Both the position numbers and the translations under genes were made by a program. This document shows positions 1-64,000 of a stretch of 64,000 bases of DNA, in pieces. The stretch comes from a bacterium (GTDB taxonomy: Bacteria > Patescibacteriota > Saccharimonadia > UBA4664 > JBBRNT01): positions 2,523 through 66,522 of the forward strand of contig JAYUFZ010000016.1 of the NCBI GenBank assembly GCA_043767845.1. Reading direction: 5' to 3'. The notes under the pieces are model-generated. The model saw only the letters and a program-made list of their open reading frames with translations. It searched no databases and was not told the origin of the DNA. Every line of letters begins with the position of its first letter. Positions within the stretch are counted from its first letter, which is position 1.

Positions 1-142
1 CGGACTAACCCTCCCCGACCTGTAACCACAACGGTATCTGGAAACCGTGAATCTACAATTTGGCAGATGCTCCCAAGTATCTGCCCCAACCCAAGGTTTT
101 GATCTGGCAATCGCCGGAATAGATCAAAACATTAGGTAGGAA

Positions 143-409
143 TTATTTCTCCAGGACTTCGGAGGCGTTTAGGTAGCCGGACTTCAAGTAGTACTTGAGT
201 TGCTCCAGGAACTTAATACCATCACTGGGCAAATACGTTTTGGGTTGGCCTGCTTTACGCATTTCATTCATAACGCCGTCGGACTGCAGACTCGATACTA
301 GATCAGGGTCTCCGCTGCAGCTCACTATATTATCGTCACCGAGCGTACAGATGGCGGCTATAGATTGCTTGTAGTCGGCTCCAAGGCGATAGATTTCGAC
401 ATATTTCAT
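143..409 (-). CDS. small hypothetical protein (88 aa), immediately downstream of the kinase-like gene
   Basis: Intact ORF with AGGAG 6 nt upstream of ATG (rc of 410-423). 14-nt gap to upstream gene on same strand. No recognisable motif. Confidence 0.45.
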   Translation of the reverse strand: MKYVEIYRLGADYKQSIAAICTLGDDNIVSCSGDPDLVSSLQSDGVMNEMRKAGQPKTYLPSDGIKFLEQLKYYLKSGYLNASEVLEK

Positions 410-423
410 AGTTTGCTCCTGGA

Positions 424-1380
424 TTAATAGGGCTGATATTTGCGGGCATAAGGGCTACCACGGAATTCCTCCCATGGACGGGCACTGCCGTTTGGGTCGC
501 TGAGGCAATCCCGTAGCCAATCGGTACGGCTCTGGAAATCGGCAATCTCGTCCTCCGGTAAAAGCAGGGTAAGTTCTCTCAGAAGGCTCTGCATTTTTTT
601 ACCGTCTCCGATGGTTTTTAAGAATTCCTGGCGAAATTGTGGGTCAATCTCGGATTCGGGGTAGTGGAGGGGGTTAAACGTGCGCTGTTCCGAACCGAAG
701 CGTTCCCGGAAAGCCATACCATTATCAATGGCAATTAATCTTCCATCCTCCTGCAGGATGTTCTGGGTATGGCGATCAGTATTGAAAATCAAGCAATCAA
801 AAAGCCAAAGTTTTTGGTATTCGAGCTCGCTGACCTGAGCCCTTAGGACTGCACGACCCTTCTCTGCGAAGTCCTGCAGACTGCCAGTCTCCCCATTAAT
901 GGTGCGGATGACGGTCGGTGGCGCAAGATCAAAATCAAGCATTTTACTAACCAAGTAGCCGGCTCGTTCACGGTGGCATTGACCGCCTATTTCAGCGCTC
1001 CCCACTCGGTAGTGGTCGTATTCGCCGCTCACCGGCTTGAAGACCGCTGCGCCGTCGCCGATGAGCTGCATGATCTGGGTCGTGTTAACGCCACCACCCA
1101 GTGCTTCTACGTGTCCAATTGGCAGTTCGGTTAGCTCTTGTTCGGTGGGGCTCAGGTGGGTTTCGAATTCTGGAGGGAGCTCGGCCAGTTCCGAGAAATC
1201 TCCGTGCTGCATGTCCTCGAGGAGGTTGTGCGGCTCGGCCTCATTGCGTTTACTCAGCATGTCTTCGAGCTCGCTTGCAAGCTGGGCACTCGAAGAGGCG
1301 CTACTCTCGGTTTGCGCGGAGTCGGCGTTTGTTGATTCAGGTTGGTCGCGGTGGCCGCGGAAAAAGCCTAAGATACCCAT
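424..1380 (-). CDS. atypical kinase with PI3/PI4-kinase-like catalytic core; N-terminal ~90 aa acidic low-complexity region
   Basis: FNTDRHTQNILQEDGRLIAIDNGMAF matches the PI3K/PI4K catalytic loop (DRHxxN) and activation loop (D-F/N-G) with canonical 14-16 aa spacing. Gly-rich LGGGVNTT precedes it. Differs from HipA (DDHAKN…APAYD). Confidence 0.55.
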   Translation of the reverse strand: MGILGFFRGHRDQPESTNADSAQTESSASSSAQLASELEDMLSKRNEAEPHNLLEDMQHGDFSELAELPPEFETHLSPTEQELTELPIGHVEALGGGVNTTQIMQLIGDGAAVFKPVSGEYDHYRVGSAEIGGQCHRERAGYLVSKMLDFDLAPPTVIRTINGETGSLQDFAEKGRAVLRAQVSELEYQKLWLFDCLIFNTDRHTQNILQEDGRLIAIDNGMAFRERFGSEQRTFNPLHYPESEIDPQFRQEFLKTIGDGKKMQSLLRELTLLLPEDEIADFQSRTDWLRDCLSDPNGSARPWEEFRGSPYARKYQPY

Positions 1381-1417
1381 TACTTTGATGATAGCACGCG
1401 AGATTCCGCTTACGCCG

Positions 1418-1495
1418 TGTTTCGAATAGAAGGTTACCTTTTTACGCAGAAGAAAGGTAACCTTCTATTTACTTTCGGTATTTGTTTGGTATAAT
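1418..1495 (+). promoter_or_regulatory. dispersed promoter cassette copy A: palindrome AGAAGGTTACCTTT-N11-AAAGGTAACCTTCT (1428-1466) + TTTACT-16-TATAAT; upstream of cmk
   Basis: Near-identical ~80-bp sequence recurs at 27375, 33300 (minus), 41323 and 51035. -10 TATAAT at 1490-1495. Confidence 0.6.
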
Positions 1496-1574
1496 GCATT
1501 GCGGTGTGCTTGACCTAGCTCTTTTTGGTAGGTAGTCTAGCTCTGTTCAATCCATCCCCGACGAAGGGCGTACC

Positions 1575-2381
1575 ATGAGTGACAACGCAATTGATGAGGT
1601 GGTTGCCATCGATGGCCCGGCTGGCGTCGGCAAGTCTACAGCGGCGGCCGCGGTAGCGCTGCGACTCGGCTGGCTGTTTGTTAACACCGGATCGCTGTAT
1701 CGGACAGTGGTGGTAATGGCTGGTATCCACTCCATTCCACTTGATGATGAGACGGCGTTGGTCGAACTGATATTGGCCCATAGAATCACCATTCCTGGGC
1801 CAAACAGGGTTCGCGTACACAACGCTGAGTATTCCGAGCAGATTCGAGCCCCAGAGATCAGCATGCAGACGCCACTCGTAGCCAGACTGCCCAAGGTCAG
1901 GCAGGCGATCACCGAGCTGACCAAGCAGATGGTCGCTGATGCTCCTGGTGCTGTGCTTGAAGGCCGTGATATAGGCACGGTGGTCTTTCCGAACGCCAGA
2001 TACAAGTTCTGGTTGATGGCTGATGTGGCAATGCGTGAAGAGCGCATCCGGCTGATGCAGATGGAGCGAGGCGTTCCTGCCGATCAGTTGGCTGCTCAAA
2101 CCGAGGAGATCTTGGAGCGCGACCGAATTGACGCGCAGCGAACAACGTCGCCGATGAAGAAGGCTGATGGTGCGATTGCGATTGATTCGTCGCATTTATC
2201 GAAGGAAGAGGTCGTGGCGCACATCTGTTTGGTAGTCCAGGCCGAGTCTGATCCGGTTCAGCTGTTGCGAGCTGATGCCCTGCCGGTGCAAATTGCTCGA
2301 AACACTCCCCGGGGGCCAATATACTGGCTTGATGCCAATAATAAGCCGCTGCGCATGTTTCACCCACAGCCCGATAAGTAG
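1575..2381 (+). CDS. cmk: cytidylate kinase
   Basis: VVAIDGPAGVGKST P-loop and NTGSLYR motif typical of Cmk. C-terminal ~45 aa extension. Confidence 0.85.
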   Translation: MSDNAIDEVVAIDGPAGVGKSTAAAAVALRLGWLFVNTGSLYRTVVVMAGIHSIPLDDETALVELILAHRITIPGPNRVRVHNAEYSEQIRAPEISMQTPLVARLPKVRQAITELTKQMVADAPGAVLEGRDIGTVVFPNARYKFWLMADVAMREERIRLMQMERGVPADQLAAQTEEILERDRIDAQRTTSPMKKADGAIAIDSSHLSKEEVVAHICLVVQAESDPVQLLRADALPVQIARNTPRGPIYWLDANNKPLRMFHPQPDK

Positions 2382-2413
2382 TTCACCCGCCCCAAGCTAA
2401 GCTTGGGGTTTGT

Positions 2414-2854
2414 TTATTTGCGAGGTAACCTGGGGTGACTCAGCACGTTGAGTAGCAATGGGCTTTGGTGCTCGGGTAGAAAGTCGGGGTGGAACCATTT
2501 GGCGTCGCGCAGCTCCATGTGGTCGACGCGAATTTGGCGTTTGGTGGCTTTGGCCAGGTAAACGTGATTGCCAGGGCGGCCGAAATTATTCGTATTCTCG
2601 ATATAGCCAAGCTCGTCGTGGATCTCAACCGAGAGGCGTAGCTCCTCGAATACTTCACGTAGGGCGGCCGACTTGGGGTCTTCGCCGTCGTCAATGCCGC
2701 CGCCAGGCAGCGACCAATGCCCGAAGCCAACCCAATTGCGCACCAGTAGGATGTGCTCGTCGTGGGTTATCAGGATATTGGCGCCCTTGGTGGGTTTGCC
2801 AAGGCGGATAGGGTAGTGTTTGGAGATCTCTTTGTCGGTCACGTTGGAGCTCAT
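2414..2854 (-). CDS. NUDIX hydrolase
   Basis: Nudix box GGGIDDGEDPKSAALREVFEELRL (GX5EX7REUXEEXGU). Confidence 0.8.
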   Translation of the reverse strand: MSSNVTDKEISKHYPIRLGKPTKGANILITHDEHILLVRNWVGFGHWSLPGGGIDDGEDPKSAALREVFEELRLSVEIHDELGYIENTNNFGRPGNHVYLAKATKRQIRVDHMELRDAKWFHPDFLPEHQSPLLLNVLSHPRLPRK

Positions 2855-3790
2855 TTAGCTTGATAGATTGGCTTTGGGGTAGGAGCCGAAGATTGTGACC
2901 TGGCAATTCTGGGTTTTCAGGATTTCGAGCGCTCTACTAAGGCTAGTATCCCCGATGCCAGCTTCAACGTCTAGGTAAAAGGTGTAATGCCAGGCGTCGG
3001 TGGGAATGGGTCGGGAGTGTAGCATGGTCATATTCATACCGAGATCGGAGAAGGCGGCCAAGGCAGAGACTAGTGAGCCGGGCGTGTGATCAGTCACCAG
3101 AGCAAGCGAGGTCTTTGTGGCTTGGCTAAGGTTGGCGGGGCGCTGCGCGTCGAGGCGGATGAAGCGAGTGTAGTTGCGGTGATGGTCCTCGATATCGGCG
3201 GCTAATATTGGGAGCTGGTGCAGATCGGCGGCTGCCTTGGATGCGATGGCGGCTTTAGCGGGGTCGTTCCAGCTTTTGACCAAGGCCACGCTGCCGGCAG
3301 TATCAGACTCCTCGATTAATTTGGCGTGGGGCAAATGTTGTTCTAGCCAGGCTCGGCATTGGCCGAGGGCGGGGGCTTGGGAGTGAACTTCATTGATCTG
3401 TGATAGCTCACTACTGGGGAGCCCGATGAGCTGGTGGTGGATCTCTAGATATACTTCGCCGGCCACCCAGGCGTGCTGTTCGCTGAGTAGGTCGTAGGTG
3501 TCGTTGATGGTGCCGTAGAGTGAGTTCTCGATGGCCACTACGGCGTGGTCGGCCTGGCCACTTGAAACTGCCTTGAAGGCGGCAGTAAAGTTAGGGCAGC
3601 CAATAAGCTCAACATCTGAGCCAAAGAGTCGCGTGGCAGCCTCGGCGTGAAATGAACCTTCTTGGCCTTGGATAGCAATTTTTGTTTTTATCATGACCGC
3701 TAGCTTAGCAATTTTGAGGATGACAATCAAGGAAGGCCCGTATGCTGCTTCATAGAGCATAAGCGTTTGAAAAAGGTCTGATCTTTTCAT
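2855..3790 (-). CDS. pheA: prephenate dehydratase (PDT domain + C-terminal ACT domain)
   Basis: KIAIQGQEGSFHAEAA … VAIENSLYGTINDTYDLL match the PDT family; ACT-like C-terminus. Probable true start at Met 3694 (MIKTKIAIQG). The first 32 codons of the ORF-track start are encoded by the 3770-3812 palindrome and are likely not translated. Confidence 0.7.
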   Translation of the reverse strand: MKRSDLFQTLMLYEAAYGPSLIVILKIAKLAVMIKTKIAIQGQEGSFHAEAATRLFGSDVELIGCPNFTAAFKAVSSGQADHAVVAIENSLYGTINDTYDLLSEQHAWVAGEVYLEIHHQLIGLPSSELSQINEVHSQAPALGQCRAWLEQHLPHAKLIEESDTAGSVALVKSWNDPAKAAIASKAAADLHQLPILAADIEDHHRNYTRFIRLDAQRPANLSQATKTSLALVTDHTPGSLVSALAAFSDLGMNMTMLHSRPIPTDAWHYTFYLDVEAGIGDTSLSRALEILKTQNCQVTIFGSYPKANLSS

Positions 3791-3812
3791 ACTGAAAAGA
3801 TCAGACCTTTTT
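3770..3812. repeat. perfect 18-bp inverted repeat AAAAAGGTCTGATCTTTT-catactg-AAAAGATCAGACCTTTTT in the pheA/manB divergent intergenic region
   Basis: Read directly. Related words (AAAAGATCTGATCTT, GAAAAGGTCAGACCT) recur at 13401-13495 and 63521-63537. Confidence 0.6.
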
Positions 3813-3954
3813 CATGGATACACCTGAAAACGCTATTACGCTTTTGCTGTCAGGGGGTAACAATGATCTGATCTTTTCTATTGCTAACGGATGGCCAGAT
3901 CGCCAAAAGTATCAGATAATGAAAGTATACAGATCGCTAATCCGGAGGGTTCTT

Positions 3955-5298
3955 ATGAAATTCGCCCAACATATTTTCAAAGCTTATGATATTCGTGGCC
4001 TGGTGCCAGATGAATTAACCGTCGAGCTGGCCTATAGTGTCGGTGTGGCATTGGCCGACTTTTTGCCAGATGAAGGCCCCGTGGGTGTCGGCCGTGATAT
4101 GCGCCCCGATTCCGCCGAGCTGGCCGAGCATGTCCGGGCTGGTCTCATCGCCCAGGGCCGCGATGTGGTCGACATAGGCCAGGTCACCAGCGACATGATC
4201 TACTTCGCCGTCGGCAAGTACGACCTGGCCGGCGGAGCAATGATAACTGCCAGCCACAACCCCGGCCAATACAACGGCATAAAGATGTGCGGCAAAGCCG
4301 CACGCCCAATCGGAATTGAGACGGGGCTAGCAACAATCCGTGACGCCATTGCCGCCGACGACTTCAAAGAACCCACTCGTATCGGTCAGATCGCCCAAAA
4401 AGATATCGTCGATGCCTGGGTTGATCACTCCCTAGGCTTTGTCGATGTCGACAAATGGCCCCCTTACAAGATTGCAGTCGATGCCGGAAACGGCATGGCT
4501 GGAGCAATTATCCCTCATCTGCACGGCAAAACACCGCTTGAAGTCACGCCGATGTATTTCGAGCTAGATGGCACCTTCCCTAATCATCCGGCCAACCCAT
4601 TGGTGCCCGAGGGCACCGCCGACCTGCGCGCTCGAGTCAAAGCCGATAAGCTGGACTTCGGGGTGGCCTTCGATGGCGACGGTGACCGAGCTTTTCTGGT
4701 CGACGAATTAGGTAACCTCGTAACCGGGGGGCAAATGTCGGCCATGCTAGCCGCTGCCTTTTTGGCTAAGTTCCCTGGCGCCAATATCGTCTACGACGCC
4801 CGTAATTCACACACAGTTCCAGAAGTAATAACTGAACTAGGCGGTAAGCCTGTAATCTCCAAAGTCGGCCACAGCAATATCAAGGCTGTCATGCGCGAGG
4901 CCGACGCACCATTTGGTGGTGAATTCTCGGGGCATTACTACTTCCGCGACAACTATTATGCCGACTCCGGATTGATCGGCGCTTTGGCTGCTATCGATGT
5001 GCTCGCTAAGTCTGGTAAGAAGCTATCTGAACTGGCTGCCGAGTATAGCCACTACGCCTCGTCAGGCGAGATTAACTCCAAGGTTGAGGATCCAGCTGGC
5101 AAAATCGAGGAGCTGGTAAAAAAATACGAGGACGGCAATCAAGATCGCCTCGATGGCCTATCCGTAAACTACCCCACCTGGTGGTTCAATGTGCGTGGCA
5201 GCAACACCGAGCCTCTCCTGCGACTTAATGTTGAAGCCAAATCCGAGGCCGAAATGATTGCCAAACGGGACGAGCTGCTCGATTTGATCCGAGGCTAA
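3955..5298 (+). CDS. phosphomannomutase/phosphoglucomutase (alpha-D-phosphohexomutase)
   Basis: FKAYDIRG N-terminal motif and TASHNPGQYNGIK active-site serine loop. ORF-track start 3814 lies inside the palindrome; MKF… at 3955 is the more plausible start. Confidence 0.85.
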   Translation: MKFAQHIFKAYDIRGLVPDELTVELAYSVGVALADFLPDEGPVGVGRDMRPDSAELAEHVRAGLIAQGRDVVDIGQVTSDMIYFAVGKYDLAGGAMITASHNPGQYNGIKMCGKAARPIGIETGLATIRDAIAADDFKEPTRIGQIAQKDIVDAWVDHSLGFVDVDKWPPYKIAVDAGNGMAGAIIPHLHGKTPLEVTPMYFELDGTFPNHPANPLVPEGTADLRARVKADKLDFGVAFDGDGDRAFLVDELGNLVTGGQMSAMLAAAFLAKFPGANIVYDARNSHTVPEVITELGGKPVISKVGHSNIKAVMREADAPFGGEFSGHYYFRDNYYADSGLIGALAAIDVLAKSGKKLSELAAEYSHYASSGEINSKVEDPAGKIEELVKKYEDGNQDRLDGLSVNYPTWWFNVRGSNTEPLLRLNVEAKSEAEMIAKRDELLDLIRG

Positions 5299-5356
5299 TT
5301 GACTGCCTATGCGGGCGGGCATAGTATTAGGCTGTTCCTACTACGGAAGGCCCTGC

Positions 5357-5653
5357 ATGAATGCTGCTTTGAATCAACGGTTCGTCCCGCTCCCACGAGC
5401 TCTCGCCCGGATGTGGATGTTGGCTGCGGCCTTGGGTTTCTTGACTGGTCTACAGCGCCAGCCCGCCTACTGGTTGGTCAACGTGCCGTTCATGCTCTAC
5501 ATAGCAGCCCATCTGCTGCATCGCCAGCCAAACAGCACCGGATCAAAGCACGATGATTCGCTGGTGAACATCGCACTATCGTTCATCGCGGTCGGAATCG
5601 TCGTCCTTTTCTGGTTCAGTATCGGCGCGTTGATCCATCGGGCCTTGACCTGA
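5357..5653 (+). CDS. small membrane protein (98 aa), hypothetical
   Basis: GGAAGG 6 nt before ATG 5357. Two predicted TM helices. Rho-independent terminator 5673-5700. Confidence 0.4.
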   Translation: MNAALNQRFVPLPRALARMWMLAAALGFLTGLQRQPAYWLVNVPFMLYIAAHLLHRQPNSTGSKHDDSLVNIALSFIAVGIVVLFWFSIGALIHRALT

Positions 5654-5735
5654 CGCTTGTGCCCCGTTGTCCCGATCATCTGATCGGGCTTCTTTTTGTG
5701 TTGGAAGTTCGCCCACTGTTCGGTAATATAACTGT

Positions 5736-6293
5736 ATGACAGCAAATGTGGCAAAACTTGGGCACAAGAAAGTCCGCGAATTGGCGCTTAGTGGCGAGGT
5801 TGTATTGGCGACGGCCGAGGGCTTGCGCCAGCTGAAGCTCCAAACCAATGCTCTCCAGACCGAGCGAAAACGCCTCGACTATGAGATAGGCGAGACGGTA
5901 AAAGATTATCCCGACTTACGCGAGAACGCCACCTACGATGTGCTCATTGCCAAGATCGACCACTCCTTGCCGCGTCAGGAGGCCGACTTGCGCGACCTTA
6001 TCCAGAAAACGCAATTGTACATTGAGAAAACCAAGGCCGACGTCGTAGCTTTCGGCTCAGTCTTTAATCTAGAGACCGTCGATGGCGATCAATCACGCTT
6101 TTGGCTCGCCGGCCCGATCGAAGCTGGCGCACAGCTTATGCAAGAAGACGCATTAGCAGTGTCGTATCTATCACCACTCGGCAAAGCCGTCTGGGGTGCG
6201 GCAGTGGGAGATGAGATCGAAGTCCGCTTGCCGGCTCGTGGCAAAGATCGCTTTACGCTCTACCGGGTTGTATCAGCTAAACGACCAAAATAA
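5736..6293 (+). CDS. greA: transcription elongation factor GreA-family
   Basis: N-terminal coiled coil plus C-terminal FKBP-like region (VSYLSPLGKAVWGAAVGDEIEVRLP resembles Gre SPIGRALIGK…GD). Confidence 0.7.
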   Translation: MTANVAKLGHKKVRELALSGEVVLATAEGLRQLKLQTNALQTERKRLDYEIGETVKDYPDLRENATYDVLIAKIDHSLPRQEADLRDLIQKTQLYIEKTKADVVAFGSVFNLETVDGDQSRFWLAGPIEAGAQLMQEDALAVSYLSPLGKAVWGAAVGDEIEVRLPARGKDRFTLYRVVSAKRPK

Positions 6294-6334
6294 TCGGCCT
6301 GATTATTAAGCTTACGCTGTGCTAAAATTAGAGC

Positions 6335-6982
6335 ATGAAAAAACAAGCAACCAAGCCTTCCGCAAAACCTACTGCCAAAGCAGTCACAAAACCTATTCCA
6401 AATAGAGCTACCACAGCAGGTACGCAGGCACTTCAAAGGAACTGGAAATTACTTATCAGTGCAGCAGTAGGGCTTGTAGCATTGTTGGTTATAACCGCAG
6501 CTTACTCACATAAGGCCACAGCGCCGGCATCGCTCGTAGCTTGCACCTCGAACTTGGCGGGCGACGTAAACCAAGTCGAATACAGCTATAGCGGAGGGTC
6601 AACCCCGCCACCTTACGGATACGTTTACCATATTGCACTCAACTGCAACGGATCTGTATTCAATATGGAAGATACTGCCAACAAACCGCTTTACCATACG
6701 ACAGGAAAGAATGATGCCGCTTCCCAGCAGATTATTGCGGCCTTGGCCATGGACTTAGCGGACCGCCGTAAAAGCGAGGTAAAGCCTGACGCGCTCGATT
6801 GCACGACTACTGTTGGTGGCCCATGGGCTTCAATTGTTCTTACGCATTCTGATACTGCCAAAACTAAATACACGATTGATCTGTGCTTATTTAAGGGCGA
6901 TGAGCGTACGGCTGCACTTGTAGACCAAATCAAGGCGCTAATTCCAGATCTCGATAGTATTGTAGCCAGCCACCACAAATAG
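6335..6982 (+). CDS. hypothetical membrane-anchored protein (Lys-rich N-terminus, one TM)
   Basis: ORF with signal-anchor. No recognised motif. Confidence 0.4.
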   Translation: MKKQATKPSAKPTAKAVTKPIPNRATTAGTQALQRNWKLLISAAVGLVALLVITAAYSHKATAPASLVACTSNLAGDVNQVEYSYSGGSTPPPYGYVYHIALNCNGSVFNMEDTANKPLYHTTGKNDAASQQIIAALAMDLADRRKSEVKPDALDCTTTVGGPWASIVLTHSDTAKTKYTIDLCLFKGDERTAALVDQIKALIPDLDSIVASHHK

Positions 6983-6989
6983 CCTGCTC

Positions 6990-7048
6990 TTGACGCCCAA
7001 AAATCATAACGCTAGGATAAATTAGCACTCAGCATAATAGAGTGCTAA
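6990..7048 (+). promoter_or_regulatory. groES promoter (TTGACG-17-TAGGAT) followed by perfect CIRCE operator TTAGCACTC-N9-GAGTGCTAA (7022-7048)
   Basis: Exact CIRCE consensus (HrcA operator) read directly, 38 nt upstream of groES start. Confidence 0.9.
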
Positions 7049-7085
7049 TATTGATGTATAGAGTTTGAATAATAAGGAGGCTTAC

Positions 7086-7358
7086 ATGAAATTGCAGCCA
7101 CTCGCAGACCGGATTATAGCCACGCCAGTCGAAGCGGAAGCTAAGAGCGCTTCTGGTATTTTGTTGCCAGAAAGCGCCAAAGAAAAACCACAGATCGCCG
7201 AAGTTATCGCTGTTGGCGCTGATGTGAAAGAGATCAAGGTCGGCGATAAGGTCGTTTACTCCGAGAATTACGACCATCGCCCGGAGACTTTGAAAGTCGA
7301 TGGCAAGGACCTTTTGATTATGAAAGAGAAAAGTATTTTAGCAGTGGTAAAGGGGTAA
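7086..7358 (+). CDS. groES: co-chaperonin GroES
   Basis: MKLQPLADRIIATPVEAEAKSASGILLPESAKEKPQ. AAGGAGG RBS at 7073-7079. Confidence 0.95.
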   Translation: MKLQPLADRIIATPVEAEAKSASGILLPESAKEKPQIAEVIAVGADVKEIKVGDKVVYSENYDHRPETLKVDGKDLLIMKEKSILAVVKG

Positions 7359-7360
7359 TT

Positions 7361-9025
7361 ATGGCAAAGAAGATTTATTTTGACGATGAAGCCCGCAGCC
7401 GAGTACTAGCTGGGGCCAAGGAATTGTATGACGCCGTAAAGGTAACCATGGGGCCAAAGGGTCGCAACGTGGTGATCTCGAAGTCTTATGGTGGTCCGAC
7501 TGTCACGCATGACGGCGTCACAGTCGCCAAAGCTGTAGATATTGAGCAATCGCCCAAGCTGGAAAAGACCTGGGGCTACAATGTCGGCGCCGACCTGATC
7601 CGCCAGGCAGCTTCAAAGACAAATGATACGGTTGGCGATGGAACGACGACTTCGACTGTGCTTGCGTATCGTATTCTCGCAGAAGCTAATAAGCTAATTG
7701 CTTCTGGCCACAACCCGATGGATCTGAAAAAAGGCCTTGATCACGCTTCCAGCGAAGTATTGGCACAGATCGAAGGCATGAGCGAGAAGATTGCCGGCAA
7801 TCGGGCTAAAATCGCCCAGGTAGCTACCGTATCAGCAGGTGACTCCGAGATTGGTGAACTGATCGCCGACGTTATCGAAGCCGTTGGCGGCGAAGGCTCT
7901 GTCACCGTTGAGCAATCGCAAACGCTCGGTATGGAGAAGGAGATTGTCGAAGGCTTCAAGATCGACCGCGGTTACGTCAGCCCGTATATGGTCACTGATG
8001 CAGCCCGTATGGAATCCGTATACGACAAGCCGCTCATCATGATTACCGATAAGAAGATCAGCTCCATTCAAGAGATTTTACCGTTACTCGAGAAAGTCGC
8101 CCAAGGCGGCAAGAAGGAATTGGTGATTATTGCTGAGGATGTAGAAGGCGATGCATTATCGACTCTAATCTTGAACCGCTTAAAGGGCGCATTTAATGCC
8201 CTAGCTATCAAGGCTCCAGCCTTTGGCGACCGCCGCAAGGCAATCCTCGAAGATATCGCCATCTTGACCGGTGCCCAGGTTATCAGTGATGAAAGTGGCA
8301 TGACCTTTGAGAATGTCGGTGTTGAAGTACTGGGAAGCGCTCGTAAGATCATTGCTACCAAGGATGACACAACCATTATTGAAGGCTACGGTGATCTGAA
8401 AGACGTCAATGACCGCATTGCCCAGATTAAGGCTCAGGCCGAGCATGCTACCAGCGAATACGACAAAGAGAATATGGAAAAGCGATTATCGGCGCTAGCC
8501 GGCAAGGTCGCCGTTATCAAAGTCGGCGGTGCTACTGAGACCGAGATCGAGGAAAAGAAGTTCCGCGTCGATGATGCCGTAGCTGCTACCAAAGCAGCCG
8601 TGGCCGAAGGTATTGTCCCTGGCGGCGGCGTGACTTTAGTCGATCTGTCCAAGTCTATTGATCTTGAAGGCGCTAAGGCTACAGATTCCCGCGCAGTTGG
8701 AGCATTAATACTGAAGGAAGCGCTGCTACACCCCTTCCGCCAGCTGATGTTTAACGCCGGATTGAATCAAGAAGAAAAGCTCGCCAAGGTGCTCGAATCA
8801 GGTAAGCCAGGTTGGGGCTTCGACGTCAATGCTGCAGATAAATTGATCGACCTGATGCAAGCCGGAATCGTCGACCCGGCCAAGGTGACGCGCGAAGCTA
8901 TTACCAATGCTGTATCTGTTGCCGGTACAGCCATGACCATGGGCAGCCTCATTGTTGAGATCCCAGAAGAGAAATCTGGCGGCGGCGCTGGTGGCGGGAT
9001 GCCTGGCATGGGCATGGATTACTAG
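7361..9025 (+). CDS. groEL: chaperonin GroEL
   Basis: Canonical GroEL sequence with C-terminal GGM-like tail. Confidence 0.97.
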   Translation: MAKKIYFDDEARSRVLAGAKELYDAVKVTMGPKGRNVVISKSYGGPTVTHDGVTVAKAVDIEQSPKLEKTWGYNVGADLIRQAASKTNDTVGDGTTTSTVLAYRILAEANKLIASGHNPMDLKKGLDHASSEVLAQIEGMSEKIAGNRAKIAQVATVSAGDSEIGELIADVIEAVGGEGSVTVEQSQTLGMEKEIVEGFKIDRGYVSPYMVTDAARMESVYDKPLIMITDKKISSIQEILPLLEKVAQGGKKELVIIAEDVEGDALSTLILNRLKGAFNALAIKAPAFGDRRKAILEDIAILTGAQVISDESGMTFENVGVEVLGSARKIIATKDDTTIIEGYGDLKDVNDRIAQIKAQAEHATSEYDKENMEKRLSALAGKVAVIKVGGATETEIEEKKFRVDDAVAATKAAVAEGIVPGGGVTLVDLSKSIDLEGAKATDSRAVGALILKEALLHPFRQLMFNAGLNQEEKLAKVLESGKPGWGFDVNAADKLIDLMQAGIVDPAKVTREAITNAVSVAGTAMTMGSLIVEIPEEKSGGGAGGGMPGMGMDY

Positions 9026-9094
9026 TACGACCTCGCTGTTTCACGTATTCCGTCTGATCTGAAAAAAGAGACCCCTTAGGGGTCTCTTTTTGGT

Positions 9095-9967
9095 ATGATA
9101 GAGCTAATGATACCCGAAATACCACTGACACACACCTTATCCAAATCCAAGCGTGAGCAGGACGGCGAGCGCCCCAGCCACGAGGGGATTCCTGCTGTAG
9201 ACAAGGATTCCTTTGAGCTTGACCGCGAGAGCTTCAAGGCTAACTTTGAGGTTGTCCGCGATATGATCGAAGCGGCTCGTAGCGCCGGCAGCCTGGCCGA
9301 GGGCTACAAGAAAGCGCTAGCCTATCGCGCCGAGTGCGGCCATCCGCAGCTCGCTCTCCAAATAGACTTAATGCTGAGCTCCATGACCGTCGGACCGGTC
9401 GACCGTGCCCTGCAACAGCTGCAGGGCGATAAAGAAGCCATAAAACAGCTACCAGTAGAAGAGCGCGATGAGGCACGGACCGAAAACAAGCTCAAGATTG
9501 CCCGGCATAAGCGGGTAATGGTTGGTTTTAATCACGGTATTCGCGAGCTAGTGGCCGAGAACCCACACGCTATGTCGATATCGAGCGTAACCAATTGGTT
9601 AGACCACCCGGATTACGACCGGACTTCATTGGTCGGCACCATCAAGGGCGCTTTTGGCGAGGTCGCCGCTCAAAAGATCCTTTCTGGGGTCAAGGGTGTG
9701 GTGGGCGTGGAGTACGGCAGTGTTGATGATGATCTGGTCGGTAAAGACCTGTGGGTGAAGGATATCAGCGGCAAAGAAATCGGCTTTGACGTTAAAAACA
9801 GTGTGTTGCCACAAGAGAAGACTATAGAGCGAGTAGCGCGCGAGGGTGAGCCAGATCGGATTATTCTCAGATTGGATTCAAATCAACTGATCGATACCGA
9901 CCCGAAGCCTGGCTACGCAGAGACCATCCAGCAGTTAGTAGCGCAAGAATTGGGCTTGACAATATGA
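9095..9967 (+). CDS. hypothetical protein (290 aa)
   Basis: Long ORF. No motif recognised. Confidence 0.4.
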   Translation: MIELMIPEIPLTHTLSKSKREQDGERPSHEGIPAVDKDSFELDRESFKANFEVVRDMIEAARSAGSLAEGYKKALAYRAECGHPQLALQIDLMLSSMTVGPVDRALQQLQGDKEAIKQLPVEERDEARTENKLKIARHKRVMVGFNHGIRELVAENPHAMSISSVTNWLDHPDYDRTSLVGTIKGAFGEVAAQKILSGVKGVVGVEYGSVDDDLVGKDLWVKDISGKEIGFDVKNSVLPQEKTIERVAREGEPDRIILRLDSNQLIDTDPKPGYAETIQQLVAQELGLTI

Positions 9968-10026
9968 CAGTTATGGTGTTTAATGTAATAGTTCATCGCT
10001 ACGCACGGGTTGTCCGTGCTCAAAAG

Positions 10027-10194
10027 CTGAAAGGAGGCAACTAATGCCTGCTACCGAAGCCCCCGCAGATCTCATCTGCGAAGTCGTCACCGTTTTGATG
10101 GCCACCAGCCAGGGCGAGCTGACCGACGACCAACGAGCACTCATGGAAGCGCACATTGCTTCCTGCCCGATCTGTACCGATCGAGCAACTCACT
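10027..10194 (+). CDS. mini zinc-finger peptide with ZAS (zinc anti-sigma, RsrA-like) spacing C12…H37-x3-C41-x2-C44; 55 aa
   Basis: GAAAGGAGG RBS 7 nt upstream. HxxxCxxC plus an upstream Cys at RsrA-equivalent positions. Strong terminator follows. Confidence 0.45.
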
Positions 10195-10209
10195 ACACCC
10201 CGGCCGCCT

Positions 10210-10248
10210 AGGCCTACCCCGTCCGTCCGCTCCGTGCCTTCACCGGTA
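10210..10248 (+). terminator. rho-independent terminator (CGCTCCGT…ACGGAGCG + T-tract)
   Basis: 8-bp perfect stem followed by CTTCTTTTTT. Confidence 0.7.
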
Positions 10249-10307
10249 CGGAGCGCTTCTTTTTTATCTGATAAATCGGCCGCATTAGATAAGGCTGTAA
10301 ATACCTA

Positions 10308-11100
10308 TTGACACAAATAACATAGCCTGATACGATCGTAAGCATCAGTTTCGTGGCCCTAACTACGAGATCGATTTTTGACAAGACAGAGAAATCCCCG
10401 GCTTCGGATCAGTGTTTCAAATCAGTTTGAAATAGCGATCCGAAGCTGGAAACACCAGCTCCCAACGAATGAGGTAATGCATGCACGACATGTCCACCTT
10501 CCACTCCTACAAGTTCTGAGCTCCGCGCCGCCGGCGACCCACAAGGTCTGCAGCACCCCGATGAAAGGTAATCATGCCACGAGCACCGAACACCCATCTC
10601 ATCCGCCGCAACACCCCAGCTCCACCGAGCTGAACACCGTCGCCGTCCGTTGACACCCAATTCGTAGTAGTGACCCGGCAATCACGCGGTAAGCTATGAA
10701 GCAAGTGTCCAATGTAAGGAGTATCAAATGCAGGAGATGCAGTAGCCCCGCCGCAAAGACGACAAGAAGAATCGTCTGACCGGAGCCCGGGGCATCTCGT
10801 GACGAATACGCAGTAACCCTAGCTGACAGCAGCAACCTGCGGGTCCACATGAGTTCTGACTTCGTCAGGCTGGCTGGGCGCTCTCGCCCCAATCCCACGC
10901 CTAGAAGCAAGCCATCTGCCCGATTCAAGGGACATTCAACCCTGACTGCTGAGCGTTTGAAGTGCTGCGACGAATATTCGTCAGGATGGGGGCAAGCTGG
11001 TAAGCTTGGGCACGTCGCTTGCGACCATGCTGGGATTCTCTGTCTTGTCTCCCCTCCGCAATTATTCAAAAATCCCTCGCCAATGGCGGGGGATTTTTGT
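10308..11100 (+). other. ~760-nt promoter-to-terminator unit without convincing ORF (candidate structured ncRNA or decayed gene)
   Basis: TTGACA-17-TACGAT at 10308-10336. Nested hairpins at 10395-10450 (GCTTCGGATC…GATCCGAAGC enclosing TTTCAAA…TTTGAAA). Terminator AAAATCCC…GGGGATTTTTG at about 11065-11100. Only short, low-complexity overlapping ORFs. Confidence 0.3.
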
Positions 11101-11283
11101 TACCCGCCTAAACCATTACAATCTTAAAGCCATTGACAAAAGTAGGCAAATATGCTAATATACAGCGCGTTACTCAACTGTACCTCACATCGGGTCTCTA
11201 GCCTCCACTGCTCTGGGTTGTATTCACCTACACCCCAGTACTGTGGAGTCCGCTAGGGACTCCCTCTCCCAGAGGAGAAATAC

Positions 11284-12009
11284 ATGCAGAAGCTCAATTT
11301 CACCGACGTTTTCCCCGATTCGCGCTTTGTGCGCAACGGCGCGTCCCATGAGGACGTCGTCAAAGGCGCGGAGATGGCGCTGGAGCACCGGGCCTTCGTT
11401 CGCGAGTTGACCGATCAGCTCGACGGGCGGATGTACAACACGATCAGCACCTGGGACACCTTCGTCGCCGAGGCCAACACCCAGCTCCACGCTGCACTGG
11501 TAGCCTTCAACCGGGTGGTTATCGCCTGGGAAGACTTCAGAGGCTTCATGCTCACCACCGAAGAACTGAAGACCGCCTCCGAGGCGTTGATCCGCTGCGA
11601 AGCGGCTCGACTCAACCTCACCGGCAGCTACCCAGCTCTCGTTTGCTCCAAGCTCGTCCACAACAAGTTGGCACGGGTCAAAGAGGGTATCCTCCAAGCT
11701 CGCCAGTATGAGCTGGACAAGGCAGAGTATCTTCAAAACGAGCTGCTGGGCATGCAACCCCAATCCGAAAAGCTGGTTGATCAACTGGTCGAACTGGCCG
11801 GCGATCCCCGGCTCACGCACGAATTGCAGGAAATGAGCACCGCACTCTGGACTCGGCTCTACTACGCTTGGAACGCTGCCGAAGAAGGCAAAGTCAAAGA
11901 TCTCTTTGAGCTGAAAAGCATCATCTCTGAGATGGAGCGCTTTGTGCTTAAGATGTCGAACCGCAAGCCGGCGCGGCCGGTCGAGGTGGTTCCCAAGACC
12001 GTCGACTGA
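11284..12009 (+). CDS. hypothetical protein (241 aa), locally GC-rich
   Basis: ORF with GAGGAG RBS. No motif. Confidence 0.45.
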   Translation: MQKLNFTDVFPDSRFVRNGASHEDVVKGAEMALEHRAFVRELTDQLDGRMYNTISTWDTFVAEANTQLHAALVAFNRVVIAWEDFRGFMLTTEELKTASEALIRCEAARLNLTGSYPALVCSKLVHNKLARVKEGILQARQYELDKAEYLQNELLGMQPQSEKLVDQLVELAGDPRLTHELQEMSTALWTRLYYAWNAAEEGKVKDLFELKSIISEMERFVLKMSNRKPARPVEVVPKTVD

Positions 12010-12311
12010 AGCAAGCAGGATCGCATTGCGGTGGCCAAGCCCCAGCGGGTCATCTCGACCCCCTCTCAGCGTGGGCGAGCAGTTGCCAATGCCGGCAAGA
12101 CCTCCGCCCAGCTGGCGGCTCGCGGCAAGAAGAAGTAGCCCCGGCTACACCTCGGCAAATAACACCGCCACTCTCTGGGAGAACCCCCGACCACATGCGC
12201 AAGTGCGTGGTCGGGGCAACCCCTAAGTACGTAACATAAGATTATGGCCTTAGGGGTTGTTTTTGTGTAAGCGGGGGCTCATCGACTATACTGGTGTAAA
12301 CAGGAGGGTTC

Positions 12312-13340
12312 ATGTTAGACGATCAGACTTTTATTGCCAAATACGATGTATCGAACGCGCTGGGGATTATTGGCGGCCAGCCAGATCAGCTTACGCAGGA
12401 CTACGACACCAGCCATATTGAGAAGTTTGAGGTTCGAAACATTGTATTAGCTGGTATGGGCGGTTCGGCATTAGCAGCGGAGTTTACTCGGTCGTGGTTA
12501 TCTGATCGCCTGCCTGTGCCATTCGTGATTGACCGCGACTACAATGACCCGGGTTTCGTGAACGAGAATACTCTCTTTATCGCTTCCAGTTATTCTGGCA
12601 ACACCGAGGAAACCATCTCGGCTCTCGAGCAAGCGGCTGCCAAAAAGGCTCATATTGTCATCCTGACGGCTGGCGGTAAGGAAGAAGAGATAGCAAAGGA
12701 GAAGAATTACCCCCTGCTGCTCACACCAAGTGGCCTCCAGCCGCGTCTAGCGGTTCTCTACGGCGTGAAAGCCCTCTGCCAGCTCTTTGATACACTTGAG
12801 CTCACCAAGGGCGCTACAGACGAGCTGATGGCCGGTGGCGAGTGGGCTAAGGCTCACATAGACACCTGGGTGGCTACGGCTCCTGCTGTTGGCAATGTGG
12901 CCAAGCAGATCGCCCAGGCCCTCTTTGGCTCGCCAGTCGTGGTTTACGGTGGCCCGAGCCTAGCTATGCCAACCATGAAGTGGAAGATCGATATCAATGA
13001 AAATGCTAAGAACGTGGCCTTCTACAATATTTTGTCCGAGCTCGACCATAATGAGTTTCAGGGTTGGATATTCCCCGAGCGCAAGCAGCTTAAAGTTGTA
13101 GAGTTGCAATCATCGTTTGATAATGATCGGATCAAGAAGCGCTTCGAGGTTACTAACAGGTTACTGAGCGGCCATATGCCGGCGCCAATCATCGTGCAGG
13201 CGATAGGTGAGAGCAAGCTAGAGCAAATGCTCTGGACACTTTTATTAGGGGATTTTGTGAGCGCCTACCTGGCTTTCCTAAATGGAATTGACCCGACGCC
13301 GGTAAAGCTCGTAGAGCAACTCAAGAAAGATCTCGGCTAG
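12312..13340 (+). CDS. bifunctional phosphoglucose/phosphomannose isomerase (SIS-domain, archaeal-type PGI/PMI)
   Basis: N-terminal SIS region VRNIVLAGMGGSALAAEF and overall pattern of the PGI/PMI family. Confidence 0.6.
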   Translation: MLDDQTFIAKYDVSNALGIIGGQPDQLTQDYDTSHIEKFEVRNIVLAGMGGSALAAEFTRSWLSDRLPVPFVIDRDYNDPGFVNENTLFIASSYSGNTEETISALEQAAAKKAHIVILTAGGKEEEIAKEKNYPLLLTPSGLQPRLAVLYGVKALCQLFDTLELTKGATDELMAGGEWAKAHIDTWVATAPAVGNVAKQIAQALFGSPVVVYGGPSLAMPTMKWKIDINENAKNVAFYNILSELDHNEFQGWIFPERKQLKVVELQSSFDNDRIKKRFEVTNRLLSGHMPAPIIVQAIGESKLEQMLWTLLLGDFVSAYLAFLNGIDPTPVKLVEQLKKDLG

Positions 13341-13530
13341 AGCTTCGGTACAGCCCTGCCACAGACACCCAAAACCCCCGCTGGTAGCGGGGGTTTTGGG
13401 GTGGAAAAGATCTGATCTTGTTCAGCATAACAATTACCATCCTCTAATCTGTTGAACACTTATGCTATCAGATTGGAAAAGGTCAGACCTCTTGGCGGTT
13501 ATGCTAGGATGTTGCGCAAGGCCTAGCGAG

Positions 13531-14262
13531 CTAGTCCCGCTTGCCAATAGCGGCGACCATTAGACCGAAGCCGGCTTTGTCGCGGCGGAAGCTGTGTAGG
13601 CTGACGTCTTCCATGCTGCAGCGCAGGTCGCGCTCGATCTGCTGTTTTGGGACGCCAGCGGCCAGCACTTGATCATAAACAGCTAGCGGATTGTCGATGT
13701 AGACCTTGGTCGGGTCGAGATGGGGGGCTTTGTACTTGGCAGCGAAGGGAGCGGCCAGTTCTTTGCCGAATTCGTAGCATTTGGCGCAGGCGCCAGGACC
13801 TTGGTAGATAAAACAGTCGGCCGGGTTGACCTTGTACTCTTTTTTCAGCGCGGCAAACATTGCAGGGATGGCGCCAGCCAGCGTACCTTTCCAACCCGAA
13901 TGGGTGGCGGCGATGGCGCCAGTTTTGGGGTCGTAGGCGAGGATGGTAACGCAATCCGCCGCTGTTACGCCAATTAACAGATCGGGCTTGTCGGTAATCA
14001 GCCCATCAACCTCGGTCTTACTCCGGACACCCACATACTCATCGATTCGCTCAATGGCGGCACCATGTGTTTGCTCGGCAATGATAAATTGGCCGTACTT
14101 GAAGCCGAGGTTTTCGGCGATCAGCGTGCGGTTCTGGATTGCCCGCGGGTAGTCCCAAGGTTTTACTTGGTCGTGGAGGCGACTTTTGGGGTCACGCAGG
14201 CTGAGACCGGCAGTGACTTTAGGGAATTGTTCAAAGATGGGTGGACGGAATAGCTGCATCAT
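13531..14262 (-). CDS. YfiH/PgeF-family (DUF152, laccase-domain) protein, paralog 1
   Basis: EQTHGAAI, ATHSGWKG, CAKCYEFG motifs. Confidence 0.7.
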   Translation of the reverse strand: MMQLFRPPIFEQFPKVTAGLSLRDPKSRLHDQVKPWDYPRAIQNRTLIAENLGFKYGQFIIAEQTHGAAIERIDEYVGVRSKTEVDGLITDKPDLLIGVTAADCVTILAYDPKTGAIAATHSGWKGTLAGAIPAMFAALKKEYKVNPADCFIYQGPGACAKCYEFGKELAAPFAAKYKAPHLDPTKVYIDNPLAVYDQVLAAGVPKQQIERDLRCSMEDVSLHSFRRDKAGFGLMVAAIGKRD

Positions 14263-15491
14263 TATTCGTATCTCAAAGCCTCAATTGGCCGTTTACGTGC
14301 TGCTTTTATGGCTGGTGCCAGGCCAAATATGATGCCAATGGCGACTGAAACGCCAAAGGCCAGGGCAATTGTCGGGACGGTGAAGACTGGCGTGACGCCA
14401 GCGAGGCGACCTACTAATGTTCCTTGGCCATAGGCGGCCGCGATACCAAGCAGACCACCAAAGAGGCTAATCATTATGGCCTCGATGAGGAACTGCAGGG
14501 CGATAGTTAGGCGGGTGGCGCCAAGGGCCTTTCGGATACCAATTTCACGGGTGCGTTCAGTGACGGTGACCAGCATCATGTTCATAATACCAATCCCGCC
14601 CACAATGAGGGCGATGGAGGCGATTGCCGCCACAAAGCTGCTCAACAGGTCTAGTATACCACCAACTGTCGAAACCAGGTCAGCTTGGGTCAGAACACTG
14701 AAGTCTTCCTGGCCGCCGTGGTTTAGCAGCAAGGCTTTTTTGACGCGCTCGACTGAAGGCTTAATCTGGTCGGAACTGTCGGCCTGGGTGACGATACGCA
14801 TGATCTGTACATTGCCGCCGGTCAGTGTGGTAGCGGTGTCGATCGGCATGTAGACGACGTTGTCGAGACCACCGCCGGTGAGCGATGATGTGCCGGTGTC
14901 GGTTTTAGCAATGACGCCAATGACTGTCAGGTCGGTAGTGCGGATTTTGATCTTCTCGCCGACGGCCTTTTTGTCGCCGAAGAGCTCGTCTTTGGCGTCG
15001 CTACCGAGCACTACCAGGTTTTTGGTTGTTTCGGCCGGCCAGAAGAAGCGGCCTTCGCTGAATTTCTGCTGACGGACCAGGTTGTAATCTGGAGTTGTGG
15101 CCAGAATGAGCGTGCCACTTGCCACAGTGCTTTGGTAGGAGACTACGCCAGAAATGATCGCCATGGGGGCTACGCGGGTAATATGGCTTTGGGCGCCAAT
15201 GGTCGTGACATCGGCCTTAGTAAGGGTCGAGGCGCCAACCCCGGAGGCGAAATTGGTTTGCTTCTTACCCTTGGCGTCGGTGGAGATGGTTTTACCGCTA
15301 GTAACAGTAATAATATTTGTCCCGAGGCCAGTGATCTGATCGGAGACCGACTTTTTGACCCCTTCGCCCACGGCGTTGATCGAGACGACGGCGGCAATGC
15401 CGATAATAATACCGAGCATGGTCAAAAAGGAGCGTAGCTTGGAGTTTTTGATGCTCATAGCCGCCATTTTGATGTTTTCGTAAATCATCAT
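14262..15491 (-). CDS. ABC transporter permease, MacB/FtsX-type with large extracytoplasmic domain
   Basis: N-terminal TM (LRSFLTMLGIIIGIAAVVS), periplasmic domain, C-terminal FtsX 3-TM bundle. ATGA overlap with upstream ATPase gene. Confidence 0.8.
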   Translation of the reverse strand: MMIYENIKMAAMSIKNSKLRSFLTMLGIIIGIAAVVSINAVGEGVKKSVSDQITGLGTNIITVTSGKTISTDAKGKKQTNFASGVGASTLTKADVTTIGAQSHITRVAPMAIISGVVSYQSTVASGTLILATTPDYNLVRQQKFSEGRFFWPAETTKNLVVLGSDAKDELFGDKKAVGEKIKIRTTDLTVIGVIAKTDTGTSSLTGGGLDNVVYMPIDTATTLTGGNVQIMRIVTQADSSDQIKPSVERVKKALLLNHGGQEDFSVLTQADLVSTVGGILDLLSSFVAAIASIALIVGGIGIMNMMLVTVTERTREIGIRKALGATRLTIALQFLIEAIMISLFGGLLGIAAAYGQGTLVGRLAGVTPVFTVPTIALAFGVSVAIGIIFGLAPAIKAARKRPIEALRYE

Positions 15492-16201
15492 AGTCGTCGT
15501 CCTATCTTAGCTTTCGGTGATCTGGGGGCGGTTCCGATAATCTGGCCGTCTTTGACCACGATCGTGCGCTGGGCTTGCTCGGCGAGCTCCGGGTTATGGG
15601 TGATCATGACGATGGTATTGCCGGCTTTATGGAGCTCATGGAGCTTGTCCATAACCACCTTGCTGGACTTGGTATCAAGATTGCCGGTCGGCTCGTCGGC
15701 CAGTATGAGGCTGGGCTTATTGGCTAGTGCCCGGGCAATGGCGGCGCGCTGGGCCTGGCCACCGGAAATCCGGTTTGGTCGGGCCTTGGCCTGTTCCTTG
15801 ATCCCCATTAGGTCGAGCAGTTTCATGGCGCGTTTGCGGCGGGCAGTGGCCGAAAGGCCAGCGTAGATCATTGGCACTTCGATGTTTTGGACTAGGCTCA
15901 GGCGAGTGAGTAGGTTAAAGCTCTGGAAAACAAAGCCGATTTTGTCGCGGCGGATGTGGGCCAGGCCGGCGTCTTTGATGCCGGAGACCAGCTCGCCGTC
16001 GAGTAGGTATTCACCGGAACTTGCTACATCGAGCAGGCCAATAATGTTCATAAGTGTTGACTTACCAGATCCGGAGTGGCCCATGATGGCCACGAATTCG
16101 CCTTTAGCGACACTTAAATTAATGTTTTGAAGGATTGGCGCCTCGTCTGGCGCGGCGTCAGCAAAGCGTTTGGTGATATTTCGGAGTTCGATAACATTCA
16201 T
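15488..16201 (-). CDS. ABC transporter ATP-binding protein (MacB/LolD-like)
   Basis: Walker A GHSGSGKST, signature LSGGQAQRAAIARAL, Walker B ILADEPTGNLD. Start taken at MNVIELRN. Confidence 0.85.
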   Translation of the reverse strand: MNVIELRNITKRFADAAPDEAPILQNINLSVAKGEFVAIMGHSGSGKSTLMNIIGLLDVASSGEYLLDGELVSGIKDAGLAHIRRDKIGFVFQSFNLLTRLSLVQNIEVPMIYAGLSATARRKRAMKLLDLMGIKEQAKARPNRISGGQAQRAAIARALANKPSLILADEPTGNLDTKSSKVVMDKLHELHKAGNTIVMITHNPELAEQAQRTIVVKDGQIIGTAPRSPKAKIGRRL

Positions 16202-16326
16202 GTATCTATTGTACTCTTTTACTCTCAGAAACTGAAAAGTATCAGGAGTGGAACGATTGCACATGTCTGAAATATTCGTTGTACTATATCACTTGACGAT
16301 ATATCAGAAATTGATATAGTAAGCAT

Positions 16327-16671
16327 ATGCACAATCAAAAATTACTCACCCAAGTTTCGTTCTGTATGTTATTAGCCCTGAGCCTCAAGCCGCGGCACGG
16401 CTATGAACTGATGAAACAGATCGAGGTCGATTCCGGAGGCCGGATTAAGCTCGGCCCTGGCGCCCTCTACGGCAATATTAAAGAACTAAGGCAAGCTGGC
16501 CTTATCGAAGAGCTATCCGCCACCACCAGCGAGCAACGCCGCCGCTACTACCAACTAACGGCCAAAGGGCGCGGCCGGCTGCAGCAAGAAATTACTTACT
16601 TCCGGGAAACAGTCAAAATTGCCGAGCAGAGGAATCTGATAATTAAAACAAATGAAGGGACCGTCTCGTGA
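16327..16671 (+). CDS. PadR-family transcriptional regulator
   Basis: LKPRHGYELMKQIEVDSGGRIKLGPGALYGNIKELRQAGLIEE winged-helix PadR pattern. ATATCA-N5-TGATAT palindrome in upstream region. Confidence 0.75.
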   Translation: MHNQKLLTQVSFCMLLALSLKPRHGYELMKQIEVDSGGRIKLGPGALYGNIKELRQAGLIEELSATTSEQRRRYYQLTAKGRGRLQQEITYFRETVKIAEQRNLIIKTNEGTVS

Positions 16672-17717
16672 AAAACCTATCAAAAAGTCTAGGAATCTAT
16701 GAAAGCTTGCTGGATTTGTACCCCGCCAGTTTCAAGCGCCAGTATGGATCGCAGATGATCGAGGCGGCCGATGATATGATCTCCGATGCCGCCGGCATAG
16801 ATCGCATCGGAGTAATGATCAAACTCTACGCCGAGCTACCGGCTAGTATCGCTTACCAAAGGCTGATAGCTGATGGTACACAGATCGCCCGGCGGCCAAG
16901 GCAGGTCGTGCGCCGGATAGTAATTACTAGCTTGGTTGTGCTCACGCCATTCTTTGCCGTGCCAGTTTTCGGCTACTTCCATTTTCACGATGCTTACTTC
17001 CAGCTCTCGGTCGACCGAAACTTCAGCCTGATCTGGCAATTGGCCTTGCCGCTGATCACCGTTTATCTTATAGCCAAGCACCTGATAGGCTGGTCGTTGT
17101 ACTTGAGATCCAAGAGCGGCCGGAGTAATGCCTGGATCAAGAAAGCCTGGCCGCTGGTGGCAGTCGGGTTGATGGCTGTGCCGCTGAGCCTGCTAGCGAT
17201 CTCGACGCTCTATTCCCCAAGCGAGAATCGCTCGATCGTCGCCTCGGCTGTCGCCCAAGCTACCTCTCCCAGTCACGCTTGCCAGGCCTTTCCTTTAGAG
17301 TCAGCAAAGAAGCTACTGGGCAGCAAAGCGGTAATGAATAATGCCCGGCAGTATGGGTCAGGGGAGATTCGTTACGATGGAATATTAAGCGATACACCCG
17401 ATGAAATAGTCAGCAGTTGTAGCTATGCCATCGGATTTGCCTCGCTGATTATCCAGGTCTCAGATCCGAAGAACAGTGCCGCCCAGACTGCTCAGAGGCG
17501 AGATTTCTTCACCAATCTTGCTGCAGTAGAAGAGCCTATCAGGGTCAGCGGTTACGATGGCTTCTACACCGATCCAACGGATAAAAACAAAGCTAGCAAC
17601 AATTCTAATCAACTAACTGAATTGCGGCTGTGGGCCAAGGGGCGCTGGGTTGAGGTAAGCGCCTCGAGTTTAGAAATGGCTATAGGCGCGATCAATGTAG
17701 TTATAAATAATCTCTAA
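16668..17717 (+). CDS. membrane protein co-transcribed with PadR (hypothetical)
   Basis: Overlaps padR stop. Multiple TM segments. Confidence 0.45.
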   Translation: MKNLSKSLGIYESLLDLYPASFKRQYGSQMIEAADDMISDAAGIDRIGVMIKLYAELPASIAYQRLIADGTQIARRPRQVVRRIVITSLVVLTPFFAVPVFGYFHFHDAYFQLSVDRNFSLIWQLALPLITVYLIAKHLIGWSLYLRSKSGRSNAWIKKAWPLVAVGLMAVPLSLLAISTLYSPSENRSIVASAVAQATSPSHACQAFPLESAKKLLGSKAVMNNARQYGSGEIRYDGILSDTPDEIVSSCSYAIGFASLIIQVSDPKNSAAQTAQRRDFFTNLAAVEEPIRVSGYDGFYTDPTDKNKASNNSNQLTELRLWAKGRWVEVSASSLEMAIGAINVVINNL

Positions 17718-17737
17718 AAAGTAAAACCGCCAGGGCG

Positions 17738-17782
17738 GAGCCGAACTTTGAGGGTTCGGTCCGCGGCTGGCGGCGGGTGGTC
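17738..17782. repeat. 45-nt GC-rich nested hairpin CCGCCAGGGCGGAGCCGAACTTTGAGGGTTCGG…CTGGCGG, second copy at 22455-22505
   Basis: Two about 85% identical copies, each directly 3' of a minus-strand stop codon (VWA gene; lipoprotein gene). Confidence 0.6.
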
Positions 17783-17786
17783 TTGG

Positions 17787-19214
17787 CTAGTGTTGGATAC
17801 GCAAGTTGTTGCGCGCATCAGCCCACAGCTCGATGTAGGTCTTGGAGCAGCTGCGCAAGGATTGGTTTGAGCCGTTGAAGATGACGGTGTGTAGGATGAC
17901 ATCACCGGCTAGGGCGGCTCGGATGGCCGCGCTGTCTTCGACGCCTTGGCCGTCGGTCATGAGTAGCACCTCGGGCACATCATCGGCGGTTTGGACCAAG
18001 TCGCGAATTTCGCTGGCCGCTACCCTTACGGCTTTCAAGATTTCCGTTCCGCCTTCGAGTAGCTGGGGTTCGGCAAAATGGGTTATGAGGCCCATTTTGC
18101 CAGCGCTGTCGTGAGCCTCGATCCGTGAACCAAGGCTTTGGGTGAAGGGGCGGTAGAGGTAGCGCGAGCCGTCGGCCAAGTGGCAGCCAACGACCACGGA
18201 GGCCAGGGCGATCTCGGCGGGGAGCCGTCTTGGATCGCAATCGAATCCGCCCGAGGTGTAGGTCGAGGGGCTCCAGTCCATGAGGATGTAGAGCACCTGC
18301 CCCTTTTTCTCGTCCGGGACGCGAACCTTTTTGGGAACCATGATGGTTTCCTCGTAGGGCTCTTGGACGGTTCTCGGTTCCTGGACGACGACCTCTTTTG
18401 GGACGGGCACTTGCTCGTAGTAGTCGTTGACCTGGATCTCACGCTCGACGACCCGCTTGGCCCAGACCTCCACGGGGAGGGCCAGAATGCTTGGATCGAG
18501 TCGGTTGATCTCGCTGAAGCCGCGGATGGGCCGGGAGACGGCATCATCGGTCGGGAACTGGACTTCCTGGCGCTCGGTTCCCTCAACCACTTTGACGACG
18601 TCTTTTTGGACGACGATTGATCGATACTTGGTGATGGTCTTGGGGACCTGGATGATGACCTCCTTGGTCAAGTCCGGGTTCAGCTTGTTGAAGTAGTCGA
18701 TCACCGGGATCCCTGGCAAATTGTTGATTTGCTCGATGAACCGGGCGATCAACTCGTGGTCAGGTCGGACCAATAGCTCGCCAATAGTCGCTCCGCTCAT
18801 AGCTGATAGTGATTGCACGAATTCACTCGTACCGCTATCCATGCGGCCTGGCATTGGCGGGCCGCTGTGTGCCAGCGTACTGCCTCCGCCCGGTTGCTTG
18901 CCACCAGAGTTGCCTCCCGAGAAGTCGGGGTGCTCAACCAGGGGCTTGAACTTCACGAAGTGTGCTAACCTAGACCGCAGCCTCTCTTGGGGAGAGACAT
19001 TGGTGTGAGTGGTGACATCGAAGATCGTGCCACCCATATGGTGCTTATCGCGCAGTTCGGCTTCGGCCTCCTCGTAGGTCTTGAAAAAACCAACTGGTTT
19101 GGCGCGCTTGTCGAAGAGGGCGAAAGGCCCACCGCTGCGCATTGTCGGCCAGGGTTTTTTGACGACCCATTTGGCAATACGCAGTGGACGCCCAAGCTTT
19201 TGGATGACAGTCAT
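17787..19214 (-). CDS. VWA-domain protein (C-terminal von Willebrand A domain with MIDAS DWSPS), partner of the AAA+ ATPase
   Basis: VLYILMDWSPSTYTSGG… DxSxS MIDAS. 4-nt gap to upstream AAA gene. Confidence 0.65.
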   Translation of the reverse strand: MTVIQKLGRPLRIAKWVVKKPWPTMRSGGPFALFDKRAKPVGFFKTYEEAEAELRDKHHMGGTIFDVTTHTNVSPQERLRSRLAHFVKFKPLVEHPDFSGGNSGGKQPGGGSTLAHSGPPMPGRMDSGTSEFVQSLSAMSGATIGELLVRPDHELIARFIEQINNLPGIPVIDYFNKLNPDLTKEVIIQVPKTITKYRSIVVQKDVVKVVEGTERQEVQFPTDDAVSRPIRGFSEINRLDPSILALPVEVWAKRVVEREIQVNDYYEQVPVPKEVVVQEPRTVQEPYEETIMVPKKVRVPDEKKGQVLYILMDWSPSTYTSGGFDCDPRRLPAEIALASVVVGCHLADGSRYLYRPFTQSLGSRIEAHDSAGKMGLITHFAEPQLLEGGTEILKAVRVAASEIRDLVQTADDVPEVLLMTDGQGVEDSAAIRAALAGDVILHTVIFNGSNQSLRSCSKTYIELWADARNNLRIQH

Positions 19215-19217
19215 TGC

Positions 19218-20486
19218 TTAGCCCTGCCAATCGTGGCTGAGCGACAGCGAGGTGGGGCTGACCGGAGCATCAATCTTCTCCACTTCGATGCGAAGTTGAG
19301 CGATGATGGCCTGGACGGTGGCGTGCGAGCTGTGGCGCTTGGCCAGGAATTCTTTCATTCCTAACACGCTCGCGGTCGGAATACGCGCGCCTACCATATT
19401 GGCCAGGTGGCCATTCTGCGGCGCTTCGATACGCATCACCCGCATATCTTGAGTGAGATCTCCCAGCCTCTCGATATTCCTTAGGTCCTTCTCGGTGGTC
19501 GGGATACATTCGGCGCAGACCTCGTCCCAGAGCTGTTCGAGCGCCGGGTTGGCGCCAAGGGTCAGGACGCCATACTTATAGGCGCCAATGTCCCTGGGCA
19601 CGACCGCGCTACGTCCACGGAGGACGGCCACGGCTCGGCTGAGATCGAACTCACGGTTCTCTGTGCGCTGGGAAAGCGGGGGTACAGCGCTGGCCAACTC
19701 TTCGGCCGTGGGATCACGGCGCATTTTTTTGGCCAACTGCTCGTGACAGAGTATCTGGCGGCGCTTCTCAAACTCGGCAAGCACGTAGGCATGCAGCAGC
19801 AGAAAGCCGTTGCTGATCTGGATACCACCCTCAGAAGGTTTCCTAGAAACCTGGTCGGCCATTTCAGCCAGCCCGCCATAGTCGAGGCTTGGCAATTGTC
19901 CGACCCGCTCTTCGAGGTAGGAGTCGTACATGCCAAACTTCTCGGTGTAGTCGCTGAGCTTCGGCGAAAAGGCCTTGATCAAGAAACGGTCCAGCACAGC
20001 CGCGAGGGCCTGGGTGGCGCGATTGAAGTTGGTTGTGGCGATGACGCTGTGCAGCGGGATGTGCTGCAGCGAATCGTCTTTCGACATATAGGACCGCTCG
20101 TTGAGGGCATTGAGCAAACCGCCGCGCAGGACCATGTCCGGTCCATCGAGCAGCTCGTCGAGGAAGGCAAAGATAGCCGTAAGCAGGCCACCTTCTTTGT
20201 TCCTGATATTTCGGCCTTCGGTGATGATCTTATTGATGATCAGGTTGCCGAAGAGGTCGTCGAGGATTGTTTCTTGGGAGATGCTCTTCTTGAAGATGGG
20301 CGCGCCGTGGAACATGCCGAAGGTCGACATGGCAAACTGGCTCTTGCCTGAACCTGGGAGACCGATCAACAGGACGTGCTCACGGGTCAATAGTCCCAAA
20401 AGCGTACCCTCAATGATGGTGTCATAGCCAGGAAAAGCTTTCTCGAGTTCGGCGAAAGCTGCCAACAGTTCGTCGCAGTAACTCAT
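19218..20486 (-). CDS. MoxR/CbbQ-like AAA+ ATPase (AAA_5-type)
   Basis: Walker A GLPGSGKS, Walker B AIFAFLDE, sensor-1 ATTN, arginine finger LDRF. Confidence 0.7.
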   Translation of the reverse strand: MSYCDELLAAFAELEKAFPGYDTIIEGTLLGLLTREHVLLIGLPGSGKSQFAMSTFGMFHGAPIFKKSISQETILDDLFGNLIINKIITEGRNIRNKEGGLLTAIFAFLDELLDGPDMVLRGGLLNALNERSYMSKDDSLQHIPLHSVIATTNFNRATQALAAVLDRFLIKAFSPKLSDYTEKFGMYDSYLEERVGQLPSLDYGGLAEMADQVSRKPSEGGIQISNGFLLLHAYVLAEFEKRRQILCHEQLAKKMRRDPTAEELASAVPPLSQRTENREFDLSRAVAVLRGRSAVVPRDIGAYKYGVLTLGANPALEQLWDEVCAECIPTTEKDLRNIERLGDLTQDMRVMRIEAPQNGHLANMVGARIPTASVLGMKEFLAKRHSSHATVQAIIAQLRIEVEKIDAPVSPTSLSLSHDWQG

Positions 20487-20510
20487 TGGTGTCCTTTTGT
20501 TGTAGGTGCT

Positions 20511-20550
20511 AGCGAGTCGGTCGCCAGGGCCGTGAGGTAGATTACCCTCA
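20511..20550 (-). promoter_or_regulatory. shared leader motif: palindrome AGCGAGTC-GG-TCGC plus 22-nt GCCGTGAGGTAGATTACCCTCA (identical at 22304-22325)
   Basis: Same motifs at the same distance (about 25-65 nt) upstream of the flotillin start. Palindrome alone also at 23809-23825 upstream of the LemA-like gene. Confidence 0.5.
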
Positions 20551-20640
20551 TAGATATGCTCAATTGCTAAATTGAGCGCATGTATGAGGCCTGGGGCAGC
20601 CCCCGTAGCTTGTGGCTACGAGGGCTGGGTCTCCCCAGGG

Positions 20641-20865
20641 TTAGTGGATGTTGAACTTGGAGACGTACAGGGTTCGGGGAGGAGATACCTCGATTATTAC
20701 GACCTGTGAGTCTTTCTCGATAACCTCCTGACCGTCGTAGGGGTGGGCCAGGTAGTGCTCGCTACCACCTCGAATTGAGACGACAACTTCACCTGTTGTG
20801 TTTGGCCCGACTAAGCCCGTAACTCGGCCTGTCTTGCCGACGAGGCTGCTATCAGACGTTGTCAT
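20641..20865 (-). CDS. NfeD-like C-terminal OB-fold small protein (74 aa)
   Basis: MTTSDSSLVGKTGRVTGLVGPNTTGEVVVSIRGG…VVIIEV resembles the NfeD/YuaF beta-barrel. ATG overlaps the flotillin stop. Lies in the same frame as a spurious 356-aa ORF. Confidence 0.45.
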   Translation of the reverse strand: MTTSDSSLVGKTGRVTGLVGPNTTGEVVVSIRGGSEHYLAHPYDGQEVIEKDSQVVIIEVSPPRTLYVSKFNIH

Positions 20866-22258
20866 CTGCGTTGTCGGTTGAGCTGTCGGTGTCGGCCGGC
20901 TGTTCAGGGGTTGCCGGAGCGGTCGGTTCGACACTGGTGATTGTCGCTGGGGCGGCTGCCGGGGCACTGTTCTGAGCGAACATACTCTTAGCAAAATTGA
21001 AGCTGTTGAGTGCGGTGCCAACGACCTGCATGAGTGCAGCGTTGACGCCTTCGGCGCCGTTGAGGACGGTGAAGTTGTCGACGTGCTCAAAAGCTCCTGC
21101 CGCAGCCGCAACAATCTCTGGCCACTGCTTGGCCAGCTCTTGCATGATGACTGCTTCGGAGTTAGCGGCCAGGGCTTCGGCACGTGCCTGGATAGCTGCA
21201 CCTTCGGCCTTGCCCCTGGCTTCGATAGCCGCGGCTTCAGCCTTGCCCTTGATTTCGATAGCCGCTGCCTCAGCCCTGGCCTCCAGCTCAACTTTCTGAG
21301 CCTGGCCTTCGGCCTGGAGGACGGCGACACGGCTGGTTGCTTCTGCCGAAGCAATGTCGGCATCACGTTTCGCTTCGGCCGGTCGAATGACTGTTGCGAC
21401 CAGGATTTGCTCCTGGCGGGCTGCTTCGAGCCGGGCGGCGGAGGTCTCTTGCTCAACGACGGCTTGGCGGGCTGATGCTTGGGCCAGAGGTCCGGCTTGG
21501 GCGCTTTCAGCATTGGCCTTGTCGACCTCTGCTTGGAAGCCAGCTTCTTTGATCGAGGCGTTGCGTTCAGCTTCGGCCTTGAGGGCATTGGCTTCTTGCT
21601 CACGTTCGGTGGCTTCACGGTCGGCACTGGCCTGCGCGATTCGGGCGAGACTCTGGACGGCCGCGGTATGCGGCATGGCCAGATTCTTGATGTAGCCGCT
21701 GGGGTCATCAATCTCCTGGATTTGGAGTGAATCGACTATGAGGCCGAGCTTGGCCATCTCTTCGCCTGATGACGCGCGCGTCTTGGCAGTGAGCTGTTCG
21801 CGCTCGCGGATCATGGCCTCAACGGTCATGCTGCCGACGATGGAGCGAAGGTGGCCTGCGAAAACGTTATGGACGCGGGCGTCCATTTGGTCTTGCTGGT
21901 CTAGGAAGCGTCGCGCGGCGTTGGTGATGCTAGCGCTGTCGTCGCCGATCTTGTAGATGACCGTGCCCTTGACCTGGACGGGGATGCCTTGTTCGGTCGG
22001 GCACTCCACATAGAGGTCGGCTTGGTGCAGTTGCAGCGAGAGGCGCCGAACCTTCTGGACACCAGGCATCACAAGGGTGCCTTTGCCGGTGACGATTCTA
22101 AAGCCCATGTGATCGCCTGCTGTGTCGGTGGCTTCACCCTTGTCATTGAGGCCTGAGATTATCAGTGCCTCGTTTGGCTCGGCGACGCGCCATGTTGCCT
22201 TAAAGAGCACGATGGGTACGATGATCGCCGCAGCGATAATGCCTAGTAGCACGTACAT
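20852..22258 (-). CDS. flotillin/SPFH (band-7) domain protein with Ala/Glu-rich coiled-coil repeats
   Basis: N-terminal TM, SPFH core, long EA-repeat region (AEAERNASIKEAGFQAEVDKANAE…). Start taken at MYVLLGIIAAAIIV. Confidence 0.75.
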   Translation of the reverse strand: MYVLLGIIAAAIIVPIVLFKATWRVAEPNEALIISGLNDKGEATDTAGDHMGFRIVTGKGTLVMPGVQKVRRLSLQLHQADLYVECPTEQGIPVQVKGTVIYKIGDDSASITNAARRFLDQQDQMDARVHNVFAGHLRSIVGSMTVEAMIREREQLTAKTRASSGEEMAKLGLIVDSLQIQEIDDPSGYIKNLAMPHTAAVQSLARIAQASADREATEREQEANALKAEAERNASIKEAGFQAEVDKANAESAQAGPLAQASARQAVVEQETSAARLEAARQEQILVATVIRPAEAKRDADIASAEATSRVAVLQAEGQAQKVELEARAEAAAIEIKGKAEAAAIEARGKAEGAAIQARAEALAANSEAVIMQELAKQWPEIVAAAAGAFEHVDNFTVLNGAEGVNAALMQVVGTALNSFNFAKSMFAQNSAPAAAPATITSVEPTAPATPEQPADTDSSTDNADDNV

Positions 22259-22286
22259 ATACTTCCTTCTGTTGTCGGTGGTACTC

Positions 22287-22325
22287 AGCGAATCGTTCGC
22301 TGCGCCGTGAGGTAGATTACCCTCA
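22287..22325 (-). promoter_or_regulatory. leader motif copy 2 (CAGCGAATCGTTCGCTG + GCCGTGAGGTAGATTACCCTCA) upstream of flotillin
   Basis: See 20511-20550. Confidence 0.5.
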
Positions 22326-22532
22326 ATACCGTGCTTTACTTTATATAAAGAAGGGGCAGGAGAGTCCATGAAGCTTTCATGGAAATAGATCAGTTACAAT
22401 AACTTTATTTGGGCAAATTGTCAATACTTTTTGACGTTTGTTTAGGGGTTGGGCCAGGGCGGAGCCGAACTTTGTGGGTTCGACCCCGCCGACTGGCGAA
22501 GGGTGGATGTTACTTAAGGGCCTCCTTAGGGA

Positions 22533-23204
22533 CTAGCCTTTCGTGGTAGGCGTTGCGGCTGGTGGGGCATCATGTGAGACCTTGATCCCGCCATCGGCAG
22601 TCGAATTGACTGCTCCGGCAGTGACGCTAGGCTTGGCGCTGGCTGCATCGTAAACGATGAGCGGCTTGGTGATGAGGTTTTGTGGTGAATCGGACTCTAG
22701 GTAGAGGCCATTCCACTTGATCTCGACACCTTCGGTGGTGAAGAAACCAATGCCGTCAGGTTCTGGACCCCAGGTACCATTGTCGCCAGGCGATTTAGTA
22801 GCTACTGCGTTGCCGCAGCTGCTACCGCAGTCGCTGTAGTTGATCTTATCCTCGACGGTCAGCTGGCTGTTAAGCGAGAAGACCATTCCTTGGATGGGGT
22901 ACTGGATGATCGGCTGCCCGACGTTGTTCATCAAGATGACGTAAGCCAGACGGTTGCGATCGTTCTGCCGGAGCAGGTTCTCGGTGAGCAGTGTACGCTC
23001 CAGCCAACCGCCTTTGACCATTGCCGCCAGGGGATATGGTGCGCCCCGTTCGGCAGACTGCTGATAGGTCTCGACGACGTTCTCACTTTGGGTCTGGCTG
23101 TCGGCTTCGGTTGGGCCTGTTTGGGTGCAGGCCGTTACGGTAACGGCAACAGCTACAACCGCGGCGATGATGCGGATGGGTCGGGGGATACTCGTGAATT
23201 TCAT
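22533..23204 (-). CDS. secreted lipoprotein, hypothetical
   Basis: Start at MKFTSIPRPIRIIAAVVAVAVTVTAC (lipobox-like …TAC). AGGAA RBS. Confidence 0.5.
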   Translation of the reverse strand: MKFTSIPRPIRIIAAVVAVAVTVTACTQTGPTEADSQTQSENVVETYQQSAERGAPYPLAAMVKGGWLERTLLTENLLRQNDRNRLAYVILMNNVGQPIIQYPIQGMVFSLNSQLTVEDKINYSDCGSSCGNAVATKSPGDNGTWGPEPDGIGFFTTEGVEIKWNGLYLESDSPQNLITKPLIVYDAASAKPSVTAGAVNSTADGGIKVSHDAPPAATPTTKG

Positions 23205-23218
23205 GATGGTTACGTTCC

Positions 23219-23782
23219 TTACTTGGAGGTGGTGGGGAGGCAGTCGAAGGCGGCGAAGTCTTCCTGGCCGCTGGTGAAGACCTGGTCGTTGGACCGGATC
23301 TTGTAGGGTAGGTCGGCGTCGCGGAAGTCGCGGGCCGTGTACTGCTCGGTGCTGGCGTCGTAGCGAGCTACAACGTTGCGGCACTGCTGCTGGATTCCGT
23401 TGACCGAGGTCTGCAGATTGCTCTGCTGTTCGGCCATCGGGTCGAAGGCCGTACCATTGCCAACATTGGGGTGAGCTGCGTTGAAGCTATTCAGCGCGGC
23501 AGAGGCATCATCCAGTTTGAGGTCGAGTGCGCGGACCGATTCGAAATCGCTGTGGAACTGAGCTTGCGACTGGATGCGGTTGACGGCACTGTTCTTGATG
23601 ACTGCGGCATCGCCTTTGCCCTTGATATTGCTGGTGCTAACCCGCAGCTGCCATGCCACAACGGGCACGATTACGGCGAGCAGAAGCACAACTACCAGGG
23701 TGACGACTGCCCAACGCCGGCCGGTACTTACGATCTCGCGATCGTTCATATCGACAAAGTTTCCATCACTGTCGTATTTCAT
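23219..23782 (-). CDS. membrane-anchored protein, LemA-like (weak)
   Basis: N-terminal TM. C-terminal RNVVARYDASTEQYTARDF resembles the LemA R..VAR.DYN..V..YN signature. Confidence 0.35.
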   Translation of the reverse strand: MKYDSDGNFVDMNDREIVSTGRRWAVVTLVVVLLLAVIVPVVAWQLRVSTSNIKGKGDAAVIKNSAVNRIQSQAQFHSDFESVRALDLKLDDASAALNSFNAAHPNVGNGTAFDPMAEQQSNLQTSVNGIQQQCRNVVARYDASTEQYTARDFRDADLPYKIRSNDQVFTSGQEDFAAFDCLPTTSK

Positions 23783-24144
23783 GAAGTTTCCTTAAGTTTT
23801 GGGGTACAAAGCGAATCAGTCGCTTAACTGCGGAGGAGGTTGCTCCCCCGTCGCCGGGATGAATTCAAGTTTCCCGGCGATAGGAGAGTAAGTAAGCAAG
23901 GGACAAAAAAAGCCCCGAGACACTGGCCGGGGTTTAGGCTAACCGCCGGGGTCAAAGGGACATTGTCGATACCGATAGCTTATTTAATTGTAAAGTCATT
24001 ATAGGACATACATTTGAGTTTGTCAATACCCCTAAACATGGCTCTGGAAAGCTAAGATAATATTCTGCCCTCGATTGGTGACAGAATTTGGGGGCTCTAG
24101 AATTGCCTTAGAAGGCCAAATCGGCTACACTAAACTTCGTCTTT

Positions 24145-24234
24145 GGAGAGGTCGCATAGTGGCCTAGTGCACCGCCTTGGAAAGGCGGCACGGGAGCAAT
24201 CTCGTCGAGAGTTCGAATCTCTCCCTCTCCGCCA
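24145..24234 (+). tRNA. tRNA-Ser (anticodon GGA), CCA encoded
   Basis: GGAGAGG acceptor, anticodon loop TTGGAAA, long variable arm, T-arm GAGTTCGAATCTC, 3' CCTCTCC-G-CCA. Confidence 0.9.
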
Positions 24235-24334
24235 TTGGATCTGTTCTGCATGTATTGCAGCATAATTCCAACGGCTATCTGATCTAAGCGTAAGCAATTT
24301 GATTATTTGTGCTTGGCCAGGTAATCTTCTTAGT

Positions 24335-24937
24335 ATGAAGAAGAAAACACAGCCCAAGCTCATAGATCACCTGACGGCTAAGCCGCATCGGACAGCTTTT
24401 ATCGCGATTGCAATCATGCTTTCGCTTGGCGTTGTTGCCTATGTGGGAGGGTTGCTCTTTGTCGCGACCCAGGGAGCCAAGCAGGCGAGCTCGCTTGGTA
24501 TTAGCGCCATAGTACTCAATGCTACAAGCACGCTCACGAGCGCAGCACCCGTTGACTTCAAGACTGGAGACATTTACTTTCCGCAGGCACGTTTATCTGT
24601 CCCCAGTGATTCAAGTTTTACCAACCTGCTATACGCCTATGTTCCAGAGGACAATTATCTCCTCATTAATAGCCGACAAGTACAAGGCCGCAATGAAGCC
24701 CAAATGTACTCTGCGCGTAATACCGAGGAAGCAATACGACAGATCCCCAAGCTGCAAGCCTGCCAGCGCGGTATTCGACTGGCCTATGCCAAGCTCAAAG
24801 ATGTTAAAGCCGGCGAGTATGACCTTCGCTCCACTGTGCGATTGAATAATGGCAAAGACATTTACATTTATCTGAACAAAAGCTGCCAAGAACTCTATCA
24901 GATAGCCGAACTGCTCAAAAAAGTCCGCGCGTACTAA
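24335..24937 (+). CDS. hypothetical membrane-anchored protein
   Basis: MKKKTQPKLIDHL… one TM, then soluble domain. Confidence 0.4.
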   Translation: MKKKTQPKLIDHLTAKPHRTAFIAIAIMLSLGVVAYVGGLLFVATQGAKQASSLGISAIVLNATSTLTSAAPVDFKTGDIYFPQARLSVPSDSSFTNLLYAYVPEDNYLLINSRQVQGRNEAQMYSARNTEEAIRQIPKLQACQRGIRLAYAKLKDVKAGEYDLRSTVRLNNGKDIYIYLNKSCQELYQIAELLKKVRAY

Positions 24938-25237
24938 TCGCCGTAAGCATAAGCATAAAACTATTGACGCTGGCTCCAATGCGGGTTATAGTATGTGCAT
25001 GTTGAAAGCATTTCAGTTCAAGTCACATAAAATTCTGACCGATTGCCCCGCCTATATGTCGGGCGATCTATTCGCGTGTGACTTGTCTCGTACTGCTTAA
25101 TTCTATAATTTAGTTAGACCAGACGAGTCTCCGACAACGGAGACTTTTGATTTAGTGACTTGAACGAAATGTTTCTCTCGGAGGCTCTTCTCGCCTAGCA
25201 AAACTTGCTAGGTAGTACATACAAGAAGGAGCAAAAG

Positions 25238-25927
25238 ATGTTTGGACACTGGATGCAGATTGATGGCGAAAAGGCCAGCTTGCGTATGGGGCCGATTCGG
25301 CGCGAGGACATGTCCCGCTATATCGCCGAGGAGGCTAGCTGGGGGATGCAGAGCTACGAGGTTACCAAATACCTGGGCCGAACGCCTGGCGCGCCGACCG
25401 AAGTCGGTGAACAGGCATGGTGGGAGCGAGTCAGTGATGACAAGGAGGAGGTAATCTGGGGTGTTTATGTGGCCGATGGCGACGACTGGAAGCTCACAGG
25501 CAGCACCAGTCTTCGATACATGAACCCAGCCATGCACACTCGAGCCACCAGTGGCTACCTGTGTTTCGATCGCAAGTTCTGGAATATTGGTGTTGCTAGC
25601 TTGTCGCACCTCGCTCGCACGCTGTTTGCCTTCGACGAGCTTGGGATGCTTGCCATCGATAGCCACGCCTTGGTGGCCAATACTGGCTCCAATAAGGCTC
25701 TGCAGTCAGTAGGCTATGTGAAGAGCGGCACGTATTATGGCGCGACTCGTCCGGTACATGGTCAGGGGAGTGATACCAATGACTACACCTTGGTTAACCC
25801 GGCTGAGCATAGCTGGCTGTACTTCTGGCAGCGTCCGGAGGCCGAGATTCCGACCGAGTTCACTACTGCCCGCCAAAAGACCCAGGCGGCGCTCGAAAAA
25901 GCTCGCCAGATCGTGAAGTTTCTCTAG
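25238..25927 (+). CDS. GNAT-family N-acetyltransferase-like (Acetyltransf_3/RimL-like pattern), low confidence
   Basis: AAGGAG RBS before ATG 25238. Overall hydrophobic/aromatic pattern of RimJ/RimL-type GNATs. Confidence 0.4.
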   Translation: MFGHWMQIDGEKASLRMGPIRREDMSRYIAEEASWGMQSYEVTKYLGRTPGAPTEVGEQAWWERVSDDKEEVIWGVYVADGDDWKLTGSTSLRYMNPAMHTRATSGYLCFDRKFWNIGVASLSHLARTLFAFDELGMLAIDSHALVANTGSNKALQSVGYVKSGTYYGATRPVHGQGSDTNDYTLVNPAEHSWLYFWQRPEAEIPTEFTTARQKTQAALEKARQIVKFL

Positions 25928-26031
25928 TTCCTTCCGCCCACTCAACCGCCCCGGCCCAGAGCAATCTGGTAGCCGGGGCTTTTTCTTGGTAACAAAAAAG
26001 ACGGAGTTTTGTCCGTCTTGGGTGGATTGGA

Positions 26032-26790
26032 CTAGCGCTTGCGTCGACCCCTCACATGCGCACGAGGAACACCACGCTGCATGGCCTCATACTCGTTAGA
26101 AAGAAAGGCGATGAGCTCGGTTCGGGTGCCAGGGTTGAGACTGTCAGGCGGCGTGCGAAATAGAAGCTGCTTTTCGGTCGGATATGCGGTCAGTCCCTGC
26201 TTGATGAAGCGGCAGAGGCCGCTCTCGGGATTGAGCCAAGCCTCCATAACCAGGTGCTCAATGACCAGGGGCTCGTAGATGTCATAGAAATTCTGAATGG
26301 CCGACCTCAATGGGTAATACGACCAGGCATCGATGATCGCCATACGCCTGTCGTAGTCGAGCTTGTCGAAGGCCTGTGCCTCCAAGCCGCCCGGTACCGA
26401 TCGAACATGGTAGTTGATGCGGTCGGCGAGATGGGTCCAGTCATCACGATTCATGAATGATTCAAAATCGGACAGGTCGAAACGCGGTCTCGTTGGCTGG
26501 GATTCAAGGTTCTCGGATGGTGCCGCGGTTGGCGACTGGGCTTTGGGCAAGTTGCCGGACTTCCAGGCTTTTAACGCCCGCTTTTGCTCATCTGAACCCC
26601 ATTTGTCCCAGTTCAGCACTGCGACTGCTTCGGGCGTCTTCTTGGGACGCAGGATGTCGCAGGCCTGCTCGAAGGTCATCTTGGCCGTGGTGGTTGTCAT
26701 GTAGTCCTCGATCGTAGGTGCTAGCGGATTGCCATTAAGCGCATAGGATAGCACATGCCTGTCTAGCCGTAAATACGAGCTCATTGACAA
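26032..26790 (-). CDS. hypothetical protein
   Basis: ORF with downstream bidirectional terminator pair (25948-26030). Confidence 0.4.
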   Translation of the reverse strand: MSMSSYLRLDRHVLSYALNGNPLAPTIEDYMTTTTAKMTFEQACDILRPKKTPEAVAVLNWDKWGSDEQKRALKAWKSGNLPKAQSPTAAPSENLESQPTRPRFDLSDFESFMNRDDWTHLADRINYHVRSVPGGLEAQAFDKLDYDRRMAIIDAWSYYPLRSAIQNFYDIYEPLVIEHLVMEAWLNPESGLCRFIKQGLTAYPTEKQLLFRTPPDSLNPGTRTELIAFLSNEYEAMQRGVPRAHVRGRRKR

Positions 26791-26852
26791 AATACTACAA
26801 TAATGTATAAATAACTCACCCGCACGTCAGTGCCCGAGCACCCGGAGGAATC

Positions 26853-27302
26853 ATGAACTTTGATGAAGCTATGGATAGGCATATGGACTGGCTTATCGCT
26901 CTGCCGAAGGCAATTATGTACTTGGGCGCCTTCGTCGCTACCGCTCCATTGCTACTCTTGGTGGCCATGGCCACTTCTAACAGCCAGCCCGACTCCCTCG
27001 GTCGAGCCACCTATCACTTCCACAGCACGTTCTACAGCTTCCTGGTGTGGGCCTACATTGCTCTGGCCGTTATGGTCGTCATTGTGACCTCCAACCGCTT
27101 CATGATCACTATCCAGTATACGATGGCAGCTGCCACGCTTGGTATCTGGACATACCTGGAAAACGGCGTCCGCAGTTATGGCATCCCCCTGCTGTCGCTG
27201 GTAGTGTTCAGTATTGTCACTACAGCTTACGCCTCGCTCCAGCTCTACTTGAGAACCTTCGGCGATAACTTCGATGATGAAACTGGCTTTGAGATCGTCT
27301 GA
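26853..27302 (+). CDS. hypothetical membrane protein (4 TM)
   Basis: Hydrophobic segments. No motif. Confidence 0.4.
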   Translation: MNFDEAMDRHMDWLIALPKAIMYLGAFVATAPLLLLVAMATSNSQPDSLGRATYHFHSTFYSFLVWAYIALAVMVVIVTSNRFMITIQYTMAAATLGIWTYLENGVRSYGIPLLSLVVFSIVTTAYASLQLYLRTFGDNFDDETGFEIV

Positions 27303-27374
27303 GTCGCGCCCATCGTCCACCTGGCCCCGCCATCGGCGGGGTTTTTCATTTGTCAGAAATTGGCCAAAATCCGC

Positions 27375-27452
27375 GTTTTCAATCAGAAGGTTACCTTTTT
27401 ACGCAGAAGAAAGGTAACCTTCTATTTACATTCGGTATTTGTTTGGTATAAT
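27375..27452 (+). promoter_or_regulatory. dispersed promoter cassette copy B (palindrome 27385-27423, TTTACA 27425-30, TATAAT 27447-52)
   Basis: Identical to copies A, D and E. Confidence 0.6.
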
Positions 27453-27503
27453 GACCCGCGGCTGATTTTGAGCATGCTAAAATAAGTAAAAGTGGAGGCC
27501 AAA

Positions 27504-28139
27504 ATGAAGATTACTAAGTTTGAACACGCCTGTTTGCTGCTCGAGGAAAATGGTAAGAAGCTCGTTATTGATCCCGGTAGTTTAGTGAGTAGGCTACCCA
27601 CTGACCTGAGCGTCGAGGCGATTGTGCTCACCCATATCCACGGCGATCATATGGACCCTGGACATATCCGGCAGCTAGTGGCTACTAATCCTGACCTGGT
27701 CATCTATGCGGACGCGGCGGCACTTGAGGCTTTGCAAGAAATTGATGCCAAAAAGGTCTTAGCCAAAGGCGGCCAGACCGAGCAGGTCGGTGGTTTTAAT
27801 CTGGAATTCTTCGGCCACGACCATGCTGTTGTTTTCGAAGTTGTACCCTGCGAGAATGTTGGCGTCATGGTCAACCACTCACTCTACTATCCTGGGGATT
27901 CCTATACCAAGCCAAATAAACCTGTCAAAACCCTAGCCTTACCTATATCTGGACCCTGGCTCAAGATCGGTGATGCCCTACAATTCATGATCGACGTCAA
28001 GCCACAGGAGATTTTCTCGACGCACGACTCGCTGCTGAGTGAAGACGGGCTGACATTTACCTTGGGCTGGGTCGACCGTATCGCCGACCGCGAAAGCATC
28101 GGCCACTTCCATCTAGCAGCTGGAGAGAGCTACCAATGA
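27504..28139 (+). CDS. MBL-fold metallo-hydrolase
   Basis: HIHGDHMD (HxHxDH) motif. Confidence 0.75.
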   Translation: MKITKFEHACLLLEENGKKLVIDPGSLVSRLPTDLSVEAIVLTHIHGDHMDPGHIRQLVATNPDLVIYADAAALEALQEIDAKKVLAKGGQTEQVGGFNLEFFGHDHAVVFEVVPCENVGVMVNHSLYYPGDSYTKPNKPVKTLALPISGPWLKIGDALQFMIDVKPQEIFSTHDSLLSEDGLTFTLGWVDRIADRESIGHFHLAAGESYQ

Positions 28140-28774
28140 AACACGATCGCTTACACGCCCTAGCCGATGGCATCTTCGCCATCGTAATGACCCTCCTGGT
28201 GCTCGACCTCAAAATCCCGGAACAAGGTGATGTGGTCTCGACGAGCCAATTGCTGGCCGCCGTCGGCCATCTGTGGCCCCTCTTCTTTAGCTTCGTGATG
28301 AGCTTTTTGGTACTCTTTGGCTACTGGCGGGCGCACAATGTGATCGTCTCGCAATACACCAAGAACCTCGATATGAACCTGATAACCATCAATATGGTTT
28401 TTCTGCTGTTCGTATCGCTGGTGCCGTTTTCGACCAACTTGCTAGGCCGCTTCATTGGCAATCGGGCGGGGATCATCATATATGGTATAAACCTGGGAAT
28501 GCTGGGCCTCACTCTCATGGCCGCCCGTAAGTACGCCGACAAAGCCGACAATATTGAAACCGCTGGCAATTGGACACTGCGCGACCGGCGCAACGGCTCA
28601 ATCCGCAGCTTCTTCCCAGTAGTCATGGCTATGGTAGCCGCCGGACTAAGCTTTTGGTCAATTCCATTGGCGCTATTTGTACTTATTAGCAGCGTCATTA
28701 TCAATCTGTTCACCAAGGGCCTGGATCCGCTGTTTTCAATGTTGGATGCGTTAAAAATCGGAATTGATGAGTAA
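28136..28774 (+). CDS. TMEM175/DUF1211-family putative K+ channel
   Basis: RLHALADGIFAIVMTLLVLDL matches the TMEM175 signature RxxxFSDGVFAIAITLLVLEL. 6-TM topology. Confidence 0.65.
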   Translation: MKHDRLHALADGIFAIVMTLLVLDLKIPEQGDVVSTSQLLAAVGHLWPLFFSFVMSFLVLFGYWRAHNVIVSQYTKNLDMNLITINMVFLLFVSLVPFSTNLLGRFIGNRAGIIIYGINLGMLGLTLMAARKYADKADNIETAGNWTLRDRRNGSIRSFFPVVMAMVAAGLSFWSIPLALFVLISSVIINLFTKGLDPLFSMLDALKIGIDE

Positions 28775-29477
28775 AGTTGGCGATATTAAAAAGGAGATCT
28801 TAGCCTCGGGTTCGGCCGAGAAAGCTAAGACCTCCAGCAGGTTCTTTAAGACGGGACTGGGGCAGTACGGAGAAGGGGACGTGTTTGTGGGGGTGACCGT
28901 GCCACAGCAGCGCACGATTGCCAAGCGACACTTGGATATGAGCGTAGATGAAGTGCTGGAACTACTGCATTCGCCCGAGCACGAGTTCCGCTCAGTAGCC
29001 TTAATGATTTGGACCTATCAATTCCCAAAGCTTGATGAGGGCGGGCGTGAGGCTATCTATCATGCCTACCTGGCCAACACCCGCTGGATTAATAATTGGG
29101 ATCTTGTCGATGGCAGCGCCCGGGATATAGTGGGCGCTTACTTGCTGGACAGGGACAAAGAAGTGCTAGTAAGGTTGGCCAAGTCCGGCTCCCTGTGGGC
29201 CAAGCGCATTGCTATTATTGCCACCCACGCCGAGATTATGGCCGGCCGCAGCCAGTGGACCTTCCAGATCGCCGATATCTTGATCGATGATCCGCACGAC
29301 CTGCTACAAAAGGCAGTGGGCTGGATGTTGCGCGAGGTGGGGAAGCGGGTGAGTCGGGAGGAACTGATCGACTATCTGTCGACGCGCTACAAGACTATGC
29401 CGCGCACCGCCTTGCGCTACAGCATTGAACACTTTGACCAACCAACCCGCCAAGATTATTTGGCTGGCCGGATATAA
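28767..29477 (+). CDS. DNA alkylation repair protein (AlkD/AlkC-like HEAT-repeat glycosylase family)
   Basis: FFKTGLGQYGEGDVFVGVTVPQQRTIAK conserved N-terminal block of the DNA_alkylation family. Confidence 0.65.
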   Translation: MSKVGDIKKEILASGSAEKAKTSSRFFKTGLGQYGEGDVFVGVTVPQQRTIAKRHLDMSVDEVLELLHSPEHEFRSVALMIWTYQFPKLDEGGREAIYHAYLANTRWINNWDLVDGSARDIVGAYLLDRDKEVLVRLAKSGSLWAKRIAIIATHAEIMAGRSQWTFQIADILIDDPHDLLQKAVGWMLREVGKRVSREELIDYLSTRYKTMPRTALRYSIEHFDQPTRQDYLAGRI

Positions 29478-29500
29478 CCGCGATCGGTTACACTGGATCT

Positions 29501-30883
29501 ATGCAAAACTTAGGCCAACGCGCCCTCGAATTGATCCGGTCCCACAAAAAAACCAGTCTGCTCATTTTCATTACGCTGGCCAGTTTCACTACCCACTTTG
29601 CTTTTTATAGCCGTCAAGACATGGCCGTGTTTGATGAGATCTACTTCACGACTGACGCTCAAGATTACTACACCCACAAGTATTACTTTGACATTCACCC
29701 ACCACTCGGCAAATTGCTGATAGCTGCTTCGGCTTTGCCCCAGGGAATCCCGGCCGATGTGCAGTTCAAGAGCGAGCGTTACACCGGCACTCAGCCCAAC
29801 TACGCTCGTCTGCGCCTGCTCCCTACGCTGGCCGGTGTGGCTTTGCCGATCATTATCTTTTTACTAGCCCTGGAACTGGGGTTGTCGCTCGTGGGCGCTG
29901 GGTTTGCTGGCGGGGCGATTGTACTCGAGAATGCTCTGCTGACCCAGAGTCGGCTAGTGTTGATCGACAGCTTCCTGCTGCTGTTTGGTTTTGGGGCATT
30001 GCTGTGCTTCATGCGTTACATCCGGCTCAAGGGTTCGAAGCGCGGGCATTTTGGTTGGCTTGTGGGCAGTGGGGTGCTTGTTGGCATGGCTATTGGCATT
30101 AAGTGGACCAGCCTGGTATTCCTGGCCTTCATGGGGCTTTTGTATCTATGGCGCAATAGGAAAGTACTGGGCCACACGCGGGTTATCTGGCACGGCTTAG
30201 TGGGGCTCGTGATCGCGCCTTTGGCCGCCTACGCCATTCCTTTTGCCGTCCACTTTGCGCTTTTGACTAAGACCGGTACCGGTGATGCCTTCATGTCGCC
30301 GGCTTTCCAGCATACACTTGTTGGCAATAATTACGCTAGCCAGTCAGGCTACAAAAAGCTCAGCTTCAAGGACAAATTCCTGGAGCTGAACTGGGAGATG
30401 TTTGATTCGAATAAGTCGATTACGGGTGGGCACCCCTACGGTAGTCGCTGGTACAGCTGGCCACTGCTGCAGCGGCCCATCTGGTATTACGTCGATGGCA
30501 AGCAGTACATTTACCTGCTCGGTAACCCATTGCTGTGGTGGCTGGCGACGATTGCTGCCGTGGTAATGCTGTGGCGGATATTCGATGAGAAGAAGCAGCG
30601 CAAACTGGTCAATATATTTTTAGCCGGTGCCTTTCTGGTGAGCTGGTTGCCGTTTATGCTCATTACCCGGGTGATGTTTTTATACCACTATTTCACGGCC
30701 TTAATCTTTAGTATTTTGATGCTTGCGGTGCTGGTTGACCAGATCCCGCAGAAACGCAAAGTGGTGATAGCGCTGGCAGTTGTCTGCGGCCTGAGTTTCG
30801 TGTTCTTCGCGCCATTGAGCTATGGTCTGCCACTCAACGAAAAGGCCCTCAGCTGGCATATGTGGCTGCCGAGTTGGCGTTAG
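29501..30883 (+). CDS. GT39-family (Pmt-like) membrane mannosyltransferase
   Basis: DEIYFTTDAQDYYTHKYYFDIHPPLGKLL matches the Pmt DE-motif/…FDVHPP(L/F)(G/A)K. Polytopic membrane protein. Confidence 0.7.
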   Translation: MQNLGQRALELIRSHKKTSLLIFITLASFTTHFAFYSRQDMAVFDEIYFTTDAQDYYTHKYYFDIHPPLGKLLIAASALPQGIPADVQFKSERYTGTQPNYARLRLLPTLAGVALPIIIFLLALELGLSLVGAGFAGGAIVLENALLTQSRLVLIDSFLLLFGFGALLCFMRYIRLKGSKRGHFGWLVGSGVLVGMAIGIKWTSLVFLAFMGLLYLWRNRKVLGHTRVIWHGLVGLVIAPLAAYAIPFAVHFALLTKTGTGDAFMSPAFQHTLVGNNYASQSGYKKLSFKDKFLELNWEMFDSNKSITGGHPYGSRWYSWPLLQRPIWYYVDGKQYIYLLGNPLLWWLATIAAVVMLWRIFDEKKQRKLVNIFLAGAFLVSWLPFMLITRVMFLYHYFTALIFSILMLAVLVDQIPQKRKVVIALAVVCGLSFVFFAPLSYGLPLNEKALSWHMWLPSWR

Positions 30884-30951
30884 ATGCCCCTAAATGTGAG
30901 AGTGGCCCCACCTCCGGAGAGATGGGGCCACTGGGTGGGCGGTGGACTCGG

Positions 30952-31365
30952 CTAGGCCGATTTGCGGCGGCGCAGCTGGATGACTCTGGCCTGCTGGTCG
31001 CCTTCGAAGTTCTCCTTCTGGTTGAACAGCTCGATGAACTGCTCGGTCCGGCGAACCACTGATGTGCCCTTTCCGAGGAGCTTCTTGCGCTGCCTGATGT
31101 AGGCGGAGAAGAAGGCGACGAGGTCGGGGTGGTAGAGGCGATGCATCGTCCAGTTGTCGGGCTGGCAGATCATCTGATGCTCGACCAGGTTGGTGACGAA
31201 CCGCTGGAGCGGAGTCCGGAACCAACTGGCCAGCGTAGTGGGGCTGACCCCGGTTTCACGTCGGACGAGCAGGCGGAGCTCTTCGTAGGTGAGCCAGCCC
31301 TCATCTTTCAGCTGCTCCGAATGTGTCGATGCCTTACCGCCGATGGTGGATACTGCTTTTTTCAA
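30952..31365 (-). CDS. hypothetical protein with HTH-like segment
   Basis: LTYEELRLLVRRETGVSPTTLASW. No further assignment. Confidence 0.35.
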   Translation of the reverse strand: MKKAVSTIGGKASTHSEQLKDEGWLTYEELRLLVRRETGVSPTTLASWFRTPLQRFVTNLVEHQMICQPDNWTMHRLYHPDLVAFFSAYIRQRKKLLGKGTSVVRRTEQFIELFNQKENFEGDQQARVIQLRRRKSA

Positions 31366-31484
31366 TGAAGCTCCTTAAGCCTCTCGATGTACAGGAGCCA
31401 CCACTCTAACACAGAATTCATCACGTGTCAATAGATACATCGAGAAGCGAGCAAAACGGCAGGTTCACAGCAGTCGCAAAAGGG

Positions 31485-31509
31485 TACCTTTTCTCCCCTT
31501 AAGAAGGTA
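31485..31509 (+). promoter_or_regulatory. variant palindrome TACCTTTTCTCCCCTTAAGAAGGTA overlapping -35 of a leaderless-type promoter (TACAAT-6nt-ATG); sibling at 35775-35799
   Basis: Two near-identical 25-mers, each upstream of a -10 box placed 6 nt before the ATG. Confidence 0.45.
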
Positions 31510-31532
31510 GGCTTCTTTGTTACAATAAAGTT

Positions 31533-31880
31533 ATGAATGTCGAAGAATACTGCCTCACCAAACTTGCCGCTGTCGAAGACTACCCATTTGGCGATGAAGT
31601 GGCGGTCTTTAAGGTTGGCGGTAAGATGTTTGCCTTGACCTCGCCGCCTGGTAAGCCGACTTCCATCAGTCTGAAATGCGAACCGACGCTGGCTATCTCA
31701 CTACGTCAGAAGTACCCGGCAATTACCCCCGGGTATCATTTGAACAAAATGCACTGGAATACTATCGATCTTGGTGGCACCGTACCAGATGCTGAGATTA
31801 AGCGGCTGATCACTCATAGCTATGAGCTGGTTGTAAGTGGCCTGCCCAGAGTGGGTCGTGAGGCCTTATCGGACATCTGA
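31533..31880 (+). CDS. MmcQ/YjbR-family protein
   Basis: GKMFAL…LKCEP…PGYHLNKMHWNTI conserved blocks. Confidence 0.7.
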   Translation: MNVEEYCLTKLAAVEDYPFGDEVAVFKVGGKMFALTSPPGKPTSISLKCEPTLAISLRQKYPAITPGYHLNKMHWNTIDLGGTVPDAEIKRLITHSYELVVSGLPRVGREALSDI

Positions 31881-31918
31881 ACTTGATGGATCATCCCTGA
31901 TCTGCTAGAGTAGCCGGC

Positions 31919-32467
31919 ATGTCCGACAACCCGCCTATGCCCCAGCTCCTTTCCAGCAAAGTAATCCTCGATAACCCTCGCTTCTCAGTCCGTGAAGACA
32001 CTATCAAAATGCCGAACGGCCAGATCACCGATTACATCGTGGCCGAACCGCAGTGCGCAGTATTCATGGTGGCGACTACTATAAGCGGCCTCTACGTCTT
32101 GGTTCGGCAACTCCGTTATCCTCTGGAGCAGGAAACGCTCGAGGTCCCCGCCGGCATGCTACCAAAGGGTGTCAATCCACTGGTGCAAGCGCAATGTGAG
32201 CTGGAAGAAGAGATTGGCTTTCGGGCCAAATCCTTGGAGCTCATAGCCACCTTGCAGGCTTGGCCATCGCGTCAGGATAGAAAGCAATTCATTATCCGGG
32301 CCAGGGGCTTGCCCGACGAAGGCCTGCACTACGGGGGCCAGGAGCACGACGAAGCTATTAGCGCTGTGGAGACGTACACCAAAGCTGATGTACTGGAGAT
32401 GATCAAGGATGGCCGACTGCAGGTTCAAGAAACAGTCGCCGCGTTGCTCCTCTCGTTTCTTGAGTAA
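31919..32467 (+). CDS. NUDIX hydrolase (ADP-ribose pyrophosphatase-like)
   Basis: Nudix box …GVNPLVQAQCELEEEIGF. Confidence 0.7.
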   Translation: MSDNPPMPQLLSSKVILDNPRFSVREDTIKMPNGQITDYIVAEPQCAVFMVATTISGLYVLVRQLRYPLEQETLEVPAGMLPKGVNPLVQAQCELEEEIGFRAKSLELIATLQAWPSRQDRKQFIIRARGLPDEGLHYGGQEHDEAISAVETYTKADVLEMIKDGRLQVQETVAALLLSFLE

Positions 32468-32512
32468 TTCCTATCGACCAACCGACCGCCAGTTCAGCTG
32501 GCGGTTTTTCAA

Positions 32513-33265
32513 TTAGCGCAGGGCATAGACGATGCTGACGCTAGCGCTGATCTCATTTTGGCCTGTATAGACCTGGCTGGGGACTGGTGCCACTTCGGAT
32601 TTGGCAATCATCGGTTTGCCGCCGGCTGAGCTATCATTAGCCATCATGGGAATCGTCCCACCGTAACCGCCCGATAGGTTGATGCTCTGGGCCTTGCCAA
32701 CTCGTAAGCCCAATTCGCTGGCCGCCTGGTCGGCCTTGGATTTGGCATCGGCGATTGCTTTGGTGCGGGCTTGGGCCTCGAGGTCTTTACGGCGGCTTTC
32801 GCTGAAACTCGATTGGGGTGAGGCCGAGCCAGTCAGGTTGGTAGTGAGCAGATAATCCTGAACCTGAGTGGCCAGATTTTTATCATGAATGGTAATTGTT
32901 ACCTGAGCGTGCCCGGTTTTGGTGGTGTCATCCCAACGGAAGGGGTAGTAGCCACTCCCAGCGTTGGAAGACGTGGCAATATCCTTATCGGCTACCCCGA
33001 GTCCTTTCAGGCCTTTGATCACCTCAGCTGTCACAGCGTTGACGGCGGCCAAAGCCTCTTTCTCGGTCTCAGCCTTCTTCTCGTAAGCAGGATTAAAAAC
33101 AAACTCATCGGGCAGGGCCTTAATGGTCGCGTCTCCGGTGATCGAGATAGTCTTGGTCGAAAAGGCTGCCGTCCAGGGTCGCCACACTCCCAACATGATT
33201 AAAATTATGACAAATAGTCCAGCGCTTAAGATCCGAAAATCGAGTTTGAATGTGATGTTTTGCAT
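32513..33265 (-). CDS. SIMPL/DUF541-family protein
   Basis: ISITGDATIKALPDEFVFNPAYE… typical SIMPL N-terminus. Start taken at MQNITFKL. Confidence 0.65.
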   Translation of the reverse strand: MQNITFKLDFRILSAGLFVIILIMLGVWRPWTAAFSTKTISITGDATIKALPDEFVFNPAYEKKAETEKEALAAVNAVTAEVIKGLKGLGVADKDIATSSNAGSGYYPFRWDDTTKTGHAQVTITIHDKNLATQVQDYLLTTNLTGSASPQSSFSESRRKDLEAQARTKAIADAKSKADQAASELGLRVGKAQSINLSGGYGGTIPMMANDSSAGGKPMIAKSEVAPVPSQVYTGQNEISASVSIVYALR

Positions 33266-33299
33266 AAATTCATTGTAGCACCCCAGCTGTACGAAAAGC

Positions 33300-33377
33300 A
33301 GTATACCAAACAAAAACCGAAAGTAAATAGAAGGTTACCTTTCTTCTGCGTGAAAAGGTAACCTTCTGAGCAATCAG
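33300..33377 (-). promoter_or_regulatory. dispersed promoter cassette copy C (minus orientation; -10 TATACT), drives the SIMPL gene
   Basis: Reverse complement matches copies A/B/D/E with one loop mismatch. Confidence 0.55.
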
Positions 33378-33390
33378 CTACAATTGAGTA

Positions 33391-34191
33391 ATGAAAAACA
33401 TGGATGAGTTTCAAAAACTAGTGATTGACTATTATTCTCAAAGCGGCCGCCACGACCTGCCTTGGCGGCTTGATGTGTCGACGTATTCGATCGTGATTAG
33501 CGAGGTGATGCTGCAGCAAACCCAAGTGAGCCGGGTAATCCCCAAATACCAAGCCTGGATGGCCGATTTTCCAGATTGGCAGGCTTTGGCTGGGGCTAGC
33601 AACTATCAGATTCTGACAGCCTGGCAGGGTCTAGGCTATAACCGCCGAGGATTGTGGTTGGCTCAGACTGGAAAGACCGTAGCTGATCAGTATGATGGCG
33701 AGCTACCAAATGATCCGGCCGATCTGGTTAAACTCCCTGGAATTGGCCCCAATACCGCCGGGTCAATAGCTGCTTTTGCCTTTAATGTGCCTGTAGTATT
33801 CGTCGAAACTAACATCCGCCGCGTATTTATCCATCACTTTTTCGAGGATCAGGAGGGGATTGATGACAGCCAGTTGCGGCCGTTGATCGAGAAATCACTA
33901 TCCGATCAGCAACCGCGCATCTGGTATTGGGCTTTGATGGATTACGGATCCCATCTGGCGACCCAGCTGCCCAACCCCAACCGCCGCAGCAAGCATTACG
34001 CCAAGCAATCAAAGTTCCAAGGTTCGGCCCGCCAGATACGCGGTGAGGTTTTGCGCCAATTATTAGCTGATTCGAAGTCGCTCGATCAATTGCAGCTCCA
34101 GATCAAAGATGACCGGCTGATCAAGGTCTTATCGGATCTGATGACTGAGGGCATGATCGCGCTTGATTCGGATAACTACCAGATCAAGTAA
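33391..34191 (+). CDS. HhH-GPD DNA glycosylase (MutY/Nth-like), no obvious FeS-cluster cysteines
   Basis: LPGIGPNTAGSIAAFAFNVPVVFVETNIRRV helix-hairpin-helix/GPD loop. Confidence 0.65.
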   Translation: MKNMDEFQKLVIDYYSQSGRHDLPWRLDVSTYSIVISEVMLQQTQVSRVIPKYQAWMADFPDWQALAGASNYQILTAWQGLGYNRRGLWLAQTGKTVADQYDGELPNDPADLVKLPGIGPNTAGSIAAFAFNVPVVFVETNIRRVFIHHFFEDQEGIDDSQLRPLIEKSLSDQQPRIWYWALMDYGSHLATQLPNPNRRSKHYAKQSKFQGSARQIRGEVLRQLLADSKSLDQLQLQIKDDRLIKVLSDLMTEGMIALDSDNYQIK

Positions 34192-34942
34192 GCGGCTTAG
34201 AGCTTGCCCAGATCACATCGTAGAGAGCTTGCATCATCTGGTAATGCTCGGCGGACTTCACCAACAGCGCGTAGCCACTAGCCAGCGAAGAGATATAGAG
34301 CACGCTTTGGTCATACATGAACACCGTGCTGCGGAAGTTGTCGCCGAGGCCGCTGGGCATCATCCGTATCTGGGATTTGTCGTAGAGGGCGGCGATGATT
34401 TTCGGGTCAATCGGCACGCCCCAGAGGTTGCGGGTACTAACCCCTAGATCGTGCCGCAGTTTCACATAGCGGCCCACGAATTCCTCCCCGAGCTGCCAGA
34501 AAAAGTTCGTCGTTGGTACGAGGGTGTCGATGCTGCGGCTGTGGCAGTAGGCGCTCTCCATGATAATGTTTTTGACCGCATCGACCCCTTCATAAAAGGC
34601 CACCTGCGGTTTATGGTCGCCGGCTGGCGACAGCTGGAACTGGGCGACAAATTGGTCGAGATCAGCTTTAGTTTTCTCGATCTGATGCTGCTTTTGAGCG
34701 ACTATGGTTTGCAGCCGTTTGAGCGGCTCTAATCTGAATTTACTACCATCATCCAGCCCGGTCTTGCTCAGCAATCCACGCCGTTCAAGCGAACTGAGGG
34801 CGTAATAGACAGTTGGCCGGCTGCGGCCAGTCACGGCTACAATGTCACGGGCCGCCAAGGCGCCACCAAGCATGGCCAAATACACCTCGGTTTCGGCTTC
34901 GGTGAGGTCTAATGCGGCTAATAGGGCGCGTGGTTCAATCAT
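34184..34942 (-). CDS. TrmB-family transcriptional regulator
   Basis: N-terminal TrmB HTH (LDLTEAETEVYLAMLG…ARDIVAVTGRSRPTVYYALSSLERRGLL). Confidence 0.7.
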   Translation of the reverse strand: MIEPRALLAALDLTEAETEVYLAMLGGALAARDIVAVTGRSRPTVYYALSSLERRGLLSKTGLDDGSKFRLEPLKRLQTIVAQKQHQIEKTKADLDQFVAQFQLSPAGDHKPQVAFYEGVDAVKNIIMESAYCHSRSIDTLVPTTNFFWQLGEEFVGRYVKLRHDLGVSTRNLWGVPIDPKIIAALYDKSQIRMMPSGLGDNFRSTVFMYDQSVLYISSLASGYALLVKSAEHYQMMQALYDVIWASSKPLT

Positions 34943-35034
34943 GTGTCTAATCCTTATTATACATGCTTAACTATTTGCCCGGCTAGATCTATGATGGCAG
35001 TGTTCTTTCACAAGTAGCTCAACAAGGGGGAGTA

Positions 35035-35652
35035 ATGGCTAAGATCAATCTCATGCAGCACTGGGTGGATTTGTTCCCGAATGCAACGGTAGACGCGAGT
35101 TTGCAGGCTTATCGGGACGTCGTGGCTTACTACGGCGAGCCTGGCCGGTATTATCACACGCTGGTGCACATTGCCCCTATGCTTGAGGCGCAGCGTCAGT
35201 ACTTTCCAGATGCGTCCCGGAGTGTTCTGGTGGCCATCTGGCTGCACGACGTCATCTACAACGGCACTCCAGGCCAAGACGAGGCCGATAGCGCCACCTA
35301 TGCCGAGAAACTCGCACTAGAGCTGGGCGAGAGCCAGGCGTTCGCTTCCGAGGTTAGCGCATTGATCTTGACGACCGCTGGGCACATGCCGGCTGACGCC
35401 GCGAGCCAGATGCTCTGCGATCTGGACTTGCTCTCACTCGGCTGTAAGTCGGACACCTACAAGGCCAATACGGCCAAGATCCGCCGCGAGTACAGCCACG
35501 TTTCTGGCTTCCAGTGGCGCATCGGCCGCAAGGCCTTCATCGAGAGCTTTCTTGACCGGCCATTCATCTTCCACGACCCAGTCCTCCGTATCGAGTTCGA
35601 AGCCCAAGCCCGCCGCAACCTCTGCGCCGAGCTGACCGCGCTGTTCGAGTGA
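35035..35652 (+). CDS. HD-superfamily-like hypothetical protein
   Basis: YHTLVH … LHDVIY (H…HD) pattern. Weak. Confidence 0.4.
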   Translation: MAKINLMQHWVDLFPNATVDASLQAYRDVVAYYGEPGRYYHTLVHIAPMLEAQRQYFPDASRSVLVAIWLHDVIYNGTPGQDEADSATYAEKLALELGESQAFASEVSALILTTAGHMPADAASQMLCDLDLLSLGCKSDTYKANTAKIRREYSHVSGFQWRIGRKAFIESFLDRPFIFHDPVLRIEFEAQARRNLCAELTALFE

Positions 35653-35840
35653 TCTGATCCATACAACACAAGCCCCTTGAGATTCAAATCTTTAGGGGCT
35701 GTTAATTATCAGATCAATAAACAAAAAAAGGCCCCCGCGAAGGGGCCTTTCGGCCCACCTATGTCCCAGAACCCTACCTTTTCTCCCCGTGAGAAGGTAA
35801 CCTTCTTTTGGCCGGTCGCTATCTGGGGTAAACTAAGCTT

Positions 35841-36440
35841 ATGATTGTTGTCGATGTCCAAACCAGCGGGCTCAACCCGCGTAAACACTCCATATTGAGC
35901 ATTGGGGCCGTTGAGTTTGAGCATTCCGGGAACACGTTCTACATCGAGTGCCAGGTGGATCCTGATGCGGCAGTCGAGGCTAAGGCCCTCGAGGTGAACG
36001 GCTTTACGGAGGAGCAGATTGTCGACCCAAGTAAGCCGACTTTGAAAGAAGCGCTGGAAAAGTGGCTAGACTGGGCGATTGCGATCCCAGAGCGCACCTT
36101 AGCCGGGCACAACACAGCCTTCGACTACGCCATGCTGGAGGCTGCTTGCCGCAAATACGACCTGGGCTGGCCGTTTGGCAGCCGGACTGTCGATCTGCAC
36201 AGCCTAGCTTATGCCGATTATTACCGCCGCCAGCTGGAGATGCCTAAGCACGGTGGGGCATCGGGCATTACCGCCCCGATGGTGTTTGAATATGTCGGCC
36301 TTGAGCCCGGAACCGGTCCGCTCAACGGACTAGAAGTGGCTAAAAAAGAGGCCGAGGCCTTGAGCCGGTTTATGAGCGGGAAGACGATTATTGCCGAGTA
36401 TGGGAAGTTTGTATTGCCGGAACATTTGAGACGTAGCTAG
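35841..36440 (+). CDS. DEDDh-type 3'-5' exonuclease domain protein (Exo I motif reads D-V-Q rather than D-x-E)
   Basis: VVDVQTSGLN (Exo I), GHNTAFDYAML (Exo II), HSLAYAD (Exo III). Confidence 0.65.
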   Translation: MIVVDVQTSGLNPRKHSILSIGAVEFEHSGNTFYIECQVDPDAAVEAKALEVNGFTEEQIVDPSKPTLKEALEKWLDWAIAIPERTLAGHNTAFDYAMLEAACRKYDLGWPFGSRTVDLHSLAYADYYRRQLEMPKHGGASGITAPMVFEYVGLEPGTGPLNGLEVAKKEAEALSRFMSGKTIIAEYGKFVLPEHLRRS

Positions 36441-36527
36441 CCTTGATAAATGACCTCTAGCGGCCTATAGTAGCCACGCGGAAGTGCCGCACGGTACTTC
36501 CAAGCCCTCGAGCGAAACGAGCCCCCG

Positions 36528-37361
36528 ATGCGTCCCGATGCCAGCTACACCCTGATCATCCAGATCGTCAATTTCCGAAGCAAGCAATTGCTTATCAACT
36601 TACTTAGATCTATCCAAAAACATCCTCCAAGTTGTGGCTATATGATCAAAGTACTAGAGAATGGCTCCGGCGATGACCTCTCCGATCTGGAAGTGCAGTT
36701 TCCTACGCTCGATCTCGCCGTCTACGAGACGCCCCGCAACTTCGGTTTTGGTGCCGGACATAATCTCTTGGCTAGGAAAGACCCCCTGGCGACCATCTTT
36801 CTGCTGCTACTGAACCCGGACTGCGAAATCCGCTCGCCAGGCACTGTCGACGGACTGCTTCGAGCACTGGGGGAGCACCCAGAATGCGCCGTTGCCGGGG
36901 CCCAAACCCTTGGATTCGACGGCAACCTGGCCGAGTGGGATCACGGTGAGATTGAAGGGCTAATAAACCGAGTTGTTGTCTCCGTCACGGCCTTTGGAAG
37001 GTGGAAGCGACGTTTTCATAGCGGCAGAGTGGCCTGGGTGTCTGGAGCCTGTATGCTCATACGCCGCAAGGACTTCATCGATCAAGGCGGGTTTGATGAG
37101 AGGTTCTTCATGTATTACGAAGAGGTAGACCTACAATATCGTCTTTCTGGGTCCGGGCGCTATGCCTGGTATGAAGCAACTGCTCAGGTATACCACAAAG
37201 GTGGTGGCAGTGGTGGTGATCGAAACACACTCATGGCGCTGTCCAATGAACACTTCAATCGCAAGCACCTCCGCCCATGGAATCCAGTTCACCTGGTCAT
37301 GCGCCTGAGCTGGTGGCTGCGTGGTCGCAAGACAGCTGGCGCTCCGCCAAGTCGACCATAA
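36528..37361 (+). CDS. GT2-family glycosyltransferase-like
   Basis: …ETPRNFGFGAGHNLLAR… and overall GT2 pattern. Confidence 0.5.
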   Translation: MRPDASYTLIIQIVNFRSKQLLINLLRSIQKHPPSCGYMIKVLENGSGDDLSDLEVQFPTLDLAVYETPRNFGFGAGHNLLARKDPLATIFLLLLNPDCEIRSPGTVDGLLRALGEHPECAVAGAQTLGFDGNLAEWDHGEIEGLINRVVVSVTAFGRWKRRFHSGRVAWVSGACMLIRRKDFIDQGGFDERFFMYYEEVDLQYRLSGSGRYAWYEATAQVYHKGGGSGGDRNTLMALSNEHFNRKHLRPWNPVHLVMRLSWWLRGRKTAGAPPSRP

Positions 37362-37420
37362 GGTCGGCTTTTTCATGTCTCAAGCCAGCATTTCTCGCCC
37401 AACTAAGGTAGAATGAGGCT

Positions 37421-38236
37421 ATGAATAATACTCCCACGCCCGCTTCCGACCTGCCCTTTTCTGGTAAGACAGCCCTCATTACAGGTGCTTCAAGCGGTAT
37501 TGGGCTTTCCCTCGCTAGACTTTTTGCGGCCGATGGCTGGAAGCTGGTGCTCGTGTCCCAAGACCAGGAGCGGCTGAGGGCGGCTGTGGCCCAACTGAAA
37601 GCTGATTTTCAAGTAACTGTGGTATCCGTCTGCCAAGACCTGACCATACCTGGCGCAGCCCGGATAGTCTACGACAAGCTGCGTAAGGCCGATATTAAGG
37701 TTGATGCCCTGGTGAACAACGCTGGTTTTGCCACCTACGGCGAGTTCACTTTGATCGACCCGGATCGTGAAACTGCTGAGATCCAACTGAATGTAGCGGC
37801 TGTCACCGAAATGACTAAACTCTTTGTGCCACCAATGCAGAAGCGTAAGCAGGGCTATGTGCTCAATGTGGCCTCGATAGCCGCTTTCCAACCCGGCCCT
37901 CTTATGGCCGTCTACTATGCTACCAAGGCCTACGTCTTGAGTTTCTCGGAGGCAATCGCAGAAGAGTTGGAGGGTAGCGGCGTGAGCGTTTCGGTAATCT
38001 GTCCTGGTCCTACAGCTACGGCCTTTGCTAGCACCGCCAAAATGAGCAAATCCAAACTGTTTAAGGGCAAATTGATGACCGCCGAGCAGGTGGCAGAGGC
38101 CGGCTATAGGGGACTACTCGCCGGCCAGCGTCTGATCGTTCCGAGCCGGCGCGACCAGGCGATGATCTTTGGCAGCAGGTTTTTACCACGCAAGCTAATA
38201 ACTAAAATTATCAAACAAGCCCAGGACCGTCAGTAA
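37421..38236 (+). CDS. SDR-family oxidoreductase
   Basis: GKTALITGASSGIGLSLA Rossmann motif. YYATKAY (YxxxK). Confidence 0.85.
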   Translation: MNNTPTPASDLPFSGKTALITGASSGIGLSLARLFAADGWKLVLVSQDQERLRAAVAQLKADFQVTVVSVCQDLTIPGAARIVYDKLRKADIKVDALVNNAGFATYGEFTLIDPDRETAEIQLNVAAVTEMTKLFVPPMQKRKQGYVLNVASIAAFQPGPLMAVYYATKAYVLSFSEAIAEELEGSGVSVSVICPGPTATAFASTAKMSKSKLFKGKLMTAEQVAEAGYRGLLAGQRLIVPSRRDQAMIFGSRFLPRKLITKIIKQAQDRQ

Positions 38237-38658
38237 TGGACCAGATGGGAGCAGCTGGATACTCCGGCAAACCACTAGTGGATAAGCTCGGTATTAAGAT
38301 TGACACTAACCTGGCAATCCTGAACGCGCCAGATAATTACGATGATCTGATCGGCGGCTGGCCAGTTGGCTCCTCTATAAGTCGCGATCTGAGCGAGCCA
38401 AGCTATGAATTTATTCATTACTTCGCGACTAGCCGCAGCCAGTTCGTCTCAGATGCAGCAGATCTGAAAAATCACCTCGAAAAGGGTGGCATGCTGTGGG
38501 TGAGCTGGCCAAAGCAGGGTTCTCCACTGGCCGGTGATCTAGGTGAGCAGGTACTGCGCGACACACTCCTGCCGCAGGGATTGGTGGATACCAAGGTCTG
38601 TGCCGTCGACGACAGCTGGAGCGCTTTAAAATTTGTATGGAGAAAAGCTACAAAATGA
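38236..38658 (+). CDS. hypothetical protein (140 aa)
   Basis: ORF overlapping the SDR stop. No motif assigned. Confidence 0.4.
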   Translation: MDQMGAAGYSGKPLVDKLGIKIDTNLAILNAPDNYDDLIGGWPVGSSISRDLSEPSYEFIHYFATSRSQFVSDAADLKNHLEKGGMLWVSWPKQGSPLAGDLGEQVLRDTLLPQGLVDTKVCAVDDSWSALKFVWRKATK

Positions 38659-39680
38659 CCGACTTACGCTACGAATCACTGCACAATCACACCACGACCT
38701 CCGATGGCTTAATTAGCTACTTCCAATCACTCAAGGCCGCTGAGGAAAACCACACTCGGGTCATTGCTTTTACCGATCACGACGCGCTGCCGGATGAGCG
38801 GACACTGAGTGAACTCAAGGCCTACGAGGGGCCGGTCAAATGGCTAACAGGCGTGGAGCTATCGAGCGGGCTGCCCAAGGAATTGGGTGGGCACTTGGCA
38901 GGCACTTTCCATATCGTTGGGCTGTTTGTTGATCCGACAAACACCCCGCTACTTCAGCATTGTCAAAAAGCCGGGATCGCCAGGTTGGAGCGAATGCGCG
39001 ATATTGTGGCAAATTTACGCAAGATTGGCATAACTATCAGCGAGGCTGATTGCCTCAAGGCTTCTGGCGGCGAATCTGTCGGCCGGCCGCATATTGTGGC
39101 GGCTATCCTGATGCACCCGGAGAACGTGCCGGTTATCGAGAAGCTGGCCGAGCAAATGAAGCTGGAGGCCGAGGGAGATCCAGAACTTGCCAAGACCTAC
39201 CAAGATATGATCGTCATGCCCATCGAGCAGTGGATTTACCGAATGCTGATCAGTGGTGAGGCATTTATTCCGGATATTTATGTTGACTACACTTACTGGA
39301 CAGATATGGATACGACGGTTAGCTTGATCCGGGACGCTGGTGGGGTAGCTGTGATAGCTCATTGGTTCACCGTCGCCAAAAACCTGAAGTCGGATTTGCT
39401 GGGTGAGATATTGCGCGACAACCGGCTCGATGGCGTGGAGCTGGCCAACCTCAACCATGCCAATAGGAGTGAAGCGGCGGCCGAGTCGGCCGAGCTAGCT
39501 GCCCTGGCCAAAGCCTACGGCCGGCTGCAAACGATCGGCACTGATGCCCACACTGCCGAAGACTATAAGTTTTTTGTGACTGACCGCAAGGAAATGGCCG
39601 AGCAGAGCATTGGCCAAACCGCGCGCTTGCTGGAGAAGTACAAGCTCGACACTCACTGGTCTAATCTGAGCAGCAAATGA
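38655..39680 (+). CDS. PHP-domain phosphoesterase
   Basis: LHNHTTTSDG … IAFTDHDAL PHP motifs I/II. Confidence 0.7.
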   Translation: MTDLRYESLHNHTTTSDGLISYFQSLKAAEENHTRVIAFTDHDALPDERTLSELKAYEGPVKWLTGVELSSGLPKELGGHLAGTFHIVGLFVDPTNTPLLQHCQKAGIARLERMRDIVANLRKIGITISEADCLKASGGESVGRPHIVAAILMHPENVPVIEKLAEQMKLEAEGDPELAKTYQDMIVMPIEQWIYRMLISGEAFIPDIYVDYTYWTDMDTTVSLIRDAGGVAVIAHWFTVAKNLKSDLLGEILRDNRLDGVELANLNHANRSEAAAESAELAALAKAYGRLQTIGTDAHTAEDYKFFVTDRKEMAEQSIGQTARLLEKYKLDTHWSNLSSK

Positions 39681-40300
39681 AGAAGCAGGCACCGAGGCGG
39701 GTGGTAATAGTTCACGGTTGGCGTGGTCGTCCGGATAAGGGGTGGCTCAAGTCGCTCGGTACTGAGCTGGAAAAGCGGGGGATTGAGGTCATCAATCCGC
39801 AGTTGCCGGACCGCTACGACCCTAAGCCAGCGGTTTGGGTGGCAGAGCTGGCTCGGCTCGTCGGGCCGCTCGACACAAATACTATTTTTGTCGGCCACTC
39901 CATGGGTTGCCCGACAATTTTGCGCTACCTAAGCGAGTACCAGGTGAAGCCGAGGGGACTTTTGACGCATGTCGCCCGGCGACTTTTGCGCCGCCGCGAG
40001 GAAGTCCAGATTCCGGCGGCTATTTTTGTGGCTGGTTTTTATGAGCTGGCAACACCCGCCCTGGACAATTTCTTTGGCCCCGAACCCGATTTTATGAAGC
40101 TTAAGAGCATGATAAAAAAGACCTTTTGCGTTTACAGTGATAATGATAAGATAGTCGATCCGGCGCGCAGTAAGGAGTTGGCCAGTAAGCTCGACTCCGC
40201 GGAAATACTGCTGCCCGGTAGGGGACACTTCGGCAATGTTTTGCTGGCTGAGGTACCTGAAGTATTAAAGTTAGCACTCGATGTTTTTGGTTTGGAGTAG
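39677..40300 (+). CDS. alpha/beta serine hydrolase, YdeN/RBBP9-like
   Basis: VVIVHGWRG… GHSMGC nucleophile elbow. Confidence 0.65.
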   Translation: MKKQAPRRVVIVHGWRGRPDKGWLKSLGTELEKRGIEVINPQLPDRYDPKPAVWVAELARLVGPLDTNTIFVGHSMGCPTILRYLSEYQVKPRGLLTHVARRLLRRREEVQIPAAIFVAGFYELATPALDNFFGPEPDFMKLKSMIKKTFCVYSDNDKIVDPARSKELASKLDSAEILLPGRGHFGNVLLAEVPEVLKLALDVFGLE

Positions 40301-40318
40301 ACCACAAAGCTTATAAGT

Positions 40319-40347
40319 ATTGACAAAAGCATAAGTATAATGTATAA
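40319..40347 (+). promoter_or_regulatory. consensus sigma-70 promoter TTGACA-17-TATAAT
   Basis: Read directly. Followed by about 310-nt leader before the next RBS. Confidence 0.6.
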
Positions 40348-40658
40348 TACTTCTCGTTCAAGTTGAGGTAACTTAATTTGACGCTCCTTACAGGCTCGGT
40401 TTAGTTTCCTGGTATTGCACCACTTATAGCTCCTCCAGTACAAATCCTGTTTTTTTGTACGCGCCCGAATGGCTAAAAACTTGTTTTGTTCGCTCGCCAT
40501 ATACCCCATATATGCCTTGCTCGCAAAAGCAGCTTTTTATCTCATCCGGATCATCGTCCAAAACTAACATGTTTTGTACTGGAGGAGCTAACCCAACTAA
40601 GTGGTGCTATTCCGGGAAACTATCGTGGGTTTCCCAACACACCCCCACAGGAGGGGCT

Positions 40659-40856
40659 ATGCAGGAAGCAGTATCGGGCGGCGACAAGCCGTTCAGCATT
40701 ACCGGCGCTCAGCTGGCAGGCGACTTGTTTGCCGCGCCGGTGTTCACCGGACCACAGGATCGCAGCCGGCTGCCCGGCTCGTACCGACGACCGCCGGACT
40801 ACCCGACCTACGATCCCGATACTGGCGAGCAGAAGCCCTTGCAGGGCAGCCTGTGA
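40659..40856 (+). CDS. small Pro/Gly-rich hypothetical protein (65 aa)
   Basis: GGAGG 5 nt before ATG 40659. GC-rich region with three open frames, so the frame was chosen by RBS. Confidence 0.35.
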   Translation: MQEAVSGGDKPFSITGAQLAGDLFAAPVFTGPQDRSRLPGSYRRPPDYPTYDPDTGEQKPLQGSL

Positions 40857-41149
40857 TCAACGCACTGGTCGCCGAAGCTCCATTGGAGCTCAGCGCCAAG
40901 ACTGGCCTTCCAATGCAGTACGTCTGCCCGGTGGCTGACAGCATCGCCGCTGAGCATGCTCGGCAAGCAGGAGTGATCTCACACCAACGTGTCTACCAGA
41001 CACCTGAGGATTACGAGGTAGCTTTCCTGCTGCTCTTCGCCGCCGCCCTCGAACAGAAGATCACCTCCGGCCACAAGTCGCTGCACCCGGCCCTCAAGGG
41101 CCAATTGCAGCTTACGGCCATCGTGGTCGCACTCAGCCGGGCCGCCTAG
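40853..41149 (+). CDS. small hypothetical protein (about 98 aa), translationally coupled (GTGA overlap)
   Basis: GTG start overlaps upstream stop. Frame choice tentative. Confidence 0.3.
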   Translation: MINALVAEAPLELSAKTGLPMQYVCPVADSIAAEHARQAGVISHQRVYQTPEDYEVAFLLLFAAALEQKITSGHKSLHPALKGQLQLTAIVVALSRAA

Positions 41150-41257
41150 CCCACCGCCCAACCCCGTCCACTGTCCATCACCCGCAAGGGTCCCAAGCTT
41201 CCGGAAGTTCCGGACTGCGCGCCCCTCGATTCACTTCGAGGGGCGCTTTGCTTTTCA

Positions 41258-41283
41258 GCACGCAGAACAAAGGTTACCTTCTC
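41258..41283 (+). repeat. half-copy of the cassette palindrome (CACGCAGAACAAAGGTTACCTTCT)
   Basis: Matches loop plus one arm of the 39-bp palindrome, 50 nt upstream of full copy D. Confidence 0.45.
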
Positions 41284-41322
41284 AAGTTCATCCTCGAACC
41301 TGAAAAGCAGCCCAAGTTCAGC

Positions 41323-41400
41323 GTTTTCGAATAGAAGGTTACCTTTTTACGCAGAAGAAAGGTAACCTTCTATTTACATTCGGTATTTGTTTGGTATACT
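41323..41400 (+). promoter_or_regulatory. dispersed promoter cassette copy D (palindrome 41333-41371, TTTACA, TATACT) upstream of dnaG-rpoD
   Basis: Identical to other copies through the -10. Confidence 0.6.
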
Positions 41401-41424
41401 GTACAGCACTGGTATACTAAGGAT

Positions 41425-43212
41425 ATGGACGAAGTAGAGGAAATTAAAAGCCGGCTCGAAATAGCCGAGGTGGTGGGCGGATACTTGCAGCTCAAGCAAG
41501 CTGGCCGCAACCTTAAGGCGCCGTGCCCCTTCCATCAGGAGAAGTCGGCTAGCTTTATGGTAAGCCCCGAGAAAGGGATTTACCATTGTTTTGGCTGCGG
41601 CGAGGGCGGCGATATCTATAAATTCGTCATGAAGATGGAAGGCTTGGATTTTCGGGGTGCTCTTGAGCTATTAGCCAGAAGAGCTGGGGTTGAACTCAAG
41701 AGCCGAGGGGGAGCCCCGAAGCAGAGCAATGAGCGGCTGTACGAGGCGCTAGAACTGGCCGTTAAATACTTTCAGGCCAGCCTGGTCAAGAATCCCACAG
41801 CTCTCGAGTATGTCATCAAAAAGCGCAAACTCACCAAGCAGACAGTCAAAGACTTCGGCATTGGCTATTCACCCGACTCCTGGAATGCGTTAACCGATTT
41901 CCTGCGCAAGCGAGGCTTTAGCGTCGATGAGCTGCTCAGGGCTGGGCTGGCCGGCCAAAAGTCCGGCCGCGACAATATCTACGACCTTTATAGAGGAAGG
42001 CTCATGTTCCCCATTTACGACCCCCAGGGACGGTGTGTGGGCTTTACGGGTCGTGTACTCGATGATAGTCTCCCAAAGTACCTCAACACCCCTCAAACTG
42101 TCTTATACGACAAATCTAGAGCCATATTTGGCCTGCATTTGGCCAAAGAGGCTATTAGGACCAAAGACGAGGTCATTTTGGTCGAAGGTAACATGGACGT
42201 CGTCGCTAGCCATCAAGCTGGCGTTAAGCAGGTGGTGGCTGCCAGCGGTACGGCTTTGACGCTCGATCAGCTCAAAACGCTCAGCCACCTGACCAAGAAG
42301 GTTAAGTTATCTTTCGATGTCGACCGGGCGGGAATGGCGGCCACCGAGCGGGCTATTCCTCTCGCTCAAAAGTTAGGCCTCAACCTCTACGCCGTCGAGA
42401 TCAAAGATGCCAAGGATCCAGATGAGCTGATTACCACAGACGTGAAGCTTTGGGAGAAGGCTATATCTGGGGCCAAGGAGATCAGGGAATACTGGTACGA
42501 GCGATCTCGGCTTGAATACAGCATCGATGATAATCCGTCTGGCATCGACAAAATCCAGTTCGTGAAGCGTATGGCCACAATACTCGCGCTTTACTCAGGT
42601 GACGAGCAGCAAGTGTTCCTTAAGCACATGGCCGGCCAGACCGGTATAGATGCCAGCGATTTTGAGGCCGCTATTGCTTCCAGCGACGAGAAGTTTTCAC
42701 CGACCCGCAGCTCGTCGCCGACTTCATCGGCCAATGCCTCGGCGCCTATCGCGGCATCTGAAGACGCGCCAGCCACTCGGCAATCAATGCCCCAGCAACG
42801 TCTCCTGGAAACCTCCTTCTTAGCACTCAACCTAACCACCCCCGAAGCCCGCCTGAGCCTCGAAGACATGAGCGCTGACGATTTTGAATCTGAGCAGCAT
42901 CAGGCAATATTTGCGGCCCTTTCAAAGCGCGGCCGGAAGGCCACCATGGCCGATATTGTAAAAGACTTGCCAGAACTAGCTGATTATGTCAAAATCCTTT
43001 CATTAAAGGGCGAAGAAGAATATGCCAATGTGGCCCCGGCGGACCGGAGCTTCGAAGCCTTTACCCTAGCGCATACCCTCAGGCAGCTAGCCAGCAAGAC
43101 CAGCATGAAACAATTAACCAAACAATTGCGCGAAGCCGAAGCATCTGGTGACGCGCAGTTAATACGTTCGCTACTCAACGAATATCAAGCATTGATCAAA
43201 GAGGAGAAGTAA
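41425..43212 (+). CDS. dnaG: DNA primase
   Basis: Zinc-binding CPFHQEKSASF…YHCFGCGEGGD, TOPRIM region. Confidence 0.95.
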   Translation: MDEVEEIKSRLEIAEVVGGYLQLKQAGRNLKAPCPFHQEKSASFMVSPEKGIYHCFGCGEGGDIYKFVMKMEGLDFRGALELLARRAGVELKSRGGAPKQSNERLYEALELAVKYFQASLVKNPTALEYVIKKRKLTKQTVKDFGIGYSPDSWNALTDFLRKRGFSVDELLRAGLAGQKSGRDNIYDLYRGRLMFPIYDPQGRCVGFTGRVLDDSLPKYLNTPQTVLYDKSRAIFGLHLAKEAIRTKDEVILVEGNMDVVASHQAGVKQVVAASGTALTLDQLKTLSHLTKKVKLSFDVDRAGMAATERAIPLAQKLGLNLYAVEIKDAKDPDELITTDVKLWEKAISGAKEIREYWYERSRLEYSIDDNPSGIDKIQFVKRMATILALYSGDEQQVFLKHMAGQTGIDASDFEAAIASSDEKFSPTRSSSPTSSANASAPIAASEDAPATRQSMPQQRLLETSFLALNLTTPEARLSLEDMSADDFESEQHQAIFAALSKRGRKATMADIVKDLPELADYVKILSLKGEEEYANVAPADRSFEAFTLAHTLRQLASKTSMKQLTKQLREAEASGDAQLIRSLLNEYQALIKEEK

Positions 43213-44328
43213 TTGGCCAAGAAAACCACCGCTCCCGAAGGTGAAGAAACCACTACCCCGGGGTACACGCCCGAAATTGAACGCTTAATCGCCAAAGGCA
43301 AGGAACAAGGCTTCGTCACGCAGCAAGAAGTTGCCGCGGCAATTCCTGACGCCGAAGAAAACCTGGAAGATCTCGATGATCTCTACGCCGCGCTGCTCGA
43401 AAACGGCATCGAGCTAACCGACCAAAAAGAACGCCTCATCTGGGATACCGATGAAGATGATCCAACCGGCAAGCCGGAAAATGACGATTACATCAAAGAT
43501 ATCGCCGACGACTCGGTGCGTCTCTACCTGCGCGAGATCGGCAAGATCCCACTGCTGACCAGCGCCGAGGAAGTTACCCTTGCTAAACGTATCGAAGCCG
43601 GCGACAAGGCTGCCAAAGACGCTATGGCCGAGGCCAATATGCGCCTCGTCGTCTCCATTGCCAAAAAGTACATTGGCCGCGGTCTAGACCTATTAGACCT
43701 TATCCAAGAAGGCAATACCGGCCTATTGCGTGCCGTTGAAAAATTCGACTACACCAAGGGATATAAATTCTCGACCTACGCCACTTGGTGGATCCGCCAA
43801 GCTATTACCCGGGCCATTGCCGACCAAGCGCGCACCATCCGCATCCCCGTGCACATGGTTGAGACAATCAATAAGCTGATCCGTACCCAGCGTCGGCTGG
43901 TGCAAGAGCTTGGCCGCGAGCCAATGCCCGAAGAGATCGCTGCTGAGATGGAAATGGATGTCGATAAGGTGAACCATATTATCAAGATCAAGCAAGATAT
44001 CGTTTCTCTCGAAGCCCCAGTTGGTGAAGAAGATGACTCGCGCTTAGGTGACTTCATCGAAGACGAAGAAGCCCAAACCCCAGCCGAAGCTGCTACTTAC
44101 CAGCTGCTCAAAGAGCATGTTAATCAGGTATTAGCGCTCCTGACTCCCCGCGAGCAAAAAATTCTTCGTATGCGTTTCGGCCTCGAAGACGGCCGTAGCC
44201 ATACCTTAGAGGAAGTCGGCCAAGAGTTCGGCGTCACCCGCGAACGCATCCGCCAGATTGAGGCTAAAGCCCTGGCCAAGCTGCGCAAGCACCGCGAAAG
44301 TAAGAAACTGCGCGACTATCTAAGCTAA
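43213..44328 (+). CDS. rpoD: RNA polymerase sigma factor RpoD (short, 371 aa)
   Basis: Region 2 [32 protein letters not shown]…[27 protein letters not shown] and region 4 HTH. Confidence 0.95.
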
Positions 44329-44345
44329 GTTTGAGATTTCCACAC

Positions 44346-44372
44346 AAAAAAGCCCCGTAAGGGGCTTTTTTG
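44346..44372 (+). terminator. rho-independent terminator after rpoD
   Basis: AAAAAAGCCCCGTAAGGGGCTTTTTTG. Confidence 0.8.
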
Positions 44373-44451
44373 TACAGCTAGGATTGCAAACACTAATGCT
44401 TACAGAGAATACTTATGGTAAATTTAGAACAATTTTAAGCGAATTGTAACA

Positions 44452-44805
44452 ATGATTGAGCAAGTATCAGTGAAAAAGTCCATTCCTATATCAGTTCAGA
44501 TTCTCTATGCATTGGGAATAATAGGGTTAATCTTCGGCTTGGTATTATCAACTGTATTTTTTGCTTTCCTTGGTCCAATACTATCTGTCGGCCTTGGTGC
44601 CATTAGCATCTTAGGCTTTGTACTGATAAACAAAATCCATTCCGGAAAACGGTGGGCGTTGACTATCTACACGGTGTTAGTGTCGCTTAATAGTATCCAG
44701 ACACTCGCCGCTAACCCATATACAATCCAATCCTACTTAGTTGCCTCACTTCCGATAACCCTATTGGTGGTTATATGGGTTAAAGACAAGGCTTATTTCA
44801 GCTAA
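44452..44805 (+). CDS. small membrane protein (4 TM), hypothetical
   Basis: Hydrophobic ORF. Confidence 0.4.
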   Translation: MIEQVSVKKSIPISVQILYALGIIGLIFGLVLSTVFFAFLGPILSVGLGAISILGFVLINKIHSGKRWALTIYTVLVSLNSIQTLAANPYTIQSYLVASLPITLLVVIWVKDKAYFS

Positions 44806-44952
44806 ATCCAAACCTCTTCCGGCTCGAGCTTAGGCATGGAAGACGGCCGCACGGCGTCGCAGCTATCGAGATGGGTCTCCTCCCAGAGGCGAGATGGCTA
44901 TTAAAATTGACAAAACAGCGAAATAGTGTATAATGTATACTTATCGTCAGAA

Positions 44953-45429
44953 ATGGCGCGTTCCAGATCTCTCAATCTGCCCCTCTACCCAAAGGAGGCC
45001 TCCGTGGCCTACATCACCGTCACCCGCTACATCCCGGTCCACCCTGTGAGCCGCAAGCCCGTCAGCAAGAAGTATCCAGTCAGCTCCAAGAGACTGGCCA
45101 AGATCGGCCGCCGCGTGTTCAACACTGTGGGCTGGAACCTCATGATGAAGGTGCCGGTCGTACTCGACCTTGAGGACCTCACCGTCGACCTCATTTCGGC
45201 TCCCCGCGGTTCGATCAGTGGCCAAGACTTTGAAGTCACCCTAATCGTGGCCTCCGACGATGCCCTGCGGGTCTTTGACAGCGACTCCCCCAAGGAGCAG
45301 ATGGACGACATGGCCGAAGCCATCGCCCTGGCCTTGTTCCTTAAGGTCCCGCGCCATCTGTGCTACCACGTCTGGGTCCGTGCTTTGGGCCTTACCGGCT
45401 ATTGCCGGATGGATCCCAAAGACTGTTAG
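44953..45429 (+). CDS. hypothetical protein
   Basis: TTGACA-16-TATAAT promoter at 44907-44935. Terminator CCGCCTACCC…GGGTAGGCGG at about 45455-45490. Confidence 0.4.
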   Translation: MARSRSLNLPLYPKEASVAYITVTRYIPVHPVSRKPVSKKYPVSSKRLAKIGRRVFNTVGWNLMMKVPVVLDLEDLTVDLISAPRGSISGQDFEVTLIVASDDALRVFDSDSPKEQMDDMAEAIALALFLKVPRHLCYHVWVRALGLTGYCRMDPKDC

Positions 45430-45523
45430 CAAGTTCTTGTCCAGCCGCCCACCAACCGCCTACCCCTAACCGGGTAGGCGGTTTTGCGTTGCAATGAAAA
45501 ATAGCCCCACCGGGTTGGTGGGG

Positions 45524-46114
45524 CTAGGAGGGGATCATGAGCGCTTGCTTCAGCCAGGCAGAGAGGTTGCCCCAACGCTCCGGGGCGATGGCCAGCTTCA
45601 TGCGGCGTTGGCCAAGCCATGAGCCAGAGATGACTACCTGTCCGTAAGTTTGACCCCTGAGCTCGAGGCTTTTCAGGACAAGCGTGGCATCGGCACCGGG
45701 TATATGGTGGAGTTCGGCAAGGCAGTTGGGTTTTTCGCTTGGTGCGATCATTCCCCCGAGGTTCTCGTAGAGGAAGCGTATGCGCCCATCATTGTTGTTG
45801 TAGGGCTGCAAGAAGACAAGCCCTGGCGCTATGGATATGAGGTCACCGATCTGTTGTTCTCGCCACTCCGGACGATTATACCCGTAGTTGCTCTTTGCCC
45901 ATCTCTCGACATGATCGAGATCGGTGCCGAAAAATGGCTCTAGATCGATTTCATGGCCGCTGAGTCTGCGCAGGCTTGGCGGGCGCATGGTTTCGGTGGC
46001 GAAATGCTCAAGTAGCATCTGGGTAGCTGCCGGATTCCAAGTCCGCACATTGGTGCCGTGCTGGTACCAGAGCCCTCGGAGTAGTTCGTCTGGGTCGGGG
46101 AGGGTGATTGGCAT
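45524..46114 (-). CDS. hypothetical protein
   Basis: ORF. Minus-strand terminator hairpin AGCCCCA…TGGGGCT at 45497-45520. Confidence 0.4.
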   Translation of the reverse strand: MPITLPDPDELLRGLWYQHGTNVRTWNPAATQMLLEHFATETMRPPSLRRLSGHEIDLEPFFGTDLDHVERWAKSNYGYNRPEWREQQIGDLISIAPGLVFLQPYNNNDGRIRFLYENLGGMIAPSEKPNCLAELHHIPGADATLVLKSLELRGQTYGQVVISGSWLGQRRMKLAIAPERWGNLSAWLKQALMIPS

Positions 46115-46135
46115 GTCAAATTCCTATCCGTTGGG

Positions 46136-46771
46136 CTAGCTGGTCAGCGCGGCGGTGAGGTCTTGTGGGGAAATGGTGATGCGCAGGGTGTAGAACTGCC
46201 AGATTGTATCCAGTAGACCCATATTGCGCTGTTCCTCACTCTCTTTGGACGAGTAGAGCTGGTTGGAATCCCAGCACTTCGCTTGCAGTTGCTCGGTGGA
46301 CAAACTGGAGGGTGCTTTCATATCGGTGCAATATGGGGGCTTGCTGCGAGTCGGCACAAACTCCAGTACCGGGTTGGACTGGAAATTGCCCTGTTTCCAT
46401 TGCAGTTCGGTTCGGCTGATTTCTAGCTCAGTAATCTGGCCTTTCACTTCGAGCATCAGGATCAGGTTATCGGACAAGCCGATACCAGTATTCTTGGCAT
46501 TGAACAGGTGCAAGTGGGGGTTTGATCCACCGCCGATAGTGCCGACCGAAATGTCCTGCTTGCCGCTGGTCGGAATACCCAGCCTGCTGCTGAAATACTC
46601 TCGGCTAATGCTCACAGTCTTGGTCGGGAAGGTCTCGGGCTTGGCCTGAGCGTTTTGGCTAACTCCCAAGATCCATCCGGCGGTCATAATGACCAGGGCG
46701 ACGAGTGGCACAATCAGCCAGTCGAGAGTGTAGTAGGCGGCCTCACGGACCACTTTCCATAGCTTTGTCAT
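46136..46771 (-). CDS. hypothetical membrane-anchored protein
   Basis: N-terminal TM. AGGAA RBS. Confidence 0.4.
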   Translation of the reverse strand: MTKLWKVVREAAYYTLDWLIVPLVALVIMTAGWILGVSQNAQAKPETFPTKTVSISREYFSSRLGIPTSGKQDISVGTIGGGSNPHLHLFNAKNTGIGLSDNLILMLEVKGQITELEISRTELQWKQGNFQSNPVLEFVPTRSKPPYCTDMKAPSSLSTEQLQAKCWDSNQLYSSKESEEQRNMGLLDTIWQFYTLRITISPQDLTAALTS

Positions 46772-46889
46772 GTCAAATTCCTATCTGTCGATCGGGTGGG
46801 GCGATAATAGCATAATTTACTAGGTCCGTCACCCGGGTCGTCTTTACAAAGCAGAAGCCCCGCCGGATGGCGGGGCTTGGTGGACGGGG

Positions 46890-47300
46890 TGGACGGTGTT
46901 TCTGGTAGTTGGGGTTACCATCCTCGTGGGTGGTGCATCCGCAGACGCTGCACTCGGAGCGGGCGAAGCAGTCCTAGCCGATGGTCTTGTCCCAGACGTG
47001 CCAGCCTTACTTGAAACGGCCCAGAACGGCATTCTGCCCGTTGTGCGGACAAGGTACAGTTAGTGCGCCAAGTAGGCTATGGGCGGTCTCGATGTCGATC
47101 GGCATCCGGCGCATTGGCGGCGCTTCGGGGTTAAACCGCTTGGCCATGGCCACGTATGTTTCGCCCTGGTAGAGGGCGACCCACAGTTTGTGGTCTCGGA
47201 GTGGTGTGGTGCGGCCGAAGCGTTGGGCGGAACAAGACGGGGGTCATGGAACCTTTCAAGGGCAGTAGGCGGTCTCTGGGCATTGTGTCCAGGTGCATAG
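46890..47300 (-). pseudogene. possible decayed gene remnant (protein-like segments interrupted by in-frame stops; Cys-rich CSVCGC…PCPHNG pieces)
   Basis: Minus-strand translation gives …ALYQGETYVAMAKRFNPEAPPMRRMPIDIETAHSLLGALTVPCPHNGQNAVLGRFK*…*DCFARSECSVCGCTTHEDGNPNYQ. No intact ORF. Confidence 0.2.
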
Positions 47301-47377
47301 AACGCATATACAATAACATAAGTAGTATAAAGTCAATAACATTCTCGATTGAAGTCAACAAAAAGCCCCACTAGATT

Positions 47378-47719
47378 CTAATGGGGCGGCGGGTCACAGA
47401 GCGTGGCCGAGAGTGCTTGGAGGCTGGGCGAAAGGCGTTGGGCGGTTTGGTGTGCTCCCGGGCCGCTATAGCTGAGAGCTATCTTGAGGCCTACGCCTTG
47501 TTCGAGACTGGTGCAGTCGATCTTGATCTGGCTGGTTGACGTCGGGCCTGCAGCGCTGGGCTCCGTGAGCTGGTGATCACTTGGTGTGTGGCTGAAGGCG
47601 ATGAGAATTGCCCAGAAGCTCAAGATAACCACGAGAGCGATGGGGGCGATCAAGCGCTTAGAGATCTGAAAACTGATGCGGATGTGCTGGGTGCGAGTGC
47701 TACTGGCCAGGTCTGTCAC
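47378..47719 (-). CDS. small membrane-anchored hypothetical protein
   Basis: ORF followed on the minus strand by terminator GCCCCATTAGAATCTAGTGGGGC-TTTTTG (47362-47395). Confidence 0.4.
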   Translation of the reverse strand: MTDLASSTRTQHIRISFQISKRLIAPIALVVILSFWAILIAFSHTPSDHQLTEPSAAGPTSTSQIKIDCTSLEQGVGLKIALSYSGPGAHQTAQRLSPSLQALSATLCDPPPH

Positions 47720-48090
47720 AGTCCTTCTTTCATACCCGTGTCTCTGGAGGTCTCAGATTGCAGCTCGATAGTGCCTTATTCGGTGCTAAGTGTCAACATT
47801 ATCTACAATTTGTCAGTAAGAAATATTGCATTAATCCGATAAATATGTTACGGTCATATAGGTTGTCCATCTAGTTCGTTCCGACATAGGGAGGTTAACC
47901 TCACTTCAGCATTATTTTCGTCACCCTGGCGCAAATCATACCCATGAGGAGTATATGACCCCACGAAACTAGGGTTTCCGGCTTCAAATCTGCAGTAAAC
48001 CGCTCAGATTAGACATATAAAGCCGGTTGCCCGCACCAATCCACCTAGAGAGTAGGCAAAGCGTCTGCTCCAACGATATCTCTAAGGAGA

Positions 48091-48786
48091 ATGATGCGGC
48101 AATCAATACAATTCAAACAAGGCCAGAAGCGATTCTGGTCGATTAGCGTGCTGCTCGCAGCACTCATCAGCTTCACCGGCCTGGGTATTTCTCCGGCCAA
48201 AGCCTATGTAGACGAGTCACAGCCAACGGCTACCCAAGCGGTATCCCAACCTGTCGGCCCGGTCCTTGCTCGGCCCGAACCCATGGGCCTCCATGGTAGC
48301 CAAGATGCGGAACTAGCTGCGCTTGTCGAGCCAACTCCTGCGCTCACCGAGCCAGAAGTACCTTTTACCAAGGCCACACTTGAGCTAGCAGCCCAGATCA
48401 GCCCACCTGGAAAAATAGAGTCGCAATCCTTTCTAAAGGGGAGTGGTTCAGCTGGCATTAAGCAGATCATCCTAGAAGAATTTGCAGGAACAGGCGCGGG
48501 GAGTAAGGCTATTCGCGTTGCTCAGTGCGAGTCTACCCTCAATCCGAAGGCGCGGCATGTAAATAAGGCGGTCTTGATCAGGATTGGCAAGAGCAAGAAA
48601 AAGCTCGTTCGCAAGATCACGGTCGACCTTGGTCTCTTCCAGCTCAATGATGGCGGCACTGCGCAGACCCTTCTCAGGCGATTGGGTTACAGCTGGGACG
48701 CACTCTTCAACGCGCGTCTTAACGCTCGGATGGCTCGATCGCTCTGGAACGAGACCCATTCATTTGCACGCTGGACGTGCGGATGA
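48091..48786 (+). CDS. secreted lytic transglycosylase-like (lysozyme-like/SLT) domain protein
   Basis: Signal peptide. QCESTLNPKA…DLGLFQLND resembles the SLT ES…GLMQ(I/L) catalytic block. Confidence 0.5.
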   Translation: MMRQSIQFKQGQKRFWSISVLLAALISFTGLGISPAKAYVDESQPTATQAVSQPVGPVLARPEPMGLHGSQDAELAALVEPTPALTEPEVPFTKATLELAAQISPPGKIESQSFLKGSGSAGIKQIILEEFAGTGAGSKAIRVAQCESTLNPKARHVNKAVLIRIGKSKKKLVRKITVDLGLFQLNDGGTAQTLLRRLGYSWDALFNARLNARMARSLWNETHSFARWTCG

Positions 48787-48831
48787 GTACAGTGGATATG
48801 TACACGCACAAATCCTGAGGAGGTGAAAAGC

Positions 48832-49092
48832 GTGGAGAAGCCAATCAGTACTCCCGTTGCAAGAAATGTGGCATTGCAGAAATCGATCACCGATTACCTG
48901 CGCCGCTATAGTCAAGTGCCTGGTATGCGCCGGACAGCCCGTATTGTCCACGCTTTTGCCAAATCCGCTTCCCGCGATCAGATTGTGGCTCAACTCGAGC
49001 TCATGACAGATACGGGCACCATCGAAACCAACGGCTTCGGACGCTACCAGCTAGCTGACGATCCGGACGATCAATTATGCGAGGCCGTCTAA
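48832..49092 (+). CDS. small hypothetical protein
   Basis: GTG start with GAGGAGG 8 nt upstream. Confidence 0.35.
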   Translation: MEKPISTPVARNVALQKSITDYLRRYSQVPGMRRTARIVHAFAKSASRDQIVAQLELMTDTGTIETNGFGRYQLADDPDDQLCEAV

Positions 49093-49204
49093 ATAGCGGC
49101 TTTCTAGGCCCTCCCGGGTACTTCCTGGGAGGGCTACTTCATTTAAAGTGGGTATAAGCGAGCAATATGTTGAAAAGTTCTGACAAATAGTCCATAATAC
49201 CTGT

Positions 49205-49963
49205 ATGCAAATACCCGAATTAGCCAGCAAGCTGCAAGCCATAGGCCTCAATGACAAGGAGGCCCGTGTTTATGTTGCCAGCTTGTTTTTGGGGCCAGCA
49301 GCTGTGCAGCGCATTGCCGAGCAAGCGGGTGTTAATCGCGCCACAACCTACGTGATTCTGGGTCAACTCCAGGAGATGGGCCTGGTCAGTGAATCTACTG
49401 AGGCCAAAAAGACTGTCTACATCGCTGAAGGCCCAGAAGGTCTGGCGCGTTGGATTGCCGACCAAGAAGCCCTGGTGGCCACCCGCCGCAAGTCGCTCGA
49501 AGCGCTCACCGACGAATTACAGCAAGCGCAGCGCGTTGAAGAACGTGATGCTCCCGTGATCCGCTTCTACCGTGGCCGCGATGGGATTAGTAGTGTTCTT
49601 GAAGAGTCACGGCGAAAAAGACAACAAGGCGACGTGGTATATGGCTTTAGTGATAATGACGAAGCAGCAAAGATACTCCCCGACAACAGTAAAAAGTCAC
49701 CTGCTGCCCGTCTCAAGAAAAAGGTTTCAAGCAAGGCCTTCTATTACGCTAAGGGCAAGGGTTTAGCCTCGGATCCGAAATTGCTCCGAGAGGTCAAGAA
49801 GCTGGCTGCCGCTCCAAAGGCGGATATCTCCCTATCTCCTGGTCGCGCAACCATTATTACCTATCGAGGTGTCGATTCTATTGCCGTTGTCATAGAGAGC
49901 CAAGAGATTGTCGGTGCTCTTCGCCAGCTATTTGAACTGGCTTGGGAAAATAAGCCTGAGTAA
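49205..49963 (+). CDS. TrmB-family transcriptional regulator (second paralog)
   Basis: LNDKEARVYVASLFLGPAAVQRIAEQAGVNRATTYVILGQLQEMGLV. Confidence 0.7.
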   Translation: MQIPELASKLQAIGLNDKEARVYVASLFLGPAAVQRIAEQAGVNRATTYVILGQLQEMGLVSESTEAKKTVYIAEGPEGLARWIADQEALVATRRKSLEALTDELQQAQRVEERDAPVIRFYRGRDGISSVLEESRRKRQQGDVVYGFSDNDEAAKILPDNSKKSPAARLKKKVSSKAFYYAKGKGLASDPKLLREVKKLAAAPKADISLSPGRATIITYRGVDSIAVVIESQEIVGALRQLFELAWENKPE

Positions 49964-50009
49964 AAACTGTCACATCTAGTTGACAGAAAATCGATCTTAT
50001 GCTAGGATG

Positions 50010-50524
50010 TGAGCACCGTTTCTAAAAGCAGTTGCTGTCTTCCTGATGCTTGTGCGGTAGATGTCCGCACCATTGTTTTGATAGCGAAGCTCGACAGATG
50101 CACCCGGAAAGTCCTGGTGTAAGCCGTAAGGCGACGGTTAGTTACTCCTGGTGACTAATGGATTCCAATTAGTAGGTGGCACCCGAGCTGCCCAAAAACT
50201 CGGGTCGGTCGACATCGACCGTGTACGGTCCGGAGGCGGATAACCGCCCAGACACTGCTGCTGTAAGCGGCGCCTGATCGCTTCTACCAAGGAGGACCCC
50301 GACTCACAGATACGACGTGGCCTGAAAAGGTTGCAATCCAAAAGGCGTTTTCAGCGCCACAACACGCGGCTGTGCCGCGGAAACCATCGTCGATCGCCCA
50401 TCGCGATCAGCAACAAAATGGTCCGCTTGGCCGGTAGGAAAGTAGCTCACTTGCAGCAAACCCCTCCGGCCAGGCGCCCCCAATCTATGATCTTTATACC
50501 TAAACGCCTCTGGGCGTTTTTTGT
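50010..50524 (+). ncRNA. candidate structured ncRNA (about 515 nt) bounded by promoter and terminator; identity unresolved
   Basis: TTGACA-17-TAGGAT at 49979-50007. Terminator AAACGCC-TCTG-GGCGTTTTTT at 50503-50524. No ORF longer than 18 aa with a start. Contains GGAAAGUCC and a GGCGG-AUAA-CCGCC hairpin. Confidence 0.35.
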
Positions 50525-51034
50525 TTGCCTTGTTGCGCAGACCTCACTTACAATTTGTATGAACTGTGGATAACTGGATCAAATTTAAGTAATTTAGTCG
50601 GCATTCATTGACGCTAATAAACTATTACTCAACGGATAGGAAGTTAGAATGATTTAAGATATTACACAGAATGTGTTGACACAAAATTATAGACGTGATA
50701 ATCTACAATCAGTTCAAAGAAAAAATGTCAAAGAGGAGGGACAGAATGGAACAATTACGAGTCGACAAAGCTGTGAGCAGCGCCAAAAAGTGTCAACGGC
50801 TATGGGATGACTCGGGCTAGCGGTGAGTAACAAAAATCTTTTACGGGTTCGAAGTTTCTAGGCAAGCGAGAGAAAAACCATATAACTTCCGGTTCAGCAC
50901 AGTGCCACATAATTACGATCAAGTATTAGGGCAGGTTTAGGCAGAAGCGGGGGTTAGGTTCAAAAACAAGAGAGATGGGCTTTTAGGGTAAGCACATCTC
51001 TTTTTTGTTTTGTACGAAAATACATCGTTTTACC

Positions 51035-51112
51035 GATTTCGAATAGAAGGTTACCTTTTTACGCAGAAGAAAGGTAACCTTCTATTTACATTCGGTATTT
51101 GTTTGGTATAAT
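51035..51112 (+). promoter_or_regulatory. dispersed promoter cassette copy E (palindrome 51045-51083, TTTACA 51085-90, TATAAT 51107-12) upstream of polA
   Basis: Identical to other copies. Confidence 0.6.
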
Positions 51113-51158
51113 GCTTTTTTCGGGTTTCAGCGAGTTGCTGGGCTGGTATACTTAACGC

Positions 51159-53945
51159 ATGAGTAAAAAACCACTTCTCGTCCTTATAGACGGCAGCGCT
51201 ATCTTCCACCGCGGCTACCACGCCATCCCGCCAACCTTTACCAATAAAGCTGGCCAGCCGACCAATGCCATTTATGGCTTTACCATGATCCTGCTGAAAG
51301 TTCTGGCCGATCTGTCGCCTAAGTACGCCGTAGTGGCGTGGGATATGCCCGGCGGCACCTTCCGTGATGACCTTTACGACCAGTACAAGGCGACCCGTAG
51401 TGCCACGCCGGACGATCTGAAGGCCCAAATGCCATACGCTCGAACTGTCACAGAGGCCCTCGGCATTAGCTTCGTGGAGCTATTCAAGTATGAAGCCGAT
51501 GACATCATAGGTACCTTCGCTGCGCAGGCTCATCACCAGAAAGAGCAGCTCGAGACTATCATTATCACAGGCGATAAGGATCAGCTGCAGCTCATAGACG
51601 AGCAAACCAGAGTCTTTTTGTATCGGCCGGTGGGCACCGATCCTATCAAGTACGATCTGGAAAAGATGCAGGAACGCTATGGCCTGACCCCGAAACAGTT
51701 CATTGACCTGAAGGCGCTGATGGGCGACTCCAGCGACAATATTCCGGGCGTAGCTGGCGTTGGCGAGAAGACGGCCATGACCATGATGGCCTCCTATGGC
51801 AGCCTGGATAATATCTATGCCCATGTCGACGAACTGAAGGGCAAACTCCAGGAACGGATGCTCGACCAAAAGGACATGGCCTATCTATCTCTTGAGCTTT
51901 CTCGGATTGCTTTGGACGCGCCGGTGAAGCTGGATATGGAGCAGGCTCGGCTGGGAACGGCCAAGAAGGAAGAGCTGATCGAGCTATTCAGGGAACTTGA
52001 TTTCAGGAGCCTGCTAGCTAAGCTACCCTCTGCTATCCATGCCGATGAGGCCGAGCTAGCGACTATTAGCGCCCAATCATCGGTCATCAGCGGTATGCCT
52101 AGCCTGTTTGGTGATGCTCCAGTGGTGGTACGCGACCGCCCACACCTCAAGACCGCCAAATATCATACCGTAGCTACCGAAGCTGATCTGGAAAAGCTGG
52201 CTGCTGAGCTGAGTAAGCAAAAAGTCTTTGCTTTTGATACCGAGACCACCGGCCTGGATGTCCTCACCGCTGATCTGGTGGGCATGAGCTTTAGTTTCAA
52301 GGCTGAGGAGGCATATTATGTGCCTGTAGGGCATGCTGGCAGTGATCAGGTGCAATTATCCAAACAAATGGTGCTACAAGCATTGAAACCAATTCTGGAG
52401 AATCCAGCCATCGGTAAGGTGGGGCACAATATTAAGTACGACTTCGAGATAATGCTGCGCCAGGGAGTTCGTCTGGGCAATGTGGCCTTCGACACTATGG
52501 TGGCCGCCTTTATCGTCAATCCGCTGGGCCGTACACAATCGCTCGATGACCTAGCTTCCAGCGAACTCGGGGTGGAGATGATTCCGATCTCGGAGCTGAT
52601 CGGCACCGGTAAGCAACAGCTCAACTTTTCTAATGTCTCTATCGAGCAAGCGACGACCTACGCTGCCGAGGATGCCGATATGACCTGGCGATTGTACGAG
52701 CTACTTGCGCCACAGATCCCAAAAGGCGGCTATGAACGGCTGACAGGCGATATCGAGTGGCCGCTTATTCCCGTTTTGGCCGACATGGAAATGGCTGGTA
52801 TTGAGCTGGATTCGGACTTCTTGGCTAAGTTCAATAAGGTCATTTCCAGGCGTATTCTGGAGCTCGATGAGCTGATCTGCGAGGCCGCCGGGGAGCGCTT
52901 TAATATAGCCTCGCCTTCGCAACTGTCGCGCATTCTCTTCGAGAAGCTAGCACTTACGGCAATAGGGGTTAAAAAAGGCAAAACCGGCACTATGTCGACA
53001 GCCGCCGGCGAGCTGGAGAAGCTTAAGGGCCAGCACCCCATCGTTGATCTGATATTTGAATACCGCGAACTAGCCAAGCTCAAGAACACCTACGTCGACG
53101 CCTTGCCGTTGATGGTTGGCGAGGATGGCCGGGTACATACCAGCTTTAACCAAACAATTGCCCAAACCGGCCGACTCTCATCGACCAATCCCAACCTGCA
53201 AAACATTCCGGTGCGTAGCGAGCTTGGTCGCGAGATTCGTAAGGCTTTTGTGGCCCCGAAGGGTAAAGTGCTCATTAGCGCCGACTATTCGCAGATCGAG
53301 CTGCGCGTGGCTGCCTCGCTATCTGGTGATAAAGCGATGATTAAGACATTTACCGATGGTATTGATCTGCATCAGCAGACAGCCGCCGAGCTCTATGGAG
53401 TACCACTTGAAGAGGTGACTAAGGAGCAGCGCTACAACGCCAAAACTATCAATTTCGGGGTGCTCTACGGCATGAGCCCACACGGGCTGAGCGTGGCTAC
53501 CGGGATGACCCGAGAGGAGGCGGTTGGCTTCATCGAACGCTACTATGAACTGCGGCCGAAGCTGAAGTCCTACATCGAGGGGATCAAGGCCGACGCCCGT
53601 AAAAACGAGTACGTTGAGACGCTCTTTGGCCGCCGCCGCCCCTGCGCTGAGATTAATTCTAGCAATTCTTTGATCTCCAACGCTGCTGAGCGCATGGCTG
53701 TGAACGTGCCAATCCAAGGTACCGCCGCCGATATTATGAAGCTAGCCATGGTAGCCCTAGCTCCGAAGCTGACTGGTGAAAATAAGCTCCTGCTCCAGAT
53801 ACACGATGAATTGATAGCTGAAGTCCCGGCCGATCAAGCCGATGCGGTGACCAAGATTATGAAAGACACTATGGAATCAGTTTATGATCTGGGCGTGAAG
53901 ATCGAAGTAGACACTGCCGTGGGCAAGAACTGGGGAGAGCTGTAG
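51159..53945 (+). CDS. polA: DNA polymerase I
   Basis: 5'-3' exonuclease N-terminus, 3'-5' exo, and polymerase motifs (RRxAKxxNFGxxYG, HDE). Confidence 0.95.
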   Translation: MSKKPLLVLIDGSAIFHRGYHAIPPTFTNKAGQPTNAIYGFTMILLKVLADLSPKYAVVAWDMPGGTFRDDLYDQYKATRSATPDDLKAQMPYARTVTEALGISFVELFKYEADDIIGTFAAQAHHQKEQLETIIITGDKDQLQLIDEQTRVFLYRPVGTDPIKYDLEKMQERYGLTPKQFIDLKALMGDSSDNIPGVAGVGEKTAMTMMASYGSLDNIYAHVDELKGKLQERMLDQKDMAYLSLELSRIALDAPVKLDMEQARLGTAKKEELIELFRELDFRSLLAKLPSAIHADEAELATISAQSSVISGMPSLFGDAPVVVRDRPHLKTAKYHTVATEADLEKLAAELSKQKVFAFDTETTGLDVLTADLVGMSFSFKAEEAYYVPVGHAGSDQVQLSKQMVLQALKPILENPAIGKVGHNIKYDFEIMLRQGVRLGNVAFDTMVAAFIVNPLGRTQSLDDLASSELGVEMIPISELIGTGKQQLNFSNVSIEQATTYAAEDADMTWRLYELLAPQIPKGGYERLTGDIEWPLIPVLADMEMAGIELDSDFLAKFNKVISRRILELDELICEAAGERFNIASPSQLSRILFEKLALTAIGVKKGKTGTMSTAAGELEKLKGQHPIVDLIFEYRELAKLKNTYVDALPLMVGEDGRVHTSFNQTIAQTGRLSSTNPNLQNIPVRSELGREIRKAFVAPKGKVLISADYSQIELRVAASLSGDKAMIKTFTDGIDLHQQTAAELYGVPLEEVTKEQRYNAKTINFGVLYGMSPHGLSVATGMTREEAVGFIERYYELRPKLKSYIEGIKADARKNEYVETLFGRRRPCAEINSSNSLISNAAERMAVNVPIQGTAADIMKLAMVALAPKLTGENKLLLQIHDELIAEVPADQADAVTKIMKDTMESVYDLGVKIEVDTAVGKNWGEL

Positions 53946-54562
53946 TGAAGATGTATATTGACCTGACGCATGTCATGAATGACAAAACGGCAGTTTACCC
54001 GGGGGACCCGGCTACTACACTGGTGCCACATTCCAAGCTGGAGTCCGAGGGCTATTGTGACTACCTTTTGACCACCGGCACTCACGCCGGAACGCACATT
54101 GACGCCCCGATGCATATGATCGAAGGCGGCCAGGGGCTGGAGGCCTATGGGCCGGTGCGTTTCTTCGGACCGGGTATCTACGTCGACGCCAAAGACGGTT
54201 TTGACCTGGAAAAGATCAAAACCTTAGGCATTACCTCCGATCACATCGTCTTATTCAACACCGGCGCTTATTACCGTTTTTATGATGCCGACTACTATGA
54301 GTCATTCGCCGTTCTACCAGATACGGTCGTCGAATATCTAGCCAGTGTGCGGCCCAAGATGGTGGGTGTTGATACCGGAAGCGCCGATAATGCCGAGGGT
54401 TTTCCGGTGCACAAAGGCCTTTTGGGGGCCGATATTTTAATTATCGAGAACCTGGCGAACCTCGATCAGCTCGAAGGTAAGCAATTTGACGTGGTAGCAT
54501 TCCCTATCAGACTGGAAAATGATGGCGCGCCGGCCCGGGTAGTAGCAATAATCCAAGAATAA
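53945..54562 (+). CDS. cyclase-family protein (kynurenine formamidase-like)
   Basis: HAGTHIDAPMHM metal-binding motif. Overlaps polA stop. Confidence 0.7.
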   Translation: MKMYIDLTHVMNDKTAVYPGDPATTLVPHSKLESEGYCDYLLTTGTHAGTHIDAPMHMIEGGQGLEAYGPVRFFGPGIYVDAKDGFDLEKIKTLGITSDHIVLFNTGAYYRFYDADYYESFAVLPDTVVEYLASVRPKMVGVDTGSADNAEGFPVHKGLLGADILIIENLANLDQLEGKQFDVVAFPIRLENDGAPARVVAIIQE

Positions 54563-54610
54563 AACGGCCGGATCAGATTGCTCCGATCCGGCGAAGAGGT
54601 CATTGGGCCG

Positions 54611-54766
54611 TTACTTGCGCCCGTAGGCTTTTTCGCGCTTGTGGGCCGTAGCCCAGGCATCGTTGGCGGCTTGGTCAGCTGCGGCGACCTTGGCCTCTTT
54701 GCCGACACTGCGCATGGTTTTGATGATCACGGCGGCTATTGGGATGAGAAGCAAAGCGAATACCAT
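54611..54766 (-). CDS. small membrane protein (51 aa)
   Basis: AAGGA 6 nt upstream of ATG (MVFALLLIPIAAVII…). Minus-strand terminator hairpin at 54573-54600. Confidence 0.4.
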   Translation of the reverse strand: MVFALLLIPIAAVIIKTMRSVGKEAKVAAADQAANDAWATAHKREKAYGRK

Positions 54767-54919
54767 ATCTATCCTTCGGTCCGGAGGCCGTAGCCTCAAT
54801 TTGTGGATTGCTCGATTGTAGCACAGATTCTACTGAAGTCGACTTTACTAGTATCCGTTCCACTCATGCTTTAGATTAAGGGTAAGCGCGCCGTATAATC
54901 TAGGTAACAGGGGTTTATG

Positions 54920-55633
54920 ATGAGTATTGAGGTAAAAGTCCACGAGGCGCAGACCAGTATCTTGCGTGAGTTATTGTTCGTGAAGGACTCCGGGTACTCC
55001 GAGCTACAGAAGCCGACTGGACTGACCAGTGATCACTTCAACTTTCATATCTCTAAGCTGGTGGAGTTAAAACTCGTCGAAAAAACGGATAAAGGGCGCT
55101 ATCACCTGACGCCACGCGGCAAAGAGTACGCCAATAAGCTTGATACCGACAATAAAACCATTGAGCGGCAGCCGAAAGTAGCGGTGCTGCTTGCCGTCGA
55201 GCGATCTGATAATGGCCAGCGCCAACTGCTATTCCAGGAGCGGCTGAAGAATCCGTACTTTGGCTATTGGGGCTTCCCCTCGGGCAAGATCCGTTGGGGC
55301 GAGACTATTCCGGAGACTGCAGCCAGGGAATTGATGGAGGAGACGGGCCTAGAAGCTGATTACCGCATTCTGGGGCTCTACCACGAGCATACCTTCATGG
55401 ATGAGACCAATGAGCTACTGGAGGACAAAATGTTCTTTGTGGTGCACTGTACCAATCCCAGAGGGGAGCTGATCGAGCGCTTCGAGGGTGGCCGCAATAG
55501 CTGGCTGTCGCTGGAAGATGCCCGCAAGCTCGATCCAAAGTTCACCAGCTTCGAAACCGAGCTGGAGATGATTGAGGGTACGCGGGGGATGTGGGTCGAG
55601 GAGCAGCACCGATATAGTAAGGAGAACTTTTAG
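54920..55633 (+). CDS. winged-helix + NUDIX fusion protein (NrtR-like regulator candidate, reversed domain order)
   Basis: N-terminal wHTH (SILRELLFVKDSGYSELQKPTGL…KLVELKLVEK). C-terminal Nudix box GFPSGKIRWGETIPETAARELMEETGL. Confidence 0.55.
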   Translation: MSIEVKVHEAQTSILRELLFVKDSGYSELQKPTGLTSDHFNFHISKLVELKLVEKTDKGRYHLTPRGKEYANKLDTDNKTIERQPKVAVLLAVERSDNGQRQLLFQERLKNPYFGYWGFPSGKIRWGETIPETAARELMEETGLEADYRILGLYHEHTFMDETNELLEDKMFFVVHCTNPRGELIERFEGGRNSWLSLEDARKLDPKFTSFETELEMIEGTRGMWVEEQHRYSKENF

Positions 55634-55688
55634 ACGGAGTGCGATCGCTTGGCCGTGATATGATAGCTGTATCTGTTGAGGAAGTGTT

Positions 55689-56567
55689 GTGCCGGAACTA
55701 CCAGAAGTTGAAACCGTTCGTATTGGCCTAGCAAAATTGCTAGTAGGCCATATTGTTTTGCGTGTTGTTTCGGATACCCCGAAAAGCTTCCCCAATGAGC
55801 CCCAAGCAGTCGAGAAACTAGTTGTCGGCAAAAAGGTGATAGCAGTGCGGCGGCGGGCCAAGGTACTGCTCATTGACCTGGAAGGTGACCATACACTGGT
55901 AACCCATCTGAAGATGACCGGGCAGCTGGTCTACCGCAAGGCCGATGGCCAACGTTTTGGTGCTGGCCACCCAAACGAGAGCTTGATTGGTGACCTACCG
56001 GATCGTTCGACTAGAGTCACACTCGAGCTTGATAATGCCAATCTGTACTTCAATGATCAACGCAAGTTCGGCTGGATGAAATTACTAGCGACCGATATGG
56101 TCGAGCAAATGCCCTTTTTTCTCAAAGTCGGGCCCGAACCGCTTGATCCGAGCTTTACGCTCAAAGTGTTTACTGACAGGCTTATGAAACGGTCAAATTC
56201 GGGTATCAAAGCTGTTTTACTCGATCAGACTGTGCTGGCCGGCATCGGCAATATCTATGCCGATGAAGGGCTATGGGCGGCCAAAATCCACCCCGAGACG
56301 AAGGTCAAAGACATCCCAGCAGCGAAGATGAGAGCTCTGTATATTGGGTTGCTTGAAGTATTGCGATTGAGTATCGAAAAAGGTGGTTCTACAGATCGTA
56401 ATTATGTGAACGCCGAGGGCAAGCGGGGGAGTTATATCGACTTCGCCAAGGTTTTTCGGCGCGAGAAGTTGCCCTGCCCCAGGTGTGGGACGATTATCAT
56501 CAAAACGCGGGTAGCCGGTCGGGGGACGCATACCTGTCCGAAGTGCCAACGATTGAGCAATTCCTAA
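55689..56567 (+). CDS. fpg: formamidopyrimidine-DNA glycosylase (Fpg/MutM)
   Basis: N-terminal PELPEVE. C-terminal zinc finger CPRCG…CPKCQ. Confidence 0.9.
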   Translation: MPELPEVETVRIGLAKLLVGHIVLRVVSDTPKSFPNEPQAVEKLVVGKKVIAVRRRAKVLLIDLEGDHTLVTHLKMTGQLVYRKADGQRFGAGHPNESLIGDLPDRSTRVTLELDNANLYFNDQRKFGWMKLLATDMVEQMPFFLKVGPEPLDPSFTLKVFTDRLMKRSNSGIKAVLLDQTVLAGIGNIYADEGLWAAKIHPETKVKDIPAAKMRALYIGLLEVLRLSIEKGGSTDRNYVNAEGKRGSYIDFAKVFRREKLPCPRCGTIIIKTRVAGRGTHTCPKCQRLSNS

Positions 56568-56657
56568 ACCTGCCAGGTTGGTAGGCTTGAGAATTGCCCC
56601 CGGCCAGACATTTGTCTGACCAGGGTCTGGTGACGTGGACGAATCCTAGCTCGGCAG

Positions 56658-57122
56658 CTACATGTTGGAGGTATCAATCTTGACCAGTTTGTCGTAGCCC
56701 TCTTCCTTGTGCGGCGGCCTGGCATCGAGCCAGCCAGCCATGAAGCCCATCCGGTAGTCGGGTACAACGCGTGCCCGTGCCTGAACGCGGCTGAGGCAGA
56801 CGGGGATCCGGGCGACATAGTAGCGGCCTTCGATCCTATCGGCTTTGACCCTACAGTGCCTGATCATCCGTAGACGCTCGGGCCGCTTAGCGTTAGTGGC
56901 GTCGACAACGATGTCACGGTTTTCGGCGAGCGCCGCATGGATAAGCCGGAAGACCTGGCTCCAGACTTCGGAGTTTCGAGATTGATCAGCTGCATCGCCG
57001 GTCATCTCCAGCCGAATATCGTCCGGGCAGATGTAGACAGCCCCTTTGTTGGCGGCAAAGGGCTTGAGGTGGGTGGTTTTGCCGCTGCCAGGCAGGCCGA
57101 TACCAATATAGGCGGTGGGCAT
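56658..57122 (-). CDS. P-loop kinase (AAA_33/zeta-toxin-like nucleotide kinase fold)
   Basis: GLPGSGKTT Walker A with short kinase-like body. Start taken at MPTAYIGIG. Confidence 0.5.
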   Translation of the reverse strand: MPTAYIGIGLPGSGKTTHLKPFAANKGAVYICPDDIRLEMTGDAADQSRNSEVWSQVFRLIHAALAENRDIVVDATNAKRPERLRMIRHCRVKADRIEGRYYVARIPVCLSRVQARARVVPDYRMGFMAGWLDARPPHKEEGYDKLVKIDTSNM

Positions 57123-57300
57123 ATAGACTTCCTCGGTGCTGGGAGGGTATGGGGTGCTTCTTGCTCCGGCTAGAGGCCGGTTAGATCTGACATATAATAC
57201 TATAATTGCACGGTAAGTCAATATTTATCTGATGTAAAATGCTCTGCTTTTGGAGAATCTGTTATAGACTTTCACCTTATCCTCAACGTAGACTAAGGCT

Positions 57301-58236
57301 ATGATCCTCTTCTTCTATGGCCCTAATACCTATGCCTCGCGTGCTGAATTGCGGCGGATGAGCGAAGCCTATTTGGCTAAAGCCGGATCGGATTTTGGTC
57401 TAGAGCGCATCGATGGGCCGGCTGCTAACCCCAAGACATTGCCCACCCAGCTGATGGCGGCACCTTTTTTGGCCAACTCACGGCTGGTGATTATCGACCA
57501 GCTAAGCGCCAATAAACCAGCTTGCGAGATGGTACTCAAGGTGCTTGATAAGGTGCCCTCGACGACCGTGGTTATATTCTACGAAGTTGAGCCCGACCAG
57601 CGCACTACTTGGTACAAAAGCCTTTTGGCCGCGTCAAAAGCTGTAAAGTTCGAGATGCTAACGCCTGGCCAACTGCAGACCTGGATTCGTCGCGAAGCGG
57701 CTAAGCTTGGCGCCGAAATAGACCGCCAGGCTACCAGCGAACTACTAGAGATTTGCGGCGATGATCAGTGGCGCCTTTCCGGTGAGATAGCCAAGCTGGC
57801 AGCCTATACACCGAGTATCGATGTGGCAAGCGTCCGTGCTCTCGTTACTACCAGCGCCACGAGCACTATTTTTGATATGGTCGATGCTATGACGGCTGGT
57901 GACCAGCGTAAGTCGATTGAAAGCTATCGCAACTTACTGGCCGCCCAAGCCAACGAATTATACATTCTCAGTATGATAGCTTGGCAATTGCGTAACCTCT
58001 TGCTAGCCAAGTCGGCCGGCAAAATATCCTCCCGCGATCTAGCCAAAAAAGCAGCCATGAGCCCCTATGTGGCCGAGAAGATGCTGCGCAAACAAGCCGG
58101 GCTATCGCTGGAGATGATCGGGAATGCCTACCGGCGCACTATTGAGACCGACTTTGCCATAAAGAGTGGCTACGGTAAGGCCGATGTGCTCGTTGAGAAG
58201 CTAATACTCGATGTGGCCACGGCGGCAGCTAAATAG
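57301..58236 (+). CDS. holA: DNA polymerase III subunit delta
   Basis: MILFFYGPNTYAS…ERIDG N-terminus typical of HolA. Size and helical C-terminus consistent. Confidence 0.65.
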   Translation: MILFFYGPNTYASRAELRRMSEAYLAKAGSDFGLERIDGPAANPKTLPTQLMAAPFLANSRLVIIDQLSANKPACEMVLKVLDKVPSTTVVIFYEVEPDQRTTWYKSLLAASKAVKFEMLTPGQLQTWIRREAAKLGAEIDRQATSELLEICGDDQWRLSGEIAKLAAYTPSIDVASVRALVTTSATSTIFDMVDAMTAGDQRKSIESYRNLLAAQANELYILSMIAWQLRNLLLAKSAGKISSRDLAKKAAMSPYVAEKMLRKQAGLSLEMIGNAYRRTIETDFAIKSGYGKADVLVEKLILDVATAAAK

Positions 58237-58269
58237 CCAAGCAAAAAGCCCCAATCGAGAGACTGGAGC

Positions 58270-59118
58270 TCAGTTGAAGCGGCCGATGAGGGCAGCCATT
58301 TGGCGGAGACCACCTGGTTGGGCGATGGCGATCTGGCGGCGGTTGCTGTGATACTGGGGGTTGCAGATACTGCAGCCCGGAGTGTGAGCCTCAATGTTTG
58401 AACGTCGTATACCGGCCAGTATCAGCTCTTCAATTACCAGGTCTTGCAAGTCGAAGAAGAATTGCTTTCCACGTTGGCGGAGGTGGCTCCTGAAGTGTGG
58501 CCACTCATCGCTCGGGTAGTGATCAAGGAACTCCAGGGTAACCTCATAACAGCAACTTTTGGCCCCTGGTCCGATGTAGGCCAGCAGCTGACCGCGCTGG
58601 TCAAGCGGGCAGAAGTCGAGGAGTGTGCCTCTCAGGATTCCGCCAGCCACTCCTCGCCAACCGGCATGAATTGCCGCTACTTGGTGTGTAGCCGGGTTGG
58701 CCAGCAGCACCACTGGGCAGTCGGCCGAGCGTACCTCCAGCGCCAGGCGATCGGAGGCACCAACGGTATAGAGGCCATCAAAGGGCTGCTTCGGGCAGGG
58801 CGTGATGTCACCTGGCCCGAGAACTGGCCTGAGCCCAGAGGAGTGCGGTAGCCCTAACGGACTGGCAAGCAGTTTGGGCTCAAAATCGATCTGCGCGGCC
58901 AATTCGGCGAGGTTGGCGTCGCGCTCGGCGGCCCGGACGCTGAAGTTGAATTCGTCGGGGCGATTCGGGTCACGTAGGCTGATGACAGCCTGGACCCAGC
59001 CGGCCGTTTCGGGCCGGCTAAAGATCAGCGGTTTGTAAAACAGCAGCCGTGTAGCAGTATGGGACATGGGCGTCCAATCGTTCGGAGGACAAGGGCTGGC
59101 ACTGAGTATAGCAGTCAA
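58270..59118 (-). CDS. YfiH/PgeF-family (DUF152) protein, paralog 2
   Basis: HQVAAIHAGWRGVAGG, IGPGAKSCCYEV motifs. Confidence 0.65.
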   Translation of the reverse strand: MTAILSASPCPPNDWTPMSHTATRLLFYKPLIFSRPETAGWVQAVISLRDPNRPDEFNFSVRAAERDANLAELAAQIDFEPKLLASPLGLPHSSGLRPVLGPGDITPCPKQPFDGLYTVGASDRLALEVRSADCPVVLLANPATHQVAAIHAGWRGVAGGILRGTLLDFCPLDQRGQLLAYIGPGAKSCCYEVTLEFLDHYPSDEWPHFRSHLRQRGKQFFFDLQDLVIEELILAGIRRSNIEAHTPGCSICNPQYHSNRRQIAIAQPGGLRQMAALIGRFN

Positions 59119-59138
59119 GTGCCGAATTGAGAACCGGA

Positions 59139-59339
59139 CTAAGACTCCGCGCGCTTGATCTGCTCCAGTAGTGTGTCTAGGTCACTTACCAGGCCAGTAA
59201 TCTTACTTAACTCACCCTTGGCTAGCCAAGCATTGCCAGGCGTTGTGGCGTAGTCACGAAGCAGTTTGATGTGCTCGGTAGTATCTGAGCACAGCTCGAT
59301 ACATTCGGCGCGCAGTTTTTCGAGGATGTCGTTTTTCAT
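59139..59339 (-). CDS. small hypothetical protein
   Basis: ORF only. Confidence 0.3.
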   Translation of the reverse strand: MKNDILEKLRAECIELCSDTTEHIKLLRDYATTPGNAWLAKGELSKITGLVSDLDTLLEQIKRAES

Positions 59340-59429
59340 TACCCTTAGTATACCCAAGTTGTCACGTATCAGATAGGGGAGGCCGGCAACAAAAAAACCG
59401 CCTTTCGGCGGCCTTTTGGCAGCGACTCT

Positions 59430-59801
59430 TTATTTAGCTGATTTCTTCGGGGCTGCTTTTTTAGTAGCGGCCTTTTTAGTAGTTGTGGTCTTGGCCTCAG
59501 TTTTTGCGGCGGCCTTTTTAGCAACCTTAGGGGCAGCAGCAACAGTCTTTGCCACGCTCTTGGCCAAGCGACTCTTTTTGCGGGCAGCAGTGTTTTTGTG
59601 CAGCGTGCCCTTCTTGACGGCGCGGTCGATCTCGGAGAAAGCGGCGCTCAAAGCGAGCTCGGCAGCTTTAGCGTCGCCAGAAGTGGCGGCTGTGAGGGTC
59701 GCTTTGACATCAGTTTTGACAGCAGCCAAAACCTTAAGGTTACGACTGCGTCGAACCTGGGATTGCTTAGCGCGCTTGATAGCTGATTGGATGATTGGCA
59801 T
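59430..59801 (-). CDS. rpsT: 30S ribosomal protein S20 with about 45-aa Lys/Ala-rich C-terminal tail
   Basis: MPIIQSAIKRAKQSQVRRSRNLKV…IDRAVKKGTLHKNTAARKKSRLAKSV matches bS20. Tail AKKAAAKTEAKTTTTKKAATKKAAPKKSAK. Confidence 0.8.
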   Translation of the reverse strand: MPIIQSAIKRAKQSQVRRSRNLKVLAAVKTDVKATLTAATSGDAKAAELALSAAFSEIDRAVKKGTLHKNTAARKKSRLAKSVAKTVAAAPKVAKKAAAKTEAKTTTTKKAATKKAAPKKSAK

Positions 59802-59971
59802 CTTTTGGAGTCTCGCAAAAGTAATTAATACCAATGGAATATACCTTATCTACCCCGTTCTGTAAACCCTTTTATACCACCACCAGCCGTAGCCAAATCA
59901 AGTATTGGCAGATCTGATAATCTGGATTACAGTAGGCCTAAGCTTTGTCCGACGAGTGCAAGGGAGCAACA

Positions 59972-60298
59972 ATGAGTAGAGCGGGTGAGAGCCGCGTGGG
60001 CGATCCAGCCCCTGCCGCCTCCGGTAGGTATAGCAGCGGTATTGAGAGCAGGGCTTGGCAAAGCCGGGCCAACTGTATGGGGGTCGACCCAGAGCTCTTC
60101 TTTCCAGAACGGGGAGCCAGTACTCGCGAGGCCAAGGAGATCTGCCGCGGCTGCGTGGTGCGCCTTGATTGCATGGAGTTTGCCTTGGCCAACAGTGAGA
60201 AGTTTGGGATCTGGGGTGGCCTGAGCGAGCGCGAGCGTCGTAAGATTCGCAGGTCACGTGCCCTCCAGCGCCGAATCAGTGGCGCCACAGCGGCTTAA
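59972..60298 (+). CDS. WhiB-like (Wbl) 4Fe-4S transcriptional regulator
   Basis: Four Cys in Wbl spacing (ANCMGVDPELFFP…AKEICRGCVVRLDCMEFAL) plus GIWGGLSERERR turn. AAGGGAG RBS. Confidence 0.75.
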   Translation: MSRAGESRVGDPAPAASGRYSSGIESRAWQSRANCMGVDPELFFPERGASTREAKEICRGCVVRLDCMEFALANSEKFGIWGGLSERERRKIRRSRALQRRISGATAA

Positions 60299-60410
60299 CG
60301 CCTAACGTTGAGTCGCTTTTTCATGCCGGGAGTTATGAGCACAAGCATTATCAGATCACTTGTCTTGACAAAAGAGCAAAATTGATCTAAATTACTTGAT
60401 TACTTTATAA

Positions 60411-61736
60411 GTGGTTTGTATGGATATCAACGCTCTCACACCTAAGCAGCAGGCTTCCGAAGCCGTTCGCCAAGCGGAAAACATTCTGATTAGCACCGGG
60501 CAGTTCCCGAGTGTTGATCAGGTTGCGGCTACCTTGGCTTTGGCTCAAATCCTTCGGAAGCTAGGCAAGAAAGTTACAGCTATTGTAAGCGACCAAATTC
60601 CTACTCAAGCTGCTTTTCTGTCGACTGTCGGACTCGATAAAACATTGGGTGGCCAGCGGGATTTTATCCTCAAGATTAGCCAGAAACGCACTCAAGCTGA
60701 TGGCTTAAAATACACCGTCGAAGACGGTTTTCTGAATGTCCACATTACTCCACTGCAGGGTGGTTACGCTCCCAGCGACGTGACCTTTGCCTACGGCGCC
60801 TATCACTATGATGTGGCTATAGTTCTGGGTGTGCCGACGCGCGCGCGGCTTGACCGGGTATTTAGTGAGAACCCCGAGATCATAACCGAAATCCCACTCA
60901 TCAATCTGGATTTTCATCGCTCGAACGAGCTGTATGGCGCTGTCAATCTGATTGATACCAATGCCGCCTCACTCTGTGAAATGCTCGTCGCACTCAGTGA
61001 GTCACTGCAAACCGGACTGATTGACGAAGAAATTGCCACTGCTTTGCTGACGGGCATTATTGCCTCTACAGATAGGTTCACCGCCGCGCATACCACGCCC
61101 AAGGCATTAACCGTCGCTGCCCAGATGATGGCTATAGGCGCAAAACAACAAACCGTGATCAGGGGTCTGTACAAGTCTGGCGAAAGCCGCTCTGATAACA
61201 ATCGTGACAAAGATGGTCGTGGCGGCAGTGGCCCTAGCCGTGGTGGCCGCGACCCGCGACCAGGCCACGACGACCGTAGTGGTGCCTCAAACCCCTATGC
61301 CCCTTCTAGCTACCAGCCAATAGCTACCGAGCCCCCTCCAAGTGAGCCTATTGTTACAGTGGTTGCTCCAAGCATCACCACGGTTTCGGAAGTGTTAGCA
61401 ACCCCAGCTGAAGTTGTCCAGCCCGTAGCCGCTGTCGAAACTGTCGTGAACACACCGTCCGAGGTCAAGCAAGAAACCGTTGTTATACCAGAAGCTCCAA
61501 CTGAGCCAGTAATTGAGCTCAAATCTCCCTTAGCGACTCCCGAGGCTCCAACTGTTCAAAAGACAGTCGCTGCCGCGGTCCCGAACCGGCCGCAACTCGT
61601 TGATGCCGACGAACCGCACCTGTTCTTTAAGGGTCACGGAAGCGTTTTGGCAAACCTGCCGGATGATGATGACGCTTACTATGAAGCCAGCGGCAAAGCC
61701 CTGAACGATCCTTTCGGCTCTCTTGCAGCCGCCTAA
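60411..61736 (+). CDS. NrnA-like DHH-family protein with degenerate catalytic motifs and Pro/Thr/Val/Glu-rich disordered C-terminal tail
   Basis: ILISTGQFPSVDQVAATLALAQILRKLGKKV aligns with NrnA ILITTHxNPDGDAIGS…. DHH motif III reads IDTN. LLTGIIASTDRFTAAHTTPKALTVAAQMMAIGA matches the NrnA linker block. Tail lacks GGGH. Confidence 0.55.
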   Translation: MVCMDINALTPKQQASEAVRQAENILISTGQFPSVDQVAATLALAQILRKLGKKVTAIVSDQIPTQAAFLSTVGLDKTLGGQRDFILKISQKRTQADGLKYTVEDGFLNVHITPLQGGYAPSDVTFAYGAYHYDVAIVLGVPTRARLDRVFSENPEIITEIPLINLDFHRSNELYGAVNLIDTNAASLCEMLVALSESLQTGLIDEEIATALLTGIIASTDRFTAAHTTPKALTVAAQMMAIGAKQQTVIRGLYKSGESRSDNNRDKDGRGGSGPSRGGRDPRPGHDDRSGASNPYAPSSYQPIATEPPPSEPIVTVVAPSITTVSEVLATPAEVVQPVAAVETVVNTPSEVKQETVVIPEAPTEPVIELKSPLATPEAPTVQKTVAAAVPNRPQLVDADEPHLFFKGHGSVLANLPDDDDAYYEASGKALNDPFGSLAAA

Positions 61737-61775
61737 ATACTTGCCAGACCTCGCCAGATGAACGATTGTTGAGAC

Positions 61776-62468
61776 ATGGATACTGCCGACCCACAGCTGA
61801 ACGGACTGCTGCTTGTCGACAAGCCGGAAGGCCTGTCGTCTTTTGATATTATCCGCCGCTTGCGTCAGACTACTGGCTTCAAGAAGATTGGTCATGCTGG
61901 GACGCTCGATCCGCTGGCCACTGGCCTGATGCTGATGCTTTTTGGTCCAACGTGCAAAAAGGCCAGCGAGTTTTCTGGATTAGATAAGACCTATGTAGCC
62001 GAGATTACCTTAGGCGCCAATTCGACTACCGGCGATAGGGAAGGGGAGAAGGTGGTGGTCTCCGACGCGCAGCCGACCCGTGAACAGATAGAATCGGTGG
62101 TCAAACAATTCATCGGCCAAATCACCCAGACCCCGTCGCAGTATTCGGCAATCAAGATTAATGGTACAGAAGCGTATAAATTAGCTCGGGCCGGTAAAAC
62201 TGTTGATATGCCCTCGCGACAGGTGGTGGTTCACTCGATTACTATTGATAACTATGACTATCCGATCATTCAGGTGACTGCAAATGTCTCAAGCGGCACT
62301 TATATCCGCAGCCTGGCCGAAGATATTGGAGCGGTACTTGGGGCTGGCGCCTACTTGAGCGCCCTCCGACGGACGACTATTGGAGCTTTCGATCTTGATC
62401 AGGCTCATCAGCTCGATCAGGTTACCCGTCAAACCATAGAAGCAGATCTCCTCGACATTACAGCATAA
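61776..62468 (+). CDS. truB: tRNA pseudouridine(55) synthase
   Basis: GLLLVDKPEGLSSFDIIRRLR…GHAGTLDPLATGLMLML. Confidence 0.9.
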   Translation: MDTADPQLNGLLLVDKPEGLSSFDIIRRLRQTTGFKKIGHAGTLDPLATGLMLMLFGPTCKKASEFSGLDKTYVAEITLGANSTTGDREGEKVVVSDAQPTREQIESVVKQFIGQITQTPSQYSAIKINGTEAYKLARAGKTVDMPSRQVVVHSITIDNYDYPIIQVTANVSSGTYIRSLAEDIGAVLGAGAYLSALRRTTIGAFDLDQAHQLDQVTRQTIEADLLDITA

Positions 62469-62554
62469 GGATTGTAGAAATTTTGTTCCTAATTTGGGCA
62501 ATATTTAGCAACTTTGCATAACAACTGTTCGTATTATGTACGGTATTATTCAGA

Positions 62555-63460
62555 GTGGAAGCTTCCTACATCCATTGGAGAATAATGTCTAACCGCCATC
62601 TGTTGCGCAGCACGCTCGACGCCTCGATCAATATTACCGAGACCGGCGACTATCCCGGCATGATCGAGTCGCGTTACGTGCGGCGCTGCCCAGAAGAAGT
62701 ACTCGTTTATTTGTCATCGCAATCCGGCTGCGCCCAGCGTTGCCGGATGTGTCATTTAACCCAATCTGGCCAAACCAAGCTGGAGGATATTGATTTACCG
62801 GGCCTCATCGCCCAGGCTGGGCAGGTATTCGACCTTTACGACGAGTCGGGCGTGGCCGCCGATATCGTGCACTACAACTTCATGGCTCGCGGTGAGGTTT
62901 TCGCCAACCGGCATATACTAGTGGCTGCCGATCAGCTGATCGGGGAGTTGGCTGATCTGGCGATGGCTCGCGATCTGGTGCCTTCTTTCAAGTTCTCAAC
63001 CATCATGCCCAAGCGGATGTCTGATTTGAAGCTAGTCGACATTTTTCGTTGCTCACAGCCAGACATTTACTACTCAATCTACTCGGTCGATCCGGCTTTT
63101 CGCCGGCGCTGGCTCCCGTTTGCTATGGGGGCGGGGGAGGCTTTGCGCAAACTGGCGGATTGGCAGCAGGTCAGCCATAAGATTCCGGTTCTGCACTGGG
63201 CATTCATTGCCGGCGAGAACGATCGGGAGGCTGATATTGAGGGCATCTGCCGGGCGGTGGCTGCTCACCGACTGCGGGTGGACTTCAATATCGTCCGTTA
63301 CAATCCCTTTGCCGAGGCCTTTGGCGCCGAGCCAGAGGAGGCGGTGGTGCAGCGTAACGCGCGGCTGATCGCCGACCAATTACCAGAGGCCAAGATCCAG
63401 GTCGTGCCGCGGGTCGGTTTCGATGTAGCCGCCTCCTGCGGTATGTTCATAAACCCTTAA
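62555..63460 (+). CDS. radical SAM enzyme of the RlmN/Cfr family (short form)
   Basis: LSSQSGCAQRCRMCHLTQSG (Cx3Cx2C, RlmN-like SSQVGCAxxCxFC) and C-terminal …AASCGMF (RlmN …AACGQL). Confidence 0.55.
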   Translation: MEASYIHWRIMSNRHLLRSTLDASINITETGDYPGMIESRYVRRCPEEVLVYLSSQSGCAQRCRMCHLTQSGQTKLEDIDLPGLIAQAGQVFDLYDESGVAADIVHYNFMARGEVFANRHILVAADQLIGELADLAMARDLVPSFKFSTIMPKRMSDLKLVDIFRCSQPDIYYSIYSVDPAFRRRWLPFAMGAGEALRKLADWQQVSHKIPVLHWAFIAGENDREADIEGICRAVAAHRLRVDFNIVRYNPFAEAFGAEPEEAVVQRNARLIADQLPEAKIQVVPRVGFDVAASCGMFINP

Positions 63461-63477
63461 GCTCGCCAAACCCTTAC

Positions 63478-63511
63478 CGGGCTGTTGTAACAACAGCCCG
63501 ATTTTTGTTTG
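63478..63511 (+). terminator. rho-independent terminator
   Basis: CGGGCTGTTGTAACAACAGCCCG + ATTTTTGTTT. Confidence 0.8.
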
Positions 63512-63672
63512 AAAAGGTCAGAACTTTTCTGCTTTGAAATGGCTAATACGCAGAATCACATATCCATATGAAGTTATTGCGATATCCGGAGCAATATGGT
63601 ATGGTAATACATTCAGTTTTTGGATCCGAATGCTGGCTGGGTAGCCGGCCGAACCTGTAGAAAGAGGCGTAT

Positions 63673-63879
63673 ATGCCCACCATAGAGGCCGACAGGCGTT
63701 GGCTTGTTCAGGAATGCCCAAGGCACGGTCTGTCATCTCTGCTGGGCAGAGATCCGTTGAGCCGTAAGGGCACACGCTGCCCGATCAGAAATGACGCTGG
63801 CTATGTCTGTCATGAGCGACTCAGTTATCCGTTCACGCTGATGCTGGCGCCGCTGGGCGCTACTCCGAAAGAGGCCTGA
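63673..63879 (+). CDS. small Cys/His-containing hypothetical protein (68 aa)
   Basis: AAGAGG RBS. TTGCGA-17-TATGGT promoter. CPRHG…CPIRNDAGYVCHE. TGATG overlap with next ORF. Confidence 0.4.
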   Translation: MPTIEADRRWLVQECPRHGLSSLLGRDPLSRKGTRCPIRNDAGYVCHERLSYPFTLMLAPLGATPKEA

Positions 63880-64000
63880 TGCCCACGCTTGGCACTCATC
63901 TCCGCGATGCCCTCGCCCTGCGTAAGGGCCGAATCTTCTCGATCTACATCGAGGCAGAAGACGCGGTCGAGGGGTATCGGGCGCGCACCTACAACCTCCT
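63880..64000 (+). CDS. hypothetical protein, 5' end only (continues beyond window)
   Basis: Open frame from overlapping ATG to window end. Confidence 0.3.

Follow-up and report, generated by a model that had tools for sequence, protein, structure and literature searches.

The window, as the whole stretch of 64,000 nucleotides analysed here is called, carries on its minus strand a compact two-gene operon that may constitute a kinase-partner unit, a reading put forward tentatively from sequence comparisons. The unit would consist of a minimal kinase of the branch comprising the type II phosphatidylinositol 4-kinases (PI4KII) and FAM20, and of a dedicated, evolutionarily constrained small protein encoded directly downstream of it.

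Layout of the operon

The sequence-only reading had placed two minus-strand ORFs of 318 and 88 aa, separated by 14 nt, at this site, and the coordinates were reproduced. The operon and its borders comprise the following features:

424..1380, minus strand: kinase gene encoding 318 aa, a type II PI4K/FAM20-like kinase of minimal size (ORF starting with ATG, family profile)
410..423, minus strand: intergenic spacer of 14 nt, bearing an AGGAG Shine-Dalgarno motif at 416-420 (sequence)
143..409, minus strand: partner gene encoding 88 aa, member of an uncharacterised family of small alpha/beta proteins (ORF starting with ATG, 33 homologues)
1425..1469, no strand: inverted repeat with perfectly matched 17-nt arms around an 11-nt loop, lying 45-89 nt ahead of the kinase start
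86..140, minus strand: hairpin with the core GTTTTGATCT/AGATCAAAAC, lacking a T-run, 3 nt past the partner stop codon (sequence)

Scored against the family profiles, the kinase reaches 231 bits (E 2e-69), its partner 117 bits (E 5e-35); both ORFs are, by this measure, clearly genuine genes and not chance reading frames. On the coding strand the spacer between the kinase stop and the partner start reads TAA-TCCAGGAGCAAACT-ATG, with the AGGAG motif lying 6 nt ahead of the partner ATG. The adjacency of the genes and the Shine-Dalgarno motif between them, with predicted co-transcription, correspond to the two-adjacent-genes layout of type II toxin-antitoxin modules.

The inverted repeat sits in the divergent region common to the kinase operon and cmk, overlaps a promoter-like site for cmk and is a possible operator or 5'-UTR hairpin. 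The hairpin beyond the partner gene possibly marks the end of the operon. The flanks of the module in the window contain cmk, NUDIX, PDT, PMM and Mur ligase genes.

Family and active site of the kinase

The following parts of the kinase were delimited, all on the minus strand:

1156..1380, minus strand: N-terminal extension, residues 1-75, acidic, Ser-rich and predicted to be disordered (composition, low pLDDT)
481..1155, minus strand: kinase domain, approximately residues 76-300, with a five-stranded N-lobe plus alpha-C helix and a helical C-lobe (secondary structure of the model)
1036..1038, minus strand: Lys115 (VFKP), ATP-binding lysine, found in 47 of 47 partner-linked kinases and aligned with AVFKPK of PI4KII
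760..777, minus strand: catalytic loop D202-R-H-T-Q-N207, aligned with NTDRGNDN of PI4KII
718..726, minus strand: D219-N-G, with the metal-binding Asp of the DFG-equivalent motif, aligned with AIDNGLAF of PI4KII

The Pfam model PI3_PI4_kinase (PF00454) matched residues 187-261 at 29.6 bits against a gathering threshold of 27.1 (E 8e-7), and the profile and fold comparisons agreed with it, so the catalytic core of the PI3/PI4-kinase superfamily proposed in the sequence-only reading was borne out. A precomputed PF00454 match was also present in most of the kinase homologues. In profile comparison the type II PI 4-kinases came first (E 5e-18) and FAM20 second (E 5e-13), and FAM20 again ranked second to PI4KII in the fold comparison. 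The AF2 model used there has a pLDDT above 90 across most of the core, and its top 12 Foldseek matches were all PI4KII-alpha or PI4KII-beta (E 3e-9 to 1e-7). PI3K, PI4KIII-beta, mTOR and SMG1 gave profile E values of only 0.03-0.4 (0.03-0.1 for the first three); no significant catalytic-domain similarity to the PI3K/PIKK class was found, nor any other Pfam domain in the kinase, which would include the helical, C2 and FAT accessory domains of that class. Judged by profiles and by the model, the kinase is nearest to type II PI 4-kinases and then to FAM20, and is not near PI3K, whose motif had served for comparison.

The separation from HipA stood, with HipA_2 at 17.5 bits against a threshold of 27 and no other HipA model among the Pfam matches. 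Fam20C of Pfam reached 15.7 bits (cut-off 26.8) and TIGR03843 of NCBIfam, the SCO1664 family, 61.6 bits (cut-off 172.4); no Phage_Mu_F domain was found in the window kinase with Pfam.

Type II PI 4-kinases carry a palmitoylated CCPCC insert and have a membrane-binding catalytic domain of roughly 380 residues. The aligned core of the window kinase comprises about 230 residues, with large gaps facing the PI4KII inserts, and no CC motif, hence no CCPCC, occurs anywhere in the 318-aa sequence; the crystallised PI4KII chains that were matched have 384-556 residues, some of them being lysozyme fusions. The window kinase is among the smallest complete members of the type II PI4K/FAM20 branch, which makes it useful for asking about the role of the minimal fold and the origin of lipid, protein and sugar specificities.

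Queried with nothing but the kinase, the word-indexed search matched only the query itself; an exhaustive search was needed and returned 1,948 cluster representatives. Every member of the family whose gene neighbourhood was examined is prokaryotic, and the earlier description of such proteins as rare and eukaryote-like was overstated. The homologues align across residues 70-298. Asp, Glu and Ser make up 35 % of the N-terminal extension, which has a net charge of -12 and a pLDDT mostly below 60; the extensions of the homologues are unrelated in sequence and differ widely in length, some being nearly absent and others reaching several hundred residues. The acidic Asp/Glu/Ser-rich tail noticed before is thus present, is not conserved, and measures about 75 residues, not about 90.

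Neither an obvious signal peptide nor a hydrophobic N-terminus was seen on reading the kinase sequence, and no obvious hydrophobic or amphipathic membrane segment in kinase or partner. The pair is presumably cytoplasmic.

K115, E138, D202, R203, N207 and D219 are each kept in 46-47 of the 47 partner-linked kinases (98-100 %). In the catalytic loop D and N occur in 46/47 and R in 47/47, and in the D219-N-G motif D is found in all 47, followed by N in 37 and by H in 10. Because Lys115, Asp202, Asn207 and Asp219 are so strongly conserved, the kinase is probably catalytically active. The previously quoted motif FNTDRHTQNILQEDGRLIAIDNGMAF was located at residues 199-224 (codons 760-777 give DRHTQN and 718-726 give DNG), and DRH and D(N/H)G are kept in the homologues. 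The suggestion that DNG might change metal coordination lost its ground, as type II PI4Ks have AIDNGLAF at the aligned position. Since FAM20A and the C. elegans FAM20 relative H03A11.1 also have DNA/DHG there, DNG is, on these alignments, the ordinary form in the type II PI4K/FAM20 branch and not a degenerate DFG.

Partner protein, pairing and conservation

The 33 homologues found for the partner are 42-53 % identical to it, and its AF2 model has a pLDDT of 92.7. The best-conserved stretch is the following:

161..223, minus strand: partner residues 63-83, DGIKFLEQLKYYLKSGYLNAS (alignments)

Within this stretch Ser77-Gly-Tyr79 and Ser83 are invariant in the alignments, and the model shows a helix (65-74), then a loop, then a strand (80-82). 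The partner belongs to no Pfam, NCBIfam, PHROG or PADLOC family (the PADLOC matches were marginal only, with E of at least 0.002), has no significant match in PDB or BFVD by fold or by sequence, and contains neither a DNA-binding nor any other known antitoxin domain; its fold matches neither HipS nor HipB, and no copy of it turned up in 2.9 million viral contigs. It represents an as yet unannotated protein family whose fold is predicted with confidence.

Among the partner genes preceded by enough sequence, 34 of 34 metagenomic and 18 of 18 reference-genome ones have a kinase gene directly upstream on the same strand; after de-duplication they represent 52 distinct module loci. Look-ups centred on the kinase found the partner downstream in 4 of 4 cases, with more diverged partners beside more diverged kinases. 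The two-gene module thus held up, the small ORF being adjacent to the homologues in all cases examined. Neither of the outcomes named beforehand as refuting the reading, DRH/DNG residues that vary among homologues or a small ORF missing beside them, came about. The spacers of other loci range mostly from -13 to +34 nt, 4-nt overlaps included, and these sizes fit co-translation. Fusions of kinase and partner were not present among the 150 best kinase relatives, nor partner-like segments in giant proteins.

The operon has so far been seen only in ultra-small bacteria of the Patescibacteria/CPR type. In a scan of 185,579 reference species with a motif from the partner alignment the module turned up at 19 loci, an uncommon occurrence with a patchy spread. 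Its genomic position varies, copies are at times duplicated, and in two loci (L066 and L088) it has decayed to fragments; traits of this kind mark accessory or conflict modules more than they do core signalling. Among the 132 neighbours tallied from the 52 loci there was no recurring third gene, the neighbours being varied housekeeping genes, and neither lipid-synthesis nor secretion-system genes recurred. A link to nucleotide metabolism, considered on account of the nearby cmk, NDK, CTP synthase, AMP phosphorylase and NUDIX genes, was rejected, since the same tally gave no recurrent family beyond local synteny. A few modules adjoin toxin-antitoxin or defence genes (AbiEii, SocA/Panacea, GIY-YIG). 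At one locus (L100) a convergent gene comes after the partner-side hairpin region.

The two proteins differ strongly in conservation. Mean pairwise identity is 55 % among the partners and 36 % among the kinases; in 99 % of 1,081 comparisons the partner was the better conserved of the two. In a locus with the order kinase-partner-kinase-partner (L027) the kinases are 55 % and the partners 92 % identical, and three loci (L020, L063 and L065) have two to three kinases each, 43-48 % identical, with only one partner gene within the covered sequence. Cognate co-diversification, as expected of a toxin-antitoxin module, was not observed, because the partner paralogues are so much closer than their kinases and the extra kinases come without a partner gene in the covered sequence. 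That diverged kinase paralogues go with a single near-identical partner speaks, at the level of sequence, for a common substrate or subunit and against a toxin-antitoxin or immunity pair of the classical kind.

Relatives of the kinase domain occur in other architectures. They form the C-terminal domain of some Phage_Mu_F proteins (P0112, P0168 and P0177), and they also occur in giant proteins bearing toxin-type domains, such as a protein of 2,892 aa that has a glutamine-deamidase toxin domain; in one giant relative, GDPD and alpha/beta-hydrolase domains accompany the kinase domains. When viral contigs were scanned with the three Phage_Mu_F proteins, the loci recovered either carried MuF alone or were unrelated, and neither kinase nor partner was among them. 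MuF is a known carrier of polymorphic toxins with immunity genes downstream (PMC5576092), and the kinase toxin domains of PMC5512222 and PMC3482391 differ from the window kinase. Given its MuF and multi-toxin relatives, the module may have a role in conflict.

The explanation as a toxin-antitoxin or toxin-immunity pair, in which the kinase would arrest growth by analogy with HipA and zeta-type kinase toxins and the downstream protein would bind and neutralise it, is nevertheless considered unlikely. The tightly coupled, toxin-first gene order speaks for it, as do the patchy spread with variable position, tandem copies and decayed remnants, the sub-threshold HipA_2 similarity, the MuF and glutamine-deamidase relatives together with the known toxin cargo of MuF, and the few modules near defence genes. 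The putative antitoxin is, however, far better conserved than the putative toxin. An antitoxin is typically no better conserved than its toxin. The near-identical partner paralogues and surplus kinases, the lack of a known antitoxin domain or a fold match to any solved structure, the absence from viral contigs, the lack of meaningful PADLOC matches and the mostly housekeeping neighbours point the same way. The toxin-antitoxin option raised in the sequence-only reading was not confirmed, the conservation pattern leaning against it, and its other option, a signalling pair, would fit better.

Possible roles of the pair and related systems

In the kinase-partner unit favoured here, one product of the operon would be a catalytically competent kinase of about 230 core residues, and the 88-residue alpha/beta partner would be produced in step with it. 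The small protein would be the common, constrained component and the kinase the fast-evolving, duplicable one. The most probable role of the partner would be that of a phospho-acceptor substrate, the candidate site being the invariant Ser77-Gly-Tyr79/Ser83 loop that follows helix 2; an obligate regulatory or targeting subunit would be the alternative. We infer that kinase and partner interact physically and that the partner is phosphorylated. By analogy, the unit resembles other bacterial kinase/small-substrate switches as well as CotH, a bacterial atypical kinase whose protein substrates come from neighbouring genes.

As the nearest characterised relatives are lipid kinases, it may be a lipid or small molecule, and not the partner, that is the true substrate. 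A true lipid kinase, acting on phosphoinositides or other polar-lipid head groups, with the partner as a membrane-targeting or lipid-presenting subunit, is rather improbable; such a pair might act on lipids of the episymbiont's host. Patescibacteria rely on lipids of the host, and inositol lipids are produced by some of these hosts (Actinobacteria, methanogenic archaea), which is in line with this explanation, as are the first rank of the bona fide lipid kinases PI4KII-alpha and PI4KII-beta by both profile and fold and the GDPD and alpha/beta-hydrolase domains of the giant relative, which act on lipid-derived substrates. Against it stand the short core without CCPCC motif and PI4KII membrane inserts, the lack of an obvious membrane segment in either protein and of recurring lipid-synthesis genes nearby, and the similarly related FAM20 kinases, which act on proteins and sugars, so that the fold alone leaves the substrate unfixed.

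That a variable effector kinase is secreted into a host or competitor, with the small protein as a conserved chaperone or adaptor coupling it to an export machine, is very unlikely: effector-adaptor pairs such as those with T6SS and T7SS adaptors do show a variable enzyme beside a conserved small neighbour, here with several enzymes per small protein, variable N-terminal extensions and kinase-domain relatives in delivered proteins, but no secretion-system genes recur in the neighbourhoods, a signal peptide is missing, and the adaptor role is analogical.

It is doubtful, both forms taken together, that the pair represents a hitherto overlooked prokaryotic system for phospho-switching or host manipulation that is based on the type II PI4K fold, with the partner as dedicated substrate of a PI4KII-like protein kinase or with the pair phosphorylating host inositol lipids. 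Were the first form true, the "lipid kinase" branch would have protein-kinase members and perhaps protein-kinase roots; were the second, the pair would be an episymbiont device directed at inositol lipids of bacterial or archaeal hosts, and the partner a lipid-kinase subunit of a new type. In both cases the evolution of type II PI4Ks would gain a minimal prokaryotic model, and a new small-protein family would be defined; should the pair prove to be a toxin system or host-directed effector, the biology of bacterial conflict would gain a new class of kinase. The genomes of Patescibacteria/CPR are tiny and much of their non-housekeeping content is unexplained, and the module offers a tractable handle on regulation or host interaction.

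In searches of the literature on SCO1664/DUF3090/Rv2133c, on PF00454 in CPR, on bacterial PI4KII, Fam20, CotH and HipA and on MuF kinase toxins, no account of the kinase family or its pairing was found. Some kinase-domain relatives sit, as noted, C-terminally on Phage_Mu_F, as in the MuF polymorphic toxins of temperate phages; unlike these, the window kinase has no MuF domain or phage context, and its partner was not found in viral contigs. Common to the pair and to HipBA and HipBST are the broad kinase-like superfamily, the arrangement as a two-gene module that includes a small protein, and the weak HipA_2 match, whereas the gene order and the type of partner differ (no HTH HipB, no HipS-like fold) and here the partner is better conserved than the kinase. 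FAM20/Golgi casein kinase and CotH-type atypical kinases have the D(N/H)G-type motif in common with the window kinase, which lacks the secretory signal and the FAM20-specific N-terminal segment of FAM20. The SCO1664 family (TIGR03843), actinobacterial PI4K-like proteins of about 255 aa and uncharacterised function, belongs to the same kinase branch, a Citricoccus member scoring 104 bits against the family profile; the one actinobacterial gene examined differs in following a histidine-phosphatase gene and having no small partner. PI4K2A and PI4K2B share with the window kinase the G-rich loop, the VFKPK lysine, the (F/L)DYIIRNTDR..N catalytic loop and AIDNGLAF at about 20 % identity. The window kinase differs from them in being prokaryotic, in its short core without CCPCC insert or membrane-binding additions, and in being always encoded with an 88-aa partner, which is missing from the eukaryotic enzymes.

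The operon in the window and its recurrence

Both minus-strand ORFs expected from the sequence-only reading, which had described a kinase gene followed at 14 nt by a small ORF, were confirmed:

424-1380, minus strand, kinase ORF (318 aa)
143-409, minus strand, partner ORF (88 aa)

The 14-nt spacer in the window sequence (coding-strand junction TAA-TCCAGGAGCAAACT-ATG) carries an AGGAG Shine-Dalgarno sequence 6 nt ahead of the partner ATG, and the kinase motif quoted in that reading, FNTDRHTQNILQEDGRLIAIDNGMAF, was found at residues 199-224. Since profiles made from relatives scored 231 bits for the kinase and 117 bits for the partner, both ORFs are, judging from these family profiles, real genes. 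The module is flanked by ordinary housekeeping genes. A divergent cytidylate kinase gene (cmk) comes first in one direction, followed by genes for a NUDIX protein, prephenate dehydratase, phosphomannomutase and a GreA-like factor; the opposite flank, seen in an overlapping Logan contig (L100), has a convergent gene for a 226-aa protein with sigma-70 region 4, plus a Mur ligase gene. The kinase and cmk starts diverge from a stretch of 194 nt that contains a perfect 17-nt inverted repeat with an 11-nt loop (1425-1469; AATAGAAGGTTACCTTT / AAAGGTAACCTTCTATT). This repeat overlaps with the -35 hexamer in a promoter-like cmk site and may represent an operator or a hairpin of the 5' UTR. A second hairpin (86-140, minus strand; 10-bp perfect core, 15-nt loop) begins 3 nt past the partner stop codon; it has no T-run, and the convergent gene comes next on L100.

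The two-gene module that had been surmised proved to be conserved. In each of five independent look-ups centred on the partner (5/5), the next gene upstream, in the same orientation, was a PF00454 member. The kinase gene lay directly upstream of all 34 distinct partner genes in a metagenome scan, counting those for which 700 nt or more upstream was available, and the intergenic gap was mostly -13 to +34 nt (27 pairs with a placeable partner start codon). The same order was found in species-representative genomes (18/18), and a partner homologue followed directly downstream in 4/4 kinase-centred look-ups, picked solely by the length of surrounding sequence, among which the further diverged kinases had further diverged partners. 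De-duplication left 52 distinct module loci; their 132 neighbours, a housekeeping mix plus a few TA or defence genes, included no third recurrent gene beyond local synteny.

Module-bearing species-representative assemblies were mostly labelled Patescibacteria (Minisyncoccia, Harrisonbacteria, Azambacteria, Paceibacteria, Parcubacteria), and the gene neighbourhoods in the few bins labelled otherwise look CPR. The window itself probably derives from a genome of Patescibacteria type. Five loci from TPA assemblies (L072, L073, L077, L080, L087) are titled 'uncultured Gammaproteobacteria' or 'Saccharibacteria'; their modules and neighbours resemble other Patescibacteria loci and these bin labels may be unreliable. 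Decayed remnants, in which short ORFs retain an N-terminal piece of the kinase and/or no more of the partner than its C-terminal ~25 residues, were noted at L066 (3836-4078), L088 (3771-4078), L067 and L068; the module has evidently been lost in some lineages.

A minimal kinase nearest to type II PI 4-kinases

Among four family models only Pfam PI3_PI4_kinase was passed (29.6 bits, cut-off 27.1), with HipA_2 (17.5 bits, cut-off 27), Fam20C (15.7 bits, cut-off 26.8) and the NCBIfam SCO1664 family (TIGR03843; 61.6 bits, cut-off 172.4) below threshold. An exhaustive HMMER search with the kinase returned 1,948 cluster representatives (E <= 1e-3), of which 442 reached E <= 1e-10; most are 240-300 aa long, and the window kinase is a divergent member, with a best non-self identity of 38-40 %. 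Six residues never vary in a 61-sequence kinase alignment (K115, D195, D202, R203, N207, D219) and a seventh, E138, hardly does; all seven are 98-100 % conserved among the 47 kinases adjoining a partner. The profile built from this alignment matched, among solved structures, type II PI 4-kinases beta and alpha (E 5e-18 to 1e-16), FAM20A/C (E 5e-13 to 1e-11) and PI4KIII-beta, mTOR and SMG1 (E 0.03-0.4). At the corresponding alignment position the type II enzymes have AIDNGLAF; DNG is thus standard in this branch rather than a degenerate DFG, and the earlier suggestion that it may change metal coordination is not supported.

The AlphaFold model based on the same alignment (mean pLDDT 79.8, core mostly >90) predicts a complete two-lobed kinase, whose best Foldseek matches were PI4KII-alpha/beta (E 3e-9 to 8e-7), then FAM20, VPS34 and CtkA. 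The N-terminal stretch of ~75 residues is acidic and rich in Ser (D+E+S 35 %, net charge -12), modelled with low confidence and not conserved among homologues, whose own extensions are unrelated and range from almost none to several hundred residues. The cysteine-rich palmitoylation insert and the other PI4KII membrane additions are absent from the sequence and profile alignment of the 318-aa protein. The kinase (424-1380) also matches phrog_3162, a phage family without assigned function (PHROGs, E 5e-6), and therefore stand-alone phage relatives exist.

The partner and its possible role

Relatives of the partner number 33 (42-53 % identity); those few with a source name are Patescibacteria (Wildermuthbacteria, Paceibacterota). 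With a mean column identity of 57 % the family is strongly conserved, and it has a conserved Cys pair and an almost invariant C-terminal block, DG(L/I)KFLEQLK..(F/L)KSGYLNAS. In the confidently predicted fold (pLDDT 92.7), three strands lead into a helix; two short bridges follow, then a second helix and a closing strand. No family match was found in Pfam, NCBIfam, PHROG or PADLOC, nothing significant in a PDB sequence search or a fold search of PDB and BFVD, and no partner in 2.9 million viral contigs.

Of 1,081 comparisons among 47 complete pairs, 99 % showed higher conservation for the partner than for the kinase domain (mean identity 55 % versus 36 %), and the two divergences were correlated (r = 0.69). 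Several genomes carry multiple copies (L027 3097-5404, L057, L020, L063, L065, and L074 with L075 from the same Azambacteria MAG), with module or kinase alone arranged as K-P-K-P, K-P-K, K-P-K-K or P..K-K (K, kinase gene; P, partner gene). The tandem duplicates agree with the pairwise comparison that the partner is the better-conserved component: the two kinases of L027 (K-P-K-P) are 55 % identical and its two partners 92 %, and L020, L063 and L065 have 2-3 kinases each (43-48 % identical) and a single partner gene within the sequence covered. The identity difference and the loci with many kinases and one partner suggest that the partner is a common, constrained component served by one or more kinases that evolve fast.

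A stoichiometric complex would agree with the translational coupling. The reading tentatively preferred is that the kinase, minimal but active and PI4KII/FAM20-like, acts upon its dedicated small protein or together with it. The partner could be a shared substrate whose candidate acceptor is the invariant Ser77-Gly-Tyr79/Ser83 loop; the kinase would then bind and phosphorylate it, presumably in the cytoplasm and with some downstream output. Alternatively, it could be an obligate regulatory or targeting subunit.

A classical toxin-antitoxin or immunity pair seems unlikely, as the conservation asymmetry and the duplicates are the reverse of the usual cognate pattern. A role in conflict or as an effector is nevertheless conceivable in view of the uncommon and patchy occurrence of the module (19 loci among 185,579 species in a motif scan), its variable genomic position and its occasional reduction to fragments (L066, L088). 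Related kinase domains point in this direction too: some, at ~37-42 % identity, lie at the C-terminus of Phage_Mu_F head proteins (P0112, P0168, P0177), and others occur as 3-4 tandem copies within giant proteins. MuF proteins are described in PMC5576092 as carriers of polymorphic toxins. The giant relatives P0035, P0162, P0113 and P0080 (1,327-3,184 aa) have 2-4 tandem kinase-domain copies, P0035 additionally with DUF4347 and P0162 with GDPD, Abhydrolase_8 (alpha/beta-hydrolase) and a glutamine-deamidase toxin domain. A viral contig (L089, 4950-6821) encodes a 69 % identical MuF part with a C-terminal domain different from the kinase, which fits variable MuF cargo. Less probable still is a genuine lipid kinase with an accessory subunit, a reading to be set beside the PI4KII matches and the missing membrane additions; a secreted effector with its adaptor, to which the same conflict-type observations apply, is the least probable.

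Comparison with known systems

By sequence and profile the kinase is a PF00454 superfamily member closest to type II PI4Ks, and it falls short of the defining features, as far as tested, of each narrower family. The membrane/palmitoylation insert is missing, which sets it apart from type II PI4Ks in the strict sense; it scores below the SCO1664, HipA_2 and Fam20C cut-offs and, unlike MuF polymorphic toxins, has no MuF domain. The kinase toxin domains in PMC5512222 and PMC3482391 differ from it. The SCO1664 member of Citricoccus alkalitolerans (L095/L096, 3313-4768) has no small partner but is directly preceded by a His_Phos_1 phosphatase-family gene; His_Phos_1 also accounts for 2 of the 132 neighbours of CPR modules, and this adjacency may hint at a kinase/phosphatase pairing. 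The partner is outside every described family, and full-text literature searches returned no account of the kinase family or of the kinase-partner pairing. Nothing in these findings overturns current understanding; what is new is that a familiar catalytic fold occurs together with a new small-protein family in a two-component arrangement that is strictly conserved. This pairing is robust, experimentally tractable and relevant to CPR biology and to researchers of atypical kinases.

What the first reader, a model, noticed from the sequence alone, without database searches (positions are those of the whole stretch)
10270..11100. Second large non-coding transcription unit (~760 nt) downstream of a ZAS-like zinc peptide
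Promoter TTGACA-17-TACGAT (10308-10336) and terminator at about 11065-11100 enclose 760 nt in which the ORF track offers only overlapping low-complexity ORFs in alternating frames. The 5' part forms a long nested hairpin (GCTTCGGATC…GATCCGAAGC enclosing TTTCAAA-TCAG-TTTGAAA). There are further long-range complements (TGACGAATACGCAG…TTCGTCAG; GACGAATATTCGTC). A 5-codon RBS-preceded mini-ORF (MQEMQ) sits at 10728. It could be a large structured RNA or a heavily decayed gene. The flanking genes (9095-9967, 10027-10194, 11284-12009) are all unassigned and locally GC-rich, so this may be an acquired island next to groEL.
Basis: seen in the sequence. Interest (0 to 1): 0.55.

Follow-up and report, generated by a model that had tools for sequence, protein, structure and literature searches.

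The report
End-clamped structured small-ORF RNA unit
The 760-base gap is probably not a dead gene but one copy of an undescribed, fast-evolving family of tightly folded transcripts in Saccharibacteria, each with its two ends base-paired together and a tiny reading frame at the front; what they do is unknown.

Summary
A near-consensus sigma-70 promoter (10308-10336) and a strong intrinsic terminator (11067-11099) bracket about 760 nt. This stretch has no coding potential in any frame, no Rfam match and no protein homologue. The + strand folds far better than shuffles or coding controls (z -8.7 against -1.0 +/- 1.5).

The same layout recurs in about nine further units in eight related Saccharimonadia genomes, mostly in the hypervariable groEL-pgi gap. 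It consists of promoter, 5' hairpin, TTGACA-initiated long-range helix, 15-26-bp hairpin, Shine-Dalgarno-led short ORF with extreme GC3, a C-rich structured body that is not conserved, and terminator. The helices covary.

It is therefore neither a decayed ordinary gene nor a member of any described RNA family. In architecture it most resembles type I toxin mRNAs, but it lacks their hydrophobic toxin and antisense partner. In the window the ORF has only 12 codons and may be frameshifted. Function and transcription are untested.

The parts
10308..10336 (+). Sigma-70-type promoter, TTGACA-17-TACGAT with a TG extension. Predicted transcription start near 10343.
   Evidence: 10 of 12 matches. All 10 related units carry a comparable + strand promoter, 9-12 of 12 matches.
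10344..10375 (+). H0: a hairpin at the very 5' end of the predicted RNA. It starts with AUCAGUU; UCAGUU also opens the L008A and L008B units.
   Evidence: MFE and centroid structures. Sequence comparison.
10380..10398 (+). P1 5' strand: GACAAGACAGAGAA (perfect 14-bp core, 10380-10393), then a 1-nt bulge and UCCC. It begins inside a TTGACA motif shared by the family.
10400..10447 (+). HP1: a 22-bp hairpin with a UCAG tetraloop (10422-10425), a conserved A.C mismatch and G.U pairs.
   Evidence: Against L082 3276-3323: 90.9% of cells paired, 6 pairs changed on both sides, slid controls 20-43%. Leader alignment with L082 gives z 8.5.
10471..10519 (+). Shine-Dalgarno GAGG (10471-10474) and ORF1: ATG at 10481, 12 codons (MHDMSTFHSYKF), stop at 10517-10519. 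GC3 is 12 of 12. A GC3-rich run continues in the -1 frame at 10517-10561, so the ORF may be frameshifted.
   Evidence: The equivalent SD-led ORF1 in other units has GC3 of 0.80-0.98 in seven, 0.74 in L004B and 0.63-0.65 in L081 and L001. Only 2% of 15-codon windows in real genes of the window reach 0.87.
10520..11031 (+). C-rich structured body with no conserved sequence and no significant period-3 signal. It contains the SD-led 5-codon mini-ORF (SD 10716-10721, ORF 10728-10745), the 10797-10808 / 10975-10986 pairing and the 10969-10982 palindrome.
11032..11049 (+). P1 3' strand: GGGA then UUCUCUGUCUUGUC. It pairs with 10380-10398 and lies 17 nt before the terminator stem.
11067..11099 (+). 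Intrinsic terminator: a 16-nt-arm hairpin followed by a U run.
   Evidence: A weak Rfam terminator-type match, Leu_leader E 0.49, covers only this hairpin.

Best explanation
The interval is a single transcription unit. It makes a tightly folded RNA of about 760 nt and belongs to an undescribed Saccharimonadia family of end-clamped small-ORF transcripts.

Shown in the sequence:
- a strong promoter;
- a hairpin at the 5' end (H0);
- a long-range helix (P1) that pairs the leader, starting in a TTGACA motif, with the bases just upstream of the terminator;
- a 22-bp hairpin (HP1) directly after the P1 5' strand;
- a Shine-Dalgarno plus AUG opening a very short ORF, 12 codons here and 10-83 in most relatives, with extreme GC3;
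- a C-rich body of about 500 nt whose sequence is not conserved but which is always highly structured;
- an intrinsic terminator.

Inferred:
- The RNA is made at a high level.
- The 5' hairpin, P1 and the terminator hairpin hide both ends from exonucleases and hold the transcript in a compact, long-lived form.
- The short ORF is translated from a start site that the predicted fold partly buries. GAGG pairs with CCUU in a local hairpin.
- The clamp therefore governs stability and how much of the ORF is translated, much as in the long-distance-interaction mRNAs of type I toxins.

The biological role of the peptide or the RNA is unknown. The window's copy may be a weakened member because its ORF1 is very short.
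For: - Promoter and terminator.
- No coding potential.
- No Rfam family.
- Fold z is -8.7 against coding controls of -1.0 +/- 1.5.
- All nine unit cores fold with z between -5.6 and -12.8, and the + strand has the larger excess stability in 8 of 9.
- P1 is a perfect 14-bp match. In a search seeded on T[TC]GACA across 86 sequences, the five top scores (14-16 perfect bp, background at most 13.5) were units on the + strand with arms 420-705 nt apart. A terminator follows the 3' arm in each: the script detected four of them, and that of L004A is visible in the sequence.
- In the unseeded 11-mer scan, 5 of 57 hits start at that motif.
- P1 forms in the unconstrained MFE of 7 of 9 units.
- P1 covariation: 92.7% of cells paired against 65% in shuffles and 33-42% when slid, with 12 of 16 pairs changed on both sides.
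- HP1 against L082: 6 pairs changed on both sides, a conserved G.U pair and a conserved A.C mismatch.
- Leader sequence homology: window-L082 z 8.5, L008A-L008B z 18, L008B-L002 z 8.7.
- The SD-led ORF1 has very high GC3 in most units, for example 0.98 in L047 and L002, whose groEL has GC3 of 0.40-0.43.
- Long-distance 5'-3' pairing that stabilises and silences a small-ORF mRNA is documented for aapA1 and hok (PMC5416894).
Against: - Transcription, end pairing and translation are all predictions; there are no RNA data.
- Sequence homology is demonstrable only within subgroups. Window against most other units gives z below 3.3, so the wider family rests on architecture and short motifs.
- The P1 3' arms were found by searching for complementarity, so the covariation count is partly circular.
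- P1 is almost purely Watson-Crick, with 1 G.U in 89 paired cells, which a DNA inverted repeat would also give.
- ORF1 peptides are not conserved across units and have lengths that chance could produce.
- P1 does not itself cover the Shine-Dalgarno sequence.
- The window's ORF1 has only 12 codons.
- Only 9 of about 95 groEL loci examined (the window and eight relatives) carry a unit.
Confidence: 0.55

Rival explanations
1. The window's copy is a decaying, no longer functional member of the family. A 1-nt deletion truncated ORF1 from about 57 to 12 codons. The promoter, helices and terminator simply have not eroded yet.
For: - After the ORF1 stop, 15 of 15 codons in the -1 frame (10517-10561) end in G or C, and a second GC3-rich stretch lies at 10598-10640 in that frame.
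- ORF1 is 30-55 codons in most relatives.
- The window core has one of the weaker fold z-scores in the family, -6.5.
Against: - The body as a whole has no significant period-3 signal (p = 0.19).
- A 15-of-15 run is only borderline after allowing for multiple windows; I estimate about 0.04.
- L004A also has a 10-codon ORF1 with intact architecture.
- P1 is still a perfect 14 bp and the promoter is near consensus.
- An assembly indel cannot be excluded.
Confidence: 0.18
2. It acts purely as a large non-coding RNA, for example as a scaffold, decoy or sponge. The SD-AUG serves only as a ribosome-binding stabiliser, and the peptide is irrelevant.
For: - ORF1 peptides are unrelated between units, and ORF lengths fit chance.
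- There are no protein homologues.
- Most of the unit is structured non-coding RNA.
- A second perfect SD (AAGGAG) opens only a 5-codon ORF at 10728. Non-translational stabilising SD elements are known from general knowledge, for example STAB-SD in Bacillus cryIIIA mRNA.
Against: - GC3 of 0.85-1.0 confined to the ORF1 frame is hard to explain without translation. Examples are 52 of 53 codons in L047 and 49 of 50 in L002.
- The bodies cannot be aligned even between the two paralogues in L008. This argues against a conserved tertiary fold of the kind seen in OLE, GOLLD or ROOL.
Confidence: 0.15
3. The 14-bp repeats are DNA inverted repeats of an invertible (phase-variable) segment or of a MITE-like element, not an RNA helix.
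For: - The arms are perfect Watson-Crick repeats 642 nt apart.
- Across six units only one G.U occurs among the paired cells, and all differences are two-sided, as expected if recombination homogenises the arms.
- Two copies sit in one locus in both L008 and L004.
Against: - All 10 units have the same orientation relative to their promoter and terminator.
- The promoter, H0 and terminator lie outside the repeats yet are part of the conserved layout.
- No recombinase or transposase domain is found in the neighbouring ORFs.
- There is no target-site duplication.
- There is no second copy in the 64-kb window.
- HP1 and the other helices show G.U pairs and a + strand bias, which point to selection on RNA.
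- L008A's P1 carries a U.G that would be a C.A mismatch on the other strand.
Confidence: 0.08
4. The whole interval is the wreck of one ordinary protein-coding gene.
For: - ORFs of 90-156 codons occur in alternating frames.
- The + strand composition is C- and A-rich.
Against: - All of these ORFs score like spurious ORFs.
- No Pfam or PHROG hit.
- No tblastn or tblastx similarity in 94 related loci.
- HMMER against 1.84 billion representatives found only a repeat-driven artefact.
- The conserved minus-strand gene that fills this gap in distant relatives is absent.
- No significant period-3 signal.
Confidence: 0.04

Closest known systems
Type I toxin mRNAs locked by long-distance 5'-3' pairing (hok/Sok, aapA1/IsoA1; PMC5416894)
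   Same: - A small SD-led ORF on a very stable, heavily structured transcript.
- The 5' leader base-pairs with the extreme 3' end just before the terminator.
- The SD is predicted to sit in a local helix.
- Copies are sporadic, multiple and fast-evolving, and lie in variable loci.
   Different: - The units are 2-3 times longer, 520-815 nt against about 250-400 nt.
- ORF1 products are not hydrophobic membrane peptides. The window's has hydropathy -0.67, and only ORF2 of L008B has a transmembrane helix.
- There is no consistent antisense promoter.
- P1 does not cover the SD.
- ORF1 has extreme GC3.
- Toxicity is unknown.
Large structured bacterial RNAs of unknown function (OLE, GOLLD, ROOL, HEARO, raiA)
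   Same: - Hundreds of nucleotides long.
- Own promoter and terminator.
- Strong predicted structure with the 5' and 3' ends brought together.
- Lineage-restricted.
   Different: - No covariance-model match.
- Those families have conserved cores. Here only the leader, P1 and the layout are conserved, and the bodies cannot be aligned even between paralogues.
- A translated-looking short ORF is present.
Invertible DNA segments (invertons) and MITEs
   Same: Perfect inverted repeats of 14-16 bp flank a segment of 420-705 bp.
   Different: - Fixed orientation in all copies.
- No recombinase nearby and no target-site duplication.
- The conserved promoter and terminator lie outside the repeats.
- The internal helices show RNA-type pairing.

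Membership tests
Rfam RNA families (all 4227, including OLE, GOLLD, ROOL, HEARO, raiA, RNase P, tmRNA, 6S, group I/II introns) | Match to the family covariance model at or near its gathering score | tested here: not met
   the only hit in the window at gathering score is a tRNA at 24145; the best hit in 9900-12350 is Leu_leader, 20 bits against a cut-off of 50, covering only the terminator hairpin; nothing in the related units L081 and L082; no tmRNA.
Type I toxin mRNA (hok / aapA1 type) | [quoted passage not shown] | tested here: met
   Perfect 14-bp match 10380-10393 / 11036-11049. It forms in the unconstrained MFE. It recurs with covariation in other units. This is a prediction only.
Type I toxin mRNA (hok / aapA1 type) | Small hydrophobic, membrane-active toxin ORF of fewer than about 60 aa | tested here: not met
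   the window's ORF1 is MHDMSTFHSYKF, mean hydropathy -0.67. ORF1 of the other units has a maximum 15-aa hydropathy of 1.0 or less. Only ORF2 of L008B has a transmembrane-like stretch.
Type I toxin mRNA (hok / aapA1 type) | Cis-encoded antisense RNA antitoxin with its own promoter | tested here: not met
   the only minus-strand site inside the window's unit is a weak 8 of 12 match at 11089. Only 3 of 10 units have an antisense site of 9 of 12 or better, and at inconsistent positions. A consensus scan cannot exclude a weak promoter.
Type I toxin mRNA (hok / aapA1 type) | Shine-Dalgarno sequestered in the full-length fold; activation by 3' processing; toxicity | not testable with these tools
   The MFE pairs GAGG (10471-10474) with CCUU in a local hairpin. 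This is a prediction only; processing and toxicity need experiments.
Invertible DNA segment | Flanking inverted repeats | tested here: met
Invertible DNA segment | Site-specific recombinase encoded nearby | tested here: not met
   p290, p55, p241 and p35 have no recombinase domain. p290 has a PD-(D/E)xK-like motif only.
Invertible DNA segment | Both orientations present in the population | not testable with these tools
   Reads are not available. All 10 assembled units have the same orientation.
MITE / IS remnant | Terminal inverted repeats with target-site duplication and several similar copies in the genome | tested here: not met
   No duplication flanks 10380 and 11049. There is no other copy in the 64-kb window. 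No match in phage or plasmid collections. The rest of the genome was not available.
Pseudogene of a conserved protein gene | An intact homologous CDS in relatives collinear with the interval, and residual coding signal | tested here: not met
   Searches found no homologue; codon scores negative; period-3 signal p = 0.19.
End-clamped small-ORF units of Saccharimonadia (defined here) | Strong promoter and intrinsic terminator; 5' hairpin; T[TC]GACA-initiated long-range helix ending just before the terminator; long hairpin next to it; SD-led ORF1 with high GC3; highly structured body | tested here: met
   The window meets every item. Sequence homology is shown only to L082 (z 8.5) and marginally to L001 (z 3.2).

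The most novel reading that the evidence does not exclude
The units are host-directed RNAs. They would be very stable, end-clamped messages whose tiny ORFs are written almost entirely in G/C-ending codons (GC3 0.85-1.0), even in Saccharibacteria whose own groEL has GC3 of 0.40-0.43. The reason would be that they are meant to be translated in, or to act in, the high-GC actinobacterial host of these episymbionts. Their hypervariability would then reflect an arms race.
Probability: 0.04. Interest if true: 0.95.

Novelty: new variant of a known kind. Interest (0 to 1): 0.6.

Why it matters
Saccharibacteria and other CPR bacteria have tiny, gene-dense genomes. A non-coding stretch of about 1 kb with a near-consensus promoter is therefore costly and probably useful. 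This analysis turns one odd gap into a recognisable class with a checkable signature:
- a TTGACA-initiated 5'-3' clamp;
- a long leader hairpin;
- an SD-led micro-ORF with extreme GC3;
- a non-conserved but always highly structured body.

The class recurs, sometimes in tandem, in a hypervariable locus next to groESL. If the units are transcribed as predicted, they would be a new example of long-distance-interaction control of small ORFs outside the toxin-antitoxin world. They would also be a candidate for highly expressed, fast-evolving factors in the episymbiotic lifestyle. The signature can be searched genome-wide and tested directly by RNA-seq on cultivated Saccharibacteria.

Tried and rejected
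- Rfam at gathering and at E <= 10 on the window region, on L081/L082 and on the second non-coding unit: nothing.
- tRNA/tmRNA scan: nothing in the region.
- blastn and nhmmer of the unit against 85 relatives' groEL loci: no hit.
- Exact-pattern scan of JGI metagenomes with the conserved HP1 motif: 16 hits, all chance matches in coding DNA.
- Phage and plasmid collections: no match.
- Protein searches:
  - p241 is an orphan.
  - ORF1 of L002 has no homologue.
  - The 58-aa frame-B ORF of the window hits only a repeat protein.
  - Pfam, PHROGs, PADLOC, NCBIfam and PDB give nothing for the inner ORFs, the ORF1 peptides, p290 or p241.
- The idea that the region is a decayed copy of the conserved 'MFG...' gene that fills the groEL-pgi gap in distant relatives: rejected.
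- tblastx among the units: only low-complexity P/S/T/R matches.
- A family-wide leader alignment with MAFFT was too poor to build a covariance model, so none was built.
- Nine more groEL loci from the protein collection carried no unit.
- Type I toxin-antitoxin membership: rejected on the toxin and antisense criteria.
- Defence-system membership: no PADLOC hit.
- The leader's TTGACA as a second promoter: rejected, because no -10 element lies 16-19 nt downstream in any unit (direct reading).

Full report
**Setting.** GroEL searches place the window in Saccharimonadia (Saccharibacteria/TM7, Patescibacteria). The closest GroEL proteins in 185,579 species genomes and in a 5.8-billion-protein collection are only 79-84% identical. 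The local gene order is:
- groES-groEL (7361-9025);
- p290 (9095-9967);
- p55, a 55-aa zf-HC2/ZAS-type peptide (10044-10211; Pfam PF13490, E 9e-6), with its own terminator;
- the interval in question;
- p241 (11284-12009), which has its own promoter at 11133-11161 and is an orphan;
- a possible 35-aa basic ORF;
- a pgi-type isomerase (12312-13340).

**The observation.** The ORFs inside the interval are not genes. Under a 3-periodic Markov model trained on 50 long ORFs of the window they score -4.6 to -10.5 per 100 nt. That is like spurious overlapping ORFs (mean -4.3) and unlike p290, p241 or groEL (+5.5 to +7.7). They have no Pfam or PHROG match.

As RNA, the + strand folds to -291 kcal/mol against -236 +/- 6 for dinucleotide shuffles (z -8.7). 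The minus strand gives z -4.6. Twenty-six coding windows of equal length give -1.0 +/- 1.5, with a minimum of -4.7.

GACAAGACAGAGAA at 10380-10393 is perfectly complementary to 11036-11049, 642 nt downstream. The pairing continues after a one-base bulge with UCCC/GGGA. In the unconstrained fold this helix (P1) closes the whole RNA. Only a 5'-terminal hairpin (H0, 10344-10375) and the terminator lie outside it. I expect about 0.001 perfect 14-mer complements by chance in an interval of this size.

About 25 nt further on, a Shine-Dalgarno GAGG (10471-10474) precedes ATG 10481 and a 12-codon ORF, MHDMSTFHSYKF. All twelve of its third positions are G or C.

**Relatives.** No relative shows blastn or nhmmer similarity to the unit. 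Reading the syntenic gap in the closest genomes nevertheless revealed the same construction. L082 (GroEL 84% identical) has a promoter, a 5' hairpin, TTGACA, a 22-bp hairpin with the same UCAG loop and the shared string UAGCGAUCCG, an SD-led 45-codon ORF, a C-rich body and a terminator.
- The two leaders align with z 8.5.
- In the hairpin, 6 of 22 pairs differ on both sides while staying paired, 2 differ on one side through G.U, and a G.U pair and an A.C mismatch are conserved. Partners slid by 1-3 columns pair in only 20-43% of cells, against 90.9% in register.

By eye and by script I then found comparable units:
- L081;
- L008, two in tandem;
- L004, two, the second leading into a 232-aa ORF;
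- L001;
- L002;
- L047, 3.5 kb upstream of groES;
- L007, a leader-plus-ORF version with a 128-aa ORF.

Every unit has a + strand promoter matching 9-12 of 12 consensus positions, and none has a consistent antisense promoter.

**The clamp is a family trait.**
- A search seeded on T[TC]GACA looked for the best complement within 1.6 kb in all 86 sequences. Its five top hits (14-16 perfect pairs, background at most 13.5) were L004A, L008B, L047, L001 and the window. All are on the + strand with arms 420-705 nt apart. A terminator follows the 3' arm in each: the script detected four of them, and that of L004A is visible in the sequence.
- In an unseeded scan for exact 11-mer inverted repeats followed by a terminator, 5 of 57 hits began at that motif.
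- P1 forms in the unconstrained MFE of 7 of 9 units.
- On an ungapped, anchor-aligned set of six P1 helices, 92.7% of cells pair. Shuffles give 65% (0 of 500 reach the observed value) and slid partners give 33-42%. Twelve of 16 pairs differ on both sides.

There are caveats. The 3' arms were located by their complementarity, so this count mainly shows that each unit keeps its own perfect partner. Only one G.U occurs, so a DNA inverted repeat would look the same.

Four points argue against a DNA switch or MITE:
- all ten units have the same orientation;
- the conserved promoter, H0 and terminator lie outside the repeats;
- no recombinase is nearby;
- the + strand has the greater excess folding stability in 8 of 9 unit cores, which have z between -5.6 and -12.8.

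**Coding content.** There is no protein-level similarity among the units and no homologue for ORF1 peptides. The first SD-led ORF is nevertheless unlikely to be noise, because of its GC3:

| Unit | ORF1 GC3 |
|---|---|
| L047 | 0.98 (52 of 53 codons) |
| L002 | 0.98 |
| L008A | 0.93 |
| L082 | 0.87 |
| L008B | 0.85 |
| window | 1.00 |

GC at positions 1 and 2 of these ORFs is about 0.55-0.6. groEL of L047 and L002 has GC3 of 0.40-0.43, and only 2% of 15-codon windows in real genes of the window reach 0.87.

The bodies downstream of ORF1 show no significant period-3 signal in five of eight units, including the window (p = 0.19). The exceptions are L047 (strong) and L081 and L008B (marginal). 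The bodies of the two L008 paralogues cannot be aligned although their leaders are about 75% identical. In the 45-48% GC genomes L047 and L002, the unit bodies are patches of 60-70% GC set between AT-rich promoter, leader and terminator segments.

In the window, a run of 15 of 15 G/C-ending codons continues in the -1 frame right after the ORF1 stop. ORF1 may therefore be frameshifted, but this is a hint and not a result.

**Interpretation.** I read the interval as one member of an undescribed family of end-clamped, highly structured small-ORF transcripts. The conserved parts are the expression and clamping apparatus and the start of a short ORF. The cargo and body evolve freely under a constraint to stay tightly folded.

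The nearest described mechanism is the long-distance 5'-3' interaction that keeps hok and aapA1 toxin mRNAs stable and poorly translated until 3' processing (PMC5416894). Membership of that class fails on two defining features: there is no hydrophobic toxin and no antisense partner. The claim is therefore 'works somewhat like', not 'is'.

The alternatives are treated as rivals: a decaying copy, a purely non-coding role, a DNA inversion switch and a wrecked ordinary gene.

**The 'island' idea.** The groEL-pgi distance ranges from 74 nt (L085) to 7 kb among relatives, so the locus is hypervariable. However:
- p290 and p241 have native-like codon usage;
- GC is unremarkable in the window;
- p290 belongs to a family found at this position in six relatives, with invariant E, D, D and K residues in a PD-(D/E)xK-like pattern.

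**Limits.** All related loci were fetched around groEL, so the apparent link to groESL may be a sampling effect. The family is small, about ten units in nine genomes out of about 95 loci examined. No expression data exist here.

Noticed in passing
window 49981-50525: Another promoter-to-terminator unit without an ORF: TTGACA-17-TAGGAT at 49981-50009 and a terminator near 50500-50525, about 510 nt. There is no Rfam match even at E <= 10, and the fold z is -3.9. It lacks the TTGACA/P1 layout. It contains GGAAAGUCC and ACAAAAUGG strings reminiscent of RNase P P4, but the Rfam RNase P models do not match it.
   Followed up: partly
window 9095-9967 (p290): p290 belongs to a family found beside groEL in L001, L003, L004, L007, L008 and L083. 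Residues E189, D213, G216, D218, D232 and K234 are invariant, in a PD-(D/E)xK-like nuclease pattern. It has no Pfam, NCBIfam, PADLOC or PDB match.
   Followed up: partly
window 10044-10211 (p55); L007 about 13333-13425: A ZAS-type HxxxCxxC mini-protein sits directly upstream of the unit's promoter in the window. A peptide of about 30 aa with the same motif (MSHLVWDCLMGHIAACQPCETKLASLSRHN) sits in the same position in L007. It was seen in only two genomes, so it may be coincidence.
   Followed up: partly
window 11133-12265: The p241 unit has the same style as the structured unit: a near-consensus promoter, a leader of about 120 nt with a long two-tier hairpin, a strong SD and an orphan ORF with the highest GC3 of the genes checked (0.76). 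It is followed by a possible 35-aa basic ORF (12031-12138, my count of GC3 about 0.83), hairpins and a terminator.
   Followed up: partly
L008 12491-12640: The second unit of L008 carries a second SD-led ORF with a clear transmembrane stretch (MIIFTGAWASLMLVLAIGAIIPV...). It is the only toxin-like peptide seen in the family.
   Followed up: no
L019, L025, L026, L078, L060, L070, L080, L022, L016 (groEL-pgi gap): More distant Saccharibacteria fill the gap with a conserved minus-strand gene: MFGxQDNQ..., a low-complexity middle, and a conserved C-terminus ...LSPLVGHLDQTPEEKF...AQALLDIINEINYFTQ. The window does not have it.
   Followed up: partly
L047 5201-5600 and 8001-9600; L002 12001-12800 and 14001-14400: Further patches of 58-71% GC lie in these 45-48% GC genomes next to the units. 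Some contain longer ORFs with GC3 above 0.9. This suggests arrays of GC-rich cassettes around groESL.
   Followed up: partly
L102-L104 and L109-L110, upstream of groES: PhdYeFM/PIN toxin-antitoxin pairs sit immediately upstream of groES in several relatives. This is another sign that the groESL neighbourhood is a variable region in this lineage.
   Followed up: no

Follow-up and report, generated by a model that had tools for sequence, protein, structure and literature searches.

Six genes on the minus strand, in the order A-B-C-D-E-F (17787-23782), place three membrane-related pairs side by side in the genome of an uncultured Saccharimonadia bacterium, and the first-pass annotation treated them as one regulatory unit. 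The question raised by this locus is whether its repeated leaders and 3' hairpins regulate the three pairs together. The whole 64,000-nucleotide stretch analysed is referred to here as the window; L1, L2 and L3 denote the leaders of the A-B, flotillin and MoxR genes, and related loci elsewhere carry three-digit numbers.

Gene families of the locus

23219-23782, minus strand: gene A, 187 aa, one transmembrane helix, extracytoplasmic three-helix domain, two invariant Cys
22533-23204, minus strand: gene B, lipoprotein with lipobox VTAC, constant partner of A
20852-22258, minus strand: gene C, flotillin with SPFH/Band_7 and Flot domains
20641-20865, minus strand: gene D, 74 aa, NfeD/YqiJ-like OB fold, without a membrane segment
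19218-20486, minus strand: gene E, MoxR-type AAA+ ATPase of the bpMoxR clade, Walker A GLPGSGKS, Walker B FLDE
17787-19214, minus strand: gene F, VWA protein with MIDAS residues D313-x-S-x-S, T390 and D421

The original assignments of the flotillin, NfeD (sub-threshold), MoxR-AAA+, VWA and lipoprotein genes hold, and these are envelope- or chaperone-type genes. The LemA-like call for gene A does not: no LemA signal was obtained in Pfam, PDB-sequence or fold searches, and membership of the LemA family (PF04011) is not supported. Like LemA, A places a membrane helix at its N terminus and a helical extracytoplasmic domain after it, but its family is marked by invariant motifs of a different kind (NRxxAQAxxH, VGNG, QQQC, and DFDC) and by a constant lipoprotein partner, B, which has no Pfam family.

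The two Pfam domains of gene C score 90.3 and 29.9 bits, both over their cut-offs, and its nearest relatives, at 70-75% identity, are in Acidimicrobiia. Gene D, which starts inside the last 14 nt of C, is assigned as NfeD/YqiJ-like from sub-threshold hits in three of four orthologues; a flotillin followed by a 72-aa D-type partner is also found in L002, L006, and L008. The adjacent, overlapping OB-fold partner recalls the flotillin-NfeD operons yuaF-floT of B. subtilis and yqiJK of E. coli. Unlike in those operons, D comes after the flotillin and consists only of a 74-aa OB domain with no membrane or protease domain, the C-D leader is related to that of the neighbouring operon, and a MoxR-VWA pair comes next.

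The E-F pair resembles MoxR-VWA pairs of the RavA-ViaA and CoxD-CoxE type, in that E is of the MoxR class with Walker A and B motifs (PF20030/AAA_5), matching RavA weakly, and is followed within 4 nt of its stop by a VWA protein whose MIDAS motif is complete and invariant across the family. No known domain was found in the N-terminal 300 residues of F. The E-F family differs from these pairs in being very rare, with about two to three close relatives of E (above 30% identity) among 5.8 billion proteins and 76 clusters of the F family in billions of proteins, and in lying behind flotillin-NfeD on apparently the same transcript. The best score of the E MoxR domain is to PF20030 (82.6 bits), a family defined on MoxR-vWA-beta-propeller ternary conflict systems, which act near the membrane (Kaur, Burroughs, Iyer, Aravind 2020, PMC7159879), and Actinobacteria have related modules that sense Patescibacteria (bioRxiv 10.64898/2026.09.08.750141). 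E-F could thus be imagined as the core of a defence or threat-sensing system of this kind, with flotillin and A-B as membrane sensors or effectors. This is highly improbable: neither a third component, a beta-propeller/TPR protein with a variable N-terminus, nor an effector domain lies in or beside the locus, PADLOC gives a marginal hit only, and the relatives in L021 and L022 are plain two-gene pairs among housekeeping genes.

Promoters and transcription units

23998-24026, minus strand: promoter P1, TTGACA-17-TATAAT, 12/12 match
22396-22424, minus strand: promoter P2, TTGACA-17-TATTGT, 10/12 match

The six genes had been described as three consecutive operons. The window holds nine perfect TTGACA-N17-TANNNT sites against 0.33 expected, two of which fall at L1 and L2, and a promoter scan of the window found no sigma-70-type promoter before gene E, at L3. 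Since only two canonical promoters were found, the locus probably comprises two transcription units, one running from P1 through A-B and the other from P2 through flotillin-NfeD-MoxR-VWA. P1 is also kept in L002, L010, and seven metagenome loci, and P2 has a counterpart at the same place in L002 (TTGACC-17-TATTAA).

The leader of the A-B pair

23905-23991, minus strand: attenuator-like start of the A-B leader, with the UACAAUUAAAUAAGCUAUCGGUAUCGA segment, a covarying hairpin and a U7 run
23783-23888, minus strand: L1 end module (S1, inner hairpin, S2, S3, H2, GUACC, SD), with the following parts
23888-23882, minus strand: S1, CUCUCCU
23880-23851, minus strand: inner hairpin, GAAUUC loop
23849-23843, minus strand: S2, GGGGGAG
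23839-23832, minus strand: S3, CCUCCUCC
23825-23809, minus strand: H2, AAGCGA-cugau-UCGCUU
23807-23803, minus strand: GUACC box
23793-23788, minus strand: Shine-Dalgarno sequence (SD), AAGGAA

The A-B leader begins with a conserved single-stranded 5' segment, and this attenuator-like region precedes the A-B genes in 10 examined loci, whereas L011, L012/13, and L009 carry a different sequence there. No promoter lies between the attenuator-like segment and gene A. The window and L002 leaders are ~77% identical overall and ~90% identical in the 3' half, which holds the end module, as against 45-74% for the proteins; this excess of leader over protein conservation suggests selection on the leader and is counted in favour of a regulatory role. 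The L1 stem and inner hairpin recur in L017 and L010 with altered stem sequence, and in Saccharimonadia the H2-GUACC end module belongs ancestrally to the long A-B leader with its attenuator.

The strong promoter and intrinsic-terminator leader before A-B, the GAGG/CCUC strands with two possible partners beside the ribosome-binding site, and the covarying stem and conserved loop of H2 are reminiscent of structured 5' leaders, such as attenuators, riboswitch expression platforms, and RNA thermometers. Unlike the known examples, this putative element has no Rfam match, even at E<=10, and its end module recurs at three points of a single locus, one of them intercistronic.

The leaders of the flotillin and MoxR genes

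22259-22364, minus strand: leader L2 (S1, H1, CGGC, H2, GUACC, SD), with the following parts
22364-22358, minus strand: S1, CUCUCCU
22325-22308, minus strand: H1, UGAGG-guaaucua-CCUCA
22307-22304, minus strand: CGGC
22302-22286, minus strand: H2, CAGCGAA-cga-UUCGCUG
22284-22280, minus strand: GUACC
22269-22262, minus strand: SD
20487-20589, minus strand: leader L3, without a promoter (S1, inner hairpin, S2/H1, CGGC, H2, CACC, SD), with the following parts
20589-20584, minus strand: S1, CCUCAU
20577-20558, minus strand: inner hairpin, GCUCAAUU-uagc-AAUUGAGC
20551-20546, minus strand: S2, AUGAGG, inside H1
20550-20533, minus strand: H1, UGAGG-guaaucua-CCUCA
20532-20529, minus strand: CGGC
20527-20509, minus strand: H2, CUGGCGA-ccgac-UCGCUAG
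20508-20505, minus strand: CACC box
20496-20492, minus strand: SD
from 20551, minus strand: possible 22-codon uORF in L3, its UGA overlapping the ATG of E

The 22-mer reported to be shared by the flotillin and AAA+ leaders, GCCGTGAGGTAGATTACCCTCA (UGAGGGUAAUCUACCUCACGGC on the coding, minus strand), occurs exactly twice in the window, at 20529-20550 and 22304-22325; a search allowing up to three mismatches returned no further site, and 100 shuffles gave 0 matches. Its identity is therefore upheld, but its distance to the ATG, said to be the same, is only similar (43 and 46 nt, respectively), and the TGAGG...CCTCA hairpin noticed inside it is H1 of both leaders. In pairwise tests of the 120-nt window leaders, L2-L3 (z=22.5) and L1-L2 (z=5.9) are alike, while L1-L3 similarity is not significant (z=1.8). 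L2 and L3 also resemble each other in L002 (z=8.7), whereas the orthologous leaders of the two genomes show no similarity (z=0.4 for L2 and z=0.0 for L3), which shows concerted evolution of L2 and L3 within each genome, as if something keeps both copies matched. No significant similarity was detected between L2 or L3 and the A-B leaders of L010 and L017, or, within L002, between L1 and either L2 or L3.

At the level of architecture, L002 has GAGG...CCUC pairing like that of H1 ahead of L2 and L3, with an equivalent GGGGGAG...CUCC pairing in L1. In minimum-energy folds, S1 pairs with S2 around the inner hairpin in L3 of the window, L2 and L3 of L002, and L1 of L017, and H1 is formed in L1 and L2 of the window; the short leaders give modest fold z-scores in the window (-1.7 to -2.2) and null ones for L2 and L3 of L002 (+0.5). 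As L2 and L3 are carried by two genomes only, covariation for H1 and the S1/S2/S3 scheme is thin. Simple sequestration of the SD is unconvincing, because the CCUC strand pairs with the weak AAGGA-type SD over just 3-4 bp.

It is also conceivable, if quite unlikely, that these leaders are not pure RNA switches and that the 22-mer opens a short uORF (AUG/UUG-AGG...), whose translation, or stalling on the rare AGR codon 2, would unfold H1/H2, with ribosomes reaching the main start by termination-reinitiation. Three of the four L2/L3 copies have AUGAGG and the remaining one UUGAGG, AAUGAGAGG occurs in the A-B leaders of L010 and L017, and in all six leaders the CUC of CCUC shares the reading frame of the AUG, with loop lengths differing by multiples of three. 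Of the Arg codons here, AGA (3.9%) and AGG (8.1%) are used least. In both genomes the L3 frame runs up to the start of E, with a UGA that overlaps the AUG in the window; in L002 a UAA lies 2 nt before it. However, the L1 leaders of both genomes lack such a frame, and the L2 frames are inconsistent: that of the window starts at UUG and stops 30 nt short of the ATG, and that of L002 is fused in frame to flotillin. The encoded peptides show no conservation from one genome to the other, no consistent Shine-Dalgarno sequence precedes the AUG, and the changes between the A-B leaders of L014 and L016 are compensatory for the RNA stem, not synonymous.

The palindrome as RNA hairpin or DNA operator

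The palindrome described ahead of the three gene pairs is present within a few bases of where it had been placed: the 64 kb contain five copies of its GCGA-N5-TCGC core where 1.7 are expected, and three of these (23811-23823, 22288-22300, and 20512-20524) lie 25-29 nt upstream of the A, C, and E starts. As a dyad-symmetric site, enriched and present in three copies, it could be a DNA operator at which a dimeric transcription factor represses all three units; a PadR-family regulator is encoded next door (16327-16671), and symmetric changes retain the site in L1 of L002.

The covariation evidence favours an RNA structure over such a protein operator. H2 was aligned by hand in eight distinct leaders, five of them A-B leaders from other genomes, and 53 of 56 stem cells are paired, compared with 15-18 of 56 after a one-position shift of the partner, a fraction inflated by the choice of hairpins by eye. 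Each stem position shows two to four pair types, the 5-nt loop is CNGAY in six of the eight leaders, and in all eight H2 lies immediately 5' of GUACC (or CACC or AUCC), 12-22 nt before the start codon. All three L002 leaders have an H2-like hairpin, with G-U pairs and one compensatory change. The would-be half-sites change completely across A-B leaders (AGCGA, AACGA, CUAGUG) while the would-be spacer is conserved, and a variable stem with a conserved loop is the opposite of operator behaviour. G-U pairs in L3 of the window and L2 of L002 break the DNA symmetry, and the PadR gene accompanies the ABC/FtsX genes in L010. H2 position tracks the start codon rather than the promoter: window H2 ends 25-29 nt before the ATG, with promoters ~140 and ~220 nt upstream or absent. 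The would-be operator sites lie 110-200 nt downstream of the promoters, and L3 has no promoter. A hairpin followed by GUACC, SD, and start was found nowhere in the window except L1 and L2. An operator is thus very unlikely, and the palindrome is best read, from these alignments, as an RNA hairpin with a variable stem and a CNGAY loop, followed by a GUACC box.

Hairpins at the 3' ends

22453-22497, minus strand: GC-rich long hairpin after B, no U-tract, ~86% identical to the hairpin after F
20590-20639, minus strand: GC-rich long hairpin after the NfeD-like gene D, no U-tract, -38.6 kcal/mol
17716-17774, minus strand: intrinsic terminator after F, nested hairpin then GGUUUUACUUUUU

The near-identical GC-rich hairpins observed at the ends of the VWA and lipoprotein genes were confirmed, and a third was added after D. 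The two copies of a 30-nt stretch, at 17729-17758 and at 22453-22482, show 97% identity and have no further counterpart in the window, the similarity extending ~55 nt in full; the hairpins there have folding energies of -32.8 and -36.2 kcal/mol (z-scores -5.5 and -3.8). A U-tract is found only after the VWA gene, where L002 has an orthologous hairpin and U-tract at the same place. Only this hairpin is a full terminator; those after B and D probably terminate transcription in part or stabilise 3' ends. The sharing of leader and hairpin features is not random.

Distribution and origin of the combination

The same six genes in the same order occur in one other genome, L002, a Saccharimonadia metagenome-assembled genome with ~45-74% protein identity, and the combination has so far been seen in these two Saccharimonadia (candidate phyla radiation) genomes only. 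This sole six-gene relative keeps both gene order and leader architecture. A-B is found without the other pairs in at least 10 Saccharimonadia-like loci (L010, L011, L012/13, and L014-L020) and on a phage-like contig (L009), the closest flotillin-NfeD pairs are isolated in Acidimicrobiia and have no leader motif, and the MoxR-VWA relatives in L021 and L022 likewise stand alone, a pair of this kind being found in another small-genome bacterium. The combination is therefore not recurrent. The library searched gave no paper naming MoxR, flotillin, and vWA together, in keeping with the earlier remark that this is not a described system.

These distributions allow a non-regulatory account, in which L2/L3 and the 3' hairpins are local duplications or gene-conversion tracts, the hairpins are ordinary terminators or stabilisers, and the pairs are neighbours only through insertion of acquired genes beside A-B and inherited synteny. 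Each pair is found alone elsewhere, the flotillin looks horizontally acquired, the orthologous L2 and L3 sequences are not conserved, and the counterparts in L002 of the window's two matching 3' hairpins are not alike. The whole region (tRNA-Ser, A-B, ABC/FtsX, and Cu-oxidase_4) is, moreover, syntenic between the two genomes, so conserved gene order is weak evidence for shared function. Against this, both genomes independently keep L2 nearly identical to L3 while the sequence drifts between them, the H1, CGGC, H2, box, and SD architecture is found in all six leaders at fixed start-codon distances, and H2 and GUACC, with a covarying stem, are conserved in distant A-B leaders. The non-regulatory account is unlikely.

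A model for RNA-level co-regulation

Copies of the ancestral A-B end module, in the order H2, GUACC box, CA-rich spacer, Shine-Dalgarno, and start codon, are present before the flotillin and MoxR genes in the window and L002, and they carry the extra upstream GAGG...CCUC hairpin (H1, the 22-mer). Under regulation by the leaders, P1 would drive the long leader with its intrinsic terminator and then A-B, and P2 flotillin-NfeD-MoxR-VWA as one unit. The GAGG strand of H1 may alternatively pair with a CCUC-like strand further upstream, around the inner hairpin, and such alternative pairings, perhaps responding to a signal, would act in cis to set translation initiation, processing, or stability of the next gene. 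Leaders that switch in cis would tune the three pairs together after transcription, and the proteins may also be functionally linked. The proposed single regulatory unit retains its shared, non-random leaders and hairpins, and co-regulation is argued from cis-elements in one lineage. That the locus joins three separately occurring pairs, tuned together post-transcription by leaders acting on the mRNA, stands about an even chance of being correct, and RNA-level co-regulation of the three pairs would then be a plausible, lineage-specific feature of these Saccharimonadia.

Genes of the locus and the proteins they encode

The locus consists of six genes:

23782-23219, minus strand: gene A, membrane protein with one transmembrane helix, 187 aa
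23204-22533, minus strand: gene B, lipoprotein, 223 aa
22258-20852, minus strand: gene C, flotillin, 468 aa
20865-20641, minus strand: gene D, NfeD-like protein, 74 aa
20486-19218, minus strand: gene E, MoxR-class AAA+ ATPase, 422 aa
19214-17787, minus strand: gene F, VWA protein, 475 aa

The proteins of genes C and D are a flotillin and a putative NfeD-type partner, a pairing of a known kind. Flotillins were recognized by Band_7 and Flot domains above the Pfam gathering scores together with an N-terminal membrane anchor; gene C matches PF01145 (Band_7) at 90.3 bits (cut-off 23.6) and PF15975 (Flot) at 29.9 bits (cut-off 27), and its N-terminus, as read off the sequence, is hydrophobic (MYVLLGIIAAAIIVPIVLF). 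NfeD proteins, most of which also carry a membrane segment and some a ClpP-like protease, were recognized by a C-terminal OB-fold partner-binding domain scoring above the Pfam cut-off. The 74-residue gene D product, which has neither a membrane segment nor a protease domain, reaches 20.6 bits against PF01957 (NfeD), under the cut-off of 29.1, and its orthologues in two Acidimicrobiia flotillin loci (L006 and L008) are similarly sub-threshold, with 22 bits for PF01957 and 18-21 bits for YqiJ_OB.

Genes E and F form a MoxR–VWA pair of the known RavA–ViaA/CoxD–CoxE type. Membership of the MoxR class calls for an AAA+ core bearing both Walker motifs (A and B) and for a MoxR-type model hit above its cut-off; both motifs are intact in gene E (GLPGSGKS and FAFLDEL), which matches PF20030 (bpMoxR) best, at 82.6 bits (cut-off 27), as well as AAA_5 at 37.5 bits (cut-off 22), and RavA weakly. 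A VWA protein is marked by the metal-site (MIDAS) motif DxSxS...T...D and a match to a VWA model. No Pfam model is matched by gene F itself; its family comprises 76 related clusters in a full HMMER scan, and the MIDAS residues D313, S315, S317, T390, and D421 do not vary among the 24 members that were aligned. VWA_2 is matched by 20 of these 24 members, and a PDB search with the family profile picks up the VWA domain of CLCA1 at 2.7e-10.

The translation of gene B begins with a signal peptide that, as expected of a lipoprotein, terminates in a lipobox ([LVI][ASTVI][GAS]C), MKFTSIPRPIRIIAAVVAVAVTVTAC, and its homologues read ...LGLSACS or ...LGACS at this position. The gene A product has one membrane helix, a helical ectodomain, and two invariant cysteines. 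It had been described as LemA-like in the first-pass annotation, an assignment that calls for a match to the LemA profile (PF04011) or for the LemA helical-bundle fold, which we take to be that of PDB 2ETD. This identity is not supported by sequence and fold searches: gene A matches nothing in Pfam, NCBIfam, or PHROG, a PDB-sequence profile search yields nothing relevant, and Foldseek, queried with a model of mean pLDDT 64, finds at best syntaxin-like helical bundles at an E-value of 0.29.

Relatives and gene neighbourhoods

Among 5.8 billion proteins searched, only two relatives of gene E exceed 30% identity, one of which comes from a "Candidatus Saccharimonadia" MAG, where its contig measures 181 kb (L002). 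The gene order of L002 is that of the window, namely tRNA-Ser, A, B, flotillin, a 72-aa D, E, and F, with protein identities of ~45% for F, ~50% for E, ~68% for A, and ~74% for C. The other nearest relatives of the flotillin, at 70-75% identity, belong to Acidimicrobiia and Ilumatobacteraceae, where the gene is accompanied by a 72-aa partner alone and the leader motif described below is absent from the upstream region. This similarity, 70-75% to Actinobacteria versus 74% to L002, suggests horizontal transfer between these epibionts and Actinobacteria, a phylum to which known Saccharibacteria hosts belong.

Gene A has about ten homologues, and neither flotillin nor MoxR accompanies the A–B pair in L010, L011, L012/13, the phage-like contig L009, and the metagenome loci L014-L016 and L018-L020; the chromosomal neighbours of A–B in L010 are the same as in L002. 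The MoxR–VWA pair likewise occurs without flotillin, as an F homologue and bpMoxR with their own promoter in another small-genome bacterium (L022), and as a distant bpMoxR with a VWA_CoxE partner in L021. As A–B, flotillin–NfeD, and MoxR–VWA are each found alone, they are separable units that have been seen combined in a single lineage, and no recurrent linkage of MoxR–VWA pairs to flotillin emerges from the loci examined. A phage search with gene E returned only distant ATPases.

The possibility that E and F belong to a conflict system was considered with reference to the MoxR–vWA–beta-propeller ternary system, in which a third conserved gene, encoding a TPR or beta-propeller protein with a variable N-terminus, lies beside the MoxR–vWA pair. 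No such domain was detected by Pfam scans of the six genes and eight flanking genes, and no such gene is present at L002, L021, or L022, so that the locus differs from the ternary system in lacking the third component; this makes a conflict function very improbable. PADLOC also gave no convincing match to a known defence system.

Several features of these neighbourhoods were observed in addition. The A–B pair of L009 (2107-3332; A 56% identical) lies in a GC-rich phage-like contig with many small ORFs, Dam-type methyltransferases, an Ead/Ea22-like gene, and a LexA-type repressor, a setting from which the pair may be mobile or phage-borne. A frameshift at a run of GGGGG divides gene A of L002 (~6560-7116), leaving the N-terminal 40 codons (VKYDDKGNF...) out of frame with the called 138-aa product; either the assembly is wrong here or the gene is a pseudogene. 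In the window, the interval from F to the ABC/FtsX genes holds a PadR-family gene and one without annotation, of 349 aa (16327-17717, plus strand), neither of which is at this place in L002; in L010, PadR is found together with ABC/FtsX genes.

Promoters, terminators, and transcription units

Perfect TTGACA-N17-TANNNT sites occur nine times in the window versus 0.33 expected by chance, so the promoters of this organism, which are of the canonical type, can be read directly from its sequence. Two of the nine precede genes of the locus, and nothing comparable lies upstream of gene E:

24026-23998, minus strand: P1, promoter before A–B
22424-22396, minus strand: P2, promoter before C

Intrinsic terminators were taken to be stable GC-rich hairpins with a U-tract immediately 3'. 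One such hairpin (-32.8 kcal/mol, then GGUUUUACUUUUU) follows gene F, and another site of this kind lies within the A–B leader. The 3' hairpin repeat noted in the first pass was recovered, with a 30-nt half present twice in the window at 97% identity, and a third long hairpin lies directly 3' of gene D; the hairpins 3' of B and 3' of D have no U-tract. With two promoters and U-less internal hairpins, the three operons proposed earlier are most simply read as two putative transcription units, leader–A–B and C–D–E–F, between which read-through is possible. The two matching hairpins were rejected as the scar of a cassette insertion, since the insertion is older than the split from L002 and the hairpins are unalike there, and as integron attC sites, as no integrase is found among the flanking genes scanned.

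The MoxR–VWA promoter of L022 (8520-8667) reads TTGACA-17-TATTGT, with the same -10 hexamer as P2, and is followed by a leader with a short hairpin and U-run and a CA-rich tract but without the hairpins and box of the end module.

A conserved attenuator-like leader before genes A and B

P1 and gene A are separated by a structured leader element, part of which falls beyond the coordinates first given for the locus (17721-23830). It was located in the following places:

Window, 23905-24026, minus strand: A–B leader element, strong promoter followed by a ~90-nt element
L002, 6305-6432: A–B leader element
L010, 9803-9925: A–B leader element
L017, 218-296: A–B leader element

The leader contains a 30-nt single-stranded segment (consensus UACARUUUAAUAAGCUAUMGGUAUCGAMAA), a covarying hairpin followed by a U7 run, and a stem enclosing a GAAUUC-loop hairpin. 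The 5' segment and the hairpin with U7 are found upstream of A–B in all ten loci that contain them (window, L002, L010, L017, L014-L016, and L018-L020), seven of which came from a metagenome scan with the 5' segment, and the full leader measures 220-500 nt. The covarying hairpin and U7 run are a predicted intrinsic terminator, and the element as a whole looks like a transcription attenuator. A riboswitch would call for a conserved aptamer whose binding of a small ligand alters an expression platform; what sequence and fold prediction show here is a leader of conserved structure with a terminator and alternative pairings. Rfam 15 covariance models, for which matches at or near the gathering score were sought, found only tRNA-Ser in the window and related loci, and the leaders remained unmatched even at E<=10.

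The element could additionally yield a short RNA. A trans-acting sRNA released from the terminated 5' part was rejected, as RNAduplex energies with the three leaders (-9 to -16 kcal/mol) are no better than the background of 90 other start regions (-13.7 +/- 3.2). A free-standing sRNA gene beside tRNA-Ser is also disfavoured, because the element precedes A–B in all ten loci and no promoter lies 3' of it. The tRNA-Ser(GGA) gene itself (24145-24234, plus strand) is divergent from and adjoins P1; tRNA-Ser also adjoins the A–B leader in L017, in L002, and in L010, and in L010 its orientation is that of A–B. In L018, two type III hammerhead-like matches were seen (2330-2384, plus strand; 3641-3700, minus strand), one at 44.6 bits against an Rfam gathering score of 48.5.

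An end module shared by the three leaders

The leaders before A, C, and E (L1, L2, and L3) have a common layout in the window and in all three cases in L002: a GAGG...CCUC hairpin (H1), a CGGC-like spacer, a second hairpin (H2), a box reading GUACC, CACC, or AUCC, a CA-rich stretch, and the Shine–Dalgarno (SD) sequence and start codon. The repeats first seen in the window withstood recounting: the 22-mer that includes H1 in L2 and L3 has exactly two copies, with no other window site within three mismatches, and the H2 palindrome GCGA-N5-TCGC occurs five times versus 1.7 expected, with three copies lying 25-29 nt ahead of the start codons of A, C, and E. Only at L1 and L2 does the window have a hairpin plus GUACC that leads into a ribosome-binding site and start.

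In local alignments of the 120 nt before the start codons, window L2 and L3 are strongly alike (z=22.5), L1 and L2 less so (z=5.9), and L1 and L3 not significantly (z=1.8). L2 also resembles L3 within L002 (z=8.7), whereas neither resembles its own orthologue in the other genome (z=0.4 for L2 and z=0.0 for L3), which points to concerted evolution. L1 is conserved between the window and L002 far more than the proteins are. Neither L2 nor L3 has significant sequence similarity to the A–B leaders of L010 and L017. That the shared leader and hairpin sequences have no function is a reading that we consider unlikely; it draws on the fact that the pairs are separable and that the region as a whole is syntenic.

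In the A–B leaders of other genomes, a 7-bp hairpin with a 5-nt loop is followed by one nucleotide, GUACC, and 12-22 nt to the start, and the stems are wholly different (AAGCGA/UCGCUU, GCAACGA/UCGUUGC, ACUAGUG/CACUAGU, and GCUAGUG/CACUAGC). As MAFFT alignments lost the hairpin register, eight distinct leaders were aligned by hand to count pairs. In this alignment, 53 of 56 cells pair, versus 15-18 after a one-position shift of the partner; every stem position shows 2-4 pair types, and the loop is CNGAY in six of the eight leaders. The stem varies around a conserved loop, G-U pairs occur, and the position of the palindrome follows the start codon and not a promoter; these traits favour a predicted RNA hairpin, and a DNA operator appears quite improbable. 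Scans for the L1 stem-loop pattern matched only the genome of L002 in the genome collection and nothing in metagenomes.

On the 5' side of H1, every leader contains an inner hairpin and a strand resembling CCUC (S1), so that the GAGG strand (S2) can pair upstream with S1 or downstream with an alternative partner (S3). Minimum-energy folds adopt S1:S2 in window L3, L002 L2 and L3, and the A-type leader of L017, and H1 in window L1 and L2. These alternatives faintly suggest a bistable element, the complements being short and L2 and L3 being present in two genomes. An upstream reading frame starting at AUGAGG would offer another explanation of the module: in both genomes its stop in L3 falls at the start of E, and its frame relative to CUC is constant, but it is absent from L1 and the L2 versions disagree, which leaves it rather improbable.

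Further candidate roles were considered. Simple sequestration of the SD by CCUC was not adopted, as it would form just 3-4 bp with AAGGA-type sites, and an antisense partner for the 22-mer would need a complementary stretch, none of which reaches 9 nt elsewhere in the window. The idea that the 22-mer is a -10 element (TAATCT) was prompted by TATGCT-CGCCTCAC before actinobacterial flotillins; it was rejected, as TANNNT is missing from this position in the L002 copies and no matching -35 is present.

Proposed mechanism and biological meaning

Our preferred reading, to which we give about an even chance from comparative sequence, is that the leaders would act in cis on the mRNA, jointly tuning A–B, flotillin–NfeD, and MoxR–VWA. 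A more speculative and doubtful extension is that the A–B leader, attenuator and end module together, would represent a new class of signal-sensing cis-regulatory RNA, the end module of which would have been copied onto horizontally acquired flotillin–NfeD and MoxR–VWA genes in one lineage to create an RNA-controlled envelope regulon, with MoxR–VWA working on the flotillin scaffold or on an A–B surface complex, possibly in connection with epibiosis on Actinobacteria.

The A–B leader, known from sequence, can be likened to an attenuator with an expression platform and matches no described RNA family. In the literature searched, no paper mentions MoxR, flotillin, and vWA together; the six-gene combination is seen in two genomes, and the claim for it is limited to that extent. 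The interest of the locus thus lies mainly in a candidate Saccharimonadia regulatory RNA and its apparent reuse on acquired genes, and less in a "membrane module".

To our knowledge, recognizable regulators are few in candidate phyla radiation bacteria, and the control of their envelope genes is almost wholly uncharted. Conservation of the leader before the uncharacterised A–B operon in at least ten Saccharimonadia-like loci and the lack of an Rfam match make it a concrete candidate for a new cis-regulatory RNA. The 70-75% identity of the flotillin to Acidimicrobiia proteins points to gene exchange between epibionts and Actinobacteria. The client and context of MoxR–VWA pairs are, as far as we know, a long-standing gap for the family, and reuse of the end module before flotillin and MoxR–VWA would hint at one or the other.
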